A DNA stretch of 53,566 nt, taken from positions 1 to 53,566 of the forward strand of contig DATLTV010000013.1 in assembly GCA_035533375.1 (NCBI GenBank). The letters are read 5' to 3'. Origin of the DNA: Minisyncoccota bacterium. GTDB taxonomy: Bacteria; Patescibacteriota; Minisyncoccia; UBA6257; 2-01-FULL-56-20. Position 1 is the stretch's first letter, and each line of letters begins with the position of its first letter. Of the stretch, positions 1 through 53,566 are shown piece by piece. Below the pieces are notes generated by a model. The model was not told the origin of the DNA. It saw nothing but the letters and a program-made list of their open reading frames with translations, and made no database searches. Made by a program: the position numbers and the translations under genes.

Positions 1-565
1 TCGTCTTCTCTATATTTGCGCGCCGTAGCAGTTCCTGCTGTAAACGCTCGGCGAGATTTTTGTCGAGCGCGGGAAGTATCCCTTCGGACTCGTCGTTTTC
101 CTCGCCCTTGTCCTCGCGGCCGGCCGTGAGGATCACGAGCTTCGAGAGCCCCCACAGCTGGTAAGCTAGGCTGCGCTCGATCGTCGCGTCCTGAATCTGC
201 CGGAACGGGATCGCTATTTCTTCTTTACTCAAAACGCCCCGCTTGATCTTCAGCGCATCCTCGCCGAGCAGGAATCGGTAGTTCTTATAAACAAGCCAGC
301 CGACAAGCAGAGCGATGAGGAAAGCCACGATGAAAACAAGGAAGCAGGCAAGAGCCGCGTATTCGGCAGCGCCCGTGAGATTGAGGGAAACGGAACCGAA
401 CGCGACGCTTTGAGCGGGCAGGCCGACATAGAGAAGCCCGAGGAAAAGGAGCGACAGGAAAAACGCTCCCGCCGCGACCCGCGCGCGGTTCGCGATGAAA
501 AGCCAGAGCGTGCGCTTGCCGAGATATTCGTATTGCGGCTCGGCGACCGGGGTTTCGCTGGGCAT
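1..565 (-). CDS. membrane protein with bacterial PH (bPH_2 / YdbS-YdbT-like) domain; C-terminus runs off the window start
   Basis: I translated the minus strand from the ATG at 565-563: MPSETPVAEPQYEYLGKRTLWLF... It has two hydrophobic helices, then YKNYRFLLGEDALKIKRGVLSKEEIAIPFRQIQDATIERSLAYQLWGLSKLVILTAG, the pattern of membrane-flanked bPH domains. It is absent from the ORF track because no stop lies in the window. Confidence 0.6.
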   Translation of the reverse strand, partial: MPSETPVAEPQYEYLGKRTLWLFIANRARVAAGAFFLSLLFLGLLYVGLPAQSVAFGSVSLNLTGAAEYAALACFLVFIVAFLIALLVGWLVYKNYRFLLGEDALKIKRGVLSKEEIAIPFRQIQDATIERSLAYQLWGLSKLVILTAGREDKGEENDESEGILPALDKNLAERLQQELLRRANIEKT

Positions 566-713
566 ATATAAAAGTATAGCATGGTCATCGGGGCGTCTTA
601 TTACCACATTGTTTCTGCTTTGTTTCCGCTTTATCTCGATACGCCGAAATAGGCACGACAGATAAATATTGAGATAGCGCGGCGATAAGGCAGCCCGGAC
701 AATCATCATCGCT

Positions 714-741
714 TTGACACCGCGCATAAAACGGCTATAAT
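714..741 (+). promoter_or_regulatory. sigma70-type promoter upstream of infC
   Basis: TTGACA (714-719), 16-nt spacer, TATAAT (736-741). Both hexamers match consensus. Confidence 0.55.
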
Positions 742-797
742 GAAAAGGCTTTCGTAAATCAGGAAACCAGGCATCCACTTCCATAGTCAGACCAAAG

Positions 798-1289
798 ATT
801 AACAGCCAAATAACCGCCCCGGAGCTCAGGGTGATCGACGAGACCGGGAAAAACATCGGCGTTTTGAAGCGCGAGGAGGCGCTTGCGCTCGCGAAGCCCG
901 ACATTGGCCTCGACCTCATCGAGATCTCGGCTGCGGCGAAACCGCCGGTCGCGAAGCTCATGAGCTACGACAAGTACCGCTACGAGGCCGCGAAGCAGGC
1001 GAAAAAAGAGCGGGCGGCGCGGAAAGGCGGTGAATTGAAGCACGTGCAGATCAGCGCGCGCGCGGCGATGAACGATTTACAGATCAAACTGAAGCAACTC
1101 GAGAAGTTTTTGGCCGAGGGAAACACCGTCGAGATCCAGATGCGCCTCCGCGGCCGTGAAAAATACAACCGGGACTGGGCGCGCCAAAAACTTGCGGAAT
1201 TCCTGAAAATGATTACAGTAGAGTACAAAGCCCTGAACGAACCCCGCTTCGGCGGCCAGGGGATGAATATGCAGATTGCCAAAAAATAG
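798..1289 (+). CDS. infC: translation initiation factor IF-3, probable non-AUG (ATT) start
   Basis: The track ORF 831..1289 (MIDETGKNIGVLKREEALALAKPDIGLDLIEIS...) is IF-3. In-frame upstream codons read K-I-N-S-Q-I-T-A-P-E-L-R-V-I-D, the conserved IF-3 N-terminus. No ATG/GTG/TTG lies between the stop at 741-743 and GTG 831, so the start is probably ATT 798 (or ATA 783). GTG 831 is the conservative alternative. Confidence 0.9.
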   Translation: MNSQITAPELRVIDETGKNIGVLKREEALALAKPDIGLDLIEISAAAKPPVAKLMSYDKYRYEAAKQAKKERAARKGGELKHVQISARAAMNDLQIKLKQLEKFLAEGNTVEIQMRLRGREKYNRDWARQKLAEFLKMITVEYKALNEPRFGGQGMNMQIAKK

Positions 1290-1404
1290 CTCCATAGCTC
1301 GTAAGCACCGAATCGCATTGCAATGGCGATTCGCCTGCTAAGCTCGTAAGCCACTCGAAAACGGATTGGCTTACGAGCTTACGAGCTTACGAGCTTACGA
1401 GCCT
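1287..1404. repeat. AGCTCGTW-octamer / hairpin composite element in the infC-rpmI spacer
   Basis: AGCTCGTA occurs at 1296-1303 and 1341-1348. There is a hairpin CGAATCGC/GCGATTCG (1309-1333) and a perfect 14-bp stem AAGCTCGTAAGCCA (1340-1353) / TGGCTTACGAGCTT (1367-1380). Four tandem TTACGAGC octamers (1371-1402) end 4 nt before the rpmI ATG. Confidence 0.8.
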
Positions 1405-1406
1405 TT

Positions 1407-1574
1407 ATGAACAAAGCCGCATCCAAACGAATCAGAATCACGAAAAATGGAAAGATCGTCCGCCGCTCAATGGCGGTGAATCATTTCCGCACCCGCACGT
1501 CACAGAAAAACATCCGCGGCAAAAGCAAAACGCGGTCACTTGATTATCCGATAAAAAAAATACTAAATTACTAG
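1407..1574 (+). CDS. rpmI: 50S ribosomal protein L35
   Basis: My own translation gives MNKAASKRIRITKNGKIVRRSMAVNHFRTRTSQKNIRGKSKTRSLDYPIKKILNY (55 aa, below the ORF-track cutoff). The basic L35 pattern and the position between infC and rplT support the call. Confidence 0.85.
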   Translation: MNKAASKRIRITKNGKIVRRSMAVNHFRTRTSQKNIRGKSKTRSLDYPIKKILNY

Positions 1575-1646
1575 ATGCGGATTAGCGCGGACACAGCCAT
1601 AGAAGCGAATAAACGCAGATCTGCGCACATCAGCTTCTAAAATCAT

Positions 1647-1991
1647 ATGCCCAGAGTCAAACGAGGCGTACACGCCCACAAACATCGCGAAAAGCTCCTG
1701 AAATACACGAAAGGCTTCCGCTGGAGCAGGAAGTCGAAGGAGCGCGCCGCAAAAGAAGCGCTCCTCCACGCCTGGACGCACGCTTTCGCCGGGCGCAAAA
1801 ACAAGAAGCGCGTTTTCCGCCAGCTGTGGAACGTGAAGATCAACGCGGCGGTCCGCGCGGAAGGAATGAACTACAGCAGGTTTATTGCGGCGCTCAAGAA
1901 GAAAGGCGTGAAGCTCGACCGCAAGGTACTCGCCGAGATCGCGGAAAATCATCCTGCCGCATTCAAGAAAGTGGTTTCTTTTGTGAAATAG
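1647..1991 (+). CDS. rplT: 50S ribosomal protein L20
   Basis: MPRVKRGVHAHKHREKLLKYTKGFRWSRKSKERAAKEAL... is a typical L20. The gene completes the infC-rpmI-rplT operon order. Confidence 0.95.
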   Translation: MPRVKRGVHAHKHREKLLKYTKGFRWSRKSKERAAKEALLHAWTHAFAGRKNKKRVFRQLWNVKINAAVRAEGMNYSRFIAALKKKGVKLDRKVLAEIAENHPAAFKKVVSFVK

Positions 1992-2006
1992 GTTTTTCAC
2001 AAAAGA

Positions 2007-2130
2007 AACCATCCTGACGAAAGTCAGGATCCAGTGAAGTAATAAAAAATGGCTCCTCCGCGAGCCATTTTTTATTCTCCCCGCGTCCGCCGGAGTCGGA
2101 TCCTCCCCGGGCGGACACGCGGGGATCCAG
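2007..2130. repeat. REP-like GC-rich hairpins of the GGATCC type
   Basis: ATCCTGAC-GAAA-GTCAGGAT followed by CC (2011-2032), and CCCCGCGTCCGCC...GGCGGACACGCGGGGATCC (2078-2130). The same style of element recurs at 2703, 8572, 30721, 33770 and 49393. Confidence 0.6.
2044..2073 (+). terminator. intrinsic terminator after rplT
   Basis: AAAAAATGGCTC-CTCCGC-GAGCCATTTTTT: a 12-bp stem including A/T arms, followed by a T-run. Confidence 0.6.
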
Positions 2131-2157
2131 ATTCATCGTGAATTCCGCGAATGACGA

Positions 2158-2655
2158 TTACCGCCGCGGATGCGGACGACTCCGCGCCTGGAGGAAGTCC
2201 TGCGCCTGCTTCAATACTTTCTTCGTATCGCCGTATTTTTTGCCAATCACGTTCATCGCATCGTGATACGTGAACCAGCCGAAACCGGAGTGCTCGCGCG
2301 GATCGATCCTGATGTCCGCCTTATGGGTCTCAGCGAGGAATAAAATCACCGTATCGTAAATACCCTGGTTCCCTATTTTGAAATAGAACCGTTCATAAGC
2401 GCGGAAGTTCGGCATGATACGCAATTCTATTTTTTTGATGCCGGTCTCCTCCTCGAGTTCGCGCAGTGCCACATCGATCGTGCTCTCTCCCGGCTCGAAG
2501 TGTCCCTTGGGAAAGTTCCAATAATTGCCGCGGCGATAGAGCAACAGGAATTTAATCCCGTCACTCGTTTTCCGATACACTACAAAACCGGCAACCACTT
2601 GTTTTTTTGTAGGAGGTTTCTCGTGAGGAGGTTCGGATTGCCGCGGCGGGGTCAT
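2158..2655 (-). CDS. NUDIX hydrolase
   Basis: Nudix box GHFEPGESTIDVALRELEEETGI (G-x5-E-x7-REUxEExGU). Confidence 0.85.
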   Translation of the reverse strand: MTPPRQSEPPHEKPPTKKQVVAGFVVYRKTSDGIKFLLLYRRGNYWNFPKGHFEPGESTIDVALRELEEETGIKKIELRIMPNFRAYERFYFKIGNQGIYDTVILFLAETHKADIRIDPREHSGFGWFTYHDAMNVIGKKYGDTKKVLKQAQDFLQARSRPHPRR

Positions 2656-2741
2656 GAAGATATTATATCACGGTTTTTTTATATCGTCATCTTCTAGCAT
2701 TGTCGCCCCGGCGAAGGCCGGGGTCGGGATGACTAAATTCC

Positions 2742-4487
2742 TCAATTGTTTTTGAGGAATTTAGTCATTTTTTCCACGGGCCAGGCGTTCACAATATCCT
2801 TTTTTCCGGCCCAGCCGCGCCTGGCTTGCGCAATGCCGTACTCGAGATTTGCAAAGTGGGCGGAGGAGTGGGCGTCCGAATCAATCGAAAGCTTCACGCC
2901 GCGGTCGACGCACTTGCGGATGTATTCGTCTTTCAGATCGGATCGCTCCGGAAACGAATTGATCTCCAGCACCGTTCCGGTTTTTTTTGCCATCGTAATC
3001 ACTTCGTCCATATCGAGGTCGATAGGCTCGCGGCGATTGATGATGCGGCTCGTGGGATGGAAAAGGATGTCCGCATGCGGGTTCGAGATTGCGCGGATCA
3101 CGCGTGCGGTCTGTTCCGCGCGTGGCAGATTGAAGTGTGAATGGACCGAGACGCCCACGACATCGAGCTTCGAGAGGATTGAATCGGGCAAATCGAGCGT
3201 GCCATCCTTTAAAATATCGCATTCGCTTCCCTTTAATATCTTTATTTTGTTTCCAAGCTTTTTTTGCACGCGGTCGATCTCCTTCCATTGCAGGACAATG
3301 CGCTTTTCGTCGAGCCCGTGTGTCATCGCCAAACGCTTTGTGTGGTCCGTGATTACGATATATTCGAGGCCTGCCTTCGCCGCGGCAAGCGCCATGGCCT
3401 CGATCGGCTCCGTGCCGTCCGTCCAGTCGGTCTGTGTCTGCAGGTCGCCCATGAGCGCGCCGTACTCGATAAGCTTCGGCAGGGCATGCTTTCGCGCCGC
3501 TTCAAGCTCGCCCGTGTTCTCGCGGAGTTCCGGTTCGATGTAATCCATTCCGAACGCTTTATATAATTCTTCTTCGTTTTTTCCCGCGAGCCGCTTCGCA
3601 CCGCGGAAAAGCCCGTATTCATTCAGTTTCCACCCCTTCGCGACGGAAATTTTCCGCAATGCCACGTTATGATCCTTCGATCCGGTGAAATAGTTGAGTG
3701 CCGCACCGTAGGATTCCGCAGGCACGACGCGCAAGTCCACATTCAAGCCGGACCTGAGTTTTACGGACGACTTCGTATCGCCATGAGCAATGACCGCGGC
3801 GACCTCGGGCATGGAAACGAATTTCTCCATGATCGCTTTTGAATTTTTAGCGACCGCGAGAATGTCCGCATCGCCGATTGTCTCTTTCTTGCGCCGCGCG
3901 GAACCGGCGATCACGACCTTCTCTGCGCCCGGCACTTCTTCAAGTCGCGCCTGTACCCTGCGGATCTGCGGCATCGCGTAGCCCAAAATGAACCGCCGGT
4001 TGCCGTTCGCAAAGGTCAGCGATTTCGCGATCTTCTCCTCGCTTTTCTTGCCAAAACCGGCAAGCTTCGCGATATGCCCGGCCTTCACCGCTCTCTCAAG
4101 CGTCGCGCGATCTTTAACGCCGAGTTCTTTATAGAGCCGCTTGATTGTTTTCGGGCCCACGCCTTCGATGCCCGCGAAATCGGCGAGCTTCACCGGCACC
4201 TGTCTTTTGAGCGTTTCGTGGTCCTTGATCCTGCCGGTCTTCAAAAATTCCTCGATGCGCTCCGCGATGCCCTTGCCCACGCCCGGAATTTCCTCGAGCG
4301 CCTTCAAACCGCCTTTTTTATAGAGGGCGGAAACTTCTTCCTCGAGTCCTTCGATTGTCTGCGCCACTTTTTCGAACGCGCGCGGCTTGAACGGCACGTC
4401 CTGCATTTCGAGATAGGTCGCGATCTCGCGGAGAATCTCGGCGATGTCCTGGTTCGAAGCGTCGTGCATGAATTCAGTATAACGCAT
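2742..4487 (-). CDS. family X DNA polymerase with C-terminal PHP phosphoesterase domain (PolX)
   Basis: 581 aa. The N-terminus has HhH motifs (IPGVGKGIAERI, IEGVGPKTIKRLY). The nucleotidyltransferase core is GSARRKKETIGDADIL. The PHP region is TDWTDGTEPIE...ITDHT...SVHSH...DSDAHS. Confidence 0.9.
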   Translation of the reverse strand: MRYTEFMHDASNQDIAEILREIATYLEMQDVPFKPRAFEKVAQTIEGLEEEVSALYKKGGLKALEEIPGVGKGIAERIEEFLKTGRIKDHETLKRQVPVKLADFAGIEGVGPKTIKRLYKELGVKDRATLERAVKAGHIAKLAGFGKKSEEKIAKSLTFANGNRRFILGYAMPQIRRVQARLEEVPGAEKVVIAGSARRKKETIGDADILAVAKNSKAIMEKFVSMPEVAAVIAHGDTKSSVKLRSGLNVDLRVVPAESYGAALNYFTGSKDHNVALRKISVAKGWKLNEYGLFRGAKRLAGKNEEELYKAFGMDYIEPELRENTGELEAARKHALPKLIEYGALMGDLQTQTDWTDGTEPIEAMALAAAKAGLEYIVITDHTKRLAMTHGLDEKRIVLQWKEIDRVQKKLGNKIKILKGSECDILKDGTLDLPDSILSKLDVVGVSVHSHFNLPRAEQTARVIRAISNPHADILFHPTSRIINRREPIDLDMDEVITMAKKTGTVLEINSFPERSDLKDEYIRKCVDRGVKLSIDSDAHSSAHFANLEYGIAQARRGWAGKKDIVNAWPVEKMTKFLKNN

Positions 4488-4497
4488 CCTTCTTTGA

Positions 4498-4526
4498 TTG
4501 ACATGAAAATAACGTGGCGTTAGGAT
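4498..4526 (+). promoter_or_regulatory. candidate sigma70-type promoter for the 4563 gene
   Basis: TTGACA (4498-4503), 17 nt, TAGGAT (4521-4526). Confidence 0.4.
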
Positions 4527-4562
4527 ATGCCCAGCAGTTGATCAATCAACAACGGAGACACT

Positions 4563-5195
4563 ATGGCAAGCAATACGATTTCCTCGGATAAGTCAGTAGC
4601 GAAAGGCCACGCACAACGAGCCAATCTTGCATGCGTCGGAAAGTCTACAGCGACACTCCCGGTACTTCCGAATGTCTTCCCTTACAACGAAATGCTTTTC
4701 CGGAATATCCTTGTGCTCGAGAATGGCGAACACGGCTTGTGCGGCGTGAAATCGCGCTCCTGGAACTACCACTACCGCGGGCCGATCTTGCTCTACACTT
4801 CAAAGAGCAGGATGCATTTCTGGCCTGCCGATCGATACGACATCGAGCTCGAAAAGGGCATGCTCGGCGCAATCGTGGGTATTGGCGACCTCGTGGATGT
4901 CCGCGAATTCACGCGGGCGGAAAACGTCAAAATGGAGTCGATGTTCAACAAAATCGAACTCAGCCAGGATGAACTCCGCCGATTTGCCCGCGTTGGTTGC
5001 ATCGGGGGCAAAAAGCGTTCGCTTGTCGACATCACCCCTTACTACCTTGGCTTCTTCTTCAAGAACCTGCGCCGGTTCGGTTCGCCGATCCCCTTCAATT
5101 TCCGGCGCGGTTCCATCCGACTCGACCAAGCGCCCATCTCGCTCGTTGTGGATGCGCTCCGCAAAATCCGCTTCGATCTCAAACTCGCCGCTTAA
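4563..5195 (+). CDS. hypothetical protein, ASCH/PUA-like domain suspected
   Basis: GVKSRSWNYHYRGPILLYTSK and LEKGMLGAIVGIGDLVDV resemble the ETRSW-x-YRGxLLIHA and GAIVG signatures I recall for ASCH-domain proteins. This rests on recollection only. Confidence 0.5.
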   Translation: MASNTISSDKSVAKGHAQRANLACVGKSTATLPVLPNVFPYNEMLFRNILVLENGEHGLCGVKSRSWNYHYRGPILLYTSKSRMHFWPADRYDIELEKGMLGAIVGIGDLVDVREFTRAENVKMESMFNKIELSQDELRRFARVGCIGGKKRSLVDITPYYLGFFFKNLRRFGSPIPFNFRRGSIRLDQAPISLVVDALRKIRFDLKLAA

Positions 5196-5202
5196 AAACG
5201 GC

Positions 5203-5229
5203 AAAGCGTACTATATAGTACGCTTTTTT
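5203..5229. terminator. bidirectional hairpin terminator between convergent genes
   Basis: Perfect 24-nt palindrome AAAGCGTACTATATAGTACGCTTT plus a T-run, between the 4563..5195 (+) and 5256..7766 (-) genes. Confidence 0.6.
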
Positions 5230-5255
5230 ATTTGATTGCCTCGCCGCAGCGGGCT

Positions 5256-7766
5256 CTATGCCATCGGCACGAAATCCACGCCGTCTCCGTTTACGACGAG
5301 CTTCACGCGGCTGCCTTTCGAAACTTTTTTCTGAAGAATCGCCTGAGCCAAAGGCGCCTTGAGTTTTTCTTCGATCACGCGCCGCAACGGCCGCGCGCCG
5401 AACGCCGGATCGTAGCCGAGTTTCGCGAAATAGGCGAGGACCGGCTCATCCACCTGCATTTCGACTCCTTGTCCCTTGAGCGACTCCATCACTTCCTTCA
5501 AATTGATCGCGACGATCTTCGCGAGGTCGCCCGGCGAAAGATTTTTGAAAACGACGACTTTCGAGAAGCGGTTCAGAAGCTCCGGCTTGAACACGTCCGT
5601 GAGTTTTCGTTTTAAATAATCGGAAATCTGCGACATTGATTGCCCCTGGCCCAGGGCGTCGTTGATGATGTCCGAATGTGCGTTCGAGGTCGCGATGATA
5701 ATAGTGTTCGTGAAGTCGACCGTGCGGCCGAGATTATCCGTGAGCCGGCCGTCGTCCAAAACCTGCAGGAATAAATTCAAAATATCCGGGAACGCCTTTT
5801 CGAATTCGTCGAGGAGCACCAGGCTGTACGGCTTCTGTAAAATAGCGTCGGTCAAAGCGCCGTTCACCGAGCCGTCGGGCGAGCCGATGAAGCGGTAGAA
5901 GCTCTGTTTGTCCTGATATTCCGTCATGTCGAATCGCGCCATCATTTTTTCCGAACCGAACTGGATCTCCGCGAGGATCTTCGCGAGCTCGGTCTTGCCG
6001 ACGCCCGTGGGCCCCACAAAAAGGAAGCTCGCGATCGGCCCCTTGCCGCGCGTGAGCCCGCTCCGATATTCGCGGAGCGAATCCGCAATCGCCTTGACCG
6101 CTTCTTCCTGGTCCACGAGCCGCTCGTGGATGACTTCCTCGAGTTTCAAAAGCCGCTCCGCCTCCTCGCCCTCCGCTTCGTGCATGGGTATGTTCACTTT
6201 TGATTCGGCGACGGCGATTACCCGCTCGGGGCCGAGCGTTTTCTCGCCGCGCCGGTCGGCGTCCACGATTGCGGTCTTCAGAAGCTCTTCGGCGCTCGAA
6301 GGAAGGAACTTACCCCGAAAATATTTTTTCGCGAGGACGACCGCTTTCTTGATCGCGCCGAAACTGATTGTCACGCGGAACTGCCGCTCAAGGATCAGAC
6401 TTTCGTAACTCAAAATTTTTTCCGCATCGGCCTCGCTCACTTCGTTCACGCGGATCACCTCGAACGCGCCGGTGAAATCCCCGCGCGGCTCGATATATTG
6501 TTTGAAATCGCGCGGATAGGTGGCGCCGACGATCGGGAAAGCGTTATTCATAATGATGGGCATGAGGGCATCCGCCGCCGAAAGATAAGCGGTGCCGGAG
6601 GTACGCACGAGATTATGGATATTCGGAAGATAGATGATGATATTTCCGGCCACAATGATCTCTTCAACGATCTTTTTGAGCCGCGCGTTCAGCTCCTCGG
6701 GCGGCGCGCCCGCGACAAGGTTTTCGAGCTCGAGCGCGACGAGCCGTTTATCGAAAAGCGCCGGCGGCACGTCATCCTTCTCGAGCTTCTGCGCGAGGTG
6801 TGCGACGATCGCTTCCTTGCCAATGCCCGCTTCGCCCACGAGAAGCGCGTTCGGATTCACGGGCCGCGCCAGGGTTTCGATCAGCCGTTCGAATTCTTCG
6901 TTGTGGCCCACGAGAAACCCGGCCTGGTTCGCGCGCGCGAGATCGGTGAAGTCGGAGGAATACTGGTCGAGCGTGGGCGTAGGTCGCGAGGTCCAGGCGC
7001 GATTCATGATGCGATGGCGCAGGCGCGGGGCGTTCAGAACGAACCCGCCGAGCGTGTTCGGCCGGCGCCCGAAACGCCTGCTCATTGAGCCGAAAATAAG
7101 CGCACGCGCGAGATCGCCGGCCTCAATCGAGAAAATATTGAACAACCGCGCGATGCGCTCGTCGTCCATAAGCGGCATCGCCGAGAACAGGTCGCCGAGT
7201 TCCACGAACTCGTGTCCCGCGTCAGAAGCCTGTACGATCGCCTTTGCGGCGAGCGCTTCGGCCTGCGCCAGATGTTCGTCGGCCGCAACGGCGTCCTTCG
7301 CGCTTTCCGCAAGCAACTCTTCAATTTTTTGCCGGAATTCCTCGGTCTTCACGTCGAGCCGGCGCAATCCTTCCTGGATCCCCGCGAACGCGAGCAATTC
7401 ACGCGCCGTTTCAAGGAGAAAACTCCGTCGCATAACAATGCTGTGATCGAACGATTTCTCGATTGCCGCGAATGTTTTCGGTCTGAGATACTCCGCCGCG
7501 TTCACGCGCCCTTCCCCCGGCATTTCCGAGAGCGGTTTGTCGGCCTCGCCGAGATGTACGATCCGGTCGACAAAAAAGAGAAGCAGCGCGGCTCCTACGG
7601 CTCGCATCCAGGGAAGGTCCGAAAGGAGAAAAGTGACATCGGCCGCGGCGAGCACGAAGTACGTGACATAACGCGCGACGCGCACAAGCGCGCGGCCCGG
7701 CAGGCTCATCCGCAGGCGCGGATCGTCGAAAAAGAATTCTCTGTTGTTAGAATTTTGCTGCGGCAT
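5256..7766 (-). CDS. membrane-anchored Clp/Hsp100-family AAA+ ATPase with degenerate first nucleotide-binding domain
   Basis: 836 aa. There are two N-terminal hydrophobic helices (YVTYFVLAAADVTFLL, AVGAALLLFFVDRIV). NBD2 is canonical (FVGPTGVGKT, LVLLDEFEKA, ATSN, RPLRR). NBD1 has GEAGIGKE and IIYLPNIH in place of GxxGxGKT and hhhhDE. Confidence 0.85.
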   Translation of the reverse strand: MPQQNSNNREFFFDDPRLRMSLPGRALVRVARYVTYFVLAAADVTFLLSDLPWMRAVGAALLLFFVDRIVHLGEADKPLSEMPGEGRVNAAEYLRPKTFAAIEKSFDHSIVMRRSFLLETARELLAFAGIQEGLRRLDVKTEEFRQKIEELLAESAKDAVAADEHLAQAEALAAKAIVQASDAGHEFVELGDLFSAMPLMDDERIARLFNIFSIEAGDLARALIFGSMSRRFGRRPNTLGGFVLNAPRLRHRIMNRAWTSRPTPTLDQYSSDFTDLARANQAGFLVGHNEEFERLIETLARPVNPNALLVGEAGIGKEAIVAHLAQKLEKDDVPPALFDKRLVALELENLVAGAPPEELNARLKKIVEEIIVAGNIIIYLPNIHNLVRTSGTAYLSAADALMPIIMNNAFPIVGATYPRDFKQYIEPRGDFTGAFEVIRVNEVSEADAEKILSYESLILERQFRVTISFGAIKKAVVLAKKYFRGKFLPSSAEELLKTAIVDADRRGEKTLGPERVIAVAESKVNIPMHEAEGEEAERLLKLEEVIHERLVDQEEAVKAIADSLREYRSGLTRGKGPIASFLFVGPTGVGKTELAKILAEIQFGSEKMMARFDMTEYQDKQSFYRFIGSPDGSVNGALTDAILQKPYSLVLLDEFEKAFPDILNLFLQVLDDGRLTDNLGRTVDFTNTIIIATSNAHSDIINDALGQGQSMSQISDYLKRKLTDVFKPELLNRFSKVVVFKNLSPGDLAKIVAINLKEVMESLKGQGVEMQVDEPVLAYFAKLGYDPAFGARPLRRVIEEKLKAPLAQAILQKKVSKGSRVKLVVNGDGVDFVPMA

Positions 7767-8094
7767 ATAAAATCAAAGCGGGCGGCACAAGCAGCCACGC
7801 GAGGTAAATGGCGAAGAAAATAACCGCGAAAAACGCGTAGACCACGACGCCGATCAAAATCCTTCCGGAGCGGAAGATAAAGCCGAGTATTCTGCCCACG
7901 ATCGTATAATCCTTGTAGAGCGGATGGAAAAGGAATTTGAGGGTAAGCCGCACCGCGAACGTACGGTCGAGCGATTCGAGGAATGAGATGAAACCGTGAA
8001 AAAAATTGCGCGAACCGTCGTAATACCAATGATGGAAAAAATCTCCGACGCGGTAAGCGAAGCGGTATATCAAATAAGTCAGGGCGAAGTTCAT
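7747..8094 (-). CDS. small integral membrane protein (hypothetical)
   Basis: I trimmed track ORF 7747..8373 to the internal ATG at 8094 (MNFALTYLIYRF...), because the upstream part overlaps the 8147..8527 gene. The protein is hydrophobic and overlaps the Clp start by 20 nt, which suggests an operon. Confidence 0.6.
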   Translation of the reverse strand: MNFALTYLIYRFAYRVGDFFHHWYYDGSRNFFHGFISFLESLDRTFAVRLTLKFLFHPLYKDYTIVGRILGFIFRSGRILIGVVVYAFFAVIFFAIYLAWLLVPPALILYAAAKF

Positions 8095-8146
8095 ACTATA
8101 ATAATAGCATCCTTCTGGCGATGAGGGGCGATAAAAAAACCGCAGG

Positions 8147-8527
8147 TCATGCCTGCGGCTTGCCTTTCTTCGTGAGTTCGGCGCGAAGCGGTTTCGCGTT
8201 GTCCCCGTCCATGTACTCGTTGAAAAAGAGCGCGGCCCAATTATCGGGCTCCCAACCGCGTTGTGTCCAATGGATCCAATACCCCAAAGCGGACGGCTGG
8301 CCGAAACCGGGACGGCCCGGGTATTCCTCCCAGCCCGCTTTGTGATCTTCGACGATCTCGCCGTCAAAGACAATCTCTCCGCTTTCTCTCCAGACCTTCA
8401 AGCGGTCGCCATTCTCGATGATCCGCATGGCATCGTATCCTTTTTTGCCATCTTCATAAAGCGTCCACACGATCCCTTCGGTGCCGGTTTCGAACCAAGG
8501 CGAAAGCACGCCACGATAGGTTTTCAA
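8147..8527 (-). CDS. hypothetical protein (126 aa, soluble, Trp/Glu-rich)
   Basis: Clean ORF MKTYRGVLSPWFETGTEGIVWTLYEDGKKGYD... with coding-like composition. It is the first gene of the 8527-to-5256 minus-strand string. I do not recognise the family. Confidence 0.6.
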   Translation of the reverse strand: MKTYRGVLSPWFETGTEGIVWTLYEDGKKGYDAMRIIENGDRLKVWRESGEIVFDGEIVEDHKAGWEEYPGRPGFGQPSALGYWIHWTQRGWEPDNWAALFFNEYMDGDNAKPLRAELTKKGKPQA

Positions 8528-8571
8528 ATGAACCTCCGAAAGTTAAATCTTATCGAAGCATAACCCACCCT

Positions 8572-8634
8572 CGTCATCTTGGCGAACGCCAGAATCTCGA
8601 AATTTTCAGATCCCGGGTCAAGCCCGGGATGACG
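8572..8634. repeat. REP-like hairpin pair (CGTCATC ... CGGGATGACG type)
   Basis: CGTCATCT-TGGCG-AA-CGCCA... and TCCCGGG-TCAAG-CCCGGGA-TGACG. Confidence 0.6.
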
Positions 8635-8653
8635 AATATGCGGCGCCAGACTG

Positions 8654-9301
8654 CTAAAACAGCTTCGGCGGCATTTTTTTCTTCGGCTTCGCGGACTCTT
8701 TTTTCGTCGCGGGCATTGCAGAAACAGGCACGGAAGCAACTGCTTCGGCAAGAAACTCGCCCGAAACAATCCTCGGCATTTTTTTAAAACTTTCGCGGAA
8801 GAGGCCCATCATTCCATTGCTGCGCAAGGCGGCCGCAGGATGGAGCATGGGCACTATCAACCGCGTGCTCAATTTGAACGCGTGCCCCTGGTCGCGCGTG
8901 ATCTTCGCCTCAGGCAAAAAATAGTTCATGGCGAAGCGGCCCAAAGGCACGATGATCTTCGGATTGATGATCTGGATCTGTCGCTTCAAATACGGCTTAT
9001 ATGCCGCAATTTCTTCCGGTAACGGATCGCGGTTCTCCGGCGGCCGGCGCTTCACGATATTTGTGATATATACTTGCTCCCGCTTCCAGCCGATCCCCCG
9101 CAAGCAATCGTTCAGAAGCTGTCCGCCGCGCCCCACGAACGGCCGCTTCTGCATGTCTTCGTTCGCTCCCGGCGCTTCGCCGATAAAAAGCACTTCGCAA
9201 TCCGGATTTCCTTCGCCAAAAACCAAATTCGTCGAAAGCGGAAGCGATTTGTCCGCGGCCATTTCCGCTGCAAGTTTTTTCAACACTTCCTTTTTTCCCA
9301 T
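8654..9301 (-). CDS. uracil-DNA glycosylase, family 4
   Basis: GEAPGANED, the FVGRGGQLL and HPAAALR motifs are present. The start is moved to ATG 9301 (MGKKEVLKKL...) because the track's longer N-terminus is encoded by the 38-nt palindrome. Confidence 0.85.
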   Translation of the reverse strand: MGKKEVLKKLAAEMAADKSLPLSTNLVFGEGNPDCEVLFIGEAPGANEDMQKRPFVGRGGQLLNDCLRGIGWKREQVYITNIVKRRPPENRDPLPEEIAAYKPYLKRQIQIINPKIIVPLGRFAMNYFLPEAKITRDQGHAFKLSTRLIVPMLHPAAALRSNGMMGLFRESFKKMPRIVSGEFLAEAVASVPVSAMPATKKESAKPKKKMPPKLF

Positions 9302-9334
9302 AAGTGAATTATAGCCGAAATTACCGCAATAAAA

Positions 9335-9372
9335 AATGTTACATTTTCTGCGATCGCAGAAAATGTAACATT
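9335..9372. repeat. perfect 38-nt palindrome, CGATCG-centred family, copy 1
   Basis: AATGTTACATTTTCTGCGATCGCAGAAAATGTAACATT equals its own reverse complement. It lies in the divergent spacer between the UDG gene and the 9430 gene. Confidence 0.9.
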
Positions 9373-9429
9373 GCAAAAGCCGCACAGCTGTGATAGAAAG
9401 TAGGCAGTAAAGTTCACAAGGAGCGGATC

Positions 9430-10566
9430 ATGAAAAAAATGCTGCGGCTCGCGGTTGAGCTCAATGGCCTTGCGCTTACGCTCGACGGGCCGAAACGGAA
9501 GGAACGCCTGGAGATCGCGGGGAGCTATCCGAATTCCCTGCTCGCCCGCTTTCTTTTCTCCCAGCTCGGCATGATGCATCTTGTCGCGCCGCATCTTCCG
9601 GAAATCATCGAAACAAATTTTTTTGTGGTGCGGGAAACGGAACGGCTCATCGATAAAATGTACGCGTCCGAAAACCGGTTGCCGCCGCATTTCAAAACTC
9701 CGATACTGAACGCCGCCGCATCATTTTCCCTGCCAAAAACCGATCGCAACAAAGTGGTCGTGGCATTTTCCGCCGGAAAAGATTCGCTCTGGAATGTGTG
9801 GTGGGCGCAGGAAAAATACGGAAAAGACAACGTGCTCGTCGTGCACATCGCCGGCTTGAATCGGGTAAATGCCTCGGGCGAGCGGAAATATGCGGAGCTC
9901 CAGGCGAAAAAACTCGGCTTCCGGCATTTCCGCGTCATCGAACTGCACAATGGATCCGTCGAAACCGGCTTCAAGGTAATGCGCTCGCGGGACATGTTCC
10001 TTGCGGGCATCATTATTCCGGCAGCTCTCGAATTCGGCGCGTCGAAAATCATCACCGAAGGATTCGGCGAGGATACTTCGAAACATCTCTTCACCGGCGA
10101 GGAAAGGAATATGCGTTACTTTAACGGTATGCTTCGCCGGCTCGGGATCCCCGTCGAAGTTGCATGGCGGAATCGGGCGGAAATGGATGTCGTAAAAGAC
10201 CTCGCCGTCCGCAAACCGGAATGGCTTGCACACGTCCACAATTGCTTTGCGCCTCCCTGCTACAAACCGTTGATTCAAAGGTCGTGGCGAAAACGGACAC
10301 CCACGTTTCCGCCGCTCGATTCGCAATGCGGTTCATGTGTGAAGTGCCGCATCACACGGCTCGGCGTATTGCTTTACGGCGATCATACGGTGAGCAGGAT
10401 TGACGCGGCGGAATTTCTCCGGCACACCGCAAAATGGATCGTGGAAAAATGGCCGACGCACGAAGACTTCCTGAACGGAAGCTTTCTCGAATGTTTTCGG
10501 GAAGCATGCAGGAAATACGATATTGTTCCGAAGCTTTCGGAATTGAAGATCAAACCGGCTGCCTGA
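9430..10566 (+). CDS. PP-loop ATP pyrophosphatase superfamily protein, QueC/ExsB-like core with about 110-aa N-terminal extension
   Basis: PP-loop VVAFSAGKDS; SRDMFLAGIIIPAALEFGASKIITEG; C-terminal Cys cluster HNCFAPPC...CGSCVKCRITR, similar to the QueC zinc site. Confidence 0.65.
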   Translation: MKKMLRLAVELNGLALTLDGPKRKERLEIAGSYPNSLLARFLFSQLGMMHLVAPHLPEIIETNFFVVRETERLIDKMYASENRLPPHFKTPILNAAASFSLPKTDRNKVVVAFSAGKDSLWNVWWAQEKYGKDNVLVVHIAGLNRVNASGERKYAELQAKKLGFRHFRVIELHNGSVETGFKVMRSRDMFLAGIIIPAALEFGASKIITEGFGEDTSKHLFTGEERNMRYFNGMLRRLGIPVEVAWRNRAEMDVVKDLAVRKPEWLAHVHNCFAPPCYKPLIQRSWRKRTPTFPPLDSQCGSCVKCRITRLGVLLYGDHTVSRIDAAEFLRHTAKWIVEKWPTHEDFLNGSFLECFREACRKYDIVPKLSELKIKPAA

Positions 10567-10591
10567 CGCAACCGGTTTTTTTATTCCTCTT

Positions 10592-10615
10592 TATCTTATT
10601 CGTACGAATAAGATA
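10592..10615. repeat. 24-nt perfect palindrome, ATTCG-NN-CGAAT family, copy 1
   Basis: TATCTTATTCGTACGAATAAGATA, 26 nt after the stop of the 9430 gene. Confidence 0.85.
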
Positions 10616-10656
10616 GGAAAATACGAAAAAAGGGAGGGGGGACGGGTAGCGGCAGC

Positions 10657-10684
10657 AAAAAACCCGCCGATTTCGGGCGGGTTT
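10657..10684. terminator. bidirectional intrinsic terminator
   Basis: AAAAAACCCGCC-GATTTCG-GGCGGGTTT with an A-run upstream and a T-run downstream, between convergent genes. Confidence 0.6.
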
Positions 10685-10695
10685 ATCGTTTTTTT

Positions 10696-11880
10696 TTATT
10701 TCACGTGCGCGAGGGCTTGTTTCAGGTCGTCAATCAGATCCCGCGGATCTTCGCGGCCGATCGAGAGCCGGAGCATGCCGTCGGGAATGCCCGCCTTCGA
10801 TCGTTCGTCGGGCGTCATCTGGCCGTGCGTTTCGAACGCGGGCGCCACGACAAGCGATCTCGCTTCGCCGATATTCGCCGCGTGCCAGAAGATCTTGAGT
10901 GACTCGAGCGCCGTACGTGTAGCCGCCTTTCCACCCCTGAGCTCGATGGCCATGAGGCCGCCGAATCCATCCGGCATGAGCGCGCGATTCGCCGCCGCGC
11001 GCGGCCCGAAGCTCGGATAGAACACCCGCTTCACCTTCGGATGCCGCGAAAGGAATTTTGCGATCTGCGCGGCGTTCACCGAGTGCTCCCGCATTCGCGC
11101 ATGGAGCGACTCGATGTGATAGCAGAGGATCTGCGCATTATCGGAGGACATACACGGTCCCGTGTCGCGGAACCAGCCGAGGCGAAGCGCGTCGATCATT
11201 TTTTTTCTGCCGAACACCGCGCCGCCGATTACCTCGCCGTCGCCCATATATTTCGAGAGCGATGCCACGCCGATGTCCGCGCCATGGGCGAGCGGACGAA
11301 GTAGTGCGGGCGTTGCCAGCGTGGAATCGACCACGAGCGGCAACCGGTGCCGGTGCGCGATTTTTGCAAGCGCTGCGATATCGATCAGGTCGATCAGCGG
11401 ATTCGAAGGCGTTTCGACGTAGAAAAACCGCGTGGTCGGCCCGATTGCCGCGTCCCATCGATCCATATTAAACGGGTCCTCCGCGAATGTCGCGAGGATG
11501 CCGAGCGCCTTCAAACGCTCGTGGAAAAGATGGTAGACGCCGCCATAGAGCCGGTTCGATGAAACAAAATGTCCTCCGCCGCTCGCAAGATGAAGCGCCA
11601 CAAGGAAGATCGCGGACATGCCGGACGAGGTTACGAGCGCCGCCTCGGCTCCTTCGAGAGCCGCAAGCCGTTTTTCGAGAGCATCGGTTGTAGGATTATT
11701 GATCCTGCTGTAAATAAATCCTTCCTCTTCGCCGGCAAAAAGCCGTCGTCCCCGCTCAAGGCTGCCGAGCGGAAACGCTATCGTTCGGTGCAACGCCGGT
11801 CGCAGATCTGCGGCGGATTCGCCGCTATTGCCATGGATCTCGAGCGTCTTCTCGCGTAACTCGATCTTCTTCCCGGCCAT
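10696..11880 (-). CDS. Cys/Met-metabolism PLP-dependent enzyme (O-acetylhomoserine sulfhydrylase / methionine gamma-lyase family)
   Basis: The track ORF is trimmed to ATG 11880 (MAGKKIELREKTLEIHG...), which is preceded by GAGGAGG. Family motifs: YSRINNPTTDALEKRLAALEG, SLSKYMGG (PLP lysine), and LRLSIGREDPRDLIDDL. Confidence 0.85.
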   Translation of the reverse strand: MAGKKIELREKTLEIHGNSGESAADLRPALHRTIAFPLGSLERGRRLFAGEEEGFIYSRINNPTTDALEKRLAALEGAEAALVTSSGMSAIFLVALHLASGGGHFVSSNRLYGGVYHLFHERLKALGILATFAEDPFNMDRWDAAIGPTTRFFYVETPSNPLIDLIDIAALAKIAHRHRLPLVVDSTLATPALLRPLAHGADIGVASLSKYMGDGEVIGGAVFGRKKMIDALRLGWFRDTGPCMSSDNAQILCYHIESLHARMREHSVNAAQIAKFLSRHPKVKRVFYPSFGPRAAANRALMPDGFGGLMAIELRGGKAATRTALESLKIFWHAANIGEARSLVVAPAFETHGQMTPDERSKAGIPDGMLRLSIGREDPRDLIDDLKQALAHVK

Positions 11881-12018
11881 AAGACCTCCTCTTTTATTAA
11901 TCTTTCTATCTTTCCTCATCCTACCGCCAATTCGCGGGAGAGCGCAACGTCGTGAGTTGACCTCATAAATTTTTTCGCATAGGCTGAAATCAGCGGACGC
12001 GTTGGACAAGGAGGCGAA

Positions 12019-12417
12019 ATGCCACGCCTGCGGCGGAAAAGAGCTTTCATTATCGGTCCCGTGCGGGAAATAACCGACGCGGAAAAGAAAGCAATCGGGG
12101 CGTATGTTCTTCGTTTGGAAAAACAAGGATATCACGTTCATTGGCCGCTGCGCGATACGCACCAGAGCGACCCGATCGGCAGTCAGATACTTAATGAAAA
12201 CTGCTGGGAGATCGAACGAGCGGACGAGATCCATATCTGGTGGAATAAAAATTCGGAAGGGTCGCACTTTGATCTCGGTATAGCGTTCGGGATGCGATAC
12301 GGAACGGTCCACACCGGCAAGAAGAAATTCGTGCTCATCAATCGCGAGAGCGTTCTGCCGACCAAATGCAAGAGCTTCGAAAATGCGCTTCTGTGGCTTA
12401 CCGAGCCGGACGCCTAA
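12019..12417 (+). CDS. hypothetical protein; weak resemblance to nucleoside 2-deoxyribosyltransferase-like fold
   Basis: 132-aa ORF preceded by AAGGAGG. The RAFIIGPVR ... ADEIHIWWNKNSEGSHFDLGIAFG pattern recalls the Rossmann-like deoxyribosyltransferase family. The assignment is tentative. Confidence 0.5.
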   Translation: MPRLRRKRAFIIGPVREITDAEKKAIGAYVLRLEKQGYHVHWPLRDTHQSDPIGSQILNENCWEIERADEIHIWWNKNSEGSHFDLGIAFGMRYGTVHTGKKKFVLINRESVLPTKCKSFENALLWLTEPDA

Positions 12418-12435
12418 GTGCCAGAAAAATAAATC

Positions 12436-12467
12436 AAAACGGCCCAGCAATAAATCGGGCCGTTTTT
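12436..12467 (+). terminator. intrinsic terminator
   Basis: AAAACGGCCC-11 nt-GGGCCGTTTTT. Confidence 0.55.
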
Positions 12468-12734
12468 CATTTTTATCGGGAAGCCCGGCTGTCTATGCTC
12501 CGTATGCCGGAACGTACGCGAAAACTTTCTTCGTCTTTCTCGCTTCGGTATTTTCGATCTTCCTGCCGATATATGAAGCGCCGATTCTGCCGCTCCAGAC
12601 CCAATTTGCCTCCGAGCGGATTGCAGCCGTGTTTGTATTTTTTACCCCCACCGTTTTTCCTTTATATGAATAAATCATTGTTTTATAGTTTTGATTTATA
12701 TGTATCTCGACTTTTTCTTTAATTGTAGCCGCTC

Positions 12735-12777
12735 TGTCAAGTATGTCAAGTCTTAGGGGGTTGTGGATAAGTCAAGC
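12735..12777 (+). promoter_or_regulatory. tandem TGTCAAGT direct repeats upstream of the LexA-like gene (candidate operator)
   Basis: TGTCAAGT at 12735-12742 and 12744-12751, AGTCAAGC at 12770-12777. Another TGTCAAGT at 18631-18638 lies 29 nt upstream of the XRE gene start. Confidence 0.3.
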
Positions 12778-13464
12778 TTTCCGATATGCTATACTGGAAT
12801 CATGCACAGTATACAAGACAAGCTTCTCGACCTTTCGAAGCGGGAAAACCTCGCCAAATTGAGCCTTCGCGACATGGCCAAAGAGATCGGCCTTCCCGGC
12901 GAATCCCCCCAGAAGATCAAACACCACCTGCTTCAGCTGCAAAAAAAGGGCTTTTTGAGCATCGATAAGGCCAAGGGCGTGATGGAGCGGGCGTCCTCCA
13001 CTCCGGGCTGGGCAAGGGGGTTGCTGGACAAGACCTCCTCGCTTTTCTCGATCCCCATCGTCGGCACCGCGAACTGCGGTCCGGCAACAATCTTCGCGGA
13101 GCAGAATTTTCACGGGTTTATTCGGGTTTCGAGTAAACTCATCGGCCGCGCGAAACCGACCGGTCTTTATGCCATCAAAGCCGACGGCTCCTCTATGAAT
13201 TGCGCGGAGATAGGCGGCAGAAAGATAGAAGACGGCGATTTTATGATTGTCGACAAAAATCAGACTGATCCCAAGACCGGCGACGCTGTTCTCGCGATCA
13301 TCGACAACAAAGCGACCGTGAAGCGATTCATTGACGATCGCAAAAACGGCCAGATCGTCCTCCGCGCCGATTCCTCGTTCGATTACGAACCGATCTATCT
13401 CCATCCCGACGATGACTTCTCGATCAGCGGCAAAGTGGTGGGGGTGATCAAGCGCTCTTCCTAG
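12763..13464 (+). CDS. LexA-like repressor: winged-HTH plus S24 peptidase domain
   Basis: N-terminal HTH (LSLRDMAKEIGLPGESPQKIKHHLLQLQKKGFL). The S24 domain has GSSM (Ser nucleophile) and ATVKRF (Lys). The start is ambiguous. GTG 12763 is preceded by AGGGGG. ATG 12802 lies just downstream of TGcTATACT and would give a leaderless mRNA. Confidence 0.8.
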   Translation: MDKSSFPICYTGIMHSIQDKLLDLSKRENLAKLSLRDMAKEIGLPGESPQKIKHHLLQLQKKGFLSIDKAKGVMERASSTPGWARGLLDKTSSLFSIPIVGTANCGPATIFAEQNFHGFIRVSSKLIGRAKPTGLYAIKADGSSMNCAEIGGRKIEDGDFMIVDKNQTDPKTGDAVLAIIDNKATVKRFIDDRKNGQIVLRADSSFDYEPIYLHPDDDFSISGKVVGVIKRSS

Positions 13465-14230
13465 GACCAGTCTGAAGATTTTTTGCGATAAGGCACAAAA
13501 ATAACGGTATTTCTTTTCTTGCTTCGTTTTCGGCATTCGCGCGAGGGCCGGGATCGCTTTTGCGATTGGAATTCCATTCCTCGAGCGCGGAGACGGAAAG
13601 CCCCGCTTTGTTCAGCGCTTTAAAATAGAACTGGAGCGGACGATGGAATGTGAGCGTATACTGGTCCGGTTGGTCGCCGGGATGCATCTGTATTTTTACT
13701 TTCGCCTCGGAAAGGTAACGATCGATGCGGCGATATTGCGTTTTTTCTTTTTCATCCCATTCCCAGCTGCTCGCCCTGGGAACGCGGAAAGCGGGATGCG
13801 TGATCACGGCGAAGAGCATGCCACCGGGTTTTAGCACGCGCGTACATTCGCGGAAAACGCCGGCTACGTCCCGGATATTCTGTAGCGCAAGCACGATCGC
13901 GATTTTGTCCACGCTCCGATCTTTTAAAAATGGCAGCGAATCAGCCGAGGCAACCCGGAAATCGATGTTCTTCGGCATGTTCCTGCGCGCAAGCGCGATG
14001 AGCGCCGGCGAGACGTCGACGCCAACCACGCGATCGCTCAATCCTGCGAACTCCCGCGCAAAAAATCCCTGTCCGCAGGCGAGATCGAGTACTCCCTCTC
14101 CCTTTTTGATATCCATCAACCGTAAAATGTTTGGCAGGATCAGGTCGCGCTGATACGTTCCCCCTTCCGCAAGATGGCTATCGTACCAATCGGCGGCTTT
14201 TTCCCATGAGGTATCGTCGTGCTGTGGCAT
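13448..14230 (-). CDS. class I SAM-dependent methyltransferase
   Basis: Motif I VLDLACGQGFF, followed by VVGVDVS and LKPGGMLF. Confidence 0.85.
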   Translation of the reverse strand: MPQHDDTSWEKAADWYDSHLAEGGTYQRDLILPNILRLMDIKKGEGVLDLACGQGFFAREFAGLSDRVVGVDVSPALIALARRNMPKNIDFRVASADSLPFLKDRSVDKIAIVLALQNIRDVAGVFRECTRVLKPGGMLFAVITHPAFRVPRASSWEWDEKEKTQYRRIDRYLSEAKVKIQMHPGDQPDQYTLTFHRPLQFYFKALNKAGLSVSALEEWNSNRKSDPGPRANAENEARKEIPLFLCLIAKNLQTGPRKSA

Positions 14231-14279
14231 GGCTATAGAATATCACAAAACGGAGGCGCTCGAAGCCCGGGCCATCTCA

Positions 14280-14309
14280 TTGGAAAATCATAAGAAAAAG
14301 ACTTATAAT
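14280..14309 (+). promoter_or_regulatory. candidate promoter for the DinB-family gene
   Basis: TTGGAA (14280-14285), 18 nt, TATAAT (14304-14309). This supports the ATG 14328 start. Confidence 0.4.
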
Positions 14310-14327
14310 TCGGAGACAAACAAAACT

Positions 14328-14807
14328 ATGGACGCCGATCAAAAATTACGGGAGGAGTTGCTGGACTACCTCGATAGTGCGTGCACACACAAGCCGCTCA
14401 CGGAGGCCGCGAAAGATTTTCCTGCGGAATTTATAAACAGGAAAGTCGAAGGCGCGCCTTATTCTCCGTGGGGGCTCTTGGAACACATCCGCATTACGCA
14501 GCGCGACATGGTGAACTTCATCGAAAATCACGATTACAAAGAAATGGATTGGCCGAAGGATTATTGGCCGAAACGCACGGAAAATGCCACGCGAAAAATG
14601 TGGGAAAATACACTCGCCGAATATCTGAAAGACCTGGAAGCGTTGAGGCGCATCGTGAAAGACCCGAAGAACGATCTGCTCTCCCCGATCCCGCGCGGCA
14701 GCGGCCAGACGATCCTGAAGGAAGTGATGCAAATCGTTGACCACACAAGCTACCATACGGGCGAGCTCGTTCTCGCGCGGCGAAATATCGGCGCGTGGAA
14801 AGAGTGA
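14328..14807 (+). CDS. DinB-family (DinB_2-like) metal-dependent protein
   Basis: Trimmed to MDADQKLREELLDYL... (GGAGA sits 9 nt upstream). The His-containing helices EHIRITQRDM and IVDHTSYHTGELV are typical of the DinB four-helix bundle. Confidence 0.7.
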   Translation: MDADQKLREELLDYLDSACTHKPLTEAAKDFPAEFINRKVEGAPYSPWGLLEHIRITQRDMVNFIENHDYKEMDWPKDYWPKRTENATRKMWENTLAEYLKDLEALRRIVKDPKNDLLSPIPRGSGQTILKEVMQIVDHTSYHTGELVLARRNIGAWKE

Positions 14808-14819
14808 TTTTGCGGTCTT

Positions 14820-14857
14820 CCGCTACCGGCTAATTCGCACGAATTAGCCGGTAGCGG
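14820..14857. repeat. 38-nt palindrome, ATTCG-NN-CGAAT family, copy 2
   Basis: CCGCTACCGGCTAATTCG-CA-CGAATTAGCCGGTAGCGG with 18-bp perfect arms, 13 nt after the DinB stop. Confidence 0.9.
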
Positions 14858-14960
14858 GAATTATCTCTTGCGCAGCCGATCGCCCGGCTTCGGGCATGCG
14901 GAAATGGCGCAATAAACTTGACCTCGCCGGATTTGATAGGGGACTCACCCCCCCCGTTTT

Positions 14961-15335
14961 TTACTCCTTCGTTTCCAAATCCAGGCAGACCGAGTTTATG
15001 CAATATCTTTTTCCTCCCCGTTCCTTCGGGCCGTCGTCGAAGACGTGGCCGAGATGCGCGCCGCAGTTCTTGCAGCGGACTTCGGTGCGCTTCATGCCGA
15101 AACCAGAATCGCCGTGCAGTTCCACGTGCTCCAAATTCGCCGGCTCGGTAAACGAAGGCCAGCCGGTGCCGGAATCGAACTTCGTATCCGACGAAAAAAG
15201 CTCCGCGCCGCAGATCGCGCACTTGTACACGCCCTTCTCGTGATTATTCCAGTATTTTCCGGTGAACGCCGCCTCGGTTCCCTGCTTGCGGGCAACTTGG
15301 TAAAGTTCTTTTGAAAGTTCCTCGTCTTTTTTCAT
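14961..15335 (-). CDS. msrB: peptide-methionine (R)-S-oxide reductase
   Basis: Zinc CxxC pairs (CAICGAEL, CKNCGAHLGHVF) and the catalytic RYCINS motif. Confidence 0.95.
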   Translation of the reverse strand: MKKDEELSKELYQVARKQGTEAAFTGKYWNNHEKGVYKCAICGAELFSSDTKFDSGTGWPSFTEPANLEHVELHGDSGFGMKRTEVRCKNCGAHLGHVFDDGPKERGGKRYCINSVCLDLETKE

Positions 15336-15360
15336 GATTATTTCTCGTGATTAATGTTCG

Positions 15361-15396
15361 TGTTGCGCTTTTGTACGATCGCACAAAAGTGCAACA
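15361..15396. repeat. CGATCG-centred palindrome family, copy 2 (imperfect)
   Basis: TGTTGCGCTTTTGTACGATCGCACAAAAGTGCAACA, 36 nt with 2 mismatched positions, between the msrA stop (15401) and the msrB start (15335). Confidence 0.8.
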
Positions 15397-15400
15397 TCTT

Positions 15401-15967
15401 TTATTCGCGTTTTTCGCCGTCCGTATTATTTTTTAACAGCTCCGCGAACTTGTTCTGTAATTTCTCGACCTTGGGCTCGATGATTAATTGGCAATAGGGC
15501 TGAAAGGAATTTTTCTTATAGTAATTGCGATGATAGTCCTCGGCGGGGTAGAACGCATCGAGCGGCGCAACTTCCGTAACCACCGGTTTTCCGCTAGGGT
15601 CGGAAGCGGCGAGCTCCGTGATGAATTTCTCCGTTTCGGTCTTCTGCTCCGGCGTCACGTAGAAAACGGCGGAGCGATATTGCGTGCCGACGTCGTTCCC
15701 TTGGCGATTCATGGTTGTCGGATCGTGCGTGGCAAAAAATACGGTGAGCAAGTCCCCGAACAGGATCTTCGACGGATCATACTCGATATGCGTCGCTTCC
15801 GCGTGGCCGGTCTTTCCGGTGCATACTTGTTCGTAGGTCGGGTTCTTTGTCGTACCGCCGGCATAGCCCGGCATCACGGAAACAACGCCTTTAAGCTCGC
15901 GAAAGATCGCTTCCGTACACCAAAAACATCCACCCGCGAAAACGACGACTTGTGTTTTATTTTCCAT
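15401..15967 (-). CDS. msrA: peptide-methionine (S)-S-oxide reductase
   Basis: GCFWC active site (VFAGGCFWCTEAIF), GHAEA, and the YHRNYY motif. Confidence 0.95.
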   Translation of the reverse strand: MENKTQVVVFAGGCFWCTEAIFRELKGVVSVMPGYAGGTTKNPTYEQVCTGKTGHAEATHIEYDPSKILFGDLLTVFFATHDPTTMNRQGNDVGTQYRSAVFYVTPEQKTETEKFITELAASDPSGKPVVTEVAPLDAFYPAEDYHRNYYKKNSFQPYCQLIIEPKVEKLQNKFAELLKNNTDGEKRE

Positions 15968-15969
15968 GG

Positions 15970-17193
15970 TTATCCGAATGTGAATGTATATGCGTTAAGT
16001 CCCGGGTTATCGATAATGAGCTCGAGCGTGTGCTCCGAATTAAAATCCGCGCAGCCCGACCCGCTACAAGCGGCGGTATTGTTCACTATATTATAAAGCC
16101 GGCTCGATTGAATGATCACCTTCCCGCCGCGCACGTCGCTTCCGGCATTCGTTGCATCCACGGGCTTCCCATCCTGCAGGACTTCGATGGTCACGGAAGA
16201 GGACGCGCTCGCGACGAGATTTACCTTCGGAGCTTTATATAAATAAAATATTTTTGCGCCTGCGGCGGTATTTTCCGCATATTCCTGTTCAAAGTCCCAT
16301 GACCCGGAAAGATAGAGTGCATTAAGCTGCATTGTTGAAGGCGCGGATAATTCCTGCGCGCCCGCTTTTCCCTGGCTGCCGTTCGCAAGATACACGTTCC
16401 GCGCGGCGCCGAAGTACGTTTCGGGGCTCGCAATTCCGGAAAGATCGGCCGGCGCGATGTTCACGGTCGAGGTCGCAACGGCCTGGTCTGTTCCAAGGAT
16501 CTGCGCGCGCTGCGCCAAAAGCTTTTGGATTTCGGTCTCGGTTTCGCCGTAATTTCCTTCACCAATCTGGTCGTGGGCGATATAGCCCGCCATATCGATC
16601 AAATATTCATGTGGCCAATACAGATTGCCGTATGCCTGCCAGGTACCGTAATTCGAATCGAGCACGACGGGATAGGCAATGCCGAACTTTTGCACCGCCG
16701 CCCGGACATTGTTGATATCTTTTTCAAAATCAAACTCCGGCGTGTGGATGCCCACAATCTCGAGTCCTTCGTTTTTATACTTCACATCCCAGGCCGCGAG
16801 ATACGGGATCGTCCTGATGCAATTGATACAGCTGTACGTCCAGAAGTCGAGAAGGATCACTTTTTTACCGACAAGGCTTGCGAGTTTGAAGCCGCTCGAA
16901 GTATTCACGAATCCCGTCGGATCCTGGATCTCGCGGGCCGGGCTCGCGCCCGCTTTCTCGTCGGCTGCGGCGAGCGCGGTGATTTGGGCGTCAGCCGAAG
17001 CCGATTGAAGTTGCGGCACGGAAGAAGAAGTTGCACTCGGGACGGTTGCCGGAGGCAGGGTGTTCGCCGCGATTGAAGGAGCCCCGCCGGACGGCACCGC
17101 GCCGGGATGCACGCTCACCGATTCGAGATACCAGATCGAGCCCGCGATTGCGGCGAGCGTGACGATAAACGCAATTTTCTTTTTGATAAACAT
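15970..17193 (-). CDS. membrane-anchored thioredoxin-fold thiol-disulfide oxidoreductase (TlpA / DipZ C-terminal-like) with extra beta-rich C-terminal domain
   Basis: N-terminal anchor, Trx motif FWTYSCINCIRTIP (CxxC), then about 200 aa resembling the carbohydrate-binding-like tail of DipZ-type proteins. It lies adjacent to ccdA. Confidence 0.8.
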   Translation of the reverse strand: MFIKKKIAFIVTLAAIAGSIWYLESVSVHPGAVPSGGAPSIAANTLPPATVPSATSSSVPQLQSASADAQITALAAADEKAGASPAREIQDPTGFVNTSSGFKLASLVGKKVILLDFWTYSCINCIRTIPYLAAWDVKYKNEGLEIVGIHTPEFDFEKDINNVRAAVQKFGIAYPVVLDSNYGTWQAYGNLYWPHEYLIDMAGYIAHDQIGEGNYGETETEIQKLLAQRAQILGTDQAVATSTVNIAPADLSGIASPETYFGAARNVYLANGSQGKAGAQELSAPSTMQLNALYLSGSWDFEQEYAENTAAGAKIFYLYKAPKVNLVASASSSVTIEVLQDGKPVDATNAGSDVRGGKVIIQSSRLYNIVNNTAACSGSGCADFNSEHTLELIIDNPGLNAYTFTFG

Positions 17194-17208
17194 GGCTTTT
17201 ATCGAGAT

Positions 17209-17246
17209 AGCGTTGCATTTTCTACGATCGTAGAAAATGCAACGCT
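17209..17246. repeat. perfect 38-nt palindrome, CGATCG-centred family, copy 3
   Basis: AGCGTTGCATTTTCTACGATCGTAGAAAATGCAACGCT, between the ccdA stop (17254) and the Trx-like gene start (17193). Confidence 0.9.
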
Positions 17247-17253
17247 GCCAGAT

Positions 17254-17973
17254 TTACGATTTTAATTTTAATATCAAATCATTCACGAACCCGAAATTCG
17301 CAATGAGCGAGATATCCTGCGTGAAGACAAGCACGCCGATCGCGACGAGGATGGCGCCGAATACTTTGTTTACCCATTGGATTTTCACCATGTACCGATT
17401 AATGAACCGTGAGCTCTGCGCGACAAAAAGTCCGACAACAAGAAACGGGACCCCGAGACCGATTGCATAGGAAAGCAAAAGGTAAAATGCTTCGCCCGGC
17501 GCCGATGCCGCCAGCCCGAGGATGCCGCCAAGCACGGGGCCCACGCACGGTGTCCAGCCGGCGGCGAAAGCGAGTCCGAAGAGGAACGAGGTGAGATAGC
17601 GCGAGCGCACCCGCACCTTGAAATTCAGCTTATGATCGTATTCAAAAAATCCGATTTTTAAAAAACCCATGAGATAAAGCCCGAAAAAGATAACGATTGC
17701 CCCGCCGATGCGCGAAAGCCACGCCTGCACGGAATATGCCGCGTGTGCGAGAACACCGTTCAACAGCACGCCAAGGATCGCGAAAACGGACGAGAAACCG
17801 ATTACAAAGAACAGGCTCGCGAGAAAGATTGTGAGGCGCGACGGCTTCGGGCCACCCGACGACGATTCGCCCGCGAGATAGGCGAGAAATCCGGGGATTA
17901 TCGGAAGTATGCACGGCGAAAGGAACGAAACAATTCCGGCGAAGAAAGCGATGAGAAGCGGGAAGTCGCTCAT
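17254..17973 (-). CDS. ccdA: cytochrome c biogenesis / thiol-disulfide transporter CcdA (DsbD-beta family)
   Basis: Polytopic membrane protein with the two conserved Cys motifs FLSPCILPIIPGF and AAGWTPCVGPVLG. Confidence 0.9.
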   Translation of the reverse strand: MSDFPLLIAFFAGIVSFLSPCILPIIPGFLAYLAGESSSGGPKPSRLTIFLASLFFVIGFSSVFAILGVLLNGVLAHAAYSVQAWLSRIGGAIVIFFGLYLMGFLKIGFFEYDHKLNFKVRVRSRYLTSFLFGLAFAAGWTPCVGPVLGGILGLAASAPGEAFYLLLSYAIGLGVPFLVVGLFVAQSSRFINRYMVKIQWVNKVFGAILVAIGVLVFTQDISLIANFGFVNDLILKLKS

Positions 17974-17977
17974 AAAT

Positions 17978-18340
17978 CTATTTCTTAATTTTGGCGTACA
18001 TAAGCCCTGCGATCTTCGCGATGATCATGACATCGAGCGCGAGAATAAGCCATGGATCGCTTTGACGGGCGAATTCTCCGACGACGATTCCGAGGAGCAA
18101 GAAGCCCGATCCCGCAAGAAACGCCATTTGGTCCGCGGAAAGATTATGGAGGCGTTCACGCTCATCGGCAGGATTTTCGCGCCAGATGAAGATCGCAAAC
18201 ACTCCGAATAGCGCCGCCATTGCCGCAAGTATCGTCATGACGAGATAGGTCGGCATAAAAACACCCCAAGGATTCAGCACGACAAAGAGCAGTGCGAGTA
18301 GCACGACCGCGACCGTAAATTCTCCTAAAAAGTTTTTCAT
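17978..18340 (-). CDS. small membrane protein (4 predicted helices), downstream partner of the XRE regulator
   Basis: Hydrophobic 120-aa ORF. This HTH-plus-membrane-protein pairing is common. Confidence 0.65.
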   Translation of the reverse strand: MKNFLGEFTVAVVLLALLFVVLNPWGVFMPTYLVMTILAAMAALFGVFAIFIWRENPADERERLHNLSADQMAFLAGSGFLLLGIVVGEFARQSDPWLILALDVMIIAKIAGLMYAKIKK

Positions 18341-18352
18341 ATCCTTGATTTT

Positions 18353-18390
18353 TTTGTTACATTTTCCGCGATCGCAGAAAATGTAACAAA
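18353..18390. repeat. CGATCG-centred palindrome family, copy 4 (1 mismatch)
   Basis: TTTGTTACATTTTCCGCGATCGCAGAAAATGTAACAAA. It lies 9 nt after the XRE stop and 13 nt before the start of the 17978..18340 gene. Confidence 0.85.
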
Positions 18391-18398
18391 TACAATTT

Positions 18399-18602
18399 TT
18401 ATTTTAGCGAGAATATCTCTTCAAGAGGTTTTTTGAAGAACCGGGAGATTTTCAATGCGAGTAAAATCGACGGCGCATAATTTCCTTTTTCGATCGCGAT
18501 GATCGTCTGGCGCGTGATGCCGACTTTCCGCGCAAGCTCCTCCTGGGTCATCCCGAGCCGCTCACGCGCTTCATAGACGGTATTCAAGACCTTCTCGCTC
18601 AT
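18399..18602 (-). CDS. XRE-family helix-turn-helix transcriptional regulator (67 aa)
   Basis: LGMTQEELARKVGITRQTIIAIEKGNYAPSILLALKISRFF is a classic HTH_3 sequence. Confidence 0.9.
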   Translation of the reverse strand: MSEKVLNTVYEARERLGMTQEELARKVGITRQTIIAIEKGNYAPSILLALKISRFFKKPLEEIFSLK

Positions 18603-18753
18603 TATTTCATGCTACGCCGCAAAAAACAGATGTCAAGTGTGCTTTACATTGGCCGGGATGATTTTCGCGGTTGCCATGCGGGGCAAGTGCCTTGGTCGCT
18701 TTCGGCGGCTTATACTGCCCGTTCCGGGCCGTACCCGGAGGATGCTCGGACGG

Positions 18754-18804
18754 AAAAATGGCGTCAGGGACTTTTTCGCGAGAAAGGGTCCCGACGCCAT
18801 TTTT
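18754..18804. other. 51-nt extended hairpin with GCGA tetraloop, flanked by A-run and T-run
   Basis: AAAAATGGCGTC(A)GGGAC pairs with GTCCCGACGCCATTTTT. An inner TTTC/GAAA stem closes a GCGA loop. The element sits in a divergent spacer where no terminator is expected. Confidence 0.6.
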
Positions 18805-18837
18805 CTTCACCTGATTTTTCCCGCGATAGAAGTTTCC

Positions 18838-18866
18838 TTGACACTCACTCCGTGGCGAGCGATACT
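18838..18866 (+). promoter_or_regulatory. candidate sigma70-type promoter for the 18904 gene
   Basis: TTGACA (18838-18843), 17 nt, GATACT (18861-18866). Confidence 0.45.
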
Positions 18867-18903
18867 TTTTTCAGCGTTGGCCTTGAGATCGGGAGAGACG
18901 GCC

Positions 18904-19722
18904 ATGAAAAAAATAACGACAAATACAGCCCTGCTGTTTTTAGTATGTATGGTTCTGATCGAGTCCGGCGGCGCCAAGCGATCCAATATCTTGCGACGCG
19001 CAGTATTCACCTTCGAGAACAAAAATTGCCAAAAAACCAGGAGTTGTAGCCTGAAGCGGGTGAAGTATATTGTGGAAGATTATAAAGATGGCAACGCTTA
19101 TCGCACGCGGTTTTTTGCGCAATACGAGACCGATCGGGTAAGCGCCCTCAGGGATTATGTATTCGTGCAACTGCTCAGGGGGTGCGCGTATGCCACGGAG
19201 TTGGATATCAAGCCCGTTGTTCCCGGCGACGATGAATATGCCGAGGAGGAAATTCACCTCGGCGAGAGGGTGGCGTATCATTTCCGCCGATGGGCAATCG
19301 ATTCCGACTGGGCCGACCCCGTGTATTCTTCGGAAAAAGGCCAGTCATCGCGGCATTTTCTGAGTTATTGGAATGTGCTGCGCGGCTCCACGGCGCCGGA
19401 AACGCAAAGGTCTTATGCGCAAGGACCGCCTCCTTTTCCCGAACTCTATATTTACGATCGTCCGGGAAGCCCGGTTGGCGCAGCGGTGAAAGACGGTTTC
19501 GCCCATAACGTTTCACTGCAATTCAGGACATGCATTTACAAGACGCGCGATGTTCCGACAAAAACCGTTTCGGGAAATATCCGCTTCGCCGAACCGATCA
19601 GTTGCTACGACTGGGACAGTTCTTTTATTTATAACCGCGCCGCAAAAAAGTTCGAACGCCACGCGAAGATCTCTCCGGCTTGCGGACGGTTCGTCGAGGG
19701 ACCGCCGCCGCTCGGGCCCTAG
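18904..19722 (+). CDS. secreted hypothetical protein (272 aa, signal peptide)
   Basis: Trimmed to ATG 18904 (MKKITTNTALLFLVCMVLIESGGA...), preceded by GGGAGA. I do not recognise the family. Confidence 0.65.
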   Translation: MKKITTNTALLFLVCMVLIESGGAKRSNILRRAVFTFENKNCQKTRSCSLKRVKYIVEDYKDGNAYRTRFFAQYETDRVSALRDYVFVQLLRGCAYATELDIKPVVPGDDEYAEEEIHLGERVAYHFRRWAIDSDWADPVYSSEKGQSSRHFLSYWNVLRGSTAPETQRSYAQGPPPFPELYIYDRPGSPVGAAVKDGFAHNVSLQFRTCIYKTRDVPTKTVSGNIRFAEPISCYDWDSSFIYNRAAKKFERHAKISPACGRFVEGPPPLGP

Positions 19723-19753
19723 TTAGATATTGACGGATATTTTTATAGATACC

Positions 19754-19783
19754 AAAAACGATCGCCTAGGCGATCGTTTTTTT
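19754..19783. terminator. bidirectional terminator
   Basis: Perfect 28-nt palindrome AAAAACGATCGCCTAGGCGATCGTTTTT, between convergent genes. Confidence 0.65.
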
Positions 19784-19812
19784 GCGGGCACGGCATTGTC
19801 CGGCGGTGGATT

Positions 19813-20229
19813 CTACCGGGAATTTGCCGTCAGCCGCTCATACACTTCACCGGCCATCTTTTTGAACACCTGGCGCTTCTTCCAAAAGTGATTATGGTCG
19901 GAAAATTCCCGATTGCGGATTTTTTCGAGGTCGCGGATGGTTGCGTATCGTTCATGCCCGAGGTCATCGGTGTTCTTCGCGCTCACATCTTCAAGCCCCT
20001 GATAGATCTGGAGTAAAAAACCGTATTTGACTTCGATATTAAGCTCGCGATTGATCTTCGTGCGGTGCGAAAGGCCGCTTGAGAAGGCCCGGTTTGACTC
20101 GATGCACTCGATAAAATCGTGAATGGCCACGAAAAACCCGAAGCCCTCCGGCGATTGCAGGATTTTCTGGAACTTCTTCTCCAAATCCACCTTTTTCTTT
20201 TCGAGGGACTCCATAGCGATAGTAGACAA
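19813..20229 (-). CDS. hypothetical protein (138 aa)
   Basis: Clean ORF with helical, charged composition. I do not recognise the family. Confidence 0.55.
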   Translation of the reverse strand: MSTIAMESLEKKKVDLEKKFQKILQSPEGFGFFVAIHDFIECIESNRAFSSGLSHRTKINRELNIEVKYGFLLQIYQGLEDVSAKNTDDLGHERYATIRDLEKIRNREFSDHNHFWKKRQVFKKMAGEVYERLTANSR

Positions 20230-20255
20230 ATGATAGCACGAATGTTTTTAAATAG

Positions 20256-20277
20256 CCAGAACCCATCTCGGAAACTC
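20256..20277. repeat. solo copy of the terminal-repeat motif of the 24773-25045 element
   Basis: CCAGAACCCATCTCGGAAACTC compared with CCAGAACCCATCTCAGAAATACTC (reverse complement of 25022-25045 plus flank). The first 15 nt are identical. Confidence 0.6.
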
Positions 20278-20480
20278 TTTACTAGTAGCAACTTTTTGAT
20301 CGTCTCCCCGTTATCCCGAGCTAAGCGGGGGATCTCCGTGGAGATTCCTCGGCCAAACTTCTGTCTGTCGGAAAATGGCGTTGCGGGCGATGTTAAAATG
20401 TGCGTAATTGATTTTTTGCCGTTGCCATCGTATTCTGCACAGTAGGATCTGCTTTGAAACGGAAAACAGGGGAGCGGGTG

Positions 20481-21005
20481 ATGAGCATTCCAAAACGCGG
20501 CATGAATAGGAATGTCGATATGACGGACATTCTCGCATGTATCGCCCGCAGCAAAGATACGTTGCACACGAAAGTGATCAAGGCGGGCAAGGGGTGGAAT
20601 ATCCGAAAAGCTTCGCCGGGCAAGTCGGTGCATCAAACGCGGTTGCGGGCGGGAAAGTGGATTCCGGAACGTGATATACGAATTTTACATATACTCATCG
20701 CCGAGCAATCCGAGATCGCGCTTTACGTCGACATCGAGGTCAGCCTGAATCCGTGTATGTTGCGCGCCGATCGGGACGAACAACTCTTTCGCTACAAGTA
20801 TGCGGGCCCGGCGGTGCAATGGGACGCGCCGCTTCGGGCGCAATACGCCGGTTCGAACACGACGAACAGCGTTATCGATCTTGCGCCGGGAATCGTTGTC
20901 AAAAAAGGTACGCCCATTTACGTGCACCTCGACGTCATCAATTGGTCGCCTATCGGCATCAAGGGCATGCTGCAGGATGTAACACTGTATTTTCTCGAGG
21001 AATAG
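20481..21005 (+). CDS. hypothetical protein (174 aa)
   Basis: ATG 20481 has AGGGGAG 6 nt upstream (the track begins at TTG 20454). The C-terminal half is beta-rich. I do not recognise the family. Confidence 0.55.
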   Translation: MSIPKRGMNRNVDMTDILACIARSKDTLHTKVIKAGKGWNIRKASPGKSVHQTRLRAGKWIPERDIRILHILIAEQSEIALYVDIEVSLNPCMLRADRDEQLFRYKYAGPAVQWDAPLRAQYAGSNTTNSVIDLAPGIVVKKGTPIYVHLDVINWSPIGIKGMLQDVTLYFLEE

Positions 21006-21063
21006 ATCGCGGTCTTTCGCGATCAAACGGCGCAACTCTGCGGCGCGTATCCGAAAAAACAAG

Positions 21064-21090
21064 GTCCGGGTTTCAAGCCCCGGACTTTTT
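21064..21090 (+). terminator. intrinsic terminator
   Basis: GTCCGGG-8 nt-CCCGGAC followed by TTTTT. Confidence 0.55.
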
Positions 21091-21271
21091 GTTTCGCGCG
21101 CCAAAGGAGAGGATAAGAGATTTCAAAAGGAGGGTCGAGCCGGCGTACGAGCGCGAACCTGCCGGCGGACGATTTTCGAACGATGTTTATTCGGTCCGAT
21201 TTGACTCTCTGTGATGATCGATAGTATGCTCTATCCAGCGTTTCTATCCGAAATAGTAAAGGAGTAAAAGC

Positions 21272-21463
21272 ATGAGCGGATTGTCTCCGGTCGTAAGGAA
21301 ATCGCAAAAAATTCAGCGGGATTTGAATGCGGCGAGCAAAGCCCTTGTCAAAGCCGATAAGAGGGCCAAGAAAGCGGAAGCGCACAAACAGCGGATGCTC
21401 GAACGGCTCGAGTCGCGCCTGGAGGAAGCAACCCGCTTTTTGCGGACACGGCAAGCCCTCTAA
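21272..21463 (+). CDS. small coiled-coil protein (63 aa), hypothetical
   Basis: AAGGAG sits 7 nt upstream. The sequence is a Lys/Glu/Arg-rich helix and is followed by its own terminator. Confidence 0.55.
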   Translation: MSGLSPVVRKSQKIQRDLNAASKALVKADKRAKKAEAHKQRMLERLESRLEEATRFLRTRQAL

Positions 21464-21485
21464 CGAAATTCAAAAATCTATTATT

Positions 21486-21519
21486 GCCCGCCGCCATCCA
21501 GCATGGCAGGCGGGTTTTT
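21486..21519 (+). terminator. intrinsic terminator
   Basis: GCCCGCC...GGCAGGCGGG followed by TTTTTATTT. Confidence 0.55.
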
Positions 21520-21607
21520 ATTTATGTACCGGCGCGGACGATCTTCGAACGATTTTGACAGAGCAACCGTTTCCCTGTTATTGTTTCGGGTAGTTGAGGA
21601 GGATTTA

Positions 21608-21811
21608 ATGAAGGTCAGAATCGGATACGTTGATAGTCCCAATAAAAAAATTCTCGTGATCTGCGAACCGAAGTCGGCCGCCGAACGGCGCAAAATGGAA
21701 ATTTTGTTCGAAGCTACGAATATTGCGAGCATCTCCAGGCGACAAACACTTTTCGGCAATCTCAAGCTGGAAAGATTGTGCCTGCACTTACCGCTCCGAG
21801 AGAAAGCTTAA
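21608..21811 (+). CDS. hypothetical protein (67 aa)
   Basis: Internal ATG 21608 (MKVRIGYVDSPNKKILVICEP...) is preceded by GAGGAGGA. The longer track ORF lacks an RBS. Confidence 0.5.
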   Translation: MKVRIGYVDSPNKKILVICEPKSAAERRKMEILFEATNIASISRRQTLFGNLKLERLCLHLPLREKA

Positions 21812-21982
21812 GGCTATATAGGTAATCGATCCATTCGGTTGCCTATTATTGTGCGCAGGAGCGGGCGATCTCAAATGATACAAAAACACTTCCGGTAAAA
21901 TAATCCATATTTTCCAACCCTAGACAATTTAACCACGTCGGAATAACATACGAGGTAGCGAAATGATATTTCGGGATGAGTA

Positions 21983-22267
21983 ATGAAGGAGTCAACCGTG
22001 ACCGAACGAACGGCGACGAAAAGTAAGCCAATGATGGTCCATAAGACTCACGATTATGCTTTTTCTCTGGATCAAGACGAGGCCAAGAAATTCGAGGATT
22101 GGAAACGAAAGCACGACAAGTCCTGCCGATACGCCAAACGAGGAAGCTGTGGAGCCATCGGGGGACGTTTCGATTATTGTTTTGCTCCTACCTCGCTTGG
22201 GATCGTAGTGAAAGTCCAATGCGCATGCGGATCAGAAGTTGATTTGACCGACTACCAAAGTTGGTAA
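21983..22267 (+). CDS. small Cys-containing hypothetical protein
   Basis: The signature GAIGGRFDYCFAPTSLGIVVKVQCACGSEVDLTDYQSW recalls a widespread small protein family of unknown function (recollection only). The start may instead be GTG 21998, after AAGGAG. Confidence 0.55.
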   Translation: MKESTVTERTATKSKPMMVHKTHDYAFSLDQDEAKKFEDWKRKHDKSCRYAKRGSCGAIGGRFDYCFAPTSLGIVVKVQCACGSEVDLTDYQSW

Positions 22268-22288
22268 CCGAGCCAAGCTCGGTTTTTT
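22266..22288 (+). terminator. intrinsic terminator
   Basis: AACCGAGC-CAA-GCTCGGTT followed by TTTT. Confidence 0.6.
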
Positions 22289-22361
22289 CTTTGTGGTGCA
22301 CGGGAGAGAATTTGAGCAAATGAAATCCGGCCGTGTTTTTTTTGCGCCTAACGAGGTTTCG

Positions 22362-23432
22362 TCACGCCCCGACGACGCTCACCTGCTTCACGATGATCTG
22401 GCCCGTGCCCGGAGAGGGGGCGTGCACGACGAATCCGATACTGCCGCTTCCGGGACGGCTCATGCCGGAATATCCCGGGGCAATCGTGGCGCTCGAAATG
22501 CTTTGCCCGTTGAACGAGCAGCCGCCGTAGATGCCGTTCACGCTCATCGTAACCGCGAGGTTCGAGCCGCTGCCGTTCCAGGCGACGGGCGTCTCGGGCG
22601 ATAAGAATATTTCGCCGCCGTTCAAGTATTCCGCGAGCCGCATCGAGACCGTATCGGAAGCGGTTTTTATATATTCGCAAAGCACGTAGTTGCTTGCATC
22701 GTTATAATCGGCCATGAGACCGAATGTGTTTCCGCCAATCCAATCGAGCGCGGCATTCAGCGCGTAATTCGTCCAGTTCGAAACGTTTTTCAAATATACC
22801 GCTCCGCCCAGGCTTCCCGCGCCCGTCGAGAGATCCAGAGAGCCGGACCAGGTCGTGTGTACCGCGCCCCAGGTCGTTTGCCAATTCTGGTCTCCGCTGA
22901 AATTTGATTCGCGGTACGGCAGTGGAATGCCTCCGGCAACGGGCGTTTTTTGCGGCGTTTCCCGGGACAACGGCGGTGCCGCGGTCGCGGTCACGGTTAT
23001 CGTGGTCGTCGCGACGGGAATATTGCCGGGATCGGGGCGCCCGACCGGTGTGGATTCGGGATTTTGTTCCGGACTTGGGCCGGGAGCCGGCGGCGACACG
23101 GTCGCGGTTTCGTCCGGTGTCGGCGTTGATGTCGCCGCCTGTGTTTCCGGCGGGGAAGCGGAAGTATCGATCTGTGAGATTCCCGTCGAAACACCGGTCG
23201 CCGTTGTTGCACCCGTGCCATCGGAATTCGCAATCGCGCCGATGTCGGCCAATTGATTCGACTGGACCGGCTGGGCGCCGCTCGTGGAATATCGCGCGGA
23301 CAGATCCGCGGCAAGGCTGCCGACGGGCAGTGCCGGGCCGATGCCGCCCGTGGTTTCGATAAAAAATATAAAAAGCGCCGCGAGCCCCAAAAATCCTGCC
23401 ACGGCCCCGATCGCCACAAAGACCCTTTTCAT
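22362..23432 (-). CDS. membrane-anchored extracellular protein: Pro/Thr-rich linker plus C-terminal beta-sandwich (lectin/LamG-like?) domain
   Basis: N-terminal anchor MKRVFVAIGAVAGFLGLAALFIFF, a low-complexity ST/P linker, then about 190 aa rich in W/N/G/S. Confidence 0.65.
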   Translation of the reverse strand: MKRVFVAIGAVAGFLGLAALFIFFIETTGGIGPALPVGSLAADLSARYSTSGAQPVQSNQLADIGAIANSDGTGATTATGVSTGISQIDTSASPPETQAATSTPTPDETATVSPPAPGPSPEQNPESTPVGRPDPGNIPVATTTITVTATAAPPLSRETPQKTPVAGGIPLPYRESNFSGDQNWQTTWGAVHTTWSGSLDLSTGAGSLGGAVYLKNVSNWTNYALNAALDWIGGNTFGLMADYNDASNYVLCEYIKTASDTVSMRLAEYLNGGEIFLSPETPVAWNGSGSNLAVTMSVNGIYGGCSFNGQSISSATIAPGYSGMSRPGSGSIGFVVHAPSPGTGQIIVKQVSVVGA

Positions 23433-23788
23433 ACTTTTATGCTACCACATGCGGACGGCGGAGTTTTTCGCGTCCGAAAAATCCGAAAAAAATGACCGAT
23501 ATACAATCGGTCAAGGCATTGCCGCGGCTTGTTATTTGGCCGGTCGCGGCGTCGATCGCACTACGGATTTCACCGCATCGTTTTGGATTTTCTTTTTGCA
23601 CGGTTCGCACCAGCCTCCGGAGCTTGTCTGCGCCGTTCCACAGGTTAAACAAATTTTTTTCTGTTCTTCCCCTTTTTCCAATTCGATCCCCCCAATAAGA
23701 GATGAGATGTTTCGTAAGTATACTGCTTATGTCCGCCGAGTCAAGGGATTGCCAACCAGTCCGTATCGCTTTATGATAATACGTACAT

Positions 23789-24481
23789 ATGAAAGGGAAA
23801 TCAGTACGGCAGAAAGGCAATAAAACCGTTTTAATCGTGGTGGTTATTATTGTTGCCGCCGTGGCGCTCATTGCCGCCGCCGTTGTATTGAATCCGTCCG
23901 GTCCCAGTCCTGCCGCGCCTGCGTTCGTCGCTACAACCGCTCCCGCGATCACGACATCCGACTGGACCCAGGGCAACGCGAGTGCGAAAGCGACGCTTAT
24001 CGAGTACGGCGATTTCCAGTGCCCGGCATGCGGCGCGTGGTATCCGATCGTAAAACAGCTCTTTGCGAGCGAGAGCAGCAGCATCCTCTTCGTTTTCAGG
24101 AACTATCCACTGTATCAGATTCACCCGGATGCCGGGATTGCCGCGCAGGCTGCGGAGGCCGCCGGACTTCAGGGAAAATATTGGGGAATGTTCGATATGC
24201 TTTATGAGAACCAGAACACCTGGTCGACGGTTGATCCGGCCGCCGTTGTCGCGCAATATTTTAACGGTTACGCGTCTTCGCTCGGCCTCGACGTTTCGAA
24301 GTTCGACAGCGATATCAATTCCGATGGGGTGAAAAACAAGATTAAGAATGACGTCGATGGCGGGAATTCGGCGCAGATCGACCACACGCCGACATTCTTC
24401 GTGAACCTGAAGCAGATCAACCCTCAAAATCCCGGAGATCTGCAGAACGACATCACGCAGGCGCTCCAGGCTTCGCAATAG
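23789..24481 (+). CDS. DsbA-family thiol:disulfide oxidoreductase (membrane anchored)
   Basis: IEYGDFQCPACGAWYP (CPAC) and the HTPTFFVN cis-Pro loop region. Confidence 0.85.
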   Translation: MKGKSVRQKGNKTVLIVVVIIVAAVALIAAAVVLNPSGPSPAAPAFVATTAPAITTSDWTQGNASAKATLIEYGDFQCPACGAWYPIVKQLFASESSSILFVFRNYPLYQIHPDAGIAAQAAEAAGLQGKYWGMFDMLYENQNTWSTVDPAAVVAQYFNGYASSLGLDVSKFDSDINSDGVKNKIKNDVDGGNSAQIDHTPTFFVNLKQINPQNPGDLQNDITQALQASQ

Positions 24482-24500
24482 AATCCGTCTCAAAAAAAGT

Positions 24501-24533
24501 CGCCGTCCGGATTTGCCCGGACGGCGTTTTTTT
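24501..24533. terminator. bidirectional terminator
   Basis: CGCCGTCCGG-ATTTGC-CCGGACGGCG with an A-run before and TTTTTTT after. Confidence 0.6.
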
Positions 24534-24780
24534 ATTGATATGCCCGGAGTTTCTGCGAGAATATGTTCAGATTTTCCGAAAGCGCCGCTTCCGCTTCGGC
24601 CGAGGATGCGTTTTTGCCGTACTGCGTATTCCACAAGGCAATCGATGTTTTGAAGTCATTGAGATCGTGGTTCAGCGCGAGCGTGTTCACCGGCTTCGGG
24701 AGCATGGAGAAGACGGCGAGAAGGATGACGACCGTGATGCCGAGGCCGATCGAGAGAGATTTATAAAATATAGAACCCAT
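24532..24780 (-). CDS. small membrane-anchored protein (82 aa)
   Basis: Trimmed to ATG 24780 (MGSIFYKSLSIGLGITVVILLAVF...). The upstream part of the track ORF is encoded by the inverted-repeat element. Confidence 0.5.
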   Translation of the reverse strand: MGSIFYKSLSIGLGITVVILLAVFSMLPKPVNTLALNHDLNDFKTSIALWNTQYGKNASSAEAEAALSENLNIFSQKLRAYQ

Positions 24781-25045
24781 CTCAGAAATACTCCCGCGGC
24801 CGCGTTGCGAGATGTTTTTGCGAAATGCAAGGCTTGGCGAAGGAGGTGTGCCCATGTGGCACTTCGACTGAGCCGTAACGCAGCATTTCGCAAAAACAGC
24901 CGCAACCCTTCGGGATATGGCCAATTCGGGCAAGGACTTTGTCGCTTCGCCCTCGGCGTATCGCAAGGATACGCCTTCGGACTTACTTCGCGGCCTTGCC
25001 CGAATTTGCCGATATCGCGGCCGGGAGTATTTCTGAGATGGGTTC
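24773..25045. repeat. 273-bp element bounded by 24-nt perfect terminal inverted repeats (MITE-like, candidate invertible segment, or structured RNA)
   Basis: GAACCCATCTCAGAAATACTCCCG (24773-24796) is the exact reverse complement of 25022-25045. Internal perfect stems are TTTTTGCGAAATGC/GCATTTCGCAAAAA and ATTCGGGCAAGG (24924-24935)/CCTTGCCCGAAT (24984-24995). Confidence 0.8.
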
Positions 25046-25276
25046 TGGCATGCCGTTTTTTTCGATTTCAATATTGATCCACTGCGATCTTTCATGAAGC
25101 TAACAAATAAGCCGGCCGCGGTGATGATCGCACGAAGGGCGAACCCCTCTCCGGTTCCTTCACATGATTCTCACCGAAAGAGGAGAAGAGTGACAATATT
25201 CATTAATTAAAAAAGAACCTATCTCAAAAATATCGCTGGTCGGCGGTGCGTTTGTAACAGGTCCTACATTAAAAAC

Positions 25277-28200
25277 ATGCTGCAAAAAAAATTGGGTGCG
25301 AGGGCGGCGGGGATGGTCGTGGCAGGAAGTATATTAACGGTCGTTGCGGTTTTTGCGGGGTCCCTCGGGCTTACGCACGCGGACACGCTCCCGGGCGTGA
25401 CGCTCGACACGTGGAGCGGGAAGCCGGGAACGATGGTAAATGTATCGGGATGGAATTTCCTCCCGGGCGAAACGGTGGATATTTTTTTGAATACTACTTC
25501 GAGCACGGCCGTTGCGACGACGACGGTGGCGGATAGCAGTTTGTTCGGTCCGGTCACGATCACGATCCCGGCGCTGCCGCAGGGGAACCTGGCGATCGTG
25601 GGCGTCGGCGCGTCTTCGGGTGTCTCGGCTTCGAATGCTTTTTATGTTGATGGATTGCAGCCCGCGATAACGCTCGGCGGTTCCGCAAACACTCCGGGCA
25701 GTGCGCTTCCCGTAAGCGGCACGGGCTTCGCGCCGAATGAAGGGGTGACGCTCTCTTTGGCGGGCGCGTCGCAGAATACTTCCGCCGATGCTTCGGGCGC
25801 ATTCAGCGCATCGTTCATCATTCCCTTCGCCGCTCCCCAGACGTACGTGTTCCAGGCGATCGGACAGGGCACGCATGCGGATGCATTTGCCTATTTCTTC
25901 ATCGGGGGTTTCTTTTCGAACGCAAGTCCTTCGCTGTATTATCTTTCGCCGGGCACCATGCTTTCTTTCAATGGTTCGGGCTTCGGGTCGGGTGAAACAG
26001 TGAATGTGCTCGACGGCAGTTCCACAGTTTCTTCGCTCACGGCTGACGCTTCGGGAAATTTCTCGAATGCCGGCGGATTTATGATCCCATTCAACGAAAC
26101 GACGGGACAGCATATGTTTACTCTGGTTGGCGCAACGAGCCATGCGCAGGCGACGGTCACGGTGACGATCGCGCCATTCGCGCCGCTGATTACGCCGTCG
26201 ACGTATAACCTTCTTCCCGGCGCCACGATCGATTTTTCGGGAAGCGGTTTCGGAATGAATGAAATTGTCGACGTCTATGAAACCGGCAGCGCGACCCCCG
26301 TCGCGAGCACGACGGCCGATGCGAGCGGCGCTTTCGGGACGGTCGGAACAATCACGATCCCGCAGAATGCGGGCGGAGAGCAAATAACGTTTACATTGAA
26401 GGGCGAACAGAGCAACGCTTCGGCTGTATTTACGCTTGCCGTGCAGTCCCTGAATTCCCTCGTCACGCCGTCGGCGTATTTCATCCTTCCCGGTGGAACG
26501 CTCACATTCTCCGGCAGCGGTTTCGCCGCGAGCGAAACAGTCGATGTCTTTGAGGGCGATGTGACCACGACGCTCGCGAGTTTTTCCACCGATGCGAGCG
26601 GCACATTTTCGAACGCCGGCGGGTTTACGATCCCGTTTGCGTGGGCGGGAAGCTCGCGCACGTTGCGTTTGCACGGTGAAACGAGCGATACGGATGCGGC
26701 GACCGGCGTTACGATCAGCACCTTTTCCGCCAACGTGTCCGCATCGCTTTATTATGCGTTTCCCGGCCAGACGGTGAACTTTACCGGCTCGGGCTTCGCG
26801 GATAACGAAACAATAAATATTGTGAATGCTTCGACAAGCGCCGTGCTTGCGACGGCGACGGCCGACGGCGCAGGCGCATTCTCAAACGCCGCAACGATCA
26901 CGCTTCCCTTTATGTCCGGTTCGAGCCTCGATCTTCTGATTGAAGGCGCGCAAAGCGGCGTAGCGGCTCCGCTTTCGATCACGCTCGCGCCGTTTACGCC
27001 CGCGATCACCCCTTCGGTATATTTCTTACAGCGCAATGAAGCGTTCACGATTGACGGAACGGCTTTCGCGCCGAATGAGTCGGTAAAGGTTTCCGCCATC
27101 GGCAATGCGCCGGTCATGATTTCCTCGGATTCCACGGGCGCGATACACGGTGCGTCGCTTATCGTTCCGCTTTCCGCGACCGATCTGCTCACGATCACCG
27201 CCAAGGGACAATCGAGCGGCGCTTCCGCTTCGACCGCGATCACCGTGGGCAATCTCGTTCCGCGGGTTGTGACCACAAGCACACTTATGATTTCTTTGAA
27301 TGTCGTGAATACCGCAGGCGGCTCGGCGACCTCATCCGATTTCACGGTGAATGTCGCCGGCGCGGATGCGAATCCCGCTTCTTTCCCGGGCGATGCTTCG
27401 GGCACGACTATTGTAGTCGACGCCGACACGTCATATGCGATCACGGCGAGTTCTTCGATGGCCGATTATACAATGAGCGCCGCCGGTAATTGCACCGGCA
27501 CGATTCTCACGGGCGCGAGCGATAGCTGTGCGATCACGGAAGCATTTGTGTTCGTGCCTTCCCTCATAATTACTCCGGCATCGTTGCCGGATGGCACGGT
27601 GAATATGGCATACAGCGAAGCGATAAATACTTCGGCGAATTCCGCGGGGCCGATTATATGGAGCGTGGCGTCTGGCACCTTGCCTGACGGTTTCGCACTC
27701 GATACGACGGCGACGGGCACGACGATGACGTTCTCGGGTACGCCGACCGCGGCCGGCATATTCGATTTCGTGATTAAAGCCGCGGACAGTTCCATTTCTT
27801 CGACGCAAGAATATACGATAAATATCGCTGCCGCGGCGCCGCCGGTCACGGTAGTTTCGAATGCGCAACCGGTTGCCAATTACGGTGGTGGCGGCGGGGG
27901 AGGAGGCGGAAGCTGGTATTACACCACGCCGATTCCGACAGTACACACATTAGGGACAGTCTTGGGCGCGAGCACGGTTGCGACGGATCCCTCTTCCACG
28001 ATCGCATTGCTTCAAAGCCTCGAAGCGCAGCTCGTCACGCTCGAACAGGAGCTTGTAGCCCGGCAATTCAAAGACGCGTCCTGCATATTCGCCTTCAACG
28101 ATAATCTTTCACAGGGGATGACATCGAGTGACGTGAAGCATCTTCAGGAAGCGATGAATTACAGCGGATTTACGCAGATCGCCGCCGCTGGCGCGGGATC

Positions 28201-28369
28201 GCCCGGGAATGAATCGATCTACTTCGGCCCCGCGACGAAGAAAGCCGTGATCGCGTTCCAGGATCTCTTCGCGAAAGATATCCTCATGCCCGCCGGGCTT
28301 TCGGCCGGAAACGGTTTTGTGGGCGCGGCGACTCGGGCGAAGCTGAACGCGCTTTGCATCGGGCAATAA
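25277..28369 (+). CDS. 1030-aa secreted surface protein: about 7 Ig-like repeats, further Ig-like region, Gly9 hinge, C-terminal peptidoglycan-binding domain
   Basis: A signal peptide ends at LTHA. The repeat signature SGSGF(G/A)xxExV(D/N)V recurs about every 85-90 aa. LPDGTVNMAYS...GTLPDGFALD forms an Ig-like segment. GGGGGGGGG lies at 27884-27910. The tail MTSSDVKHLQEAMN...FGPATKKAVIAFQ is PG_binding_1-like. Confidence 0.85.
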   Translation: MLQKKLGARAAGMVVAGSILTVVAVFAGSLGLTHADTLPGVTLDTWSGKPGTMVNVSGWNFLPGETVDIFLNTTSSTAVATTTVADSSLFGPVTITIPALPQGNLAIVGVGASSGVSASNAFYVDGLQPAITLGGSANTPGSALPVSGTGFAPNEGVTLSLAGASQNTSADASGAFSASFIIPFAAPQTYVFQAIGQGTHADAFAYFFIGGFFSNASPSLYYLSPGTMLSFNGSGFGSGETVNVLDGSSTVSSLTADASGNFSNAGGFMIPFNETTGQHMFTLVGATSHAQATVTVTIAPFAPLITPSTYNLLPGATIDFSGSGFGMNEIVDVYETGSATPVASTTADASGAFGTVGTITIPQNAGGEQITFTLKGEQSNASAVFTLAVQSLNSLVTPSAYFILPGGTLTFSGSGFAASETVDVFEGDVTTTLASFSTDASGTFSNAGGFTIPFAWAGSSRTLRLHGETSDTDAATGVTISTFSANVSASLYYAFPGQTVNFTGSGFADNETINIVNASTSAVLATATADGAGAFSNAATITLPFMSGSSLDLLIEGAQSGVAAPLSITLAPFTPAITPSVYFLQRNEAFTIDGTAFAPNESVKVSAIGNAPVMISSDSTGAIHGASLIVPLSATDLLTITAKGQSSGASASTAITVGNLVPRVVTTSTLMISLNVVNTAGGSATSSDFTVNVAGADANPASFPGDASGTTIVVDADTSYAITASSSMADYTMSAAGNCTGTILTGASDSCAITEAFVFVPSLIITPASLPDGTVNMAYSEAINTSANSAGPIIWSVASGTLPDGFALDTTATGTTMTFSGTPTAAGIFDFVIKAADSSISSTQEYTINIAAAAPPVTVVSNAQPVANYGGGGGGGGGSWYYTTPIPTVHTLGTVLGASTVATDPSSTIALLQSLEAQLVTLEQELVARQFKDASCIFAFNDNLSQGMTSSDVKHLQEAMNYSGFTQIAAAGAGSPGNESIYFGPATKKAVIAFQDLFAKDILMPAGLSAGNGFVGAATRAKLNALCIGQ

Positions 28370-28398
28370 AGCGATTTGAGCCCATCGCGCGCATAGAT

Positions 28399-28433
28399 GC
28401 AGGCGGAAAGCACGCTTTCCGCCTGCGATTTTT
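28399..28433 (+). terminator. intrinsic terminator after the surface-protein gene
   Basis: GCAGGCGGAAAG-CACG-CTTTCCGCCTGC followed by GATTTTT. Confidence 0.65.
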
Positions 28434-28520
28434 CATATAGACCCATGGCAGTATTGACGTTTCACGCGATTGATATATGATTAGGGTACGAACTATTCGC
28501 ACGTTCCCCATAAATAAACA

Positions 28521-30062
28521 ATGAAATTTTTCTTTGCGGCGCATGCGCGCCTGCTCATCGCCATAGCGGCCGCCGCCGTACTTGTCGGAGGCGGTTATTG
28601 GTTTATCACGGCGAAACAAAGACCCGCTTTTAATTCATTTACGGTTGCCCGCGGGAATGTCGTCGAGTCGGTCGACGTGCCGGGAAATGTCCTTACCGCG
28701 AACGATGTCACGCTTTCTTTCGAGCAGGCCGGGCAGATCGCGCACGTATATATAGAAGAAGGAGATAAAGTGGCCGCGGGGTCGGTGCTTGCGGACCTCG
28801 ATGCGTCGGGGCTTCTGACCCAACTTGACGAGGCGAGCGCGACCTTCGCCGCGGCGCAAGCGAAGCTTGACGGACTCGTGAATGGCACGCGTCCGGAGCA
28901 GCTCGATATCGACAAAAGTTCCGTGGCGAGCGCGCAGGCGGCGGTGCAAACCGCTTCGAATGCGCTCATGGCGGCGGAATCGGGTGCGTACACTGCGGCG
29001 GATGATGCCGTGCGCAACGAGACCGATAATTTATTTTCCAATCCGCAAAGCGAGAATCCGGCATTCCTTGTTTCTGCGGTCGATTCCCAGCTCGTCATCG
29101 ATATTCAAGCGCAGCGCATCGCGCTCCAAACCATATTGAATAATTGGTACGCGGCGCAGAATTCCTCAAGCTCGGATCCAGGATCCCTTTCTTTGGTGGC
29201 CAACGAAAATATGCGGCAGGTGCAATCGTATCTCGATGCCATCGCGCTCGTCGTGAACGGCGCAATTCCGAATTCGACGATGACTGCATCCGTGCTCGCG
29301 GGCTATAAGTCGGACGTGACGACGGCGCGGACGGAAATTTCAGCAGCGATTACGGCGCTCACGACGGCCGAAAGCGGGCTCACGTCCGCGTCTTCGGCGC
29401 TCCAGGTCGCGAAAAATCAGCTCACGCTTGCGGAAGCGGGCGCGACGGCGCAGGATATCGAAGCGCAAAAAGCCGCGGTCGCCGAGGCGCAGGCGGGCGT
29501 AGAGTCCGCGAGGGTCGCGCTTTCACACGCCGAACTTATCGCGCCTTTCGCGGGAACCGTGAGTAATCTTACGGCGAAGGTCGGGCAGGTCGTTTCTTCC
29601 GGCGCACCGATGCTCGCGCTCACGAACAGTTCGGGACTGAAGATCGACGGATATGTTTCGGAAGCCGATGTCGCGAAAGTGAGCGTCGGCGGGAAGGCGG
29701 ACGTCACGCTCGATGCCTACGGCACGGGCACCGTTTTTTCTGCGACCGTCGCCACGGTCGCGAGCACGGAAACCACCGTGAACGGCTCGCCGGCATACGA
29801 GGTTACGCTTCATTTCACGAATCCAGACGACCGTATCCGCGCCGGGATGACGGCGAACGCGCATGTGATCGCCGCGGAACACGATGGCGTTCTTGAAGTG
29901 CCCGCGCGGCTCGTAATCTCCGCGAACGGCAGCCAGTCGGTCCTGCTTCGTAACGGCTCCGCATCGGTCACACAGCCGGTCACGACGGGTCTTGTGGGCG
30001 ATGACGGAATGATCGAAATTACCTCCGGCCTCAAAGAAGGCGACCAGATCGCCGACTTCTAA
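28521..30062 (+). CDS. HlyD/membrane-fusion-protein family efflux adaptor (long coiled-coil hairpin)
   Basis: N-terminal anchor, a lipoyl-like motif (GDKVAAGSVLADLD ... LIAPFAGTVSNL), long Ala/Gln-rich helices, and a beta-barrel C-terminus. Confidence 0.8.
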   Translation: MKFFFAAHARLLIAIAAAAVLVGGGYWFITAKQRPAFNSFTVARGNVVESVDVPGNVLTANDVTLSFEQAGQIAHVYIEEGDKVAAGSVLADLDASGLLTQLDEASATFAAAQAKLDGLVNGTRPEQLDIDKSSVASAQAAVQTASNALMAAESGAYTAADDAVRNETDNLFSNPQSENPAFLVSAVDSQLVIDIQAQRIALQTILNNWYAAQNSSSSDPGSLSLVANENMRQVQSYLDAIALVVNGAIPNSTMTASVLAGYKSDVTTARTEISAAITALTTAESGLTSASSALQVAKNQLTLAEAGATAQDIEAQKAAVAEAQAGVESARVALSHAELIAPFAGTVSNLTAKVGQVVSSGAPMLALTNSSGLKIDGYVSEADVAKVSVGGKADVTLDAYGTGTVFSATVATVASTETTVNGSPAYEVTLHFTNPDDRIRAGMTANAHVIAAEHDGVLEVPARLVISANGSQSVLLRNGSASVTQPVTTGLVGDDGMIEITSGLKEGDQIADF

Positions 30063-30066
30063 ACAC

Positions 30067-30714
30067 ATGGAACACGAAGGAAAAAATAGTGCGAAAAAAA
30101 ACAGGAAGAAAACGATCGTGCGCGCGACGATTGCCGCAGTCATTATTCTTGGCATTGGTGGTGTCGCATACTGGGATGTTTTTTCGAGTACAATCTACAT
30201 CGACCAGTCCGTGATCTCGGCGCCGCTCATTGCCCTGTCGCCGCAGAATTCTGGCGTGCTTGAACAGCTGTTCGTGAAAGAAGGCGATGTCGTGCCGGCG
30301 GACGCACCGGTCGCGCGCGTGAGTAATGAGATTGTGAAGACGAAAGACGCCGGCGTGATTGTTTTTGTCGACAATAACGTAGGCGCGTTCATAAACACGC
30401 TTACCGGCCAAGGCACTGTCGCCTCGATGATCGTGCCGGGTGACCTTCGTGTCGTGGGCCACCTCGATGAGAATAAAGGCCTTGCGGACGTCAAGGCGGG
30501 AGACGCCGCGAAATTCACGGTAGATGCTTTTGGCGGAAAGGAATTTTACGGTGTTGTGGACGAAGTGGCGCCGAGCTCGGAGCAAACCGACGTCGTGTTC
30601 AATATTTCCGACCAGCGCCCCACGAACCAATTCGACATCTACGTGCGCTTCGACCCCGCGAAATATTCCGAACTTAAGAACGGAATGTCGGCGAGGATAT
30701 GGATATATAAATAA
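30067..30714 (+). CDS. short HlyD-family adaptor lacking the coiled-coil hairpin
   Basis: N-terminal anchor, then VISAPLIALSPQNSGVLEQLFVKEGDVVPADAPVARV (lipoyl-like) and a beta-barrel segment. Only 215 aa. Confidence 0.65.
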   Translation: MEHEGKNSAKKNRKKTIVRATIAAVIILGIGGVAYWDVFSSTIYIDQSVISAPLIALSPQNSGVLEQLFVKEGDVVPADAPVARVSNEIVKTKDAGVIVFVDNNVGAFINTLTGQGTVASMIVPGDLRVVGHLDENKGLADVKAGDAAKFTVDAFGGKEFYGVVDEVAPSSEQTDVVFNISDQRPTNQFDIYVRFDPAKYSELKNGMSARIWIYK

Positions 30715-30720
30715 TTTTTG

Positions 30721-30820
30721 CGTCGTCCTCGCGAAGGCGAGGATCCACGCTCCCGGACGTTTATTTGGAAGCATGGACCCCGGCCGGAGGTTACCCCGTG
30801 CCGCGACACGGGGCCGGGGC
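30721..30820. repeat. REP-like GGATCC-type hairpins inserted between the adaptor and MFS genes
   Basis: CGTCG-TCCTCGC-GAAG-GCGAGGA-TCC, plus the nested hairpin CCCCGGCC...CCCCGTG-CCGCGA-CACGGGG-CCGGGG. Confidence 0.6.
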
Positions 30821-30831
30821 GAAAGCATTTG

Positions 30832-32328
30832 ATGGATCCAACTCAAACCAAAACAGATAATCTCCGCTGGGTCGTCCTCGCCACGGTTATTTTCGGCACG
30901 TTCCTGGGCCGGCTCGATCAGACGGTCGTAAATCTCGCGCTTCCGAAAATGCTCAGCGACTTCAGTGTCGGCGTCACGGACGTGGCGTGGATATCGACCG
31001 CATACATCCTCGCGAATGCCGTGTTTGTGCCGGTGTGGGGAAAACTCGGAGACACGGCGGGACGGAAACGCATCTACCTCATCGGCTTTTTCGGTTTTAT
31101 CGTCGCGTCCGGCCTTTGCGCTATCGCCTGGAACCTGTCATCGATGATCGTTTTCCGCATCATCCAGGGATTTGCGGTCTCCGCCGATTATCCCACGGCG
31201 ATGGCGATTCTTGCGGTCACATTCACCGAATCGAGGGAGCGGGCGCAAGCGCTCGGCATCTGGTCGGGGGCATTCGCCGTCGCGTCCGTGTTCGGCCCCC
31301 TGATCGGCGGCCCTTTGATCGATAATTTCAGCTGGCACGCCGTTTTCCTTGTAAACATTCCTCTCGGCGTCATCGGGCTCTTTCTTGCGATCAGATACAT
31401 CAGCGAATCGGTCGGCGAAAAACGCGCCGCCCATTTCGACTGGTGGGGATCGACGGCGCTCGGCGGGGCTCTTTTCGCGCTCACGCTTGTACTCGACCAG
31501 GGCCAAACATGGGGATGGCTATCGACCGCGAGCATCCTTTCTTATATCGCGACAATCGCTTTCGGCCTCGTGTTCTATTTTATCGAAATACGGGAGACCG
31601 AGCCGGTCGTCAATCTGAATTTTTTCAAGATAGGCACGTTCGTGTACACGCTTATCAATAATTTCATCGTGTTTATGGCGCTCATCGGCGCGATATTCCT
31701 CATTCCCATTTTTGCCGAAACGTTCCTCGGGTATGATGCCACGCAAACCGGTTATCTTTTTATCCCGCTCGCCATATCGCTCATGGCGGCCGCTCCAATC
31801 GGCGGTCGGCTCGTGGGTAAAATAAAACCTGCATATGTGATTTTCGGAAGCACGATTGTTGCCGGGATCGGCATGTTCCTGCTTTCCGCGATCGATCCGC
31901 GTTCGACCGCACTCGACCTGATTGTCCCGCTTTGCGTTCTGGCGTTCGGCCTCGGTTTTGGCATGGCTCAGCGCACAAATCTCGTGGCCGTCGCGGTCCC
32001 TCAAAAGGATATCGGCGAAGCGTCGGCCGTCCTCGCACTCGTGCGCAATATCTCGGGAGCGTTCGGCGTCGCCATTTTCAGCACGATACTCAGCGGCAAC
32101 ATTAGCGCGAATGTGCTCCGAATCGCACACGACAGCATTCTTCGATCGGCGAGCCCACGAGCGATCCAGCAATTCATCTCCCTCATCGAGCTTAAAGCGC
32201 AAGTCTCGGGATATGCATTCGTGTTCGACGTCGCCGGGACCGTGATTATCATCGGCGCATTCGCCGCGTTCCTTATCACCGTGCCGAAAGAAGCAATCAC
32301 CAAGGAGCATCGTGTTATCGCCGAATAA
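30832..32328 (+). CDS. MFS transporter, DHA2 (EmrB/QacA-like, 14-TMS) family
   Basis: Trimmed to ATG 30832 (MDPTQTKTDNLRWVVLATVIFGTFLGRLDQTVVNLALP...). Motif A-like GKLGDTAGRKRIY is present. Confidence 0.85.
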   Translation: MDPTQTKTDNLRWVVLATVIFGTFLGRLDQTVVNLALPKMLSDFSVGVTDVAWISTAYILANAVFVPVWGKLGDTAGRKRIYLIGFFGFIVASGLCAIAWNLSSMIVFRIIQGFAVSADYPTAMAILAVTFTESRERAQALGIWSGAFAVASVFGPLIGGPLIDNFSWHAVFLVNIPLGVIGLFLAIRYISESVGEKRAAHFDWWGSTALGGALFALTLVLDQGQTWGWLSTASILSYIATIAFGLVFYFIEIRETEPVVNLNFFKIGTFVYTLINNFIVFMALIGAIFLIPIFAETFLGYDATQTGYLFIPLAISLMAAAPIGGRLVGKIKPAYVIFGSTIVAGIGMFLLSAIDPRSTALDLIVPLCVLAFGLGFGMAQRTNLVAVAVPQKDIGEASAVLALVRNISGAFGVAIFSTILSGNISANVLRIAHDSILRSASPRAIQQFISLIELKAQVSGYAFVFDVAGTVIIIGAFAAFLITVPKEAITKEHRVIAE

Positions 32329-32344
32329 AAACCGGTCGTCCGAG

Positions 32345-32521
32345 AATCCATCCCAAAAGGAGACGTGCGGATATCGCGGGGGATTTTCGAGCAAAAAAAG
32401 CGAACTGCTCCAAAGGAGTACCTGATGGTACTTCGAGGATCAGTTCGCATTTTGCAGCCATAATGGAGCGAAGCTCCGTCAAATCACCGCGAGAACCGCA
32501 CATCTCTTTTGGGATGGAATT
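32345..32521. other. 177-nt imperfect long inverted repeat / rod-like structured element
   Basis: The outer arms CCATCCCAAAAGGAGACGTGCGG and CCGCACATCTCTTTTGGGATGG pair with 1 bulge and 1 mismatch. Successive inner stems are CGCGG..GATTT/AAATC.CCGCG, GCAAAA/TTTTGC and GCGAACTG/CAGTTCGC. There is a side hairpin GGAGC-GAA-GCTCC. Confidence 0.6.
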
Positions 32522-32621
32522 TCGACCTCAAGAAAGAACCGCAACCATTAAATCAATAAATCAGTGACGGTGTTATGAAGCGTGAAATTTCAAGAAACTG
32601 CACCTTCGACGATTTTGCGTT

Positions 32622-32825
32622 CTAAGCCGCCGCGATTGTTTCTTCGACGAGCGTATATATTTCCTCGGCCGACGGAATTTCTTCGCCTTCGTGCTTTTCC
32701 GCCATGTGCCGCGCGATGAAGTCCACGGTCATGAGCTCTTTTATTTTCTTTATCGCTTCGGCTTTATCCACTGCTTCGACCGTCGTTATGTCGCCGCAGC
32801 TGCAGGTATACCAGAACGTTTTCAT
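32622..32825 (-). CDS. small hypothetical protein (67 aa)
   Basis: MKTFWYTCSCGDITTVEAVDKAEAIKKIKELM...HMAEKH; the style recalls DUF1059-type small proteins (tentative). Confidence 0.5.
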   Translation of the reverse strand: MKTFWYTCSCGDITTVEAVDKAEAIKKIKELMTVDFIARHMAEKHEGEEIPSAEEIYTLVEETIAAA

Positions 32826-32935
32826 GTTGAATCGTAGGTTGTAAATTTATATAGACCTTTTTGTCCATCTACGTTACGTCTTGCGCATGAAAGCGGGATG
32901 AATATTCAGCTCTAAATAGAACTCATCTATAAAAC

Positions 32936-32962
32936 AAAAATCCCCGTATAACGGGGATTTTT
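32936..32962. terminator. bidirectional terminator
   Basis: AAAAATCCCCG-TATAA-CGGGGATTTTT. Confidence 0.65.
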
Positions 32963-32982
32963 GTTTGCACGGATCTGCGCCA

Positions 32983-33600
32983 TCAATAATCGGTAATCGT
33001 CGGGAGCGAGGCGAAGGTTTCCGCGGCGTCATATTCCACGACCGGCGCCGGCGTTTTCATCTTCCGGAAGAAGAGGATGCCGAGGACGATTGCGAGGACG
33101 ATGATCGCGGGCCAGACGAAGTTCTCGAGGCCTCCTACGAGCGCCGCCGATGCCACCTCGTTATTCGCGGCGGGAGCGGGAGCCAGCGCCGAAGTTTCGG
33201 GGGCCGGAGCCGCTGTGACTGCCGAAATTTGCGCGATCACGGGAGACTGTGCCGGAGCGTTCGCTTGGGCGAGCGCTTTAGACTGGTCCGCAAGCGATGC
33301 GATCGTACCGTTGAGCGCCGCGAGTTCGCCGTGAATTGCGGCAAGGTTTTCGTTCGTGCCTGCGATATCCGCGGGGGACTGGTTCGCGTCAATCTTCGCG
33401 TTCAATTCATCGAGTACGGTGCCGAGAACGGTGAGGCTCTGGCTGAGCACCTGCGTATTCGTGGCGCCCATCACCTGCGACGCCGGAAGCGATCCCGCCT
33501 GCGATGAGGCCGCCGGACCAGCTGCCTGCGCATGTGACGTGAGCCCCGCAAATCCGAAGACTGCAACAATGCCGATCGCGAGAAAAGCGATTTTTTTCAT
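32983..33600 (-). CDS. secreted Ala/Gln-rich protein with C-terminal membrane anchor (hypothetical)
   Basis: The signal peptide is MKKIAFLAIGIVAVFGFAGLTSHAQA. The C-terminal helix is WPAIIVLAIVLGILFF. Confidence 0.65.
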   Translation of the reverse strand: MKKIAFLAIGIVAVFGFAGLTSHAQAAGPAASSQAGSLPASQVMGATNTQVLSQSLTVLGTVLDELNAKIDANQSPADIAGTNENLAAIHGELAALNGTIASLADQSKALAQANAPAQSPVIAQISAVTAAPAPETSALAPAPAANNEVASAALVGGLENFVWPAIIVLAIVLGILFFRKMKTPAPVVEYDAAETFASLPTITDY

Positions 33601-33769
33601 AGTAATAGTATTTTATAAGTCGACTCTTTCCGATTGAACCGGTTCCGAAGAGAACATCGGGATCGATTCTAAATTTGCAATGTGCTTGGAGTGAACTGCG
33701 GTCAGTGTGCCATAAAAAGAGAGGAAATGCAAGCGATTTGCGTAAAAAACTTATAACCGACCTGCCTTG

Positions 33770-33874
33770 GTCATCCCGGAATCCTGCCGCAGCGGGATGT
33801 CCGGGATCCATAGAGTATGAAATGATTTAAAATGTATGGATCCCGGACTCCGCCAGAGGCGGATCCGGGATGAC
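33770..33874. repeat. inverted pair of about 40-nt REP-like units (GTCATCCCGGA ... TCCGGGATGAC)
   Basis: The left unit is 33770-33810 and the right unit 33838-33874. They are mutual near reverse complements. Each is itself a hairpin and each contains GGATCC. Confidence 0.75.
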
Positions 33875-33917
33875 AATAAAAAGACGCTATGCTCGGACTT
33901 TCTGGCTAAGCCCCTGC

Positions 33918-34748
33918 TTATTTCACGATTCCCACCGTGCCGTCCTGATAAATCTGAAATTGAAAGCCGAATGGGTCCTGCGGGAGCGCGGTCAAAATTC
34001 CGCCGCTCACGAGGTCGCCGATCTTTGCGGGGAACTTTCCATATTGTTGTTTATATACCCGCACCGCCTGTTCGAGAAAATCGAACATATCGAGTCGTGC
34101 GACGTACGCTTCGGCGCGGGCTTTGGTCACGGGGTCGTCGCTTGATTGTGCGATCGCTTGCCATACTTCCTTCGTCCGCTCGCGCACGTTCGGCGCGATG
34201 CCGAAATTTTCGGAGAAACGCACGATATAAAAAGGCGCGCCGGGGTCCTGCGCCGCGAGGTTGAAATATTTTGCGGCGTTCGTCCAGTCGTTCTTGTCGA
34301 GGTAGTAGGTCGTTGCAAGGAAAAAGGATACGCGCCAGTCGGGATCGGCCTGTTGCACACCGCGGGTGCCGATTGCGATCGCGGCGTTCGCGGCATCGGG
34401 ATAATTCGTGTCCGGAAGCAGGAGTACCGTCCAATAATAGGGGAAGCTGAAGCGCGGATCGAGGGCATTCACGAACGCGAGATCTTCGGTGAATTTGTCG
34501 AAGCCGTACTTGAGCGTCGGCAGTTCGAAGATCACCTGGTTCACCCAGTAGAATCCGGCGGCGGCGGAATCGAGGCCGAGGTCGAACGCCTTGACCATCG
34601 GGAGCGAGAGCTGTGGCGCTTCCGCCTCTTGACCCTGCGGTTTCGCGCGGTCATAGCCGACCTGCAAAAAGATGACGCCTGCGAGGAGGAGAAGGATGCC
34701 GGTTCGTTTGAGGGCGGCGGAGATATTCATGTTCACTATATTTCTCAA
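33918..34748 (-). CDS. membrane-anchored hypothetical protein (helical-repeat/TPR-like?)
   Basis: 276-aa ORF with an N-terminal anchor, directly upstream of the ABC-2 genes on the same strand. Confidence 0.6.
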   Translation of the reverse strand: MRNIVNMNISAALKRTGILLLLAGVIFLQVGYDRAKPQGQEAEAPQLSLPMVKAFDLGLDSAAAGFYWVNQVIFELPTLKYGFDKFTEDLAFVNALDPRFSFPYYWTVLLLPDTNYPDAANAAIAIGTRGVQQADPDWRVSFFLATTYYLDKNDWTNAAKYFNLAAQDPGAPFYIVRFSENFGIAPNVRERTKEVWQAIAQSSDDPVTKARAEAYVARLDMFDFLEQAVRVYKQQYGKFPAKIGDLVSGGILTALPQDPFGFQFQIYQDGTVGIVK

Positions 34749-34828
34749 TTTTTATCGATATTTCTCGATTTTTGCCGCGCAACGGGAGAAAAACGGAGAT
34801 AATGTGGATAAAAATAGAGAAAATTTTT

Positions 34829-35587
34829 TTATAATTCTTTTCTCTTCAAAAAGAAGTTCGCAAGCCACAGGAGTATTGCTGTGTAGAGGATCGCATAGAG
34901 CGCGGCGAGAGCGACAACGCTTGCGCTTACGGCAATATGGTGGACGGCGAGACTGCGGATATCGAATTTCTCGAGATTCGGGAAAATATAATAGACGGCT
35001 TGTATGAAACGGTAGAACGGGCCGCCGATCTGCGATGCCGTCCGGAGGACCGAGCTCATCGAATGGCCGCCGAAAAGGAGCATGACCGCGGCAATCGTCG
35101 AAGTGAGTGGTGTAGCGATCGTCGAGAAAAAGACGAGGAGCGCCGTGAATACCGCCATCTCGAGCAGTTCAAAAAATACCGAGAGAAGGCCGAGCGCGTC
35201 GAATCCGCCTCCATTCCATCCGATGACCGCGAGATATACCGCGGTCATGAGCGCGGTCACGAGTACGATTGCGGCGTACAGGCCGAAGAATTTTCCGAGT
35301 ATGAGCTGCAAACGCGAGACGGGTTTCGAGAAAACGAAATACAGCGTGCGTCGCTCGAGCTCTTTATAGATGATTGAGGCGCCGAGGAAGATCGTGATGA
35401 TGATCCCGAATGCGTAGATCCCCGCGAGCCCAAAACTCTTGAGGATTACGATCTCGCCGAGAGACACCTTCGCGAGGAGGATGGAGAACGCTACGTAGAG
35501 GAACGAAAAACCGACGATGCCGTAGAGAATCCGGTCGCGGATCGTTTCGCGAAAAGTGTTTTTGGCGATAACAAAAATGTTTTTCAT
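34829..35587 (-). CDS. ABC-2 type transporter permease
   Basis: 252 aa with 6 hydrophobic segments, immediately downstream of the ATPase gene. Confidence 0.75.
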   Translation of the reverse strand: MKNIFVIAKNTFRETIRDRILYGIVGFSFLYVAFSILLAKVSLGEIVILKSFGLAGIYAFGIIITIFLGASIIYKELERRTLYFVFSKPVSRLQLILGKFFGLYAAIVLVTALMTAVYLAVIGWNGGGFDALGLLSVFFELLEMAVFTALLVFFSTIATPLTSTIAAVMLLFGGHSMSSVLRTASQIGGPFYRFIQAVYYIFPNLEKFDIRSLAVHHIAVSASVVALAALYAILYTAILLWLANFFLKRKEL

Positions 35588-35592
35588 AAAGC

Positions 35593-36324
35593 TTACGGGC
35601 TTACGGGCTTACGAGCTTCTTCCTCCACCGTTTCCACAAACCGCTGCTCAAGCGGCACTCCTTTGCAGAATTCCTTGACGCCGCCGGCATAAAGCAGTTT
35701 TCCGTCGTGGATCAGGCCGATCTCGTCGCAGATCTCCTCCGTGTCGTAGAGAATATGTGAATTGAAGAAAACGGTTTTGCCGGCGGTTTTGAGGCCAAGG
35801 ATTATTTTTTTTATTTCGCGGCGGCCCAAAGGATCGAGCCCGTCGAGCGGTTCGTCGAGGAAAATATAGTCGGGGTCGTTCACGAGCGCCTGTGCGAAGC
35901 CGAGCCGCTGTTTCATACCCTTCGAATACGTGTTGATGCTGCGGTTGCGCGCGTCATAGATGCCGATATCCTTGAGGATTTGTGCGTATGCTTCGTCGGA
36001 TTTGTGTCGCGGGAAGAGCGCGCCGCAGAAGCGGAGAAATTCGAGGCCCGTGAGTCGGTCGTAGAAATACGGCGCTTCCGGCATGAAACCGATCGTCTCG
36101 CGCATCGCTATGTCCGCGGAATCCTTGCCGCCGATCGTGATCGTACCGCTGTCCGGCGCCGCAATCCCCGTCATCATTTTGATCGTCGTCGTTTTTCCCG
36201 CGCCGTTCTGTCCGAGGAAGCCGAACACACTGCCTGTTTTGACGGCAAAAGAAAGATCATCGATAATGAGCCGCTTGCTGTAGAATTTTTTGAGATGGCT
36301 GATTTCGATCATATCTTTCGTCAA
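35593..36324 (-). CDS. ABC transporter ATP-binding protein
   Basis: Walker A GQNGAGKTT, signature YSKGMKQRLGFA, Walker B IFLDEPLDGLD. The last 7 codons are formed by three TTACGGGC/TTACGAGC octamers (35593-35616). Confidence 0.9.
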   Translation of the reverse strand: MTKDMIEISHLKKFYSKRLIIDDLSFAVKTGSVFGFLGQNGAGKTTTIKMMTGIAAPDSGTITIGGKDSADIAMRETIGFMPEAPYFYDRLTGLEFLRFCGALFPRHKSDEAYAQILKDIGIYDARNRSINTYSKGMKQRLGFAQALVNDPDYIFLDEPLDGLDPLGRREIKKIILGLKTAGKTVFFNSHILYDTEEICDEIGLIHDGKLLYAGGVKEFCKGVPLEQRFVETVEEEARKPVSP

Positions 36325-36431
36325 TTTTATAATTTTCCGCCCCCATTTTCAACCAGGCAGATGTTTCGGCGTTTATGGCGGAACCTTTCTGAGCGAATTT
36401 CTTCGTCGTACAGTATCTTGTTATGTCCCGG

Positions 36432-36896
36432 CTACTCCTCCCGCATTTCGCGTCGCGCGGATTTCTCTTTGAGGAATTCCCGCTTGTCGGATTTTTTGCG
36501 CGGTCGGCCGAGTCCGAGTTCGATCTTCACGAGGTTTTTTTTGACGTACGCGCGGAGCGGGATGAGCGAGGATTTTTTCTCTTTCATAAGCCCCGCGATG
36601 CGTTTGATTTCCGCCGTGTGCATAAGAAGCCGGCGCGTATGGCCGGGGTCGTAATCGAGCGGCGAATTTTTCGGTTGATACGCCGGAATCTGTGAATTCA
36701 AAAGCCAGAGCTCGTTTCCCCGGACGAGCGTATGCGCTCCCGAAAGCTGCATCTGTCCGGCTTTCGCGCTTTTCGCCTCGAAGCCGCGGAGCTCGATGCC
36801 CGCTTCGAAAGTTTCCGCGATCTCGTAATCGAACCGCGCGCGGCGGTTCAAAGCGATTGTGTCCGGCGGCTTCTCCATCAGTTCAGTATAAACCAT
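36432..36896 (-). CDS. smpB: SsrA-binding protein
   Basis: TIALNRRARFDYEIAETFEAGIELRGFEAKS...GHTRRLLMH... are SmpB motifs. The start is ATG 36896 or 36878. The track's longer N-terminus is discarded. Confidence 0.9.
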   Translation of the reverse strand: MVYTELMEKPPDTIALNRRARFDYEIAETFEAGIELRGFEAKSAKAGQMQLSGAHTLVRGNELWLLNSQIPAYQPKNSPLDYDPGHTRRLLMHTAEIKRIAGLMKEKKSSLIPLRAYVKKNLVKIELGLGRPRKKSDKREFLKEKSARREMREE

Positions 36897-37190
36897 CACC
36901 GGCCCATTCGTATGAATGAACCGATATATCCGAATCTTTCGTTGCAACGGCGTATAAAAAGAGCCGAAACCAGATGGGGATTTGGCCCATATCGCGCCCC
37001 GTGGTATTTTTGAGATAGGTTCTATAAAAAGTCCGTGACCGCAAAATAAAAGGGCGGTGGCTGGCCCGATTGGTGCGGAAGAGGGGTTCATTCGGAGCCA
37101 CTTGGGGTCTTTCCCTCTTGCGCACGGTAGGATGATCATCGGGATGCCACCGCGTATGAAATAGCATAGGAGGGAATACATGTCATTTTT

Positions 37191-38885
37191 ATGAAGTCCA
37201 AGATTGAGGAGATTCTAAGGAAAGCGGTCGGCAGCGGGCCGGTCGATATTTTCGTTCCCGAAAAAGAGAACTTCGGGCATTATTCGACGAACATCGCGCT
37301 CCGGCTAGCGAAGCCTTCCGGTAAAACCCCGCTTGAGTTCGCGAAAGAGCTCGCGGAGAAAATCGCCGTATCGGCGCCCGCGGGACTTTTTGAAAAGGTG
37401 GAAGCGGCGCCGCCGGGCTTCGTGAATTTTTGGCTTGCGAAAGAGACCGTACAAAACGAATTCGCAAAAGCGGCGAAAGAAAAAACATTCGGCAGGAGCG
37501 CCGCTCACAAAAACAAGACCGTGATCGTCGAATATTCCCAGCCGAACATCGGCAAGATGATGCACGTGGGCCACCTGCGCACGACGATCATCGGCGACGC
37601 TCTCGCGAATATTTTCGAGTACCTCGGCTACAAAGTGATCCGCTGGAATTATTTGGGCGATTGGGGAACGCAGTTCGGCAAGCTCATCGCCGCTTATAAA
37701 ACATGGGGGGATAAACGAAAGGTCAAGGAACATCCGATCGACGAACTGCAGAAGCTATACGTGCGCTTCCACGACGAGGCGAAGCGCGATCCGATGCTTG
37801 AGATGCAGGGCCAGGCCGAGTTCAAGAAGCTCGAAGACGGCGATAAGGAAAACCGCAAGCTCTGGGAATGGTTCAAAAAGGAATCCCTGAAGGAGCTCGA
37901 CAAGATTTATGCGACGCTCGGCGTCGGTTTCGATACATACATCGGCGAAAGTTTTTTTGAAAAGAACATGAGGCCGCTTGTCGAGGAATTGCGGAACGAA
38001 GGCATCCTCACGAAAAGCGGCGGCGCGCTCATCGTGAATCTCGACGCCCTGAAACTGCCGCCTGCACTTGTCCTAAAAGCCGATGGCGCAAGCCTGTACC
38101 TCACGCGCGACATCGCCGCGCTCCGTTACCGCATCATAAAATTCAAGCCCGAGAAAATACTCTACGTCGTGGGCAATGAGCAATCGCTTCACTTCGAGCA
38201 GCTTTTCGCCATTGCGAAAATTCTTCGCATGGATAAAGCCGAGCTCAAACACGTGAAATACGGTCTGGTGCTCGGCGAAGCGGGCACGAAGCTTGCGACG
38301 CGCGAAGGCCGGACGATCCTCCTCAAAGACGTATTGCGCAAAGCGATCGAGCTTGCGCGGAAAGTGGTCGACGAGAAAAATCCGGCGCTTCAGGCGAAGG
38401 TGAAAGACAAGATCGCGGAAGCCGTCGGCGTCGGAGCCCTGAAGTACAACGACCTCAAAGAGAACCGCAACTCGGACATCACATTCAATTGGGAGCGCAT
38501 GCTCGACTTCACGGGCGATAGCGGGCCGTATTTGCAGTACACGTATGCGCGCTTGAAAAGCATTATCAGAAAATCTCAAACCTCAAACCTCAAATCTCAA
38601 AAATTCGAGATGCTCAATTCCGATATTGAACTCGCGCTCATGCGGAAGATATTCGAATTTCCCGACGAGGTCGCGCGCGCGGGCGAGGCGCTCATGACGA
38701 GCACGCTCGCGGCCTATCTTCACAAACTCGCCGTCCTCGCGAACAAATTCTACGAAACAACGCCGGTGTTGAAAGAAGAAAATCCCGTCCGCCGCGCCGC
38801 GCTCTTATCGCTCATCTCCGTGGCTGCGGAAACGCTCAAAAACGGCCTCGCGCTTTTGGGAATCGAAACGACGGAGGAGATTTGA
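37191..38885 (+). CDS. argS: arginyl-tRNA synthetase
   Basis: 564 aa. The HIGH-type motif is SQPNIGKMMHVGHLR and the C-terminal anticodon-binding (DALR) region is present. Confidence 0.95.
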   Translation: MKSKIEEILRKAVGSGPVDIFVPEKENFGHYSTNIALRLAKPSGKTPLEFAKELAEKIAVSAPAGLFEKVEAAPPGFVNFWLAKETVQNEFAKAAKEKTFGRSAAHKNKTVIVEYSQPNIGKMMHVGHLRTTIIGDALANIFEYLGYKVIRWNYLGDWGTQFGKLIAAYKTWGDKRKVKEHPIDELQKLYVRFHDEAKRDPMLEMQGQAEFKKLEDGDKENRKLWEWFKKESLKELDKIYATLGVGFDTYIGESFFEKNMRPLVEELRNEGILTKSGGALIVNLDALKLPPALVLKADGASLYLTRDIAALRYRIIKFKPEKILYVVGNEQSLHFEQLFAIAKILRMDKAELKHVKYGLVLGEAGTKLATREGRTILLKDVLRKAIELARKVVDEKNPALQAKVKDKIAEAVGVGALKYNDLKENRNSDITFNWERMLDFTGDSGPYLQYTYARLKSIIRKSQTSNLKSQKFEMLNSDIELALMRKIFEFPDEVARAGEALMTSTLAAYLHKLAVLANKFYETTPVLKEENPVRRAALLSLISVAAETLKNGLALLGIETTEEI

Positions 38886-38907
38886 TGCCGTCCCGCTAAG
38901 CCAGCGG

Positions 38908-38937
38908 CATCGGCTAATTCGTGCGAATTAGCCGATG
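38908..38937. repeat. 30-nt palindrome, ATTCG-NN-CGAAT family, copy 3
   Basis: CATCGGCTAATTCG-TG-CGAATTAGCCGATG, 23 nt after the argS stop. It shares a 24-nt core with copy 2. Confidence 0.9.
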
Positions 38938-38998
38938 GTTGACGCTCACGCGCGCATCGCTCATTATTGAAGGCAGCGGGAATTCATGGAGGTGTAAC

Positions 38999-39430
38999 AT
39001 GGTTATAGGGTCATTTTCTGTCCTCGGAGAGATCATAGCGGTGCTTTTGGCGGTTGCCCTTATCCTGCTCTCGCGGCGTGGATCGCATGCGCAGCCGATA
39101 CTTCCCGCGAACGTCGAAGGCCTCACGCCGGAAGATGCCGCCAAAACGCCCACCAAAGAGCTGATGGAAAAAATTTGGTTACACCGGGCCAAACGTCTCG
39201 GCATCTCCGTCGAGGAAGCGAAAGCGGGATTCGAAGAGGACATAATCCAAAGCAGGATGCGCGAATTCAGGCTTTCCCGCGAGGAAGTCATTGCGCGCGG
39301 ACTAAATTTGAAGCCTCTCTATCTCATCGCCGCGGAACAGATGGCCGCTCGTCGCGGCATTACCGCAGAAGAACTTCTGCGCGAATATGACAAACGGCTC
39401 AAGCTACCGTCGGATCTGGATATCAAGTAA
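38999..39430 (+). CDS. membrane-anchored hypothetical protein (143 aa)
   Basis: ATG 38999 is preceded by GGAGGTG. The sequence MVIGSFSVLGEIIAVLLAVALILL is followed by a charged helical region. Confidence 0.6.
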   Translation: MVIGSFSVLGEIIAVLLAVALILLSRRGSHAQPILPANVEGLTPEDAAKTPTKELMEKIWLHRAKRLGISVEEAKAGFEEDIIQSRMREFRLSREEVIARGLNLKPLYLIAAEQMAARRGITAEELLREYDKRLKLPSDLDIK

Positions 39431-39540
39431 GTTGGGTTTCAATGGCGTCGCGCCCGCCGGAGGCGGATCCTCTTCTGGAGGAAAAGCGGCGCCTTTTTTA
39501 TCGTTGATTTTTCGGCGAAAAACTGATATTTTGAGGGAAT

Positions 39541-42500
39541 ATGCCAGCCAATGATGAAGCGAAGACCGATACCGGATTCAATCTCCCCGCGAAAGAAGAG
39601 GAGGTTTTGAAGTTCTGGGAGGAAAAGCATATTTTCGAGAAAAGTCTCGAGAAGAACAAGCCGGAAAAAGCCGGAGCCGGAAAAAAAAATACCTTCGTGT
39701 TTTACGAAGGCCCGCCGTATGCGAATGGGAAACCGGGGATCCACCACGTGCTCGCGCGCATCGTGAAGGACGTAATCCTGCGCTACAAAACGATGCGCGG
39801 ATTTTACGTGCCGCGGAAAGCCGGCTGGGATACGCACGGGCTCCCGGTCGAGATGGCTGCGGAAAAAGCGCTCGGCTTCAAATCGAAAAAGGACATCGAA
39901 CAATACGGCGTGAAGCGGTTCAACGAGAAAGCGAAAGAGCAGGTGTGGCTTTATAAAGACGAGTGGGAGAGCATGACGCGCCGCATCGGCTACTGGCTCG
40001 ATCTCAAGAACGCCTACGTGACGTACGAGCCGGAATATATCGAGACGCTTTGGTGGACGCTCCAAAAAATCTGGCAGAACAAGCTGTTGTACAAAGGGCA
40101 CAAGGTCGTGCCGTGGTGCACGCGGTGCGGCACGGCGCTTTCCTCGCACGAGCTCGCGCAGGGATATAAAGAGACGACCGACAATTCGGTGTATGTGAAA
40201 TTCAAGTTAAAATCTGGACAAAAAATCGGCGATCATACCATAAAGAGCAAAGATAAAATATACATATTATCGTGGACAACGACCCCTTGGACGCTTCCCG
40301 GAAACGTGGCGCTCGCAGTCGGCCCGAATATACAGTATCGCGCCGTAGAACAAAGCGGAGAATATTTGATTGCCGCAGTCGATCGGCTTAAGGATCTTGG
40401 GCTTGATAGCGCGCATGTTTCGCGCGAAATCACGGGCTCGCAACTCGTTGGCTTGGAATACGAACCGCTTTTTAATATTCCCGCATTGCAAAAAGAAAAA
40501 TCATACAAGATCTACCCTGCGGATTTTGTGACAACAACAGATGGTACGGGCGTCGTGCATACGGCCGTGATGTACGGCGAGGACGACTATCGGCTCGGTA
40601 AAAAGATTGGTCTGCCGGAGCATCATACCGTGGACGAAGAAGGGAAATTCACGAAGGACGTGTCGGGCCTCGCCGGTTCCTATGTAAAATCCAAAGAAAC
40701 GGAAGAAAAAATATTCGCGCATCTCGAAAAGGACGGGAATTTGCTCCGCAAAGGAGCGTATACGCACGAATATCCTTACTGCTGGCGCTGCGGAACACCG
40801 ATTCTTTACTACGCGCGCACGTCATGGTTCATCGCGATGTCCTCATTGCGCGAGAAGCTTCTGGCCGCAAACAAAAAAATAAATTGGATGCCGGAACACG
40901 TGAAGGAAGGCCGCTTCGGCGAGTGGCTCCGCGAAGTGAAGGACTGGAATCTTTCGCGCGAACGTTATTGGGGCGCGCCATTGCCGATCTGGGAGTGCAA
41001 AAAGTGCGGCGAGCTCGAAGTGATCGGCGGCCTCGATGATCTGAGCGCGAAAGCGGGAGGATCGAAAAATAGTTATTGGACGATGCGGCACGGGTTCGCG
41101 GAGAATTTGATCGAGAAGATCCTCGATTCGGGGCAGAAGGAGTTGCATCTTACGGAGCTTGGCCGCGACCAGGTGCGGCGGTCGGCGGAAGCATTGAAAA
41201 AAGAGCTTGCAAGCCATAAAAAGAAAATCGATTTCATCGTCGCGTCGGACGTGTTGCGTACCAAAGAGAGTGCGGAGATCGCGGCGGCGGTCCTTGGGGT
41301 TCCCGTCGAATTCGACAAACGACTCCGCGAGATCCATCTCGGCGTGTTCGCCGGCCGGCACGAAGGAGGGTGGCACAAACTGTTCCCGACGCTTGAATCG
41401 CGCTTTGAAGGCGCTCCGGAAGGAGGGGAAACGTTGCGCGACCTGCGGGCGCGCATGTGGCAGGCCGTGACGGAACTGGAAAAAAAGTATAACGGCAAAA
41501 ATATTTTGATCATGAGCCACGAGTATCCGATCTGGATGCTCACGCACGCGGCGGAGGCATGGAGCGAGAAGCGCGCGATCAGGGAGAAACAAGACCGCGG
41601 AGACGATTTTGTCGTGCCTGCGGCGTTCGGCGAGCTCCGCGTGAAGATCGTGCCGCGGAACGACACGGGCGAAGTGGATCTGCATCGGCCGTTCGCCGAC
41701 GATATCCCGCTGCCCTGCAAAAAATGTGGAGGAGAGATGCGCCGGATAAAAGAGGTGGCGGACGTCTGGTACGATTCCGGTGCGATGCCGTTCGCGCAAG
41801 ATCACTACCCGTTCGCTTGCGTGAAAAATCAGAAATCAGAAATCCGGAATCCGAAACCACCCGAAGCGTATCCCGCCGATTATATCGCCGAAGGCATGGA
41901 CCAGACGCGCGGCTGGTTTTACACCCTGCTTGCGGTCGCAACCGCGCTCGGATACGAAGCGCCTTACAAGAACGTGATCTCGCTCGGACTTATCAACGAC
42001 AAATTCGGCCAGAAAATGTCCAAATCAAAAGGCAATGTCGTCGATCCCTGGGCCGTGATACGGAAATACGGCGCCGATGCCGTGCGCTGGTATTTTTATA
42101 CGGCGAACCCGCTCGGCGAGCCGAAGAATTTCGACGAGCTCGAGATTTTGAAATCCTACCGGAGGATGCACCTGATCCTTTGGAATTCGGTTGCATTTTG
42201 GAAAACCTATGCCTCGGGCGGTGTTGGTTCCGAACCTCCGCAATCGAAAAATGTTCTCGATCAATGGATTCTTGCGAGATTGGATGAGGTAGCCGAAGAA
42301 GCATCCGCGCGGCTCGAGCAATACGAGATCCGGGAAGCGGCGCTCGCGATAGAATCGTTCGTAGACGATCTTTCGCGCTGGTATATCCGCCGGTCACGGA
42401 AGCGCTTACAGCATTCGACGGATGAGGTTGATTTCAAATCGGCGTCGGCGACGCTCGGCTTCGTGCTTCGCGAAACGACAAAACTTATTGCGCCATTTAC

Positions 42501-43101
42501 GCCGTTCTTCGCCGAATCATTATACGAAAACTTCAAAGAGCGGGAATCGGTGCATCTCGATTCCTGGCCGAAAGCGAAGGGAAAGATCGATGCCAAATTG
42601 ATCGAGGGAATGGCGGAGGCGCGTCGGCTTGCGAGCCTCGGCCTTGCGAAGCGGGCCGAGTTGAAATTAAAGGTGCGGCAACCACTCGCGAATATGAAAA
42701 TCAAGTCTCAGGTCTCAAGTCTCAAATCTCAACATGATCTGCTTACCATTCTTGCGGACGAAGTGAATGTGAAGGAAGTGGCATTTGATGAAAAGATTGC
42801 GGGTGAAGTTGAACTCGATACCACGATTACGCCGGAGTTGAAAGAAGAAGGACTGCTCCGCGAGGTCGCGCGCGCGGTGCAGGGATTGCGCCAGGAAGCG
42901 GGCCTTGCGCCGAAGGACAAAGTTGCGGTGATGCTGGAACTTCCCGTTGCGGCGAAGAACGCGGTGCAGAAAAACGAAGGCGCGTTCAAATCCGATGTCG
43001 GCGCGGCGTCGGTTTCATACGGTAAATCAGAAAAGTTCGATGCGGAGGCATCGACGAAAGTGGATGGCGCGGAAGCGTGGATAGGAATACGAAAGGTTTA
43101 A
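39541..43101 (+). CDS. ileS: isoleucyl-tRNA synthetase carrying an internal histidine-phosphatase-like domain
   Basis: 1186 aa. It has PPYANGKPGIHHV (HIGH), the editing domain, KMSKSKGN, and CxxC knuckles at residues 486-489 and 726-729. A roughly 205-aa RHG...SH phosphatase-like insert lies between the knuckles. Confidence 0.95.
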   Translation: MPANDEAKTDTGFNLPAKEEEVLKFWEEKHIFEKSLEKNKPEKAGAGKKNTFVFYEGPPYANGKPGIHHVLARIVKDVILRYKTMRGFYVPRKAGWDTHGLPVEMAAEKALGFKSKKDIEQYGVKRFNEKAKEQVWLYKDEWESMTRRIGYWLDLKNAYVTYEPEYIETLWWTLQKIWQNKLLYKGHKVVPWCTRCGTALSSHELAQGYKETTDNSVYVKFKLKSGQKIGDHTIKSKDKIYILSWTTTPWTLPGNVALAVGPNIQYRAVEQSGEYLIAAVDRLKDLGLDSAHVSREITGSQLVGLEYEPLFNIPALQKEKSYKIYPADFVTTTDGTGVVHTAVMYGEDDYRLGKKIGLPEHHTVDEEGKFTKDVSGLAGSYVKSKETEEKIFAHLEKDGNLLRKGAYTHEYPYCWRCGTPILYYARTSWFIAMSSLREKLLAANKKINWMPEHVKEGRFGEWLREVKDWNLSRERYWGAPLPIWECKKCGELEVIGGLDDLSAKAGGSKNSYWTMRHGFAENLIEKILDSGQKELHLTELGRDQVRRSAEALKKELASHKKKIDFIVASDVLRTKESAEIAAAVLGVPVEFDKRLREIHLGVFAGRHEGGWHKLFPTLESRFEGAPEGGETLRDLRARMWQAVTELEKKYNGKNILIMSHEYPIWMLTHAAEAWSEKRAIREKQDRGDDFVVPAAFGELRVKIVPRNDTGEVDLHRPFADDIPLPCKKCGGEMRRIKEVADVWYDSGAMPFAQDHYPFACVKNQKSEIRNPKPPEAYPADYIAEGMDQTRGWFYTLLAVATALGYEAPYKNVISLGLINDKFGQKMSKSKGNVVDPWAVIRKYGADAVRWYFYTANPLGEPKNFDELEILKSYRRMHLILWNSVAFWKTYASGGVGSEPPQSKNVLDQWILARLDEVAEEASARLEQYEIREAALAIESFVDDLSRWYIRRSRKRLQHSTDEVDFKSASATLGFVLRETTKLIAPFTPFFAESLYENFKERESVHLDSWPKAKGKIDAKLIEGMAEARRLASLGLAKRAELKLKVRQPLANMKIKSQVSSLKSQHDLLTILADEVNVKEVAFDEKIAGEVELDTTITPELKEEGLLREVARAVQGLRQEAGLAPKDKVAVMLELPVAAKNAVQKNEGAFKSDVGAASVSYGKSEKFDAEASTKVDGAEAWIGIRKV

Positions 43102-43200
43102 AAAAGATAAAAGCCGCGCTTTGCCGTAAATGTTTTTGAAAAAAATAAGGCGCACGGTTTCCGCGTGCGTCTTTGTGTTTGCGGGATATCCCCGCCGTTC

Positions 43201-43728
43201 TTACACTCGATGCAATTCGCAGGCTTTATGGGCGACGACGAGCGCTTGCGTGAGCGTCGGATCATCCGTGTCGAGCGCCTGGTCCGCATAGTGGAGTATG
43301 GCGTGGATGATGCGGTCGCGTGCGTCTTCGTTGAACGGGCTCCATTCGAGAAGATTGCGGCAATAAAATTCCGTGCCGCGCGTCTCGACGAATGCGCGTA
43401 GGTCTTCCTCGTCATGGCCGATCTCCGCAAGCTCGGATTGGCCTTCATACGTCCAGGCGCGGCCGAGATCGAGGATTTCTTCGCGGAGCGGCGGCGACTC
43501 GCGTACCGCATGGAGCCAGGCCGCGGCTGCGAATTCGTCGCGATCGAACACAAGGCCGATTTCTTTTCTGATGATGGATCCGAGCATGACGAGGCGGTCG
43601 ACGTGAATGAGTTGATCGCGATTGATCGATAGCAACGTATGCGCATATGCCGGCCGCAGTTCGTCCTTGAGCCAATGAAACCAGGTTGTAAATGTTTTGC
43701 TCGAAAGCCGAATAGGATGGATATCCAT
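43201..43728 (-). CDS. hypothetical protein (175 aa)
   Basis: Trimmed to ATG 43728 (MDIHPIRLSSKTF...), preceded by GGGAGGAG. It is divergent from the AAA+ gene. Confidence 0.6.
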   Translation of the reverse strand: MDIHPIRLSSKTFTTWFHWLKDELRPAYAHTLLSINRDQLIHVDRLVMLGSIIRKEIGLVFDRDEFAAAAWLHAVRESPPLREEILDLGRAWTYEGQSELAEIGHDEEDLRAFVETRGTEFYCRNLLEWSPFNEDARDRIIHAILHYADQALDTDDPTLTQALVVAHKACELHRV

Positions 43729-43882
43729 CGCGCTCCTCCCTGTGAAGATTTCTGCCGAAATGTTAGCACAAAAACGGGAAACAGGCAAATGAAAAGTCGC
43801 GTCCGGAGACCGCTACCGGAAATTCTCAAATGGTATACTAAAAGAAGCGTTATGTATTGATTGACAAAGGGAGGTGGCCGCT

Positions 43883-45196
43883 GTGGGAAAAAAAAGAAAG
43901 ACGCTCGACACGACGTTTTTGCATCCGCGGGCGCAGGAGCTCCAGGATTTTTTGGAGCACAGGCTCAAGCGCCAGCCGCGGGCAATCAAGTCCGTGGTCG
44001 AAGCGTATAATAATTTTCTCTCGCCCGTATGGGAAAACGGCCCGATCCTCGCTCTGCTTGCGATGGGGCCTTCGGGCTCGGGAAAGACGTATCTGCTGAA
44101 GCTGCTTGCCGAATTTTTTCTCGGCGACCAGAAAGCGATTACGAAGGTTTCCTGCCCGAGCCATAACGAACGGCATACGCTTGCGTCGCTCATCGGCGCT
44201 CCACCGGGATACATCGGGTATGACGAAGAGCCGCGGTTGTCGCAGAAGCGGCTCGAGGCGCCGGCGCTCAAGCTGGCGGTCGAAAAATACCTGAAGAACG
44301 ACGAACGGGCGAAAAAACTGCGGCAGGAAGCGGATAATGCCCTGAGACAGGTCCGGCTTGCGAGACGCCCCGAAGCAAAAATGGCGTTGCTTATGCAGTA
44401 TGGCCAGAAAGAAAGCGAGTATAAGTCGTATGTACAGTTGAAGCTGTGCGACAAGCCGCTGTTTATCTTTCTCCTGTTCGACGAACTTGAGAAAGGACAC
44501 GAAGCGATCCACCACTTCCTTCTCGAGGCGACAGATGAAGGTGAAACGCGCCTGGCGAATGGGGAGCCGGTGAACTTGAAACACGCGTTCATCGTGATGA
44601 CTTCGAACGTCGGGTCCGACAAGATTGCGAGCATTATGCAGGGGAGCCACGGACTCGGATTTTTCAACGGCGAGCGGAACGACGCAACGGTGACGCAGAA
44701 AGTGGGCGATGATATTTACGGCGTCTCGATCAAAGAGGCGGAAAAAGTATTTCGTCCGGAATTCCTCGGCCGCGTCCAGGTGGTCGTCTATCATCCGCTG
44801 GACAGGGAAGGACTCGACGAGATATTCGGAGAAAGAATATCCGCGCTTACGGAGCATCTTGCTTCGATGGGATTTCCGCTCGCGCTCGATATTCACGCCG
44901 CTGTCCGCGATTTTATCGTGACGGAGGCGACCGACCACCCGAAGTTCGGTGCGCGGCTGCTCAATAAGAAGATCGAGCATCACATCGGGAACCCGATCGC
45001 GCGCCTTATCGGTTCGGGGCAGGTGACACGGGACGACGACAAGCTTTATCTTGAGCTCGTGCCTGCTGCGGGCGGCAAAGGCAAGCCGAGCGTTATCTTT
45101 AAAAAAGACGATCGTCCGCCGAAAGCACCGCCGCCGTTGCCGGAAGATCCTCCGGCAAAGCCGGCAGAACCGGCACCGAAAGCATCTTCGGAGTGA
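43883..45196 (+). CDS. stand-alone single-ring AAA+ ATPase of the ClpB-D2 (AAA_2) type with coiled-coil insertion and Pro-rich tail
   Basis: Walker A GPSGSGKT, APPGYIGYDE, Walker B LLFDELEKG, sensor-1 MTSN, RPEFLGR, and a D2-small-like region. GTG 43883 lies 8 nt after AAGGGAGG. Confidence 0.8.
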   Translation: MGKKRKTLDTTFLHPRAQELQDFLEHRLKRQPRAIKSVVEAYNNFLSPVWENGPILALLAMGPSGSGKTYLLKLLAEFFLGDQKAITKVSCPSHNERHTLASLIGAPPGYIGYDEEPRLSQKRLEAPALKLAVEKYLKNDERAKKLRQEADNALRQVRLARRPEAKMALLMQYGQKESEYKSYVQLKLCDKPLFIFLLFDELEKGHEAIHHFLLEATDEGETRLANGEPVNLKHAFIVMTSNVGSDKIASIMQGSHGLGFFNGERNDATVTQKVGDDIYGVSIKEAEKVFRPEFLGRVQVVVYHPLDREGLDEIFGERISALTEHLASMGFPLALDIHAAVRDFIVTEATDHPKFGARLLNKKIEHHIGNPIARLIGSGQVTRDDDKLYLELVPAAGGKGKPSVIFKKDDRPPKAPPPLPEDPPAKPAEPAPKASSE

Positions 45197-45218
45197 AACT
45201 TTCGAGGCAGGTTTGAAC

Positions 45219-45248
45219 AAAACGCCCGCAAATACCGCGGGCGTTTTT
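45219..45248. terminator. bidirectional terminator
   Basis: AAAACGCCCGC-7 nt-GCGGGCGTTTTT, between convergent genes. Confidence 0.65.
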
Positions 45249-45272
45249 AATTACGAGCGCAAAATACGATTT

Positions 45273-45294
45273 CCCTCATTCGCGCGAATGAGGG
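45273..45294. repeat. 22-nt perfect palindrome, ATTCG-NN-CGAAT family, copy 4
   Basis: CCCTCATTCGCGCGAATGAGGG, 28 nt beyond the trpS stop. Confidence 0.85.
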
Positions 45295-45321
45295 GAGTGA
45301 GTATCGGGAGGATCGGGAAGA

Positions 45322-46323
45322 TCAAAGCGCGAGGCCGATCTTCTTTTTCGCGTCGGCCATCTTTTTATTCGCAACCTTCCCGGCCTTCTTCGAACCTTCC
45401 GCGATGGCTTTTTCGATTGTTTCCGGCTTCGCGAGGAGGGCTTTTTTCCGTTCCCGGAATCCGGCGAAGTGGTCGGCCACGAGCTCCGCGAGCGCGGCCT
45501 TGAATTCGGAGTATTTTTTTCCTGAAAAATCTTCCGCTACCGCTTTCGGCTCTTTGCCCGAGAGTGCGGCGTACATATCAATCAGATTCGCGAGGCCCGG
45601 CTTTTTTTCCGGCTCATAGGAAACTTCGGAGCCGGAATCCGTCGTTGCGCGCGCGATTTTTGCTTTGATATCTTCGGGCGCGTCGTCCACGTAGACCACG
45701 TTCATCGGGTGCGAGCGCGATTTGGACATTTTCCGTCCGGGCTCCGCGAGATTCATGACGCGCGGAGTTTGTGTGAGGAGCGGCTTCGGTTCCGTGAAGG
45801 TATCGCCGAACTTCGCGTTGAATTTGCGCGCGAGCGTCCGCGCGAGCTCGAGGTGCTGGAGTTGGTCATCGCCGACCGGAACGAACTTCGCGTCGTACAA
45901 CAAGATGTCCGCAGCCATAAGTATCGGATAGTAAAAAAGCCCGACATTCGCATCTTCCTTGTCCCTCTCCGATTTTTCTTTGAACTGAGTCATGCGTTTC
46001 AACTCTCCCATCGGAGCGATGGTGCCGAGGATCCATGCGAGTTCGCTGTGCGCCGGGATTTGCGATTGCTGGAAAATAACCGATTTCTTCGGATCAAGAC
46101 CGGCCGCCAGGAAATCGGCCGCAAGTTCGAGCACTTGCTTCGGCTTTTCTTTCGGATCGAACTGCTCCGTGAGCGAATGAAGGTCGGCGAGAAAAAAATA
46201 ACACTCGTATGCGCCGGAGTTTTGGAGGTCGACAAAATTCTTGAGTGCGCCCAAATAGTTGCCGAGATGCAGGCGGCCGGTGGTCTGGATGCCGGAAACG
46301 AGGATGGGTTTCATGATTCTCAT
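45322..46323 (-). CDS. trpS: tryptophanyl-tRNA synthetase
   Basis: SGIQTTGRLHLGNYLG (HIGH-type), GDDQLQHLELAR, and KMSKS. The start is ATG 46323 or 46314. The track's longer N-terminus belongs to the ORF6N gene tail. Confidence 0.95.
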   Translation of the reverse strand: MRIMKPILVSGIQTTGRLHLGNYLGALKNFVDLQNSGAYECYFFLADLHSLTEQFDPKEKPKQVLELAADFLAAGLDPKKSVIFQQSQIPAHSELAWILGTIAPMGELKRMTQFKEKSERDKEDANVGLFYYPILMAADILLYDAKFVPVGDDQLQHLELARTLARKFNAKFGDTFTEPKPLLTQTPRVMNLAEPGRKMSKSRSHPMNVVYVDDAPEDIKAKIARATTDSGSEVSYEPEKKPGLANLIDMYAALSGKEPKAVAEDFSGKKYSEFKAALAELVADHFAGFRERKKALLAKPETIEKAIAEGSKKAGKVANKKMADAKKKIGLAL

Positions 46324-46327
46324 AGTA

Positions 46328-46851
46328 TCACCGATTGCGGCCGGTTGAAAATCCCATCGGGCGCTCCGACGGAAGCGGTGGCGAGGCGAGGAGTTTTCGC
46401 AGGATTGCGAGGATGCCCGCAATGTCGGCATCCTGCTTTCGCGATCGCCCTTCGAGTATTGCAATCTTTCGCGCAAGCTGCTGGTTCGCAGTCAGCGCTT
46501 GCCGGAGGCGCGGACGATATGAATACTTGCGCCGATGGCACGCCGGCTTTTGAGTACGTTCGCGAGCATGACCGCTCCGTGCTCGGTGAATACATACGGA
46601 AGATGGCGCTGTCCGCCGTGACTTGAAGTCACATTTTGTGACCTCAAGTTTAAGATGGCGCGAGCCTCCACTGAATTCAGTTGAAACATAAAATCTTTCG
46701 GAAAGCGCGCCCGATTGCGCTTTACCGCTTGATTCAGCGCTTTTGTCGGAACGCCGTAAAGCTCGGCAAGATCGGCATCGAGCATGATGCGCGATCTGCG
46801 CAAGATATATATCCGTTGGTCGATGCGTTCGGCGGGAATAAGATTCGACAT
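46328..46851 (-). pseudogene. ORF6N (KilA-N-related) DNA-binding domain gene with a frameshift
   Basis: Frame 1 reads MSNLIPAERIDQRIYILRRSRIMLDADLAELYGVPTKALNQAVKRNRARFPKDFMFQL...ASIHIVRASGKR, then a stop at 46492. A second frame continues RLRQALTANQQLARKIAILEGRSRKQDADIAGILAILRKLL...GFSTGRNR to a stop at 46328-46330. Confidence 0.7.
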
Positions 46852-46892
46852 ATCTGCATTATATTCCCCGGAGATAAAATTTTTATAAAGAC

Positions 46893-46919
46893 AAAAAAGC
46901 CGCGTAGCGCGGCTTTTTT
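46893..46919. terminator. bidirectional terminator after rnj
   Basis: AAAAAAGCCGCG-TAG-CGCGGCTTTTTT. Confidence 0.7.
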
Positions 46920-46963
46920 GTCGTCTCGATCGCGACGGGGGGGTAGTATCGGCCAGCCGGAAA

Positions 46964-48949
46964 CTATATCTCGATAATTACGGGTAAAATCATAGGCCGC
47001 CGGCGAGTTTTGTTGTAGAGAAACTGCCCCACTTGGTCGCGGATGAGCGTTTTCACATAGTCGGGCTCGATTGGCTGGTAGCTCGGGAGGCGGTTCATAA
47101 GATCGCGGATTTTTTTTCTGACTTCGTCGAGCATGCCGCCGTTGTCTTTGAGGTAGATGAATCCGCGCGAGATGATGTCGGGGCTTTTGAGTACTTTGCC
47201 TTTGTCGCGGTCGACGGTGAGAATAATCACGATCATTCCTTCCTGCGCAAGCGCCCTGCGGTCGCGGACGACGACTTCCTCGACATCGCCCACGCCGAGT
47301 CCGTCCACCATTACGTAAAACGCCGGCACGCTTTCTTTAGTCACCCTGAAGGTGTCCTTCGTAAGCTCCGCGACTTGGCCGTTGTCCATAAGGAAGATGT
47401 GGTCCTTCGGAATACCGACTTCCTGCGCCGAGCGGGCGTTCGCCGCGCGCATGAAATAGTAGCCGTGCACGGGCACGAGGAATTTCGGATTAATGAGCTT
47501 CATCACGAGCTTCAAGTCTTCCTTCGGCGCGTGGCCCGAGGAGTGGATGTCGATCAGGGCCGAGTGGTGGACGAGCGCGCCCTGCCGCGCAAGGTTGTCC
47601 TTCACGACCTGCACGCTTTTTTCGTTGCCGGGGATGACGGACGAGGAGAGGACGACCGTGTCGCCCGGCTTGATTTTCACATGTCGGTGCTCGCCGTTGA
47701 TCATTTTCATGAGCCCGGCGTTCGATTCGCCCTGCGCGCCGGTGGAAAGAATCATGAGTTTATCGTCCTTGTATTTGCCGATTTCTTCGACGGCGATGAG
47801 CGTGCCTTCCTTCGCTGTGACGAAACCGAGATTTTGCGCGATCTGGACGTTCGTTTTCATCGAGTAGCCGTTCAGCGCCACTTTGCGGCCGAGCTTTTCC
47901 GCGATCTTGATGATCTCCGCGATGCGGGTGAGGAGCGAGGCGAAGGTCGCGACGATGATGCGGCCTTCGGCTTTCAGGAAGATCTCTTCGAGATTTTTCT
48001 CGACGGTTTTTTCGGAGATCGTATGCCCCGCTTTTTCGGCGTTCGTGCTATCGATCGTGAACGTGTGCACGCCTTCCTTGCCGATGCGCTCGAATTCCTC
48101 GAGGCCGTATGCATTCCCTTTTTCGTCGTAGTCGATGCGGAAATCGGCGAAGTGCACCATGTTGCCGATCGGAGTTTTGAGGACGACGCCCGTCGTCTCG
48201 GGCACCGTGTGCGGCACGCCGAAGAATTCGGCGTCGAAATGGTTCGAGAGCTTCACTTTATCGCCGTTTCGCACGATCTGGATGTTCATTTTCGGGGCAT
48301 TCGGGAAGTCGGTCTGGCGCTTCTCGACGATCGCTTTCGTAAGCGAGGTCGCGTAGATCGGGGGGTTACCTATCTTGCCCATGACGTGCGGCAGAGCGCC
48401 GATGTGGTCGTAGTGAGCGTGCGTAAGCACGACCGCGACGATATTTTGTTTTTTCTTTTCGAGGTAGGCGACGTTCGGGATGATATAATCGATGCCCGGC
48501 GTTTCCTCTTCGGGGAATTGCAGGCCGAGGTCGATGATCACGATCTCGTTTTTATATTCGTAAAACATCGAGTTCCGCCCCACTTCTTCGAGGCCGCCGA
48601 GCGGTACGAAGCGGAGCGCATCGGGATTGCCCTCGTGTTCCGCGGGAACATGTACCGTCGGACGTGCGCCCGTCGCGGGCGAGCGGAAAGATGCTGGCGG
48701 AGTGCCGTGGCGGCGCGCTCCGCCACGGTCGCCACGCGGCGGCCTGTTTTCGCCGAAGCTTCGGCGGGCGGGCGGGCGTCCGGCGCCGCGCTGGCCGTGA
48801 TCCGGCCGCTGTTCCGGAGTTCGCATCGGTCGTCCCTCGGGATGGCCGTCTGTGGCGGGCCGAGGTTGACGCGGCGGAATCGCCGGCGGCTTGATGTGCG
48901 GCCGTTCTGCGGGCCGCTCGTTCGGTTGGCTATCTTGTTTTTTTATCAT
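46964..48949 (-). CDS. rnj: ribonuclease J (metallo-beta-lactamase / beta-CASP) with about 100-aa Pro/Arg-rich N-terminal extension
   Basis: LTHAHYDHIG (HxHxDH), the beta-CASP region, and the HSSGH motif. N-terminal residues 1-105 are low-complexity P/R/G. Confidence 0.9.
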   Translation of the reverse strand: MIKKQDSQPNERPAERPHIKPPAIPPRQPRPATDGHPEGRPMRTPEQRPDHGQRGAGRPPARRSFGENRPPRGDRGGARRHGTPPASFRSPATGARPTVHVPAEHEGNPDALRFVPLGGLEEVGRNSMFYEYKNEIVIIDLGLQFPEEETPGIDYIIPNVAYLEKKKQNIVAVVLTHAHYDHIGALPHVMGKIGNPPIYATSLTKAIVEKRQTDFPNAPKMNIQIVRNGDKVKLSNHFDAEFFGVPHTVPETTGVVLKTPIGNMVHFADFRIDYDEKGNAYGLEEFERIGKEGVHTFTIDSTNAEKAGHTISEKTVEKNLEEIFLKAEGRIIVATFASLLTRIAEIIKIAEKLGRKVALNGYSMKTNVQIAQNLGFVTAKEGTLIAVEEIGKYKDDKLMILSTGAQGESNAGLMKMINGEHRHVKIKPGDTVVLSSSVIPGNEKSVQVVKDNLARQGALVHHSALIDIHSSGHAPKEDLKLVMKLINPKFLVPVHGYYFMRAANARSAQEVGIPKDHIFLMDNGQVAELTKDTFRVTKESVPAFYVMVDGLGVGDVEEVVVRDRRALAQEGMIVIILTVDRDKGKVLKSPDIISRGFIYLKDNGGMLDEVRKKIRDLMNRLPSYQPIEPDYVKTLIRDQVGQFLYNKTRRRPMILPVIIEI

Positions 48950-49141
48950 AAATTGATTTCGTGAGTTCTAATTATTTTTTAATATATCGTTGTATAACTC
49001 GTGCGTTGCCGCGCGGCCGTGGGATCTTCTGTTTTATTTTTGAATTTACCCTCCATTGTCCTGCTGTTTCGGTTTTGTCTGCGGCAAGATATAAGAAAAT
49101 CTAAAACTCGCCACACTCGTTAAGTTTTCCTTTTTGTATTG

Positions 49142-49225
49142 TGGGCAGAGAGGGATTCGAACCCTCATGAGATTGCTCCCGCTGGCTCCTGAAGCCAGTG
49201 CGTCTGCCAGTTCCGCCATCTGCCC
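49142..49225 (-). tRNA. tRNA-Leu (anticodon CAG), class II with long variable arm
   Basis: My own fold of the minus-strand sequence is as follows. Acceptor GGGCAGA/TCTGCCC. Anticodon stem CTGGC/GCCAG with loop TTCAGGA. T arm GAGGG-TTCGAAT-CCCTC. Discriminator A. No CCA is encoded. Confidence 0.9.
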
Positions 49226-49241
49226 GATGAAGCGTGTTTAG

Positions 49242-49269
49242 AGAATAACCCAAAAGCGCCTTTTTCCAA
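49242..49269 (-). promoter_or_regulatory. candidate promoter for tRNA-Leu
   Basis: On the minus strand: TTGGAA, 16 nt, TATTCT. The -10 hexamer ends about 17 nt upstream of the tRNA 5' end. Confidence 0.35.
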
Positions 49270-49392
49270 AGGCCTATGCCCGCAGAACGTTCGGCAGATA
49301 TCGTTTCATCGGATCGTTAACAAAGGAGGAGTTAATCGAGGTTATGTTCATTGTAGCAAGGACTGGTTTAAAAGTCAAATGTTAGTCTCTTC

Positions 49393-49473
49393 CGTCATCC
49401 CGAACTTGGTTCGGGATCTACGCTTTTTGAACGCGACGTCCGGGAGTGGATCCCCGCCTTCGCAGGGACGACG
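49393..49473. repeat. REP-like hairpins (CGTCATCCCG ... type and GGATCCCCGCCTTCGC type)
   Basis: ATCCCGAAC-TTG-GTTCGGGAT (49397-49417) and GTGGATCCCCGCCTTCGCAGGGACGACG (49446-49473). Confidence 0.6.
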
Positions 49474-49480
49474 ATAGGGT

Positions 49481-49544
49481 GGCTAACGAGCTAAACGCTC
49501 GAAATCCATTTCTTGATTTCGAGCGCTATCGAGCCAACGAGCTA
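49481..49544. repeat. NAACGAGC-octamer / hairpin module
   Basis: TAACGAGC, then an 11-bp hairpin CGCTCGAAATC-8 nt-GATTTCGAGCG (49496-49525), then TATCGAGC and CAACGAGC. The module abuts the stop of the 49542 gene and is about 60 nt homologous to 51287-51340. Confidence 0.8.
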
Positions 49545-51200
49545 TTTCAGTACCCTCGCCGTATTCAGGTACCAGCCCGCGGTGCCGCCGAAGATGTCGG
49601 ATGGATCGGCAATCGTGCCGCCCTGCGCGCCGTGGAGATTTTTGTCGGCTATATAGAGATAGTCCGGCGAATAGAGGAAGATGGCGGGCGCGCTATTCAC
49701 GATCGTGTCCTGAAGCTTGATGAAATTCGCCGCGCGTTTTGCCGGATCGAGCTCCTGCCGGATGGAATTAATGAGCGAATCCGCCGTCGCACTGTTATAG
49801 ATCGCGAGATTGAGGCCCGGGTAGAAGCGCTGCGACGAGTTCCAGAAGGAATAGAGGTCGTCGCTCGGGCCGAGAATGTTGCCGAAGAGCAGCATTTCGT
49901 AGCTGCGATTTTTCACGGCGTTCGCGGCGAGCGCGTCCGCGGGCTCGACGTCCTGATCAATCTTGAATCCCGCGCTTTGCCAGGCGCTCTGCAGCAAGTT
50001 CGCGGTCGTTTCCAGGAAATCGATTTGCGGCACGGTGAGCGTGAGTTCGAGCGGCACTTCCTGTCCGCCGATCTTTTTTTCGCGGAAGCTTGACGAGGTC
50101 ATCACCCAGCCGGCGGCGTCGAGCGTGGCGCTCGCTTCACTCAGCGCATCCGCACCGCCGAGCGTGCTCGTGGGAACGAGATTGTGATCGAAATTCGGCG
50201 AGTTCTCGGGAATGGGGCCGATTGCGGGTGAGCCATGGCCGCCGAGCGCGGCATTCACGAGCGCATTGCGGTCGGTAAGGAGATTAAGCGCATTCCGCAC
50301 CGCGGCGTCTTGGAGCGGCAAGCTTTGGCTCTGGTTTAAAAATACCCCATAGTAACTCGGCAATTTAAAGGGGATGAGTTCGTAGGGACGTTTCACGCTT
50401 GCAAGGTTCGCGGAGTCCAGGCTCGCAAGGCCGTCGATCGCGCCCGAGTTGAAATGCGATATGAGGTCGTCCGTCTGCGCGAAAAAGCGGAAATCGAAGT
50501 TCTGGATAAGGGCGGCGGTCCCCGGAAAACTTTTCCATGCGGCAAGTTTGTAATCCGTGATGAATCCGTCCGGGCGCTTGTCGTAGTTCACGAATTGATA
50601 CGGGCCCGAACCAACGGGTTTCAAATTATAATCGGACAGCTTCCAATTCGCGGGCGGGGTGTCGACGAAAAGATGTTTCGGAATCGGATAAAGGGCATTC
50701 ACCGTATCGCCGAAAAAGGCGTACGGGTTAATCAGGCTGAATTGGAGTTCGAGCTCGGAGACGCGCGACGCCGAAACGCCCTGCCAGGAGGCCGCGAGCG
50801 GGGACTGGGTGGCCGGGTCCTGGATTTCCTGCACGGTGAAGATCACGTCGTCCGAGGTGAGCTGTTGCCCGTCCTGCCACTTGAGATTCTCCTTGAGCCG
50901 CACGTCCCAGGTCCTGCCGTCCTGCGACATCGTGATGCTTTGCGCGAGTTCGCCAAGATTCGCGAAAACGAGTTTGAAGAGGCTTTTATCGGTCTGGCTC
51001 GAGGCGATCACGGGGTTTACGTAGATCGGCTGGCCCACCGCGCCTTCGGCATAATCGCCGCCCGCCGCCGGCACGTCGCGCGTTGCGGCCGTAAGTCCCG
51101 CGCCCACGAGCGAGGCGCCGCTCACGATCGCCGCGCCCAGGGCGATGAAGAAAACGATCCGTTCGCGTCGAGTAAAAGAGAGGAAGATCTTTTTGAACAT
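49542..51200 (-). CDS. ABC transporter substrate-binding protein, family 5 (peptide/nickel type), N-terminally anchored
   Basis: 552 aa. It has the typical SBP_bac_5 pattern (DGRTWDVRLKENLKWQDGQQLTSDDVIFT...). No permease or ATPase genes are adjacent. Confidence 0.8.
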   Translation of the reverse strand: MFKKIFLSFTRRERIVFFIALGAAIVSGASLVGAGLTAATRDVPAAGGDYAEGAVGQPIYVNPVIASSQTDKSLFKLVFANLGELAQSITMSQDGRTWDVRLKENLKWQDGQQLTSDDVIFTVQEIQDPATQSPLAASWQGVSASRVSELELQFSLINPYAFFGDTVNALYPIPKHLFVDTPPANWKLSDYNLKPVGSGPYQFVNYDKRPDGFITDYKLAAWKSFPGTAALIQNFDFRFFAQTDDLISHFNSGAIDGLASLDSANLASVKRPYELIPFKLPSYYGVFLNQSQSLPLQDAAVRNALNLLTDRNALVNAALGGHGSPAIGPIPENSPNFDHNLVPTSTLGGADALSEASATLDAAGWVMTSSSFREKKIGGQEVPLELTLTVPQIDFLETTANLLQSAWQSAGFKIDQDVEPADALAANAVKNRSYEMLLFGNILGPSDDLYSFWNSSQRFYPGLNLAIYNSATADSLINSIRQELDPAKRAANFIKLQDTIVNSAPAIFLYSPDYLYIADKNLHGAQGGTIADPSDIFGGTAGWYLNTARVLK

Positions 51201-51348
51201 AGCCTTTTAGCTCGTTAGCTCGTTAGCGCTCGAAATCGTTCCAACAGATTTCTCGCGTTTAGCTCATTAATCGTTCAATAGTTTCTACTAACGAGCTAAA
51301 CGGCGAAATCGTTTCGTGGTTGATTTCGCCGCTATCGAGCTAACAAGC
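51201..51348. repeat. intergenic spacer built of AGCTCGTT / TAACGAGC octamers and GAAATC...GATTTC hairpins
   Basis: AGCTCGTT x2 (51209-51224), the hairpin GGCGAAATC-11 nt-GATTTCGCC, then TATCGAGC and TAACAAGC. Confidence 0.8.
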
Positions 51349-51567
51349 TTATTTCCCGTACACCAATTGATACACCGCAAGTCCCACAAACGCGACAGCG
51401 AGGACGATCGTTGAAATAAAAATAAATTTTTCGAGGCCGCGCCGCGTCTGGTAATAACCGCCGCCTTCGCCGCCGAAAATGCCCGAAAGTCCCGCAGAGC
51501 GTTCCTGGAGGAGGATTAAAATGACAAGAAGGACGGCGATGATGATTTGGATGATAGCTAGGAACAT
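51349..51567 (-). CDS. secG: preprotein translocase subunit SecG
   Basis: 72 aa with two TM helices and the Gly-rich loop LLQERSAGLSGIFGGEGGG. Confidence 0.85.
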   Translation of the reverse strand: MFLAIIQIIIAVLLVILILLQERSAGLSGIFGGEGGGYYQTRRGLEKFIFISTIVLAVAFVGLAVYQLVYGK

Positions 51568-51686
51568 GTTAGCTCGTAAGCTCGTAAGCTCGTTAGCTCG
51601 TTAGTAATACATTTACTAAAGAGCCAGACGCGGGAAATCCGTTGTATGATTTCCTGCGCTAACGAGCTATCGGGCTTTATTATTTT
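51568..51686. repeat. octamer array (AGCTCGTA x2, AGCTCGTT x2) plus hairpin plus inverted TAACGAGC
   Basis: Four tandem octamers at 51571-51602, the hairpin GCGGGAAATC-8 nt-GATTTCCTGC, then GCTAACGAGCTATCGGGC. Confidence 0.8.
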
Positions 51687-52034
51687 CTATGGAATCAAAT
51701 GAATTAAGAAGTTCGCGACGCCTATGATGATCGTTCCCCAGATGAGCGCCGGAATGCTTCCAATCGTAAGCTGTGCGGAGAATTTGTCAAGAATAGCGAG
51801 GATCAGGGCGTTTACGAGAATGAGCCCGATGCCGAGCGTGAGGATGATGATGGGGCCGAGGAGGAGTTTGAGGATCGGTCCGAGGATGAAATTCATCACG
51901 GCGAGCGCGAGCGCGAGGAGAAAGAGCGCCTGCCACCCGCCCGCAAGGCCGAACAGGGGAATATAGGTTGACGCGAACCAAAGTCCGAGCGCGTTCGCGA
52001 GTACGTGGCCGATGAGTTTTGCGAGGAGCTTCAT
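51687..52034 (-). CDS. phage-holin-family-4 / DUF360-like membrane protein
   Basis: 115 aa with four hydrophobic helices. GPILKLLLGPIIILTLGIGLILVNALIL is typical of the family. Confidence 0.7.
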   Translation of the reverse strand: MKLLAKLIGHVLANALGLWFASTYIPLFGLAGGWQALFLLALALAVMNFILGPILKLLLGPIIILTLGIGLILVNALILAILDKFSAQLTIGSIPALIWGTIIIGVANFLIHLIP

Positions 52035-52158
52035 GGTTTTATTCTAGCTCGTTAGCGCGTCCCAGCAAGTCGATGGCTGGGACGCACCTGGCTCTTTGGC
52101 TTTTTAGCCAAAGAGCATTGTATCTACTAAAGAGCCAACGAGCCAACGAGCTAACGAG
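52035..52158. repeat. octamer / double-hairpin spacer
   Basis: AGCTCGTT (52046-52053), hairpins GCGTCCCAGC/GCTGGGACGC and GCTCTTTGGCT-TTTT-AGCCAAAGAGC, then CAACGAGC x2 plus TAACGAGC (52136-52159). Confidence 0.8.
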
Positions 52159-53566
52159 CTATACCAGCGACTCGAGCAGGCTCCGCCCCGTCATCTCGGG
52201 CGGTTTTTTGATGCCGATGATCTGCAAAATAGTGGGCGCGACATCCGCGAGCGATCCGAGCGTTTCGAGCCCGGGATCGTTCCAGTTCGTGAATTTTCTT
52301 CCGCGGAATTCGGGGCCGACGAGATAGAACGGCACGGGGCTTGCGTCGTGCTGGCTTTCGGGGAGGCCGGTCGCCGGATTCAGCATTTCTTCGACGTTTC
52401 CGTGGTCCGAGGTGATCACGAGAAGCGTCTCGGGATTGATCGCCACCTTGAGAAGCCGCCCGATCTCCTCGTCGATCACGCGCACGGCCTGCATGCCCGC
52501 ATCGTAATCCGCGGTGTGCGCGATCGCGTCGCCGTTCGCGTAATTCACGAGGATGAAGTCGAACGCGTTCGTCTGCACCGCTTCGATGAGCCGGTCCGTG
52601 ATCGCTTTCGCCATCATCTCGGGGTGTTCTTCGGGGTGCGGCGTCTGGAGCGACGGGATGAGCGCGCGGAATTCGTTTTTGAACGGCGGCTCGCGGAGGC
52701 CGTTGAAGAAATAGGTGACGTGCGCGTATTTGTAAGTTTCGGCGAGGCGCAATTGGTTTTTCCCCGCATCGGAGAGCACTTCGCCGAGCGGCTTTTCCGC
52801 TTTGTCCATCGCGAAGGCGACCGGCACGTCGAAATCGTCGCGGTAGTGGGTCATCGTCGCAATGTGGAGATCCTTGAATTGCTGCACCGGGAATTTATCG
52901 AAGCCGGGAATAATAAACGACTCGGCGAGCTGGCGGATCGAATCTTCGCGGTAGTTGAAGAAGATGATCGCGTCGCCGTCCTTCACGCACGTGTCTTCGC
53001 CGAAGCGCATCGCCGGCAGGTATTCCTCGGTGAGGCCTTTTTTGAAGATCGCTTCGATGACCGGCGCGGGATCCGCGACGAGCTCCCCGGCCGTATTCGT
53101 CGTGAGGTTATCGTATGCCGTTTGCGTGAGCCGCCAGGCGCCGTTCCGATCCATGGCGTAATAGCGGCCGATGAGCGTCGCTATTTTATCCTTCGGCAGT
53201 TCCGCAAGGAATTTTTGCACGGTGTGCGGCGGGCTGTCCTTGCCGTCGGCGAAAAGATGCAGCCGCACGTTCGCCACTTTTTCCATCTCGGCCATTTTGA
53301 GCAGGGCCTGGATGTGCTCGAGTGAAGCGTGGACGTTGCCTTTCGAAAGCAGTCCCATGAGATTCACTGCGGAATTATTTTGCCGCGCATGCGCGAAAGC
53401 GTCCTTGAGTGCTTTGTTCGCGAAGAACGTTTCGTCCCGGATCGCCATCGTGATCTTCGGATAGTACTGGTAGAGCACTTTGCCGGCGCCGAGCGTGAGG
53501 TGGCCGACTTCGCTGTTGCCGACCTCTCCCCACGGAAGCCCGACCGAAATCCCCGAGGCCTGGAGC
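52159..53566 (-). CDS. gpmI: 2,3-bisphosphoglycerate-independent phosphoglycerate mutase, N-terminus beyond window end
   Basis: The frame stays open to the window edge: LQASGISVGLPWGEVGNSEVGHLTLGAGKVLYQYY... (GNSEVGH motif). The C-terminal TSDHGN motif is present. Confidence 0.9.
   Translation of the reverse strand, partial: LQASGISVGLPWGEVGNSEVGHLTLGAGKVLYQYYPKITMAIRDETFFANKALKDAFAHARQNNSAVNLMGLLSKGNVHASLEHIQALLKMAEMEKVANVRLHLFADGKDSPPHTVQKFLAELPKDKIATLIGRYYAMDRNGAWRLTQTAYDNLTTNTAGELVADPAPVIEAIFKKGLTEEYLPAMRFGEDTCVKDGDAIIFFNYREDSIRQLAESFIIPGFDKFPVQQFKDLHIATMTHYRDDFDVPVAFAMDKAEKPLGEVLSDAGKNQLRLAETYKYAHVTYFFNGLREPPFKNEFRALIPSLQTPHPEEHPEMMAKAITDRLIEAVQTNAFDFILVNYANGDAIAHTADYDAGMQAVRVIDEEIGRLLKVAINPETLLVITSDHGNVEEMLNPATGLPESQHDASPVPFYLVGPEFRGRKFTNWNDPGLETLGSLADVAPTILQIIGIKKPPEMTGRSLLESLV

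Follow-up and report, generated by a model that had tools for sequence, protein, structure and literature searches.

A dispersed family of intergenic palindromes brackets the sole PaaX_M gene of a Patescibacteria genome

Four CGATCG-centred palindromes in a Patescibacteria genome are, on balance, probably dispersed copies of a private palindrome that the genome's single mini-PaaX protein would recognise and bind. The family to which they belong (family A) has 16 copies and is species-specific, and it is best read as having spread in the manner of REP sequences. Family A has spread within its lineage into intergenic spacers whatever the orientation of the neighbouring genes. Three of its copies occupy operon junctions where the genes overlap or nearly abut in relatives. 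The link between the mini-PaaX protein and the palindromes is positional only. The window in this work is the whole stretch of 53,566 nucleotides that was analysed, and it is contig C13 of an 853-kb genome (G000) that is about 86% complete.

The four palindromes have no assigned strand and lie where the earlier note had placed them, with the same pattern of perfect, two-mismatch, perfect, and one-mismatch copies. Copy 1 (9335..9372) and copy 3 (17209..17246) are perfect, with 19-nt arms that are 100% complementary. Copy 4 (18353..18390) has one C.A mismatch that becomes a G.U pair in minus-strand RNA. Copy 2 (15360..15397) is a variant with two non-Watson-Crick positions inside 15361-15396. 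Its arms are 1 nt longer, as each has one additional base (GTTGCGCTTTTGTACGA | TCGCACAAAAGTGCAAC). The consensus that had been proposed earlier therefore misses copy 2, and it fits the other three copies with at most one mismatch (0 matches in 100 shuffles).

Copy 1 is located in the divergent spacer between a Family-4-type uracil-DNA glycosylase (UDG) gene (8654..9301, minus strand) and a plus-strand gene of 378 aa. The UDG gene has a TATAAT box 6 nt ahead of its ATG, and copy 1 lies a further 21 nt upstream of the box. The other three copies are located in a minus-strand operon. It consists of genes for a 67-aa XRE-family HTH protein (18399..18602; Pfam HTH_3, E = 4e-18), which comes first, a 120-aa membrane protein (17978..18340), the CcdA/DsbD_TM thiol-disulfide transporter (17254..17973), a thioredoxin-like/redoxin protein of 407 aa (15970..17193), MsrA (15401..15967; PMSR, E = 2e-65), and MsrB (14961..15335; SelR, E = 1e-51). 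Copy 4 lies at the XRE|120-aa junction, copy 3 at the ccdA|trx junction, and copy 2 at the msrA|msrB junction. A promoter-like site, TTGACA-16-TAGCAT (18609..18636, minus strand; found by consensus scan only), lies 6 nt before the XRE ATG and has no palindrome copy. The transcript from this putative promoter would be leaderless, so copies 2-4 would lie inside the transcription unit.

The minus-strand start codon lies 33 nt from the palindrome at the UDG gene, 25 nt at msrB, 15 nt at the Trx-like gene, and 12 nt at the gene of the 120-aa membrane protein, all within the 10-35 nt reported before. Copies 2-4 lie directly behind the preceding stop codon, 3-8 nt past it, and copy 4 starts 9 nt past the XRE stop; both observations repeat earlier ones. 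The window holds no further family A copy, as had been seen by eye, and 12 others were identified in the remaining genome. No family A site was found upstream of lexA (12803-13464 of the window), so the palindromes do not correspond to LexA/SOS boxes in this respect.

The orthologous junctions in relatives are empty. The contigs of the same strain are identical to those of G000, and the next relative has 64% protein identity, so that no insertion polymorphism was observed directly in this set. The ccdA-trx junction is palindrome-free in six relatives (G001, G002, G007, L063, L065, and L066), where the genes overlap or are 4-10 nt apart in four and are separated by a longer spacer in two. L066 has the entire XRE-120aa-ccdA-trx-msrA-msrB operon, including a collinear ortholog of the 120-aa gene, with junctions of -4, 4, and 35 nt, collinear protein ends, and no palindrome. 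Its XRE and 120-aa genes overlap by 4 nt at the site of copy 4, and its msrA|msrB junction of 35 nt is palindrome-free at the site of copy 2. A 24-nt core pattern with at most two mismatches gave 11 matches in G000, two in G001 (with the variant centre CGGCCG), and none in G002; a longer pattern gave a third G001 copy, on C70. The palindrome-free tight junctions argue that the three operon copies are lineage-specific insertions. Rather than ancestral operators of this conserved repair operon, they look like later additions to it. The XRE gene, which is also the conserved first and leaderless gene of the operon in L066, is by this synteny an ancestral operon member and not the partner of the palindromes.

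All 16 family A copies are intergenic, yet about 82-90% of the genome is coding. About 10 copies lie in co-directional, three in convergent, and two in divergent spacers, where the expected shares are 0.65, 0.18, and 0.16. This split matches a random draw of intergenic spacers and is blind to gene orientation. The arms co-vary symmetrically (GTTACA/TGTAAC against GTTGCA/TGCAAC, CTG/CAG against CTA/TAG, and 1-nt insertions in both arms). Positions 17-19 are still paired in 11 of the 16 copies despite at least six different triplets.

The gene bracketed by family A lies outside the window. It is the sole PaaX_M gene of the genome and encodes a winged-helix and Cas2-like protein of about 170 aa (mini-PaaX); contigs C58 and C57 abut within it. 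The upstream bracketing copy follows a TATAAT box and ends 2 nt before the ATG, with ACC between. The downstream copy starts 20 nt past the stop codon. The PaaX middle (Cas2-like) domain PF20803 was matched with E = 8.5e-10 in this protein and 6.8e-19 in the protein of L013. The N-terminal winged helix PF07848 was matched at E = 0.0096 and 16.6 bits, which is under the 24.8-bit cut-off, and no PaaX_C domain was matched. The protein-family profile matches Cas2 structures 6jhz and 8ia4 (E about 7e-4) and, weakly, MarR/PadR/AspA winged-helix regulators. The central domain retains the FDIP...QKSVW signature.

The same pairing recurs in other genomes. PaaX_M genes were identified in 12 of 26 relatives, and a long palindrome lies near a gene end at 13 of 17 PaaX_M loci, within about 80 nt at about 12 loci and 235 nt upstream in L033. 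The same palindrome is present on both sides at five of the 17 loci. Each locus has its own palindrome sequence, and paralogs differ. The pairing is also present in L013, a Saccharibacteria contig. Private palindrome copies number six in G039, three each in G009 and G040, and 21 in G003, where 15 are identical over at least 22 nt. Such identity in G003 exceeds what binding alone would need. When the families of G000 and three relatives are pooled, 6 of 31 copies are convergent. The CGATCG centre is common to other palindrome families. The literature that was searched holds no description of this palindrome and mini-PaaX pairing.

A mini-PaaX dimer may bind the 38-bp dyad, with its conserved Cas2-like dimer over the widely common CGATCG centre and its poorly conserved winged helices reading the variable arms. 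The upstream copy between TATAAT and ATG would then allow mini-PaaX to repress its own gene. Within the operon, the copies are probably protein-bound or hairpin obstacles. The bound protein, or an mRNA hairpin of 17-19 bp, could act as a roadblock or as a processing or stability element and would uncouple the downstream operon genes.

The arrangement resembles REP/REPIN-RAYT systems in its short extragenic palindromes that are repeated genome-wide with lineage-specific sequence and copy number, that occupy all types of intergenic spacers, often just past stop codons, and that flank one protein gene (single-copy here, with 1-3 paralogs in relatives). The layout is thus parallel to theirs, but the protein is unrelated to the RAYT transposase: the flanked gene encodes winged-helix and Cas2-like domains and not an HUH/Y1 transposase. 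The sole Y1_Tnp gene of the genome (C3:400-1080) lies between inverted repeats of a different sequence, GGGAAAACAGTGTCAGGTACCG, and not between family A copies. REP sequences are imperfect hairpins with a GTAG/CGTC tag, whereas the dyads described here are perfect, zero-spacer, 36-46 bp long, conserved at the centre, and variable at the ends. No such tag was found at their ends; CTAC...GTAG occurs solely beside the centre and solely where arm position 13 carries A/T, and the other copies have CTGC...GCAG. The copy number is also low compared with REP (3-21 per genome).

PaaX, the phenylacetyl-CoA-responsive repressor, recognises a long dyad-symmetric DNA target. Mini-PaaX shares with it the order of an N-terminal winged helix and a Cas2-like middle domain, and the position of a putative site at its own gene, past the -10 box and ahead of the start, fits a repressor. 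However, mini-PaaX is about half the size of PaaX, its gene is bracketed on both sides, it has no link to phenylacetate genes, and its sites are not restricted to promoters. The palindromes have the size of CRISPR repeats and, like many of these, have GTT at the start and AAC at the end, but neither arrays nor spacers nor Cas1 were seen and the copies are isolated single sites. The cyanobacterial HIP1 element (GCGATCGC) has the same palindromic core (GCGATCGC or ACGATCGT here), but it is an 8-mer, whereas the family A unit is a palindrome of 38 bp. The GCGATCGC octamer is not over-represented genome-wide (115 observed against 106.7 expected), and CGATCG is absent among the over-represented 6-mer palindromes of the genome.

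The most serious alternative, which we consider rather unlikely, is that the palindromes are selected operators that were recruited into a damage-repair regulon and did not spread selfishly. Mini-PaaX would repress the genes for UDG, an HhH-GPD glycosylase, an MGMT-like protein, RuvC, and Msr/Trx, as well as its own gene, until a signal arrives. The genes downstream of the copies are functionally coherent. The first four repair genes account for 4 of about 13 downstream genes and the Msr/Trx operon hosts three further copies, which favours a selected regulon and counts against the explanation we favour. The four dispersed copies in G039, which are all in 5' regions (of groES, clpP, iscS, and ftsA, two of them heat-shock genes), also count against it. 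Many copies in G000 lie 2-45 nt ahead of start codons beside -10-like boxes, the copy at the 5' end of the mini-PaaX gene has the classic layout of autorepression, and the winged helix is of the PaaX/MarR type. On the other side, 3 of the 14 non-bracketing copies are convergent, which is exactly the chance share, and they include the most perfect copy of all (C10, with 23-nt arms). The three operon copies lie inside a transcription unit with junctions that are closed in relatives. Copy-specific complementary outer arms and the identical G003 copies are unlike selection on binding sites, and no regulon content common to the different genomes was found. The damage-repair theme raised earlier holds in part for this genome, but it was not seen around the private palindromes of relatives.

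A more speculative and unlikely proposal extends the favoured dispersal. Mini-PaaX could be a Cas2-derived DNA-processing factor, specific for structure or for sequence, that recognises the CGATCG-centred palindrome, whether extruded or duplex, and copies it, or helps to copy it, to new intergenic sites. This would be a REP/RAYT-like symbiosis of repeat and protein on a non-HUH fold, and it would be widespread in Patescibacteria.

It is quite improbable that the palindromes act independently of any protein, as REP-like 3'-end stabilisers in mRNA, processing sites, partial terminators, or DNA cruciforms, with the adjacency to mini-PaaX incidental. Such a role would fit the very stable predicted stems (-19.7 to -27.1 kcal/mol, z-scores -4.6 to -8.6 for the four copies as RNA), the symmetric arm changes that keep pairing, the position of 12 of the 17 co-directional-spacer copies (G000 and G003) nearer to the upstream stop than to the downstream start, and the copies between convergent genes. 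However, copies 2-4 lack a U-tract when read the way they are transcribed, and the A+T-rich stems differ from the G+C-rich stem and U-tract of a terminator. A terminator scan flagged copies 1 and 2 solely on the strand without an upstream gene to terminate and did not flag copies 3 and 4. The genome uses ordinary hairpin-plus-T-tract terminators elsewhere, including on both flanks of the C30 copy. The mismatches show no preference for G.U on the transcribed strand, and structure alone leaves the common 32-nt sequence, the CGATCG centre across families, and the bracketing at 13 of 17 PaaX_M loci unexplained. A search of Rfam 15 gave no family at gathering score, with chance hairpin-type matches of 24 bits against the 70-110 bits needed. 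The REP-like hairpin reading of the earlier note holds as to a repeated, intergenic, orientation-blind, and lineage-specific element inserted into tight junctions, but not as to a terminator without a U-tract; it is closer to the evidence than the other reading, a regulon under the XRE protein.

That the palindromes are operators of the 67-aa XRE regulator is hardly credible: XRE proteins commonly bind palindromes and copy 4 follows the XRE stop closely, but 15 of the 16 copies are not beside an XRE gene, the XRE gene's own promoter has no copy, L066 keeps the gene at the head of the same operon with no palindrome (so the suggested co-conservation failed), and the bracketed gene is that of mini-PaaX instead.

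Patescibacteria have tiny and tightly packed genomes in which few regulators or mobile elements can be recognised. A module of a protein and its private palindrome that recurs across them matters whether it is read as a regulator or as a repeat. As a regulator family it would be large, undescribed, and equipped with operators of unusual length; as a repeat system it would represent a new type of repeat element, domesticated or selfish. Consisting of a single 170-aa protein and a single 38-bp site, the module is easily testable. The window offers a concrete case of its effect: in a relative the genes of a conserved oxidative-repair operon overlap or almost touch, and here three insertions have split that operon. 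If the Cas2-derived copying proposal is true, compact operons could be rewired by such splitting.

The CGATCG-centred palindromes of about 38 nt (family A) are strictly intergenic, blind to gene orientation, specific to their lineage and absent from orthologous junctions, and they bracket a gene for a winged-helix, Cas2-like protein. All four palindromes that the earlier note had described in the window were found in their places. Two of them are perfect 38-mers, copy 1 (9335-9372) and copy 3 (17209-17246). A single mismatch is present in copy 4 (18353-18390), and copy 2 (15360-15397) is a variant. Three matches to the 32-nt consensus are in the window, 100 shuffles gave no match, and copy 2 is missed because each of its arms has one extra base. 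Folding of the four copies as RNA gave stems of 17-19 bp with a GAUC loop (-19.7 to -27.1 kcal/mol, z-scores of -4.6 to -8.6). The gene identities that had been guessed from the sequence were also borne out, namely UDG, MsrB, a thioredoxin-like redoxin, a 120-aa membrane protein, and a 67-aa XRE protein. The other neighbours of the copies are CcdA, which is ahead of the thioredoxin-like redoxin, and MsrA.

The whole assembly (853 kb, 94 contigs, 54.5% G+C, about 86% completeness), in which the window is contig C13, was scanned for family A, as the earlier note had proposed. The scan identified 16 copies (13 canonical and three divergent copies of GTTTC type), and this and the other copy numbers from fragmented assemblies are lower bounds because the assemblies break at or next to palindromes. 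Two contigs of the same-genus genome G001 (C53 and C80) have a palindrome at their start or begin inside one, and contigs C58 and C57 of the present genome break between two copies. All 16 copies are intergenic, and coding sequence makes up 82-90% of this genome. The placement of the copies is blind to gene orientation. Roughly 10 copies are in co-directional spacers, three are in convergent spacers (C10:6419, C30:1637, and C75:1801), and two are in divergent ones. Spacers of suitable size in this genome are divided into 0.65 co-directional, 0.18 convergent, and 0.16 divergent, thus family A has no orientation bias. The C10 copy is the most perfect of the family, with 23-nt arms, and sits between two stop codons. 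The C30 copy is flanked on either side by an ordinary terminator.

The only PaaX_M gene of this genome has a family A copy on each side, one located 5' of the gene on C58 and another 3' of it on C57. The first copy ends 2 nt 5' of the ATG at C58:13130 ('ACC' lies between), and a TATAAT box precedes this palindrome by 4 nt. The second copy is located 20 nt after the stop codon. The gene is split between the contigs, where C58 ends inside it and C57 opens, at positions 1-54, with its last 17 codons; the frames abut with a 1-nt gap. The product, here called mini-PaaX, contains the middle (Cas2-like) domain of PaaX, and its match to the PaaX-type winged helix is weak. Removal of the C58 palindrome would leave TATAAT-7 nt-ATG, a leaderless promoter layout that is also present elsewhere in this genome. 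Leaderless mRNAs seem to be common, since many genes lack a Shine-Dalgarno sequence and carry a -10 box 6-8 nt upstream of the ATG (window 9280-9301, 12785-12805, and 18602-18636, and several other contigs). The gene at 9430 of the window is among those with a clear AAGGAG.

The pairing of a PaaX_M gene with a palindrome is also present in G001 and in a Saccharibacteria contig (L013) that was found only through the palindrome core. The genomes of the relatives are 0.5-1.3 Mb, and the homologous proteins carry the labels Patescibacteria, Paceibacterota or Minisyncoccia. PaaX_M genes were identified in 12 of 26 relatives, with one to three genes each. A long palindrome is located near the start and/or stop of the gene in 13 of 17 loci, at a distance within about 80 nt in about 12 of the 13 (the nearest one in L033 is 235 nt upstream), and five loci have the same palindrome on both sides. 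Most of these palindromes are zero-spacer and a few have a centre of 4-6 nt; many have CGATCG as the centre. PaaX_M paralogs within one genome have differing palindromes. The profile of the PaaX_M proteins matches Cas2 structures (E about 7e-4) and, weakly, winged-helix regulators, and the FDIPE...QKSVW signature is kept, in which the Asp of the FDIPE motif is invariant. This pairing is not described in the literature that was searched.

The copies in the redox operon of the window were compared with the same operon on L066, an 827-kb contig of a relative (XRE-120aa-ccdA-trx-(FMN reductase)-msrA-msrB). A promoter-like site (TTGACA-16-TAGCAT) was found by consensus scan 6 nt before the XRE ATG, therefore copies 4, 3, and 2 are inside one transcription unit. 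The XRE/120-aa junction is -4 nt (overlap) in L066 and 58 nt in the present genome, the ccdA/trx junction 4 nt and 60 nt, and the msrA/msrB junction 35 nt and 65 nt, respectively. The protein ends are collinear. None of these three junctions of L066 contains a palindrome, and none was found at the ccdA-trx junction of five other relatives. From these junctions, the XRE gene is an ancestral member of the operon, and the palindromes appear to have come later, in the lineage of the present genome. The suggested partnership between the XRE gene and the palindrome is not upheld, since L066 retains the XRE gene in the operon yet has no palindromes. The core pattern has 11 matches in the present genome and two in G001, both with the symmetric centre change CGGCCG (a longer pattern gives a third). 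It has no match in the same-genus genome G002, and among the other 58 relatives three genomes have at most one match each. Insertion polymorphism was sought, and the collections searched contain no informative intermediate, where contigs of the same strain have 99.96-100% identity and the next relative has only 64% identity in protein. The same strain is present in ERZ27256801, ERZ27256814, ERZ27256799, and JGI 3300031671.

Long palindromes peculiar to the PaaX_M gene of one genome (private palindromes) are dispersed in other relatives. G039 has six copies, four of which are dispersed upstream of groES, clpP, iscS, and ftsA. G009 and G040 have three copies each with one dispersed, and that of G009 is in a convergent spacer and carries a symmetric double change. 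G003 has 21 copies, 19 of them dispersed and 15 identical over the 22-nt core; at least two of about 12 are convergent, and the adjoining genes have no functional theme. Dispersed copies pooled over the genomes are convergent in 6 of 31 cases, against about 18% expected. An orthologous gene for a cytidylyltransferase-like protein of about 138 aa is followed at its 3' end by the private palindrome of the respective genome in two genera (C75:1783-1820 and L077 of G003). The region upstream of typA likewise has family B in the present genome and a private family in G003. The count of such coincidences between the two genomes is about the chance expectation.

Three other palindrome families were identified. 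Family B (GCATGCTACAAAAGTGACGATCGTCACTTTTGTAGCATGC) has about nine copies, which are perfect CGATCG-centred palindromes of 40-44 nt on contigs C2, C4, C9, C22, C45, C61, C63, and C65. They are set in longer conserved flanks, such as GTATTGCGAG...GGGTTATGCRATAACGC, many on short contigs, and look like a larger repeated element. A heat-shock (CIRCE-like) operator was rejected for family B, as it lies next to typA, lepA, a DEAD-box helicase, and other genes, and the copies are embedded in longer repeats. Family C has the CGATCG centre in common with family A. Family D (TTACCGGCTAATTCGYRCGAATTAGCCGGTAA) has 20 copies, all intergenic and in every orientation class, with the form TTACCGGCTAATTCG-YR-CGAATTAGCCGGTAA, and it is oriented because the central dinucleotide is free. 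It occurs in the window at 14820-14857 and 38908-38937, with a variant at 10592-10615, and no cognate gene was identified for it. A DinB (DNA polymerase IV) gene (C34:5842-7124) lies between two family D copies, with a third copy 350 nt further, which may be chance or a second bracketing system.

The main rival explanation is that the palindromes are selected sites of a regulon. In its favour, family A copies in this genome adjoin genes of UDG, an HhH-GPD glycosylase, an MGMT-like protein, RuvC, and Msr/Trx proteins, and the copies in G039 are upstream of chaperone and protease genes. The binomial for repair genes is about 1e-3 before correction for a post hoc category, a rough value for which about 3% repair genes were assumed rather than counted. 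The arms of family A bear on the same question. Position 4 varies as A...T, G...C or T...A and position 13 as G...C or A...T, with both sides always changed together; 1-nt insertions are present in both arms; and 11 of 16 copies keep positions 17-19 fully paired despite at least six different triplets. Such two-sided changes would not be expected from independent selection of half-sites. They point to hairpin or cruciform selection, copying of one arm from the other, or template-switch correction of quasi-palindromes, which is a known mutational process. Selection at the RNA level was rejected because mismatches on the transcribed strand are not biased toward G.U.

A terminator scan of the copies rejected intrinsic terminators, and no known RNA family matches family A. 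REP/RAYT is the nearest analogue by layout, PaaX is the nearest by protein, and Cas2 is more distant by protein, but each of them has defining features that are lacking here. REPs driven by a RAYT were rejected since the Y1 transposase of this genome is flanked by another repeat. This single Y1_Tnp (RAYT/IS200-like) gene (C3:400-1080, minus strand) has inverted copies of GGGAAAACAGTGTCAGGTACCG on its flanks, and a related 46-nt palindrome is located at C72:2509-2554. The LexA box was rejected because no family A site precedes the lexA gene of the window and the motif does not resemble GAAC-N4-GTTC. The lexA gene (12803-13464, plus strand; LexA_DNA_bind match, Peptidase_S24) has a leaderless TATACT-6 nt-ATG start and no obvious GAAC-N4-GTTC box upstream. 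Integron attC sites, which were considered for the GTTRCAT...ATGYAAC ends, were set aside as the core-site order is reversed and there is not one site per cassette; no integrase was seen near the palindromes. A CRISPR array was set aside because the copies are isolated, and HIP1-like hyperabundance was rejected under a Markov model.

We favour replicative spread of the copies because the G003 copies are near-identical and the orientation classes are chance-like. The mini-PaaX protein would bind the palindromes. A conserved Cas2-like dimer may cover the centre, which is widely shared, and the winged helices, which vary, may read the variable arms. The copies inside the operon may act as roadblocks or mRNA hairpins. 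Replicative spread and a selected regulon are not exclusive, since the sites of a DNA-binding protein, once dispersed, can be co-opted to serve as operators.

Follow-up and report, generated by a model that had tools for sequence, protein, structure and literature searches.

Correia elements target TA and carry promoter-like ends. Insertion sequences of the IS427 group of the IS5 family are 830-865 bp long, with a 2-bp duplication and frameshifted ORFs (PMC3281130). In the Bacillus cereus group, bcr1 is a MITE-like repeat of ~155 bp that occupies dispersed, non-conserved sites, is accompanied by 5-bp direct repeats and keeps a cruciform-like structure through compensatory changes, a structure argued to act at the RNA level (PMC3184786). 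The REP2 repeats of Neisseria and the inverted-repeat sequences of Borrelia lie immediately upstream of genes and supply them with a promoter, a ribosome site or an ATG (PMC3184786).

The element examined here belongs to a Minisyncoccota genome (853 kb in 94 contigs, 54.5% G+C, 86% completeness) and resides on contig C13, which makes up the window, i.e. the whole stretch of 53,566 nt that was analysed. It is located between two diverging genes, an 82-aa ORF and the gene of a 1030-aa surface protein (Table 1). A repeat search showed its terminal arms to be 25 nt long and 100% complementary, with 225 nt between them, one base longer than the 24-nt perfect terminal inverted repeats reported by a previous sequence-only reading of this DNA. 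That reading had also followed the repeats past a 2-nt indel, and in the RNA fold the closing helix indeed runs beyond a 2-nt bulge to ~35 bp. The three-way-junction-like shape proposed there likewise holds, as the closing helix, built from the terminal repeats, and two long hairpins together form a Y. Its two interior stems are present as well, at lengths exceeding the 14 and 12 bp originally given: 16 bp without a mismatch in arm P2, and 17 bp with one mismatch in arm P3.

The apices of P2 and P3 are homologous once one of them is reverse-complemented, and the similarity between the two halves of the element reaches well past the terminal repeats: aligning the left half with the reverse complement of the right half gave a score of 36, compared with -4.2 +/- 4.5 for shuffled sequences. 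The element is therefore roughly an inverted dimer of a ~135-nt unit, with one hairpin per unit. Both through-frames of the element yield a low-complexity, R/S-rich translation without a family match. We considered an in-frame insertion of the type of the Rickettsia RPEs and rejected it, the through-frame of the 187-aa ORF being junk.

Table 1. Positions of the element, its parts and adjoining features in the window
Feature	Position	Strand	Remarks
Solo terminal-repeat-like motif AGAATCCGTCTCAAAA	24480..24495	+	Repeat family D1; first two bases complete the TAG of the DsbA-like gene
82-aa ORF, small one-helix membrane protein	24532..24780	-	Left repeat holds its start codon and codons 1-3 (MGS)
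Complete copy of the probable MITE	24772..25046	.	275 bp, non-coding, Y-shaped; perfect terminal repeats, end-to-end match to the family HMM
Left terminal inverted repeat AGAACCCATCTCAGAAATACTCCCG	24772..24796	+	Reverse complement holds the ATG GGT TCT that starts the 82-aa ORF
Arm P2 hairpin	24809..24905	.	16-bp perfect stem 24813-24828 / 24883-24898, structured apex
Junction mini-hairpin CCC-TTC-GGG	24906..24914	.	Inside the near-invariant AACCC...GGGAT motif
Arm P3 hairpin	24915..25010	.	17-bp stem 24919-24935 / 24994-25010
Weak outward promoter-like pair TTTGCC-17 nt-TATTTC	25005..25033	+	Hexamers at 25005-25010 and 25028-25033
Right terminal inverted repeat CGGGAGTATTTCTGAGATGGGTTCT	25022..25046	+	Outward ATG at 25038-25040 opens a 19-codon ORF
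Solo left-end fragment AGAACCTATCTCAAAAATAT...	25214..25242	+	Repeat family D1; nhmmer match 25242-25214; 48 nt upstream of the 1030-aa surface-protein gene

Dispersed copies and ends shared with an insertion sequence

Within the 853-kb host genome, BLAST returned 62 matches to the element, fragments included, and BLAST and nhmmer delineated at least 12 full or near-full copies of 69-84% identity in addition to fragments; about 12 full-length ones share 69-77% of their sequence with the copy in the window. Several copies are located at contig ends, in keeping with a repeat that interrupts assembly, and annotators should apply repeat masking to the element. The copies on contigs C46, C40 and C47 have near-identical sequences and different flanks, a pattern that suggests some recent movement. 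A genome search for further copies of the repeat had been put forward as a check by the sequence-only reading, which regarded many dispersed copies as evidence against an invertible switch. Many such copies were found, the 16-mer AGAACCCATCTCAAAA occurring 82 times in the genome (up to 3 mismatches) compared with 3.8 times in shuffled genomes. Many of these occurrences are solo ends, or belong to elements with other interiors but the same ends.

Related genomes carry the element in 13 of 41 cases, with 1-13 copies each, and the bearers belong to 11 genera of the same family and to a further family within the order. An evenly drawn sample of the phylum yielded it in 3 of 401 genomes, a lower bound. 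Flanking genes are almost never common to copies of different genomes, and nearly all sites are non-syntenic. One site, beside dnaG, is common to two genera, where the copies are 64% identical and differ by 14 compensated pairs. At the locus in the window, genomes of the same genus share only ~70% identity in the flanks and do not preserve the neighbourhood; a pattern scan of a metagenome collection found no empty site, and the occupied site was absent from the same collection too. The copies lie between tandem genes in sense (22) or antisense (10) orientation, between convergent genes (5) or between divergent genes (6). Relative to tandem genes there is thus a mild orientation bias.

A scan of the genome_contigs collection with the 16-mer identified inverted pairs spaced 130-270 bp apart in many phyla, including Desulfobacterales, Saccharibacteria, Kerfeldbacteria, Colwellbacteria and Betaproteobacteria. 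In a Planctomycetota MAG (L188, 830-1672), one such pair is spaced 843 bp apart and encloses an insertion sequence that has TA on both flanks (reading TA, then GAACCCATCTCAAAAATACC ... GTTC, then TA) and contains two overlapping ORFs, matching DUF4096 (PF13340, 9e-28) and DDE_Tnp_1 (PF01609, 1e-16). Its 843-bp length, TA/TA flanks and overlapping ORFs match the hallmarks of the IS427 group (PMC3281130), and on these features of size, ORFs and flanks its sequence is assigned to the IS5 family, IS427 group. A second, truncated insertion sequence with the same end was detected in a Vicinamibacterales chromosome (L212).

The ends of the element family read ...TTTTGAGATGGGTTC up to a flanking TA, and the terminal repeats are conserved across 43 aligned full-length copies. 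The L188 insertion sequence and the family consensus, whose end reads AGAACCCATCTCAAAAATACC, agree at every one of the terminal 22 nt; past these 22 nt the interiors are unrelated, such that only the ends are in common. As is typical of bacterial MITEs, the element is shorter than ~500 bp, has no coding capacity, is bounded by terminal inverted repeats, occurs in multiple dispersed copies and shares its ends with an insertion sequence. On the 22-nt identity the element is classed as a MITE; that it is of the IS5/IS427 type, and neither a switch nor a classical RNA, we consider very probable. This agrees with the MITE-like insertion that the sequence-only reading had listed among its interpretations, which now gains both the many dispersed copies and the identity of the ends to those of an IS5/IS427-type insertion sequence. 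Mobilisation would occur in trans: a full-length insertion sequence that recognises the same ends would provide the DDE transposase, and the element would insert at TA.

TA is the commonest flanking dinucleotide, on the left of 17 and on the right of 24 of the 43 copies, and the copy in the window has TA to its left and TG to its right; these flanks would fit a TA target loosely. TA stands on both sides in just 7 of the 43 copies; the target-site duplications are not clean, which counts against the MITE reading. A second point against it concerns the partner: mobilisation in the host lineage is something we infer, and no partner insertion sequence was found in the 41 related genomes. Neither DDE_Tnp_1 (PF01609) nor DUF4096 (PF13340) had a match in any element-bearing genome, the host included. 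When the L188 transposase was used as a query, it had no match in the 41 related genomes, which are incomplete MAGs, and among 30 IS5-type loci sampled with PF01609 across 400 genomes of the class, none had these ends. Insertion sequences often fail to assemble in MAGs. The copies in the host lineage thus look like transposase orphans, or else are served by an unassembled or foreign insertion sequence. Without a visible transposase, this MITE family has persisted in no fewer than 11 genera of bacteria with reduced genomes.

Start and stop codons at the element ends

Read outward, the element ends in ...TTTTGAG ATG GGT TCT, and read inward it gives T|AG AAC CC. The sequence-only reading had assigned the start of the small membrane protein to the left repeat, and correctly so, since ATG GGT TCT (24780-24772, minus strand) opens the 82-aa ORF; the same nine bases in the right repeat open a 19-codon ORF on the plus strand, again as described there. 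The codon-usage score of the 82-aa ORF (23.2) is higher than the mean of true coding windows (18.6), the identical gene is called in three other assemblies, and the repeat ATG is the only start codon that retains the membrane helix. Among 5.8 billion proteins the ORF had no homologue but itself. At this locus, the element lends its ATG to the small membrane-protein ORF.

The RBS-less ATGGGTTCT start pointed out in the window is real, and it recurs at bona fide genes in relatives. A GDP-mannose dehydratase (gmd, in G001) begins MGSKALITGVTGQDGS at the repeat, with position 1 of the Pfam profile at residue 6, and a permease (in G021) begins at the repeat ATG, with profile position 5 at residue 4. 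Long ORFs open in the frame of the repeat ATG in modest excess over the other frames (12, compared with 8 and 3). Stop codons arise in the same manner, as a T and the first two bases of the inward-reading end make TAG. In the host genome, 8 genes end exactly at this TAG, and in relatives the same is true of 6 of the 46 inbound genes that adjoin copies, with no other offset recurring more than twice. This placement is accounted for by insertion at the TA within a TAA or TAG stop codon, by which TAG is restored. DnaG in G002 (573 aa, all domains present) takes its ATG from one copy and its TAG from another. Within the window, the TAG of the DsbA-like gene (23789..24481) is completed by the solo repeat 24480..24495 and is followed by a bidirectional terminator hairpin. 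A role of the 16-mer as a DNA-uptake sequence or a terminator signal, as its position at stop codons before hairpins might indicate, was rejected, the 16-mer being the end of a transposase-bearing insertion sequence.

Insertions at gene boundaries may thereby provide an adjoining gene with a functional stop or start, and insertions of this kind would be the ones to survive in very compact genomes. Transposon ends that make boundary insertions survivable matter where intergenic space is minimal. For annotation, the element ends explain the RBS-less 'MGS...' gene starts and the TAG stops in these genomes.

The promoter-like pair noted earlier at the right boundary is present in the sequence, but each of its hexamers agrees with the consensus at 3 of 6 positions and it was not reported by a promoter scan. 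The family consensus at this place reads TTGGCC-17-TATTTT, and we speculate that TTGGCC-17-TATTTT-TGAG-ATG, as a consensus, would place the transcription start close to the ATG.

These boundary effects bear on an alternative that we regard as unlikely, though as the most serious competitor of the MITE reading, namely that the element is a former MITE whose copies are now kept by the host for a function in place, with the fold selected at each locus. Possible roles would be a bidirectional transcription barrier or a stabiliser of mRNA ends, combined with a portable stop, a weak outward promoter and a start codon. There is accordingly a small chance that a MITE has been co-opted as a portable gene-boundary cassette in an ultra-small CPR family without a matching transposase, its Y palindrome being actively maintained at each site. 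The lack of a transposase match in 41 genomes, the near-perfect stems retained by old, diverged copies and the compensated pairs at the shared dnaG site all speak for such a function, as do the conserved TTGGCC-17-TATTTT consensus and the dependence of essential genes on a repeat ATG or TAG. Transcription in either orientation would moreover select only Watson-Crick pairs, in line with the equal frequencies of G:U and A:C described below. However, the same fold and junction motifs recur in Gammaproteobacteria and Planctomycetota MAGs, which suggests a property of the element and not of the host. The copies are also patchy (the 3 of 401 genomes above), stand nearly all at non-orthologous sites and lie in mixed gene contexts, tandem, convergent and divergent. 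If the co-option were nevertheless true, the ends would supply the upstream gene with its stop and the downstream gene with its start, possibly together with a promoter producing a near-leaderless mRNA, and essential genes such as dnaG would rely on transposon sequence at both ends of the reading frame.

Pairing in the Y fold

Folded as RNA, the 291-nt stretch that contains the element reaches a minimum free energy of -161.6 kcal/mol, compared with -98.5 +/- 5.3 for shuffled sequences (z = -12.0). The minus strand folds to a similar degree (z = -12.6), and DNA parameters give -96.7 kcal/mol (z = -12.4). In an alignment of 43 full-length copies from 12 genomes (A3), RNAalifold recovered the same Y with 87 pairs. 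Covariation across homologues had been named as a test in the sequence-only reading; compensatory double changes occur in 74 of these 87 pairs, including 15 of the 18 pairs of the P2 stem (helix 2) and 15 of the 15 pairs of the P3 stem (helix 8). Paired cells make up 93.5% of the alignment at these positions, compared with 77.2 +/- 0.4% after shuffling of the 3' partners and 35-46% after sliding the partners by 1-3 columns, and the covariation score is 0.45, compared with 0.16 for shuffled and 0.07-0.13 for slid partners.

The near-invariant nucleotides of the family cluster at the junction, in the motifs CGCGTT, AACCC-N4-GGGAT and ATCGCG. At the mini-hairpin motif, the alignment columns A133, A134, C135, C136, G141 and G142 are invariant, and the mini-hairpin pairs 142:150 and 143:149 are retained in 43 of 43 and 41 of 43 copies, respectively. 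A Gammaproteobacteria MAG (L157) contains, within a contig of 2.97 Mb, a 269-bp homologue with the same Y architecture, and MAGs of Saccharibacteria and Planctomycetota contain partial copies. The compensatory changes that keep the Y fold across copies, genera and phyla are strictly Watson-Crick.

An RNA that is selected on one strand is expected to tolerate G:U pairs but not A:C. In the aligned copies, G:U and A:C cells are equally frequent (108 versus 109). The same holds when the copies are divided by the transcription direction of the adjacent genes, with 41 G:U versus 38 A:C cells in sense contexts and 26 versus 25 in antisense contexts, showing no bias. In each copy, the two strands also fold about equally well. 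Since G:U equals A:C independently of the direction of transcription, the constraint is unlike that on an RNA read from one strand, which points to a constraint or correcting process that would act on the DNA palindrome. Candidate processes that would keep up the fold are a hairpin or cruciform needed for mobilisation, and template switching from arm to arm.

The sequence-only reading had also offered a structured RNA, and the part of it that stands is the fold, conserved with heavy covariation; the part that does not is a constraint on one RNA strand, against which the symmetry of G:U and A:C speaks. We therefore consider it improbable that the element is a structured RNA family, small or cis-regulatory, in which the three-way junction is functional and the inverted ends form its closing helix. 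The compensatory changes with their near-invariant junction nucleotides, the z of about -12 and the mild excess of sense orientation between tandem genes are what one would expect of such an RNA. Yet G:U is no commoner than A:C whichever strand is transcribed, and both strands fold equally well. In addition, the closing helix exactly matches the end of an insertion sequence that encodes a transposase, copies overlap the start and stop codons of the genes on either side, and other elements with different interiors share the same ends. A search of Rfam returned no family match on the element, either at the gathering threshold or at E up to 10. More generally, the covariation of a conserved three-way palindrome at the DNA level is easily mistaken for RNA covariation, and the symmetry of G:U and A:C offers a cheap test that separates a DNA palindrome from an RNA fold.

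The copy in the window shares only 75% identity with the nearest relative sampled, yet its stems are flawless, and either its source lineage is unsampled or the stems are maintained in place. Flawless stems are not what a decaying selfish element would have without some maintaining force, and to this extent they count against the MITE reading.

Scarcely credible, finally, is an inversion between the 25-nt repeats that would switch a promoter between the small membrane-protein and the 1030-aa surface-protein genes, another interpretation from the sequence-only reading: perfect inverted repeats do bound a 225-bp segment between diverging genes, one of which encodes a large surface protein, the weak TTTGCC-17-TATTTC pair sits at the right edge and the genome has one serine recombinase (C19) and one tyrosine recombinase (C62), but the repeats are transposon ends dispersed over dozens of sites in all gene contexts, the promoter pair falls below the scan threshold and both recombinases lie off this 53.6-kb contig. 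That the window has no recombinase gene had been stated before, and Resolvase and Phage_integrase matches in the genome are indeed confined to C19 and C62. Three other assemblies have the element in the same orientation, two of them in full and with 100% identity to the window and the third, a short contig, crossing the left repeat boundary, in a comparison that rests on assemblies, which hide minority forms.

Comparison with described systems

As a probable IS5/IS427-type MITE, the element joins a class of which several traits are already known, namely MITEs with IS5 ends, the compensatory upkeep of a cruciform in bcr1, and repeats that bring an ATG, as REP2 and the Borrelia sequences do (PMC3184786). 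The literature searched yielded no published account of MITEs in CPR bacteria.

The closest likeness is to the MITEs of IS427-group insertion sequences (IS1248, ISPaes1 and others; PMC3281130), which are similarly small, non-coding and multi-copy with TA-rich flanks, and the 22-nt end shared with the 843-bp insertion sequence encoding DUF4096 and DDE_Tnp_1 strengthens this likeness. It differs from them in three respects: the interior is unrelated to that of the L188 insertion sequence, so the element is not a simple deletion derivative; no partner insertion sequence is seen in its host lineage; and its interior is a conserved, Y-shaped inverted dimer.

With bcr1, the element has in common that it is a dispersed MITE-like repeat whose structure is kept up by compensatory changes, whereas its pairing lacks an RNA-type tolerance of G:U and its ends match an IS5-type insertion sequence. 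Like the REP2 and Borrelia repeats, it too brings an ATG to adjoining genes. Unlike these and the Correia elements, to which it is unrelated in sequence, it provides the ATG without a recognisable Shine-Dalgarno, and its end also supplies TAG stops. What is worth recording beyond the known cases is the orphan status of the element across a CPR family, a Y fold that is kept at the DNA level across phyla, and the donation of starts and stops to essential genes.

Protein-coding genes that begin or end in the element in related genomes

The outward reading of the 275-bp element's end supplies the start ATG GGT TCT (MGS), and its inward T|AG supplies a stop codon. A full-length dnaG (573 aa) lies between two element copies in a related genome (L041:2001-4279, G002:C5): the terminus of one copy contains its ATG, and the terminus of the other completes its TAG; the encoded protein carries the zinc ribbon, DNAG_N and Toprim domains. 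On the minus strand of a second relative (L039:~980-2008, G001:C15), a GDP-mannose 4,6-dehydratase starts as MGS-KALITGVTGQDGS from the element ATG, apparently in place of the codons with which the native gene began. The reading frame of an ABC-transporter ATPase in a third (L047:2265-2860, G003:C6), LivG-like by eye, also begins at the element ATG; it lacks the Walker A region, its first 70 residues have no Pfam match, and element insertion appears to have truncated the gene.

Elements and solo ends sharing the terminal motif

A second element family has the ends of the MITE and a different interior, GCAGRCGYGCGGATAT...TTCGAGCGAAAA. In a third kind of element, the MITE terminal motif leads into a long hairpin built from short repeats of the CTCATATCTCAAA type; elements of this kind often begin at a TAG stop codon. 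Further ends of the element family also occur in the window.

Further ends and elements with the same terminal motif, in the window and on other contigs (C) of its genome
Feature	Location	Remark
Solo or partial end of element family	window 20258-20273	
Solo or partial end of element family	window 36977-37023	within ORF called at 36432..37181
Second family, copy	C36:6158-6368	
Second family, copy	C45:4099-4307	
Second family, partial copy	window 32343-32437	
Third element kind, sites	C5:1247, C77:7698, C94:11248, C22:~5830-5872	

Variant copies and a distant homologue

Some copies in the window's genome contain nested inserts. The P2 loop of one (C40:3089-3394) holds a 31-nt perfect palindrome, and three others (C81:5460-5780, C63:180-437 and C24:2303-2540) each carry a module of ~48 nt (CACATTCGCTCTACTGAGCTCAGTACTTCCTCGCTCG...), which was also found, reverse-complemented, in the second family. 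At C24:7714-7934, the right half of an element lies directly 3' of a putative tRNA gene with a GCA (Cys) anticodon by eye; nhmmer aligned part of this tRNA (GTAACGCAGCGG) to the P2 apex of the element, probably by chance.

A Logan contig of SRR8554501 (L240), corresponding to window 24401-24871, ends 100 nt into the element, near the P2 apex and not at a repeat boundary, probably reflecting a repeat or coverage break.

Outside these genomes, a Gammaproteobacteria MAG contains a full-length homologue (L157:6785-7053; CAXXLL010000003.1, a 2.97-Mb contig) with the same Y fold as the element, and its presence in so distant a phylum implies that the element family has spread horizontally.

Follow-up and report, generated by a model that had tools for sequence, protein, structure and literature searches.

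Origin of the question

Why should an isoleucyl-tRNA synthetase (IleRS) carry, between its two zinc knuckles, some 200 residues that resemble a phosphatase? The question arises from a contig of a Minisyncoccota bacterium (GenBank assembly GCA_035533375.1, contig DATLTV010000013.1, 53,566 nucleotides; this whole stretch is called the window below). Few enzymes are as conserved or as thoroughly studied as aminoacyl-tRNA synthetases (aaRS), and domains added to them in single lineages have more than once pointed to new biology. In the present case, the addition is a complete, apparently active enzyme of another class, housed within the catalytic body of an essential synthetase throughout much of a huge and little-understood bacterial radiation. 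The explanation that we favor as a whole, with a probability of about 0.5, is that of a former operon partner of IleRS, a phosphatase now housed in the synthetase and functionally coupled to it.

The host is a type-2 IleRS

The ileS frame (Table 1) is unbroken over its full length, as the first-pass annotation had it. The TIGR00392 (ileS) model matches with 871.1 bits (cut-off 621.4), split in two stretches on either side of the insert, and the best whole-chain Foldseek matches are IleRS2 8C8V, yeast IleRS 8WND, and Thermus thermophilus (Tt) IleRS 1ILE (TMt 0.79–0.90). The separate alignment to 1ILE has E = 6e-233. The window protein has the domain content and domain order of the type-2 IleRS of known structure (1ILE; 8C8V of Priestia megaterium), including KMSKS, the motifs for CP1 editing, the Thermus-type pairs of Zn knuckles, and the IleRS2-type C-terminal domain. 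Two structures of isolated IleRS editing domains, 1WK8 and 1WNY, match the CP1 region. Residues W245–N255 of the editing domain are invariant among relatives, as are K825, M826, K828, and S829 of the KMSKS loop. In the C-terminal part, Pfam recognizes PF08264 (6.3e-30) and PF19302 (8.7e-17). By its sequence, the window protein is a type-2 IleRS with the full domain set and predicted isoleucine charging.

The statement that the synthetase motifs are intact holds for the KMSKS loop and the editing domain; the PGIHHV motif, on the other hand, is not a canonical HxGH signature but the swapped form G-x-H-H. Position 66 holds G in 72 of the 120 relatives and A in 46 of them; H68 and H69 are kept in 118–119. 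The G/AxHH variant is known in some IleRS2, where it is functional and tied to mupirocin hyper-resistance (doi 10.1101/2023.01.31.526100).

The two CKKC knuckles of CP3 lie where they had been placed. In the closest relatives, C486 is kept in 120/120, C489 in 119/120, and the second knuckle, C726-K-K-C729, in 120/120. The CP3 Zn motif has been described for Tt IleRS, and CP3 topology varies among solved IleRS structures (PMC7191050).

Table 1. Features of the argS–ileS region, with nucleotide positions in the window
Feature	Position	Strand	Basis
argS (ArgRS, 564 aa), upstream neighbor	37191..38885	+	Pfam Arg_tRNA_synt_N, tRNA-synt_1d, DALR_1
argS–ileS interval, slot of the free hp gene in relatives	38886..39540	+	holds one uncharacterized ORF only
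ileS, type-2 IleRS with internal histidine-phosphatase (HP) domain, 1186 aa	39541..43101	+	ORF, TIGR00392, Foldseek
Class I signature, non-canonical G66-I-H-H69 (G/AxHH for HxGH)	39736..39747	+	translation
CP1 editing domain, aa ~208–413, including TTTPWTLPGN	40162..40779	+	structure matches, translation
First CP3 Zn knuckle C486-K-K-C489	40996..41007	+	translation, alignment to Tt IleRS C461/C464
HP insert (branch 1), aa 506–711	41056..41673	+	PF00300, borders from 1ILE and insert-less IleRS
R516-H517-G518, predicted phosphate-binding Arg and nucleophilic His	41086..41094	+	aligned to PhoE RHG
R573, predicted second phosphate-pocket Arg	41257..41259	+	aligned to PhoE Arg
E597, predicted general acid (proton donor)	41329..41331	+	aligned to Glu of PhoE RLREIHLG
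H660, predicted distal His of the phosphate pocket	41518..41520	+	aligned to PhoE vtHg His
Second CP3 Zn knuckle C726-K-K-C729	41716..41727	+	translation, alignment to Tt IleRS second knuckle
KMSKS loop K825–S829	42013..42027	+	translation
Anticodon-binding domain (aa 907–1049) and IleRS2-type C-terminal DUF5915 (aa 1066–1186)	42259..43098	+	Pfam

The insert forms a complete histidine-phosphatase domain

In the whole protein, PF00300 (His_Phos_1) matches between two tRNA-synt_1 stretches with E = 1.5e-31 and 110 bits (cut-off 21.7; envelope aa 513–683, nt 41077–41589); on the insert region alone, the match reaches 5.1e-33 and 114.8 bits with the same cut-off. This bears out the first reading of the sequence, a complete HP domain inside IleRS. 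The insertion had been located at 41065–41676; the insertion itself stands, and the borders, taken from the 1ILE alignment and from insert-less IleRS, move to those in Table 1. The alignment with 1ILE stops at query 505/chain 480 and restarts at query 712/chain 488, so that about 206 residues (about 205 had been counted) take the place of about seven in T. thermophilus IleRS, in a surface loop where the zinc hairpin of CP3 has its tip.

In the AlphaFold2 model of the whole protein, the insert is a compact α/β domain (pLDDT ~84–97, with 94–97 over most of it) and both junctions are confident (pLDDT 91–94). The model of the domain alone has a pLDDT of 95.9 and a pTM of 0.92. With that model, Foldseek gives a probability of 1.00 and TM of 0.69–0.77 to GpgP, PhoE, TIGAR, and PspA; the neighbors also include a riboflavin-pathway HFP, and all are small-molecule phosphomonoesterases. 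An N-terminal N-x-Y motif and a helix–strand extension at the C terminus are particular to the subfamily.

The closest known relatives are the broad-specificity phosphatase PhoE/YhfR of Geobacillus stearothermophilus (1H2E, 1EBB) and the mycobacterial glucosyl-3-phosphoglycerate phosphatase GpgP Rv2419c (4PZ9, 4QIH, 6S2Q), which share the ~200-residue branch-1 fold. Their RHG, Arg, Glu, and His align with the insert, yet the identity over the Foldseek alignments is only 24%–26%. PhoE and GpgP are free-standing with known small-molecule substrates, whereas the present HP is embedded in, or encoded beside, a synthetase. The curated NCBIfam equivalogs (dPGM, CobC, PspA, SixA, acid phosphatase) all score far under their cut-offs for the insert. 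For phosphoglycerate mutases (NF038349, TIGR01258, NF002901, and related), dPGM_arch gives 66–67 bits against 225 and GpmB 46–51 against 261; the CobC α-ribazole phosphatase (TIGR03162) gives 58–63 against 162.9; and the SixA phosphohistidine phosphatase (TIGR00249) gives 27.3 against 74.5, over the N-terminal third only.

The catalytic residues are nearly invariant

The hallmark residues that had been assigned (R516-H517-G518, R573, E597, and H660) fall on the PhoE positions, with 1H2E and 1EBB as references. R516, H517, G518, S569, R573, and H660 are present in 120/120 relatives and E597 in 119/120, the remaining one having Asp. Pairwise identity in the same 120 relatives is about 51% in the insert versus 68%–70% in the host. 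Since these residues are near-invariant while identity across the entire insert is no more than ~51%, selection appears to act on catalysis. The RHG is found in all HP copies, in every context, and the catalytic set is complete in 24/25 other copies (IleRS, ValRS, ArgRS, TsaC, tandem, and free); the lone exception is ended early by a stop codon. The insert is thus probably a catalytically competent, PhoE-like branch-1 histidine phosphatase, as predicted from its residues.

This conservation bears on a mainly non-catalytic role, in which the domain would support structure or oligomerization, regulate IleRS by sensing phosphate or a metabolite, or dephosphorylate the synthetase as a protein phosphatase. 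Many HP proteins dimerize, and eukaryotic synthetases build complexes through appended non-catalytic domains. Copy number also points that way: some IleRS contain two HP domains, one ValRS at least four, and tandem free forms exist, an arrangement more typical of binding or scaffolding. But a nucleophile and a general acid are not expected to persist in every intact copy under a structural role alone, and the SixA-type model reaches only 27 bits. We consider such a role quite improbable.

The insert is a trait of a lineage

PF00300 lies inside IleRS in 120/120 of the closest database relatives, from independent Paceibacterota/Parcubacteria MAGs. In 35 diverse full-length IleRS, the insert occupies the identical point (Q504/505|712), and host identity among the insert-bearing IleRS falls to ~40%. 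Judged by these sequences, the insert is a trait of a whole Paceibacteria (CPR) branch and not of one genome. That the architecture and its lineage-wide conservation are real is practically certain.

An artefact, be it a chimeric assembly, a frameshifted two-gene fusion, or an intein or other mobile element, has next to no chance of being the explanation. The insert has a GC3 slightly above the host average (0.72 vs. 0.64), but this value falls within the range of the host windows (0.53–0.75), and nothing else speaks for an artefact. A chimera is excluded even without read mapping because the 120 relatives and the 35 diverse IleRS share the architecture. The continuous frame, the Pfam content, and the confident AlphaFold2 junctions agree with the internal insertion proposed at first reading, as opposed to fusion at a terminus, frameshifting, or an intein. 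Besides IleRS domains and PF00300, Pfam returns nothing, be it intein, Hint, or endonuclease. The sequences at the two junctions, ...KAGGSKN and ...DTGE|VDLH, lack a splice signature of either the Cys/Ser/Thr or the His-Asn kind.

A free hp gene precedes insert-less ileS in relatives

To the first-pass annotation, other genomes add the key context: there, HP is found free upstream of ileS and fused to or inserted in other synthetases. In sister lineages, the free form is a gene of ~195 codons directly upstream of an insert-less ileS, in the order argS–hp–ileS (by synteny at loci L010, L012, and L018). Free hp with insert-less ileS (949–968 aa) occurs in four protein clusters and seven loci. 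The hp and ileS genes overlap by an ATGA stop/start in two lineages and are separated by 1–4 nt in two others. The insert-less IleRS beside a free hp has both CxxC knuckles and a short hairpin. Each locus examined has exactly one HP of the subfamily, either inside IleRS, free, or fused to ArgRS.

In the window, the order is smpB–argS–[slot]–ileS. The slot contains an ORF at 38921–39430 (169 aa) with neither a Pfam match nor HP-like sequence. A tblastn search with a free HP as query gave the copy inside ileS as the sole match, and so did an HMM of the HP insert run against all window ORFs. Because there is a single HP per locus, and because the free gene adjoins insert-less ileS in relatives, the insert looks like a relocated operon partner of IleRS, and we regard this as probable. 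The neighbor-joining trees are star-like and without support values, so that neither the direction (from a free gene to an insert) nor the count of events is firm.

The relocation can be pictured as follows. The hp gene would have started as a separate cistron tightly upstream of ileS, probably translationally coupled to it. Its move into a type-2 IleRS, to the tip of the zinc hairpin in CP3, would date to the ancestor of a large radiation of Paceibacteria and would have been followed by loss of the free copy.

Other fusions and contexts

A C-terminal fusion of HP to ArgRS occurs in three clusters at the same syntenic position, with HP following the anticodon-binding DALR domain in sequence. 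Two further insertion sites are present in IleRS, at Q756–775 and Q895–899; one IleRS with HP at an alternative site is found on six contigs, the longest of 1.06 Mb. Fusions with ValRS and TsaC were observed once each, on short contigs (the ValRS contig at ~2x coverage), and HP is absent from all 80 other ValRS loci examined. Among the 150 best representatives, the fusion partners are aaRS or TsaC throughout, with no unrelated one. Free members also occur elsewhere (L019; an NTP-transferase/sugar-type setting in L024–L027), and in one arrangement, HP is coupled through overlapping genes to a PF00483 nucleotidyltransferase.

The packing of the upstream gene, the ArgRS fusion, and the two other IleRS loops suggest that keeping both activities together has been selected. 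The identified fusion or tight partners (IleRS, ArgRS, ValRS, TsaC, and a sugar-1-phosphate nucleotidyltransferase) are all enzymes of nucleotidyl transfer that release PPi. Because every identified partner releases PPi, which is a hint and not a proof, HP may well be coupled functionally to nucleotidyl transfer and be no mere passenger.

The alternative is a housekeeping small-molecule phosphatase unrelated to aminoacylation, neutrally fused to or inserted into tolerant loops from an adjoining gene in streamlined genomes, its catalytic residues being kept merely since the cell needs the unrelated activity. Its relatives are metabolic phosphatases (GpgP, PhoE, TIGAR, the riboflavin-pathway HFP, PspA, and CobC), free members lie beside other genes such as the sugar-phosphate nucleotidyltransferase, CP3 varies in topology among IleRS, and the insert evolves faster than its host. 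No common geometry links the three IleRS sites (A–C) and the C terminus of ArgRS, which argues against channeling and fits mere tolerance. The ArgRS fusion could follow simply from the genes being neighbors, which could also favor local rearrangement into ileS without any functional link. However, an in-frame insertion into a loop is no simple read-through, yet it is seen in at least three IleRS loops and apparently in ValRS too; the restriction of fusion partners to aaRS and TsaC, the tight hp–ileS junctions, and the retention of the insert without exception over a very large radiation likewise speak against neutrality. We hold this alternative to be somewhat unlikely.

Possible substrates

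A single polypeptide would have three active sites, for aminoacylation, CP1 editing, and phosphate removal, and IleRS would remain the isoleucine-charging enzyme of the cell. By the standard HP mechanism, His517 would attack the phosphate of the substrate to form a phospho-histidine intermediate, Glu597 would protonate the leaving group, and Arg516, Arg573, and His660 would hold the phosphate. As the simplest conjecture, HP would remove PPi, or a different phosphorylated compound that arises as product or by-product, beside the enzyme that makes it. A tethered HP would be close to the synthetase and in a 1:1 ratio with it; given the differing insertion sites, precise channeling would not follow. 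PPi itself is an unlikely substrate. Inorganic pyrophosphatase activity is not known to us for any HP of branch 1, and the sole precedent that we found is a weak activity of a branch-2 amoebic enzyme (PMC7926622).

A different target would be the tRNA. HP could free tRNAIle of a phosphate (a 3′-terminal phosphate, a monoester derived from a 2′,3′-cyclic phosphate, or a toxin-added pyrophosphate at the CCA end) so that the synthetase that carries it can charge the tRNA. Toxic RelA/SpoT homologs do pyrophosphorylate the CCA end and thereby block charging, the main hosts (IleRS, ArgRS, and ValRS) are tRNA-binding class Ia synthetases, and some free members are strongly basic (net charge +23 in P0413 and +27 in P0418). 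The insert is, in contrast, near neutral (+1 here; family mean +3.4 ± 4), neither TsaC nor the PF00483 nucleotidyltransferase binds tRNA, and HP follows the DALR domain in ArgRS, a position far from the acceptor end in the ArgRS structure. To our knowledge, no enzyme of the HP superfamily acts on RNA ends. The PADLOC-DB defense-system models gave no match at E ≤ 0.01 to the insert and two free-standing relatives. A tRNA-directed phosphatase is accordingly improbable.

More broadly, the phosphatase may be a true third catalytic site, selected to act on a phosphorylated product, by-product, or damaged substrate of aminoacylation, such as PPi, a phosphorylated nucleotide, or a phosphorylated tRNA end; we put this forward only tentatively. 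In that case, Paceibacteria would several times and independently have evolved a “self-clearing” or “self-repairing” class I synthetase. We know of no aminoacyl-tRNA synthetase for which such a product-clearing coupling has been described. A functional coupling would mean that organisms with minimal genomes have a so far unrecognized step in charging or maintaining their tRNAs.

Comparison with known additions to synthetases

Compared with the type-2 IleRS, the window protein adds an independent enzyme domain of 206 residues that is absent from solved IleRS structures and, as far as we found, from published ones. Literature searches for IleRS or other aaRS with an internal phosphatase returned no publication, in agreement with the initial impression, and within that literature the architecture is apparently undescribed. 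A curated precedent for IleRS with an extra enzymatic domain is NF040702 (ileS_w_GNAT), in which the domain is GNAT and not HP. Protein and profile coordinates are offset, which suggests that the GNAT domain is internal too, apparently at another place than HP; with 323 bits against 1999 for this model, the window protein does not belong to the family. The best-scoring curated family for the insert is the RNase H/acid phosphatase (NF005567, PRK07238, Rv2228c type; 83 bits against 326), where HP is likewise joined to a nucleic-acid enzyme, but as a terminal RNase H fusion and not as an insertion in a synthetase.

The domains added to eukaryotic aaRS are mostly terminal, non-catalytic, and devoted to complex assembly or signaling. 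The accessory domains (GST-like, WHEP, UNE-I, and others) are likewise lineage-specific additions to a conserved synthetase, whereas the HP module is internal and bacterial, with a complete catalytic site. UNE-I of IleRS is mentioned in PMC11685878.

Even as a passenger, HP would offer a clean natural case of a neighboring gene becoming an inserted domain. CP3 and two more IleRS loops would be seen to tolerate a domain of 200 residues, which is of use in synthetase engineering, and the insertion would account for problems of annotation. Hundreds of IleRS–HP sequences are present in databases, unremarked. NCBI calls these proteins merely “class I tRNA ligase family protein,” and JGI labels one free-standing phosphatase “isoleucyl-tRNA synthetase.”

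A histidine phosphatase domain within IleRS

The window ileS encodes an IleRS of 1186 residues in which Pfam finds Anticodon_1, DUF5915 and two stretches of tRNA-synt_1 and, flanked by the latter, a His_Phos_1 domain (PF00300) at residues 513–683 (E = 1.5e-31; 5.1e-33 for the insert region by itself). The match to the NCBIfam ileS equivalog (TIGR00392) reaches 871 bits, with a cut-off of 621, and is likewise split in two. In the alignment with the Thermus thermophilus enzyme (1ILE), the break occurs at residue 505 (480 of the chain) and the restart at residue 712 (488 of the chain), so that about 206 residues (506–711) replace about seven. The two flanking CxxC knuckles are both CKKC. The insert is located in a subdomain that varies among IleRS structures: this zinc motif is part of the Thermus CP3 subdomain, whose topology is not the same across IleRS structures, according to the paper on the C. 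albicans IleRS structure (PMC7191050). In what follows, the insertion point at the tip of the CP3 zinc hairpin is called site A, and Q numbers are residues of the window IleRS.

The first-pass annotation, made from the sequence alone, had placed a complete histidine phosphatase (HP) domain in frame between the two knuckles, and the continuous ORF, the Pfam match and the break in the 1ILE alignment bear this out. The catalytic residues that it named hold as well, with R516-H517-G518, R573, E597 and H660 matching the RHG, Arg, Glu and His of the PhoE phosphatase (alignment with 1H2E/1EBB). Among its particulars, one needs correction. The 'PGIHHV' stretch, listed with the intact synthetase motifs, does not contain the canonical HxGH but the class I 'HIGH' signature in the swapped form G-I-H-H (residues 66–69). 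Of 120 relatives, 72 have G and 46 have A at residue 66; insert-less IleRS of related loci have GxHH (L010, L012, L018) or the canonical HYGH (L014). The G/AxHH form has been reported as functional in type-2 IleRS and as the cause of mupirocin hyper-resistance (Brkic et al., doi 10.1101/2023.01.31.526100). The host is a type-2 IleRS and keeps all IleRS features.

Coordinates of the features of the window
Feature	Position (nt)	Strand	Remarks
infC-rpmI-rplT and PolX-NUDIX	780-4454		
smpB-argS-ileS region	36504-43101		
smpB	36504-36920	-	
argS	37191-38885		
Uncharacterised ORF, 169 aa	38921-39430	+	Sole ORF between argS and ileS; GTG start
ileS	39541-43101	+	One uninterrupted ORF
'HIGH' signature (swapped)	39736-39747		
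Antisense ORF over ileS	40843-41805	-	One of several
First CKKC knuckle	40996-41007		
HP insert	41056-41673		
Second CKKC knuckle	41716-41727		
Clp/Hsp100-like ATPase	43874-45196	+	440 aa
tRNA-Leu(CAG)	49141-49225	-	

Conservation and fold of the insert

The best 120 database relatives are spread over many independent assemblies (NCBI, JGI, ENA and Logan) that bear the names Paceibacterota, Parcubacteria or Patescibacteria; these relatives are 58–69% identical to the window protein and all 120 combine PF00300 with IleRS domains. In this family, three of the knuckle cysteines are invariant and C489 is present in 119 of 120; R516, H517, G518, S569, R573 and H660 are kept in 120/120 and E597 in 119/120. 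Pairwise identity over the whole insert is only ~51%, against 68–70% for the host. The insert is a complete, well-folded HP domain with purifying selection on exactly the catalytic residues. A non-catalytic scaffold or sensor, or a protein phosphatase, is quite improbable as its role, given the perfect conservation of nucleophile and general acid (H517 in 120/120, E597 in 119/120).

The AlphaFold2 model of the whole protein (pLDDT 86.4, pTM 0.80) has a host fold matching IleRS2, yeast IleRS and Thermus IleRS. The insert is its best-predicted part, with pLDDT 94–97 over most of the length and 91–94 at both junctions; modeled alone, the domain reaches pLDDT 95.9 and pTM 0.92. The nearest solved folds (GpgP Rv2419c, PhoE, TIGAR, the riboflavin-pathway HFP, PspA and CobC; TM 0.66–0.77) are all small-molecule histidine phosphatases. 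Every score for dPGM, CobC, PspA, SixA, acid phosphatase and RNase H/acid phosphatase falls below the curated cut-off, and these memberships were rejected. The insert belongs to branch 1 of the HP superfamily, outside every characterised subfamily: a generic PhoE-like phosphatase and no recognisable mutase, CobC or SixA. No match to the defense-system models of PADLOC was found, and a role in defense was discarded.

With the insert only as query, an exhaustive HMMER search of 1.84 billion cluster representatives gave 365 matches below 1e-10. Among the best 150 of these are 30 full-length and 59 partial IleRS with HP, and no unrelated fusion partner. When the HP is removed and the hosts are aligned, the cut-point is identical (Q504/505|712) in 35 diverse IleRS; the host parts of HP-bearing IleRS go down to ~40% identity with the window protein. 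A chimeric assembly, a frameshift and an intein are ruled out by the continuous ORF, the Pfam content, the 120 relatives out of 120, the modeled junctions and the shared cut-point; the probability of an artefact is negligible. A recent horizontal gain of the insert was also rejected, since its GC3 (0.72; host mean 0.64) lies within the host range of 0.53–0.75 and very divergent hosts share it. In a single-sequence scan of GTDB genomes, where taxonomic breadth is given at the level 'Paceibacterota/Parcubacteria', five IleRS-HP species representatives were found together with four unrelated HPs (Bacillota, Nocardiopsis).

The IleRS-HP architecture is real, widespread and unexplained. The lineage-specific gain of extra domains by synthetases is a known theme, and a model 'IleRS with GNAT domain' is even among those curated by NCBI. 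The first-pass annotation knew of no described synthetase with an internal phosphatase module, and we found no published description of a histidine phosphatase in any aminoacyl-tRNA synthetase in the literature on IleRS, the synthetases and CPR/Patescibacteria; the AARS Online paper mentions neither HP, PGAM or His_Phos_1 nor CPR or Patescibacteria. Database labels for HP-bearing IleRS are only generic. The NCBI pipeline names them 'class I tRNA ligase family protein', with [Candidatus Paceibacterota bacterium] for the window protein, and JGI labels a free 197-aa phosphatase (P0428) 'isoleucyl-tRNA synthetase', apparently from its likeness to the IleRS inserts. Such labels look like annotation side-effects of the insertion.

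The free-standing gene and the argS-hp-ileS order

The cluster representatives include about 50 short proteins (185–215 aa) starting with Met. With one of these (P0163) as query, at least 479 clusters were retrieved, free-standing proteins of ~190–199 aa from Parcubacteria, Pacebacteria and Paceibacterota. Genomic context was taken for seven free HP proteins. For four of the seven (P0413, P0418, P0449 and P0467; seven loci), the gene, hp, is directly upstream of ileS, with the hp stop and the ileS start overlapping (ATGA) in L012 and L014 and gaps of 4 nt in L010 and 1 nt in L018. The IleRS downstream (949–968 aa) have no PF00300; both of their CxxC knuckles are intact and the hairpin is short. 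The window insert fits exactly between '...ELKEKSE' and 'LELHRPF...' of these insert-less proteins. For two others (P0437 and P0489), a sugar-phosphate nucleotidyltransferase gene (PF00483) lies upstream and its end overlaps hp, and for P0503 the neighborhood is unrelated. A subgroup of free HPs (197–199 aa; L024:4270-5594, L025, L026:4280-5600 and L027) does not adjoin ileS; there, the overlap with the upstream PF00483 gene is 4 or 17 nt.

Around the free gene the order is rplT-rpmI-infC, smpB, argS, hp, ileS, recO. The window retains smpB, argS and ileS, and the sole HP-like sequence in its 53.5 kb is the copy within ileS. Run against every ORF in the window and in eleven related loci (twelve sequences altogether), the insert HMM found exactly one HP per locus: within IleRS in the window and L001–L005, free upstream of ileS in L010, L012, L014 and L018, and fused to ArgRS in L016 and L017. 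This complementarity is the chief new finding. It is strongly suggested that the insert is a former ileS operon partner moved into IleRS, with the free gene lost afterwards: hp would have relocated from its operon position into the ileS reading frame before loss of the free copy. Of the four insert-less IleRS accompanied by a free hp, three group in one clade, outside the insert-bearing radiation, in a rough neighbor-joining host tree, and in the tree of HP domains the free, ArgRS-fused, TsaC-fused and CP3-inserted copies form one subfamily apart from the outgroups; both trees are star-like, carry no support values and are used qualitatively only.

In the window, the slot of the free hp of relatives is filled by an ORF of 169 aa, a putative gene, with a hydrophobic segment near the N-terminus; it has no Pfam match and no HP similarity. 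The infC-rpmI-rplT and PolX-NUDIX genes, which flank smpB-argS in related loci, lie ~32 kb away at the opposite end of the window, and therefore the conserved block is broken in this genome.

Other fusions and insertion sites

Of the 120 nearest ArgRS clusters, three (P0184, P0278 and P0279) have a C-terminal HP and 117 have none. Since these fusions occupy the same syntenic slot, they are most simply explained as argS-hp read-through fusions. In L016:7001-9795 (P0184), the next gene after argS-HP is recO, the two overlap, and the slot is without ileS.

Within IleRS, two further sites are used. In P0264, the HP is in a variable loop at Q756–775; in P0155, one is at site A and a second at Q895–899, between the catalytic body and the anticodon-binding domain; in P0210, copies are at Q756–775 and Q895–899. 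Six members make up the P0210 cluster, each on a contig of its own. On the longest of these contigs, 1.06 Mb in length (P0276, L023:7001-11260), the IleRS has 1419 residues and two HP domains, and the contig also carries purA, DAHP synthase, PFOR and an SLH protein. This host lineage is probably less reduced than Paceibacteria, and therefore the architecture may reach beyond that class.

One TsaC/Sua5 protein (threonylcarbamoyl-AMP synthase), carrying an HP of the same subfamily at its C-terminus, is found on a single 3.7-kb contig (P0220, L020:977-2140); the neighbor upstream is a HAD hydrolase and the one downstream a PD-(D/E)XK protein. The hp-PDDEXK pairing recurs with the free hp of L026 and L027. 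One ValRS (P0262, L021/L022:366-3851) carries a single HP in the CP2 region and, at the position equivalent to CP3, a tandem of at least three, on a 3.9-kb contig of ~2x coverage seen in two assemblies. Its ORF stops at an in-frame TAA within a fourth copy and HP-like sequence goes on in frame beyond; the stop may be a sequencing error or mark a decaying copy. Genetic code 25 was rejected as an explanation, the codon being TAA and not TGA. With HP in none of 80 other metagenomic ValRS loci and only this ~2x contig, a recurrent ValRS-HP family was discarded and the case kept as a singleton. R, H, S, R, E/D and H are retained in all intact HP copies, whatever the context.

Possible function

The phosphatase is probably active through the standard phospho-histidine mechanism, in which His517 would be the nucleophile and Glu597 the acid, with Arg516, Arg573 and His660 in the pocket. 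HP has probably been captured independently in three IleRS loops and at the ArgRS C-terminus, and possibly by ValRS and TsaC. We give a probability of about 0.5 to a functional association between HP and synthetase, because the repeated independent capture and the tightly packed hp-ileS junctions exceed what gene adjacency alone would predict. That adjacency is the core of a less probable reading, in which an unrelated housekeeping phosphatase became fused as a passenger in streamlined genomes; it agrees with the resemblance of the fold to metabolic phosphatases, with the different settings in which free genes occur and with insertion sites that have no geometry in common.

All the identified partners, the PF00483 enzyme included, have in common an NTP-dependent nucleotidyl transfer that releases pyrophosphate (PPi); tRNA is not common to them all. 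Local removal is therefore the most parsimonious guess: HP would clear PPi or another phosphorylated (by-)product. The gain would lie in proximity and stoichiometry and not in precise channelling, because the insertion sites have no common geometry. PPi itself is a doubtful candidate for the substrate. No pyrophosphatase activity is known to us in a branch-1 HP. In the literature, such activity in the HP superfamily was found only as a weak branch-2 example (PMC7926622). A tblastn search of the window with E. coli Ppa gave no match, which is uninformative for a 53-kb fragment.

Action on tRNA ends is more unlikely still: it would suit the hosts, which are of class Ia, and those free members that are strongly basic, but the TsaC and nucleotidyltransferase partners do not fit, the insert is near-neutral and, in ArgRS, the HP is placed after the anticodon-binding domain. 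Thanks to the natural series of split, fused and inserted forms, a single recombinant protein would be enough for a direct test of function.

Other features of the window

At gathering thresholds, no T-box or other Rfam element was detected ahead of argS or ileS, and the tRNA-Leu(CAG) is the sole RNA gene detected within the window. Several long antisense ORFs (up to 320 aa) run over ileS, insert included; their translations are low-complexity and Arg-rich, and they are taken to be by-products of the composition of the coding strand and not genes. The 440-aa protein contains only ClpB-type AAA_2 and ClpB D2-small domains and is therefore a Clp/Hsp100-like ATPase with a single ring rather than a full ClpB; its last ~45 residues are rich in Pro, Ala and Lys.

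Follow-up and report, generated by a model that had tools for sequence, protein, structure and literature searches.

Inverted octamer arrays at gene junctions of a Minisyncoccota bacterium as probable gene-less miniatures of PF05635 cassettes

The AGCTCGTW and WACGAGCY arrays of a Minisyncoccota genome (GenBank assembly GCA_035533375.1) probably represent (probability of about 0.6) the two arms of genus-specific foldback elements of ~70–150 nt, which are gene-less miniatures of PF05635 cassettes enclosed by inverted tandem-unit arms of the same type. The elements belong to a widespread class of hairpins made of inverted short tandem repeats (heptamer arrays, STRR-type repeats), the mechanism of which is unexplained, and are a variant of this known class, not a new system; what sets the AGCTCGTW family apart is its unit of 8 nt and an additional, conserved hairpin branch. 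The original prediction, made from the window (the whole 53,566-nt stretch of contig DATLTV010000013.1 analyzed here), recognized no described family. This stands for the exact octamer family, of which we found no description, but not for the class, which is known from Xanthomonas arrays, TAACTGA and STRR repeats and PF05635 intervening sequences. Its coordinates were all confirmed, and the elements are listed in Table 1.

Table 1. Repeat elements mapped in the window. SBP, substrate-binding protein.
Feature	Position (strand)	Units or stems	Context	Basis
TA-subfamily hairpin module	1296..1350 (+)	AGCTCGTA - GCACCGAATCGC...GCGATTCGCCTGC - AGCTCGTA	past infC stop (1287-1289)	
Reverse array x4	1372..1403 (+)	TACGAGCT x3 + TACGAGCC	ends 3 nt before rpmI ATG (1407)	
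Three forward-type units	35594..35617 (-)	minus strand AGCTCGTA AGCCCGTA AGCCCGTA	encode last residues and stop of ABC ATPase	
Hairpin module	49483..49535 (-)		past SBP stop (TAG 49542-49544, within first unit); without reverse array	
Reverse array x2	51209..51224 (-)	minus strand AACGAGCT AACGAGCT	8 nt before ATG (51200) of SBP gene	
Second hairpin module, secG-SBP spacer	51217..51270 (+)		inverted; one of only 4/37 non-sense-oriented copies	
Hairpin module	51288..51341 (-)		sense, immediately past secG stop (51349-51351)	nhmmer and covariance model
Reverse array x4	51571..51602 (-)	minus strand AACGAGCT AACGAGCT TACGAGCT TACGAGCT	ends 3 nt before secG ATG (51567)	
Hairpin module	51616..51668 (-)	forward unit - GAAATC hairpin - forward unit	downstream of holin-like stop	nhmmer E=1.4e-13; covariance model E=1.7e-14; fold agrees
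Reverse unit	52046..52053 (-)	minus strand AACGAGCT	3' half of closing stem, 11 nt upstream of holin-like ATG (52034)	
Second internal hairpin	52057..52085 (-)	GCGTCCCAGC...GCTGGGACGC	gpmI / holin-like spacer	sequence and fold
Internal perfect hairpin	52090..52116 (-)	GCTCTTTGGCT...AGCCAAAGAGC	gpmI / holin-like spacer	
Forward array	52129..52161 (-)	minus strand T-AGCTCGTT-AGCTCGTT-GGCTCGTT-GGCTCTTT	after gpmI; 5' half of closing stem in fold	
gpmI stop	52159-52161	TAG	belongs to first unit of forward array	

The window contains 21 exact AGCTCGTW matches, compared with 3.08 ± 1.9 in shuffled sequences, and none of 100 shuffles reached 21. Tandem Repeats Finder (TRF) delineated period-8 arrays at 1369-1402, 35591-35618, 51207-51227, 51568-51604 and 52127-52161, and the original view that this is not a CRISPR array is supported. 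The repeat is not local, since the 853-kb genome contains 266 exact matches, 65% of which fall in its 17% intergenic share, and 70 arrays of at least two units spread over more than 35 contigs. Arrays are 16–64 nt long and at least five further unit families (7, 8 and 11 nt) share the same design, with unit sequences ranging from AATTTTC to GCCGGGGCTTA. As the genome is a metagenome assembly fragmented into 94 contigs, collapsed or chimeric repeats might be suspected; such an artefact has a negligible probability because the arrays are shorter than typical reads and lie mid-contig, copies within coding sequences keep the frame via stop-free variants, and relatives that were assembled independently contain orthologous and analogous elements. 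Genes were called with a purpose-made simple caller and some start codons are therefore uncertain.

Along the mRNA, an element comprises the stop codon (often within the first unit), 1–3 forward units, the conserved covarying hairpin, a forward unit, a short second hairpin, 2–8 reverse units and 0–10 nt before the ATG, an architecture found in ~50 spacers. The spacers of the window were proposed to share one design, from which 49481-49544 departs: it is not a forward...reverse pair but a lone module of forward unit, hairpin and forward unit. Its predicted homology with 51287-51340 was borne out, as nhmmer and the covariance model identify both as copies of one 53-nt module. The module at 49483..49535 is followed by a tRNA gene that has a promoter-like site of its own. 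The orientation of the elements is strictly tied to transcription: hairpin modules lie downstream of a same-strand stop in sense orientation in 33 of 37 copies, reverse units are in excess over forward ones, and paired arrays are always convergent. Modules are also found behind the final gene of a run that meets a convergent neighbour.

The hairpin is a 12-bp imperfect palindrome with some G·U pairs. Its covariation amounts to 91.7% paired cells, against 85% in shuffles and 20–48% in slid controls, and two stem positions show seven double changes each. Predicted folds of the four window spacers bridging two genes have z-scores of -6.4 to -9.4, and for the module behind the SBP stop z is -3.4. 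Genome-wide, z is below -3 for 101 of 245 co-directional spacers of 45–200 nt; in these, the paired region extends, by median, from 1 nt past the stop to 6 nt short of the ATG, and only 28 of them contain near-continuous duplexes of at least 20 bp, as opposed to 0/75 weakly folding spacers. Folding energies were no different between the sense and antisense strands of the spacers (50:50, p=0.89), so the arms give no hint of selection at the RNA over the DNA level; only the polarity and some hairpin G·U pairs point to RNA.

The hairpin module is genus-specific, with 31, 20 and 8 copies detected by the covariance model in three congeners and none in 38 other genomes. This restriction and the position of the palindrome after stop codons would suit REP/REPIN-type elements mobilized by a RAYT-like Y1 tyrosine transposase that recognizes the conserved GAAATC hairpin. 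Indeed, two of the three members of the genus have a Y1 gene, and the best NCBIfam match of the Y1_Tnp gene in this genome (G000 C3:400-1080) is the REP-associated tyrosine transposase model. We nonetheless consider such mobilization very improbable: the match scores below the curated cut-off (68 vs 80 bits), the gene is bordered by a 21-bp inverted repeat of its own that has no relation to either octamer or hairpin, a search of G002 (eight modules; genome 75% complete) yielded no Y1 gene, and the hairpin-less families and the arrays in Y1-less genomes would be left unexplained. Bacterial MITEs such as Correia elements are comparable short intergenic hairpin-forming repeats. With REP/REPIN sequences and their RAYT transposases (PMC3116915), the AGCTCGTW elements share short hairpin-forming repeats located between genes after stop codons, many copies per genome, lineage-specific families and, presumably, co-transcription, and as dispersed hairpin-forming repeats they are REP-like in the broad sense originally predicted. 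Unlike REP/REPINs and MITEs, however, they have arms made of tandem arrays with variable unit number and no transposase-bearing parent with the same arms, the only gene-bearing relatives carrying PF05635; a search for a cognate RAYT associated with the elements found none.

PF05635/TIGR02436, the "23S rRNA intervening-sequence protein", is a small four-helix-bundle gene. We know of no enzymatic activity for PF05635, and hence "miniature of a cassette" names no mobilizing enzyme. All three PF05635 genes of this genome lie between arrays, and a truncated copy (C27:2712-2873) is directly enclosed by four forward and five reverse units. Inverted arrays were present on both sides at 13/13 PF05635 loci inspected in 11 genomes (the C27 copy and 12 loci in relatives). 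Where comparable (G001 and this genome, G000), the flanking arrays match the abundant gene-less family, and array density rises with PF05635 copy number across six genomes.

The 23S rRNA of Leptospira contains intervening sequences (IVSs) bearing S23p/PF05635. The IVS of Coxiella resembles the cassettes described here in that inverted arms form a long stem enclosing a PF05635 four-helix-bundle gene, within a transcribed region and in sense orientation (PMC4990558). The IVS ORF also tends to decay, which the truncated copy parallels. Our elements differ in lying between or inside protein-coding genes and not in rRNA, and most no longer contain any of the ORF. Excision by RNase III has been shown for the Coxiella IVS (PMC4990558), whereas for the present elements we infer transcription, folding in vivo and RNase III cleavage. 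An element would be co-transcribed with its operon and fold into a Y shape, the forward array pairing with the reverse array to form a closing stem from the stop codon to ~6 nt before the next ATG. RNase III, the gene for which is present in the genome, would be expected to cut the many stems with at least 20 bp of near-continuous duplex as in the homologous rRNA IVSs; such cuts would split the cistrons apart and keep the insertion from doing harm at the RNA level. The upstream mRNA would retain the conserved hairpin, which would protect its 3' end, and from surplus unpaired reverse units the downstream gene would gain a short leader free of structure. Shine–Dalgarno (SD) sites are rarely used in this genome.

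Alternatively, the elements could be a selected translational device, in which the reverse array is an SD-independent leader or a binding site (S1, Csp or CsrA type) masked by the forward array until a terminating ribosome at the stem-base stop melts the stem, thereby coupling translation over a 100-nt spacer. The ATG lying shortly past the closing stem and the stop codon located at its base fit such a device, as do reverse arrays ending 0–10 nt upstream of ATGs, with an SD motif in 0/30 of these genes, and an excess of reverse over forward units (25 spacers, vs 5 with the opposite excess; p=3e-4). The TAACTGA repeats, for which S1, Csp or CsrA type binding was proposed, provide a precedent (PMC4679880). 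Moreover, in both congeners elements fill more than 15 of the 22 junctions in the ribosomal-protein operon, and whether an orthologous junction is occupied correlates between species (odds ratio 3.8, p=0.007), a pattern equally compatible with neutral tolerance, insertion hot spots and a selected function. We regard this device as unlikely since (i) SD use is only ~12% genome-wide, so that missing SD motifs downstream of reverse arrays are not special, (ii) the breadth of unit sequences argues against a single sequence-specific binder, (iii) orthologous junctions in congeners are empty or hold elements of other families, (iv) the gene preceding a module can also be the final one before a convergent neighbour, and (v) a dedicated translational signal does not predict the same arrays inside coding sequences and around PF05635 genes.

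Heterocystous cyanobacteria contain comparable short tandem repeats, the STRR heptamers. In Xanthomonas, convergent arrays of the heptamer GGGAATC (Rehm et al. 2015, PMC4692102) mostly have at least four tandem copies, are dispersed and ~90% intergenic, lie close behind ORFs (nearer the upstream one, 28 nt on average) and form 70–75 stem-loop-capable convergent pairs per genome; tandem short units, dispersal and convergent stem-loop pairs are common to both systems. In contrast to the Xanthomonas and STRR repeats, the unit is 8 nt here (7 and 11 nt in sister families of the same genome), no quadruplex is expected as it is not G-rich, a conserved hairpin with covariation forms a side branch, the whole spacer between stop and start is taken up by the element, several families coexist in a genome, and essential enzymes contain in-frame copies. 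The TAACTGA heptamer direct repeats of Beggiatoaceae, Cyanobacteria and Bacteroidetes (MacGregor 2015, PMC4679880) likewise occur as 2–6 tandem copies pointing to a start codon and ending ~1 nt upstream, contain stops in all three frames (as does TAACGAGC here), precede genes mostly lacking an SD site, and in some cases overlap ORF ends or lie inside ORFs, ribosomal-protein operons included. Unlike the present arrays, they are nearly all direct, with a single inverted case reported, have neither a partner array at the upstream stop nor a conserved hairpin, and show one dominant unit across phyla instead of genome-specific families.

Gene junctions turn over fast between species. The holin-secG junction spans 119 nt here and 0–3 nt in both congeners, and ribosomal-protein-operon junctions filled in one congener measure 1–9 nt in the other. 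Whole ~100-nt elements recur at separate loci, the non-repeat interiors (hairpin, second loop and leader to the ATG) being near-identical between distant sites. The elements have thus been copied as units to many gene junctions and do not grow locally; no target-site duplication was definable. Local replication, in which polymerase slippage builds the arrays of 7-8-nt units on the spot and their inverted copy arises by template switching, with neither mobility nor function, could account for the many unit families side by side and for the differing variants of congeners (AGCTCGTW vs AGCTCGAT). Slippage has been proposed for over-represented heptamer-range repeats in some prokaryotes (Mrazek 2007, as summarised in PMC4679880). 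Such a by-product is quite doubtful given the near-identical interiors, a copy number that peaks at ~4 without broad spread or geometric decay, paired arrays that are exclusively forward...reverse (18:0), and the AGCTCGAT / TAACGAGC arms around a 67%-identical PF05635 gene in G028, a member of another family. Copy number and whole-element recurrence also speak against the "expanding micro-repeat" originally envisaged.

Arrays occasionally also lie inside conserved coding sequences: RluD, IscS, TrmD and a UvrD-type helicase contain in-frame array insertions that appear as gaps in orthologue alignments, consist of stop-free unit variants only and map to surface loops or protein ends. Rickettsia palindromic elements (RPEs; Ogata et al. 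2000, cited in PMC1779305 and PMC10969869) are reportedly small palindromic repeats, both intergenic and in frame in conserved genes, where they add short peptides in tolerant loops. The AGCTCGTW elements share this dual location but no sequence relationship, and RPE arms are not tandem short units; we know of no link between RPEs and the PF05635 cassette. The proposal that arrays abut stop and start codons and remodel gene termini also held, with changed ends in the ABC ATPase, the C52 tail (...KKLVSS and stop), the MurD N-terminus and prepilin N-termini. In the ABC ATPase, the units encode ...EEARKPVSP and the stop, as predicted, and the tails of both congeners diverge past a conserved ...FVETVE.

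The AGCTCGTW repeats are present in the window as originally described, with 21 octamers against an expected 3.08 ± 1.9, a number attained in none of 100 dinucleotide-preserving shuffles. The assembly holding the window as contig C13 (G000; 853 kb, 94 contigs, 54.5% GC) contains 266 exact octamers, 174 of which (65%) fall within the 17% of the sequence classed as intergenic by gene models from a self-trained caller made for this analysis, whereas no composition-matched control octamer has more than 11 copies there. The genome-wide census proposed with the original prediction identified 70 arrays of at least two units, most commonly of four (19 arrays), spread over more than 35 contigs and therefore not confined to one region. 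The exclusion of a CRISPR array is also borne out: CRISPR arrays are built from direct repeats of ~24–48 nt and unique spacers of similar length, whereas the units studied here are 8 nt long, contiguous, devoid of spacers and arranged in inverted pairs. At the gathering threshold, Rfam has no match in the window except one tRNA.

We oriented the octamer-bearing spacers by the direction of their flanking genes before comparing layouts. The recurrent layout starts at a TAG or TAA stop codon, often within the first forward unit (T-AGCTCGTW; TAGCT or TAAGCT is found at the stop of 37 genes), and continues with 1–3 forward units, AGC and an 11–12-bp hairpin, GT(T/C)T-AGCTC(G/T)TWAG, a second, short hairpin with a stem that extends into the units, 2–8 reverse units (WACGAGCY), 0–10 AT-rich nucleotides and ATG. 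Two subfamilies are distinguished: the first pairs AGCTCGTT units with the hairpin GCGCnCGAAATC...GATTTCGnGCG and the second pairs AGCTCGTA units with GCrCCGAATCGC...GCGATTCGyCTGC. A profile search of the genome recovered 37 copies of the module formed by a forward unit, the hairpin and a forward unit (E below 1e-4). Within it, 91.7% of alignment cells are paired compared with 85.1% in shuffles (attained in 0 of 500), pairing falls to 20–48% once the hairpin partners are slid as a control, and two stem positions carry seven double substitutions each. The conserved hairpin is maintained by compensatory change.

The elements are strictly polar relative to transcription. Of the 37 modules, 33 are sense-oriented and follow a stop codon of the same strand, mostly at a distance of 6–10 nt, with both sides of convergent gene pairs included. 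Neighbouring arrays are convergent (forward then reverse) in 18 cases and divergent in none, and where spacers are co-directional, the reverse array near the start has more units than the forward array near the stop in 25 cases versus 5 (p=3e-4). We argue from this polarity that consequences at the RNA level shape which insertions survive. Stop codons occur in each of the three frames of the forward arrays of both types and of the TAACGAGC reverse arrays, whereas the TA-type TTACGAGC arrays are open in every frame, which misleads start-codon calling and caused our caller to over-extend some N-termini.

An intrinsic (Rho-independent) terminator has a GC-rich hairpin with a U-tract behind it on the sense strand, whereas in the modules GUUUAG or GUCUAG comes after the hairpin. 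We rejected this reading: a terminator scan detected no sense-strand terminator at the modules, the total count (7) is not above chance (4.7 ± 2.4 in shuffles), and a same-strand gene comes next after 26 of 34 modules. Promoters in the spacers are likewise not above chance. A Shine-Dalgarno-like motif lies within 20 nt of ~12% of called starts, a lower bound because starts in G000 were set by the longest-ORF rule; such low genome-wide use makes the absence of this motif after arrays uninformative. The idea of an altered anti-Shine-Dalgarno sequence was dropped because of this low use and because the assembly lacks a 16S rRNA gene.

The four bridging spacers of the window, each between two genes, are predicted to fold far more stably than expected (z = −6.4 to −9.4), and the module after the stop of the substrate-binding protein (SBP) gene, which lacks a reverse array, scores z = −3.4. 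Within the predicted folds of the bridging spacers, the forward and reverse arrays form a closing duplex that extends from at or beside the stop codon to 6–13 nt before the AUG, with the conserved hairpin as a side branch. Genome-wide, 101 of 245 co-directional spacers of 45–200 nt have z below −3; in these, the median distance is 1 nt from the stop codon to the start of pairing and 6 nt from the end of pairing to the ATG, and a near-continuous helix of at least 20 bp occurs in 28 of them compared with none of 75 weakly folding spacers. Folding energies of whole spacers do not differ between sense and antisense strands (50:50), so that the arms alone do not tell selection on RNA structure from selection on DNA structure. 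The hairpin module forms 41 G·U pairs when folded in sense and 19 in antisense, with energies that do not differ (p=0.33).

Searching for the exact dimer yielded 78 matches in G000 (overlaps counted), 4 and 3 in its two congeners G001 and G002, and one in 38 other genomes. The congener counts are too low since the dominant unit there is AGCTCGAT, and a covariance model of the hairpin module corrected them, finding 31, 20 and 8 copies in G000, G001 and G002, respectively, and none in the 38 other family and order genomes. The two congeners build the same architecture from AGCTCGAT and ATAGAGCT units. The gpmI–holin-like–secG–SBP synteny is kept. The holin–secG junction measures 119 nt in G000 and is reduced to tagatg in G001 and taaccaatg in G002; other junctions of the locus hold different families, such as (GCTTCTCA)x7 in G002. 

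We scored 89 orthologous co-directional spacers between G000 and a relative, counting those of 45 nt or more as occupied: 46 are occupied in both species, 15 in neither, 18 in G000 only and 10 in the relative only (odds ratio 3.8, p=0.007). More than 15 of the 22 junctions of the ribosomal-protein operon (contig C75 in G000) hold elements in G000 and G001 alike, but of different families. Element copies in this operon are near-identical within one genome as far as the ATG, and where only one genome carries an element the empty counterpart junction spans 1–9 nt. Array density is patchy across the order and ranges between 0 and 21 per 100 kb.

The octamer is one unit among several. Tandem Repeats Finder detected 54 heptamer, 46 octamer and 9 undecamer arrays in the genome, nearly all of 4.1–4.6 copies, and at least five further unit families (TAGCTKT, AATTTTC, CTCAAAT, AAATCCG and GCCGGGGCTTA) lead from the stop through a forward array, a loop and a reverse array to the ATG. 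The GCGCGAAATC hairpin is common to the 11-mer family too. Arrays also lie in frame inside several conserved genes, where they are built from the stop-free variants AACGAGCC and GGCTCGTT. Their sites coincide with gaps in orthologue alignments of 11, 10 and 20 residues in RluD, 5, 4 and 9 residues in IscS and 5 residues in TrmD. In the helicase, aligned from the actual G000 translation, the arrays coincide with two variable loops; inverted arrays particular to G001 and built from other units occupy these loops in that genome, and the relative G003 has (AATTTCC)x4 there. Beyond ...FVETVE, the ABC ATPase has a different C-terminal tail in each of the three congeners. The heptamer arrays within argS and ileS look like in-gene copies of the same array class made from other units. 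Taken together, we describe a dispersed, polar and structured element family that behaves as insertions, turns over between species, invades coding loops and has arms in common with cassettes encoding a PF05635 protein.

Locations of repeat arrays, PF05635 genes and neighbouring features (C, contigs of G000)
Feature	Location	Description
Intact PF05635 copy	C27:1785-2099	octamer arms and hairpin modules
Truncated PF05635 copy	C27:2712-2873	enclosed directly by a forward x4 and a reverse x5 array
Intact PF05635 copy	C21:18090-18392	between TAGCTKT arrays
Period-8 arrays (Tandem Repeats Finder)	window 1369-1402, 35591-35618, 51207-51227, 51568-51604, 52127-52161	
In-frame heptamer arrays, argS and ileS	window 38571-38601, 41826-41856, 42701-42732	~4.4 copies; AAACCTC, AAATCAG, TCAAGTC
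In-frame array, KsgA		...LTYELTYELTYEL...
In-frame arrays, UvrD-type helicase		two whole elements
In-frame arrays, RluD, IscS, TrmD, MurD		
In-frame arrays, three pilin-like genes		N-terminal regions
Spacer in relative G016 (L005)	G016:C7 2915-3195	bounded by CCCGTTAGAG... and ...CTCTAACGGG directly before ATG
Spacer in relative G005 (L004)	G005:C1 3432-3555	same boundaries
RAYT-like Y1 tyrosine transposase	C3:388-1156	Y1 gene at C3:400-1080
Partial third copy of the Y1 inverted repeat	C40:27120	
Spacer with octamer element	C70:2136-2349	~250 nt beyond the RNase III gene
RNase III gene	C70:2602-2988	
tRNA	window 49142-49225 (-)	
Extended -10 promoter-like site	window 49350-49378 (-)	TTGACT-17-TG-TACAAT
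643-aa open frame	window 47033-48964 (+)	antisense to RNase J-like gene
RNase J-like gene (661 aa)	window 46964-48949 (-)	

All three PF05635 matches in G000 are flanked on both sides by arrays. A homologue was absent from ~0.9 Mb of relatives' DNA, and a whole-genome search of the relatives was then made. In all 13 loci inspected in 11 genomes (12 in relatives plus the C27 copy of G000), a forward array lies upstream of the gene and its reverse complement downstream. The arms of the G001 cassette (GAATAAT/ATTATTC) are those filling the ribosomal operon of that genome. In G028, which belongs to another family, the PF05635 gene is 67% identical and is preceded by AGCTCGAT units and followed by TAACGAGC x4; this cassette is the sole exact-dimer match outside the genus. 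Among the six genomes having both figures, array density climbs with PF05635 copy number. The elements of the window contain no ORF and are accordingly classed as gene-less derivatives rather than as cassettes. Two spacers with a common pair of boundary sequences were seen in the family members G016 and G005. Judged by eye, the G016 spacer encloses a small ORF of GIY-YIG-like type; if so, such foldback loops would seem able to house other small genes as well.

The likeness to a REP-type element put forward in the original prediction holds for the hairpin, a short imperfect and covarying palindrome present in 37 copies in intergenic regions, but a RAYT gene with cognate REP flanks is lacking: the flanks of the Y1 gene are unrelated to the hairpin or the octamer, and its NCBIfam score is below the cut-off. 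This RAYT-like protein of 226 residues has an HWH motif and YQGRY, and a perfect 21-bp inverted repeat, GGGAAAACAGTGTCAGGTACC, lies on both sides of it and is essentially private to the gene. A MITE has terminal inverted repeats and a target-site duplication; inverted arms are present here, with ends that are often TA(G)...(C)TA, and the empty congener junctions define no clear duplication. No transposase gene was detected between such arms, the sole gene-bearing relatives carrying PF05635. The PF05635 protein is a TIGR02436 four-helix bundle whose nearest solved structure is Xanthomonas XCC0516 (2GSC), an entry holding five chains. It is faintly Avd-like (24.8 bits against the Avd model, cut-off 80). 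A link to diversity-generating retroelements (DGRs) was rejected, as G000 has no RVT_1 match and four PF05635-positive genomes are without a reverse transcriptase. Among relatives G001–G029, all eight genomes with an RVT_1 reverse transcriptase (~340 aa, probably of the DGR type) also have PF05635.

We also considered a speculative and, in our judgement, rather unlikely scheme. The PF05635 protein would act in trans as a partner that recognises ~4–5 tandem units (2GSC has five chains, and arrays cluster at 4.1–4.6 units) and drives the copying of cassettes and gene-less miniatures into the nucleotides separating stop and start codons, after which RNase III would clear the element from transcripts. 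If this scheme is true, the elements would represent a phylum-spanning, hitherto unrecognised mobile-element class, the cyanobacterial and Xanthomonas heptamer repeats would be explained and the '23S rRNA IVS protein' would gain a function.

At the RNA level, the element is probably co-transcribed with its neighbours and folded. Its long stems would then be cut by RNase III, the gene for which is present in G000, by analogy with the Coxiella IVS (PMC4990558). The upstream message would keep the hairpin at its 3′ end, and the reverse units in surplus would serve the downstream message as a leader. Such cutting would make insertions tolerable and would explain their polarity. A selected role in translational coupling is a live alternative to this tolerance of insertions. 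An octamer element also occupies a spacer near the RNase III gene itself.

The original proposal that the repeats are not a described family stands, as far as we could find, for the octamer variant with its hairpin branch, whereas the class has precedents in heptamer arrays that converge behind ORFs (PMC4692102), tandem heptamer repeats next to start codons (PMC4679880) and stem-loops bearing PF05635 (PMC4990558). Like heptamer/STRR-type arrays, the octamer units are tandem, dispersed and mainly intergenic, and form convergent stem-forming pairs close behind the upstream ORF; their period is 8 instead of ~7, which argues against explanations tied to 7 nt. Beyond this period, what is new is that a conserved hairpin branches off with strict sense polarity, that the elements fit the space from stop to start codon, that they saturate the ribosomal-protein operon and that they form a clear series from full through truncated to gene-less.

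These elements fill essential operons, take one another's place at orthologous junctions of congeners, lengthen RluD, IscS, TrmD and a UvrD-type helicase by peptide segments, remodel protein termini and inflate the spacers of reduced CPR genomes. To our knowledge, short tandem heptamer-type repeats of bacteria, known since ~1990, have never been explained, and we know of no function or transposase activity for PF05635, yet its structures have been solved. One small genome joins the two, with the same arms occurring around the gene, around a truncated gene and with no gene.

Two further observations were made in the window. The 643-aa open frame antisense to the RNase J-like gene is Arg-rich and rejected by the codon model, and we interpret it as a shadow ORF rather than a gene. 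Between the post-SBP element and the tRNA lies a good extended −10 promoter-like site, and the tRNA probably has its own promoter.
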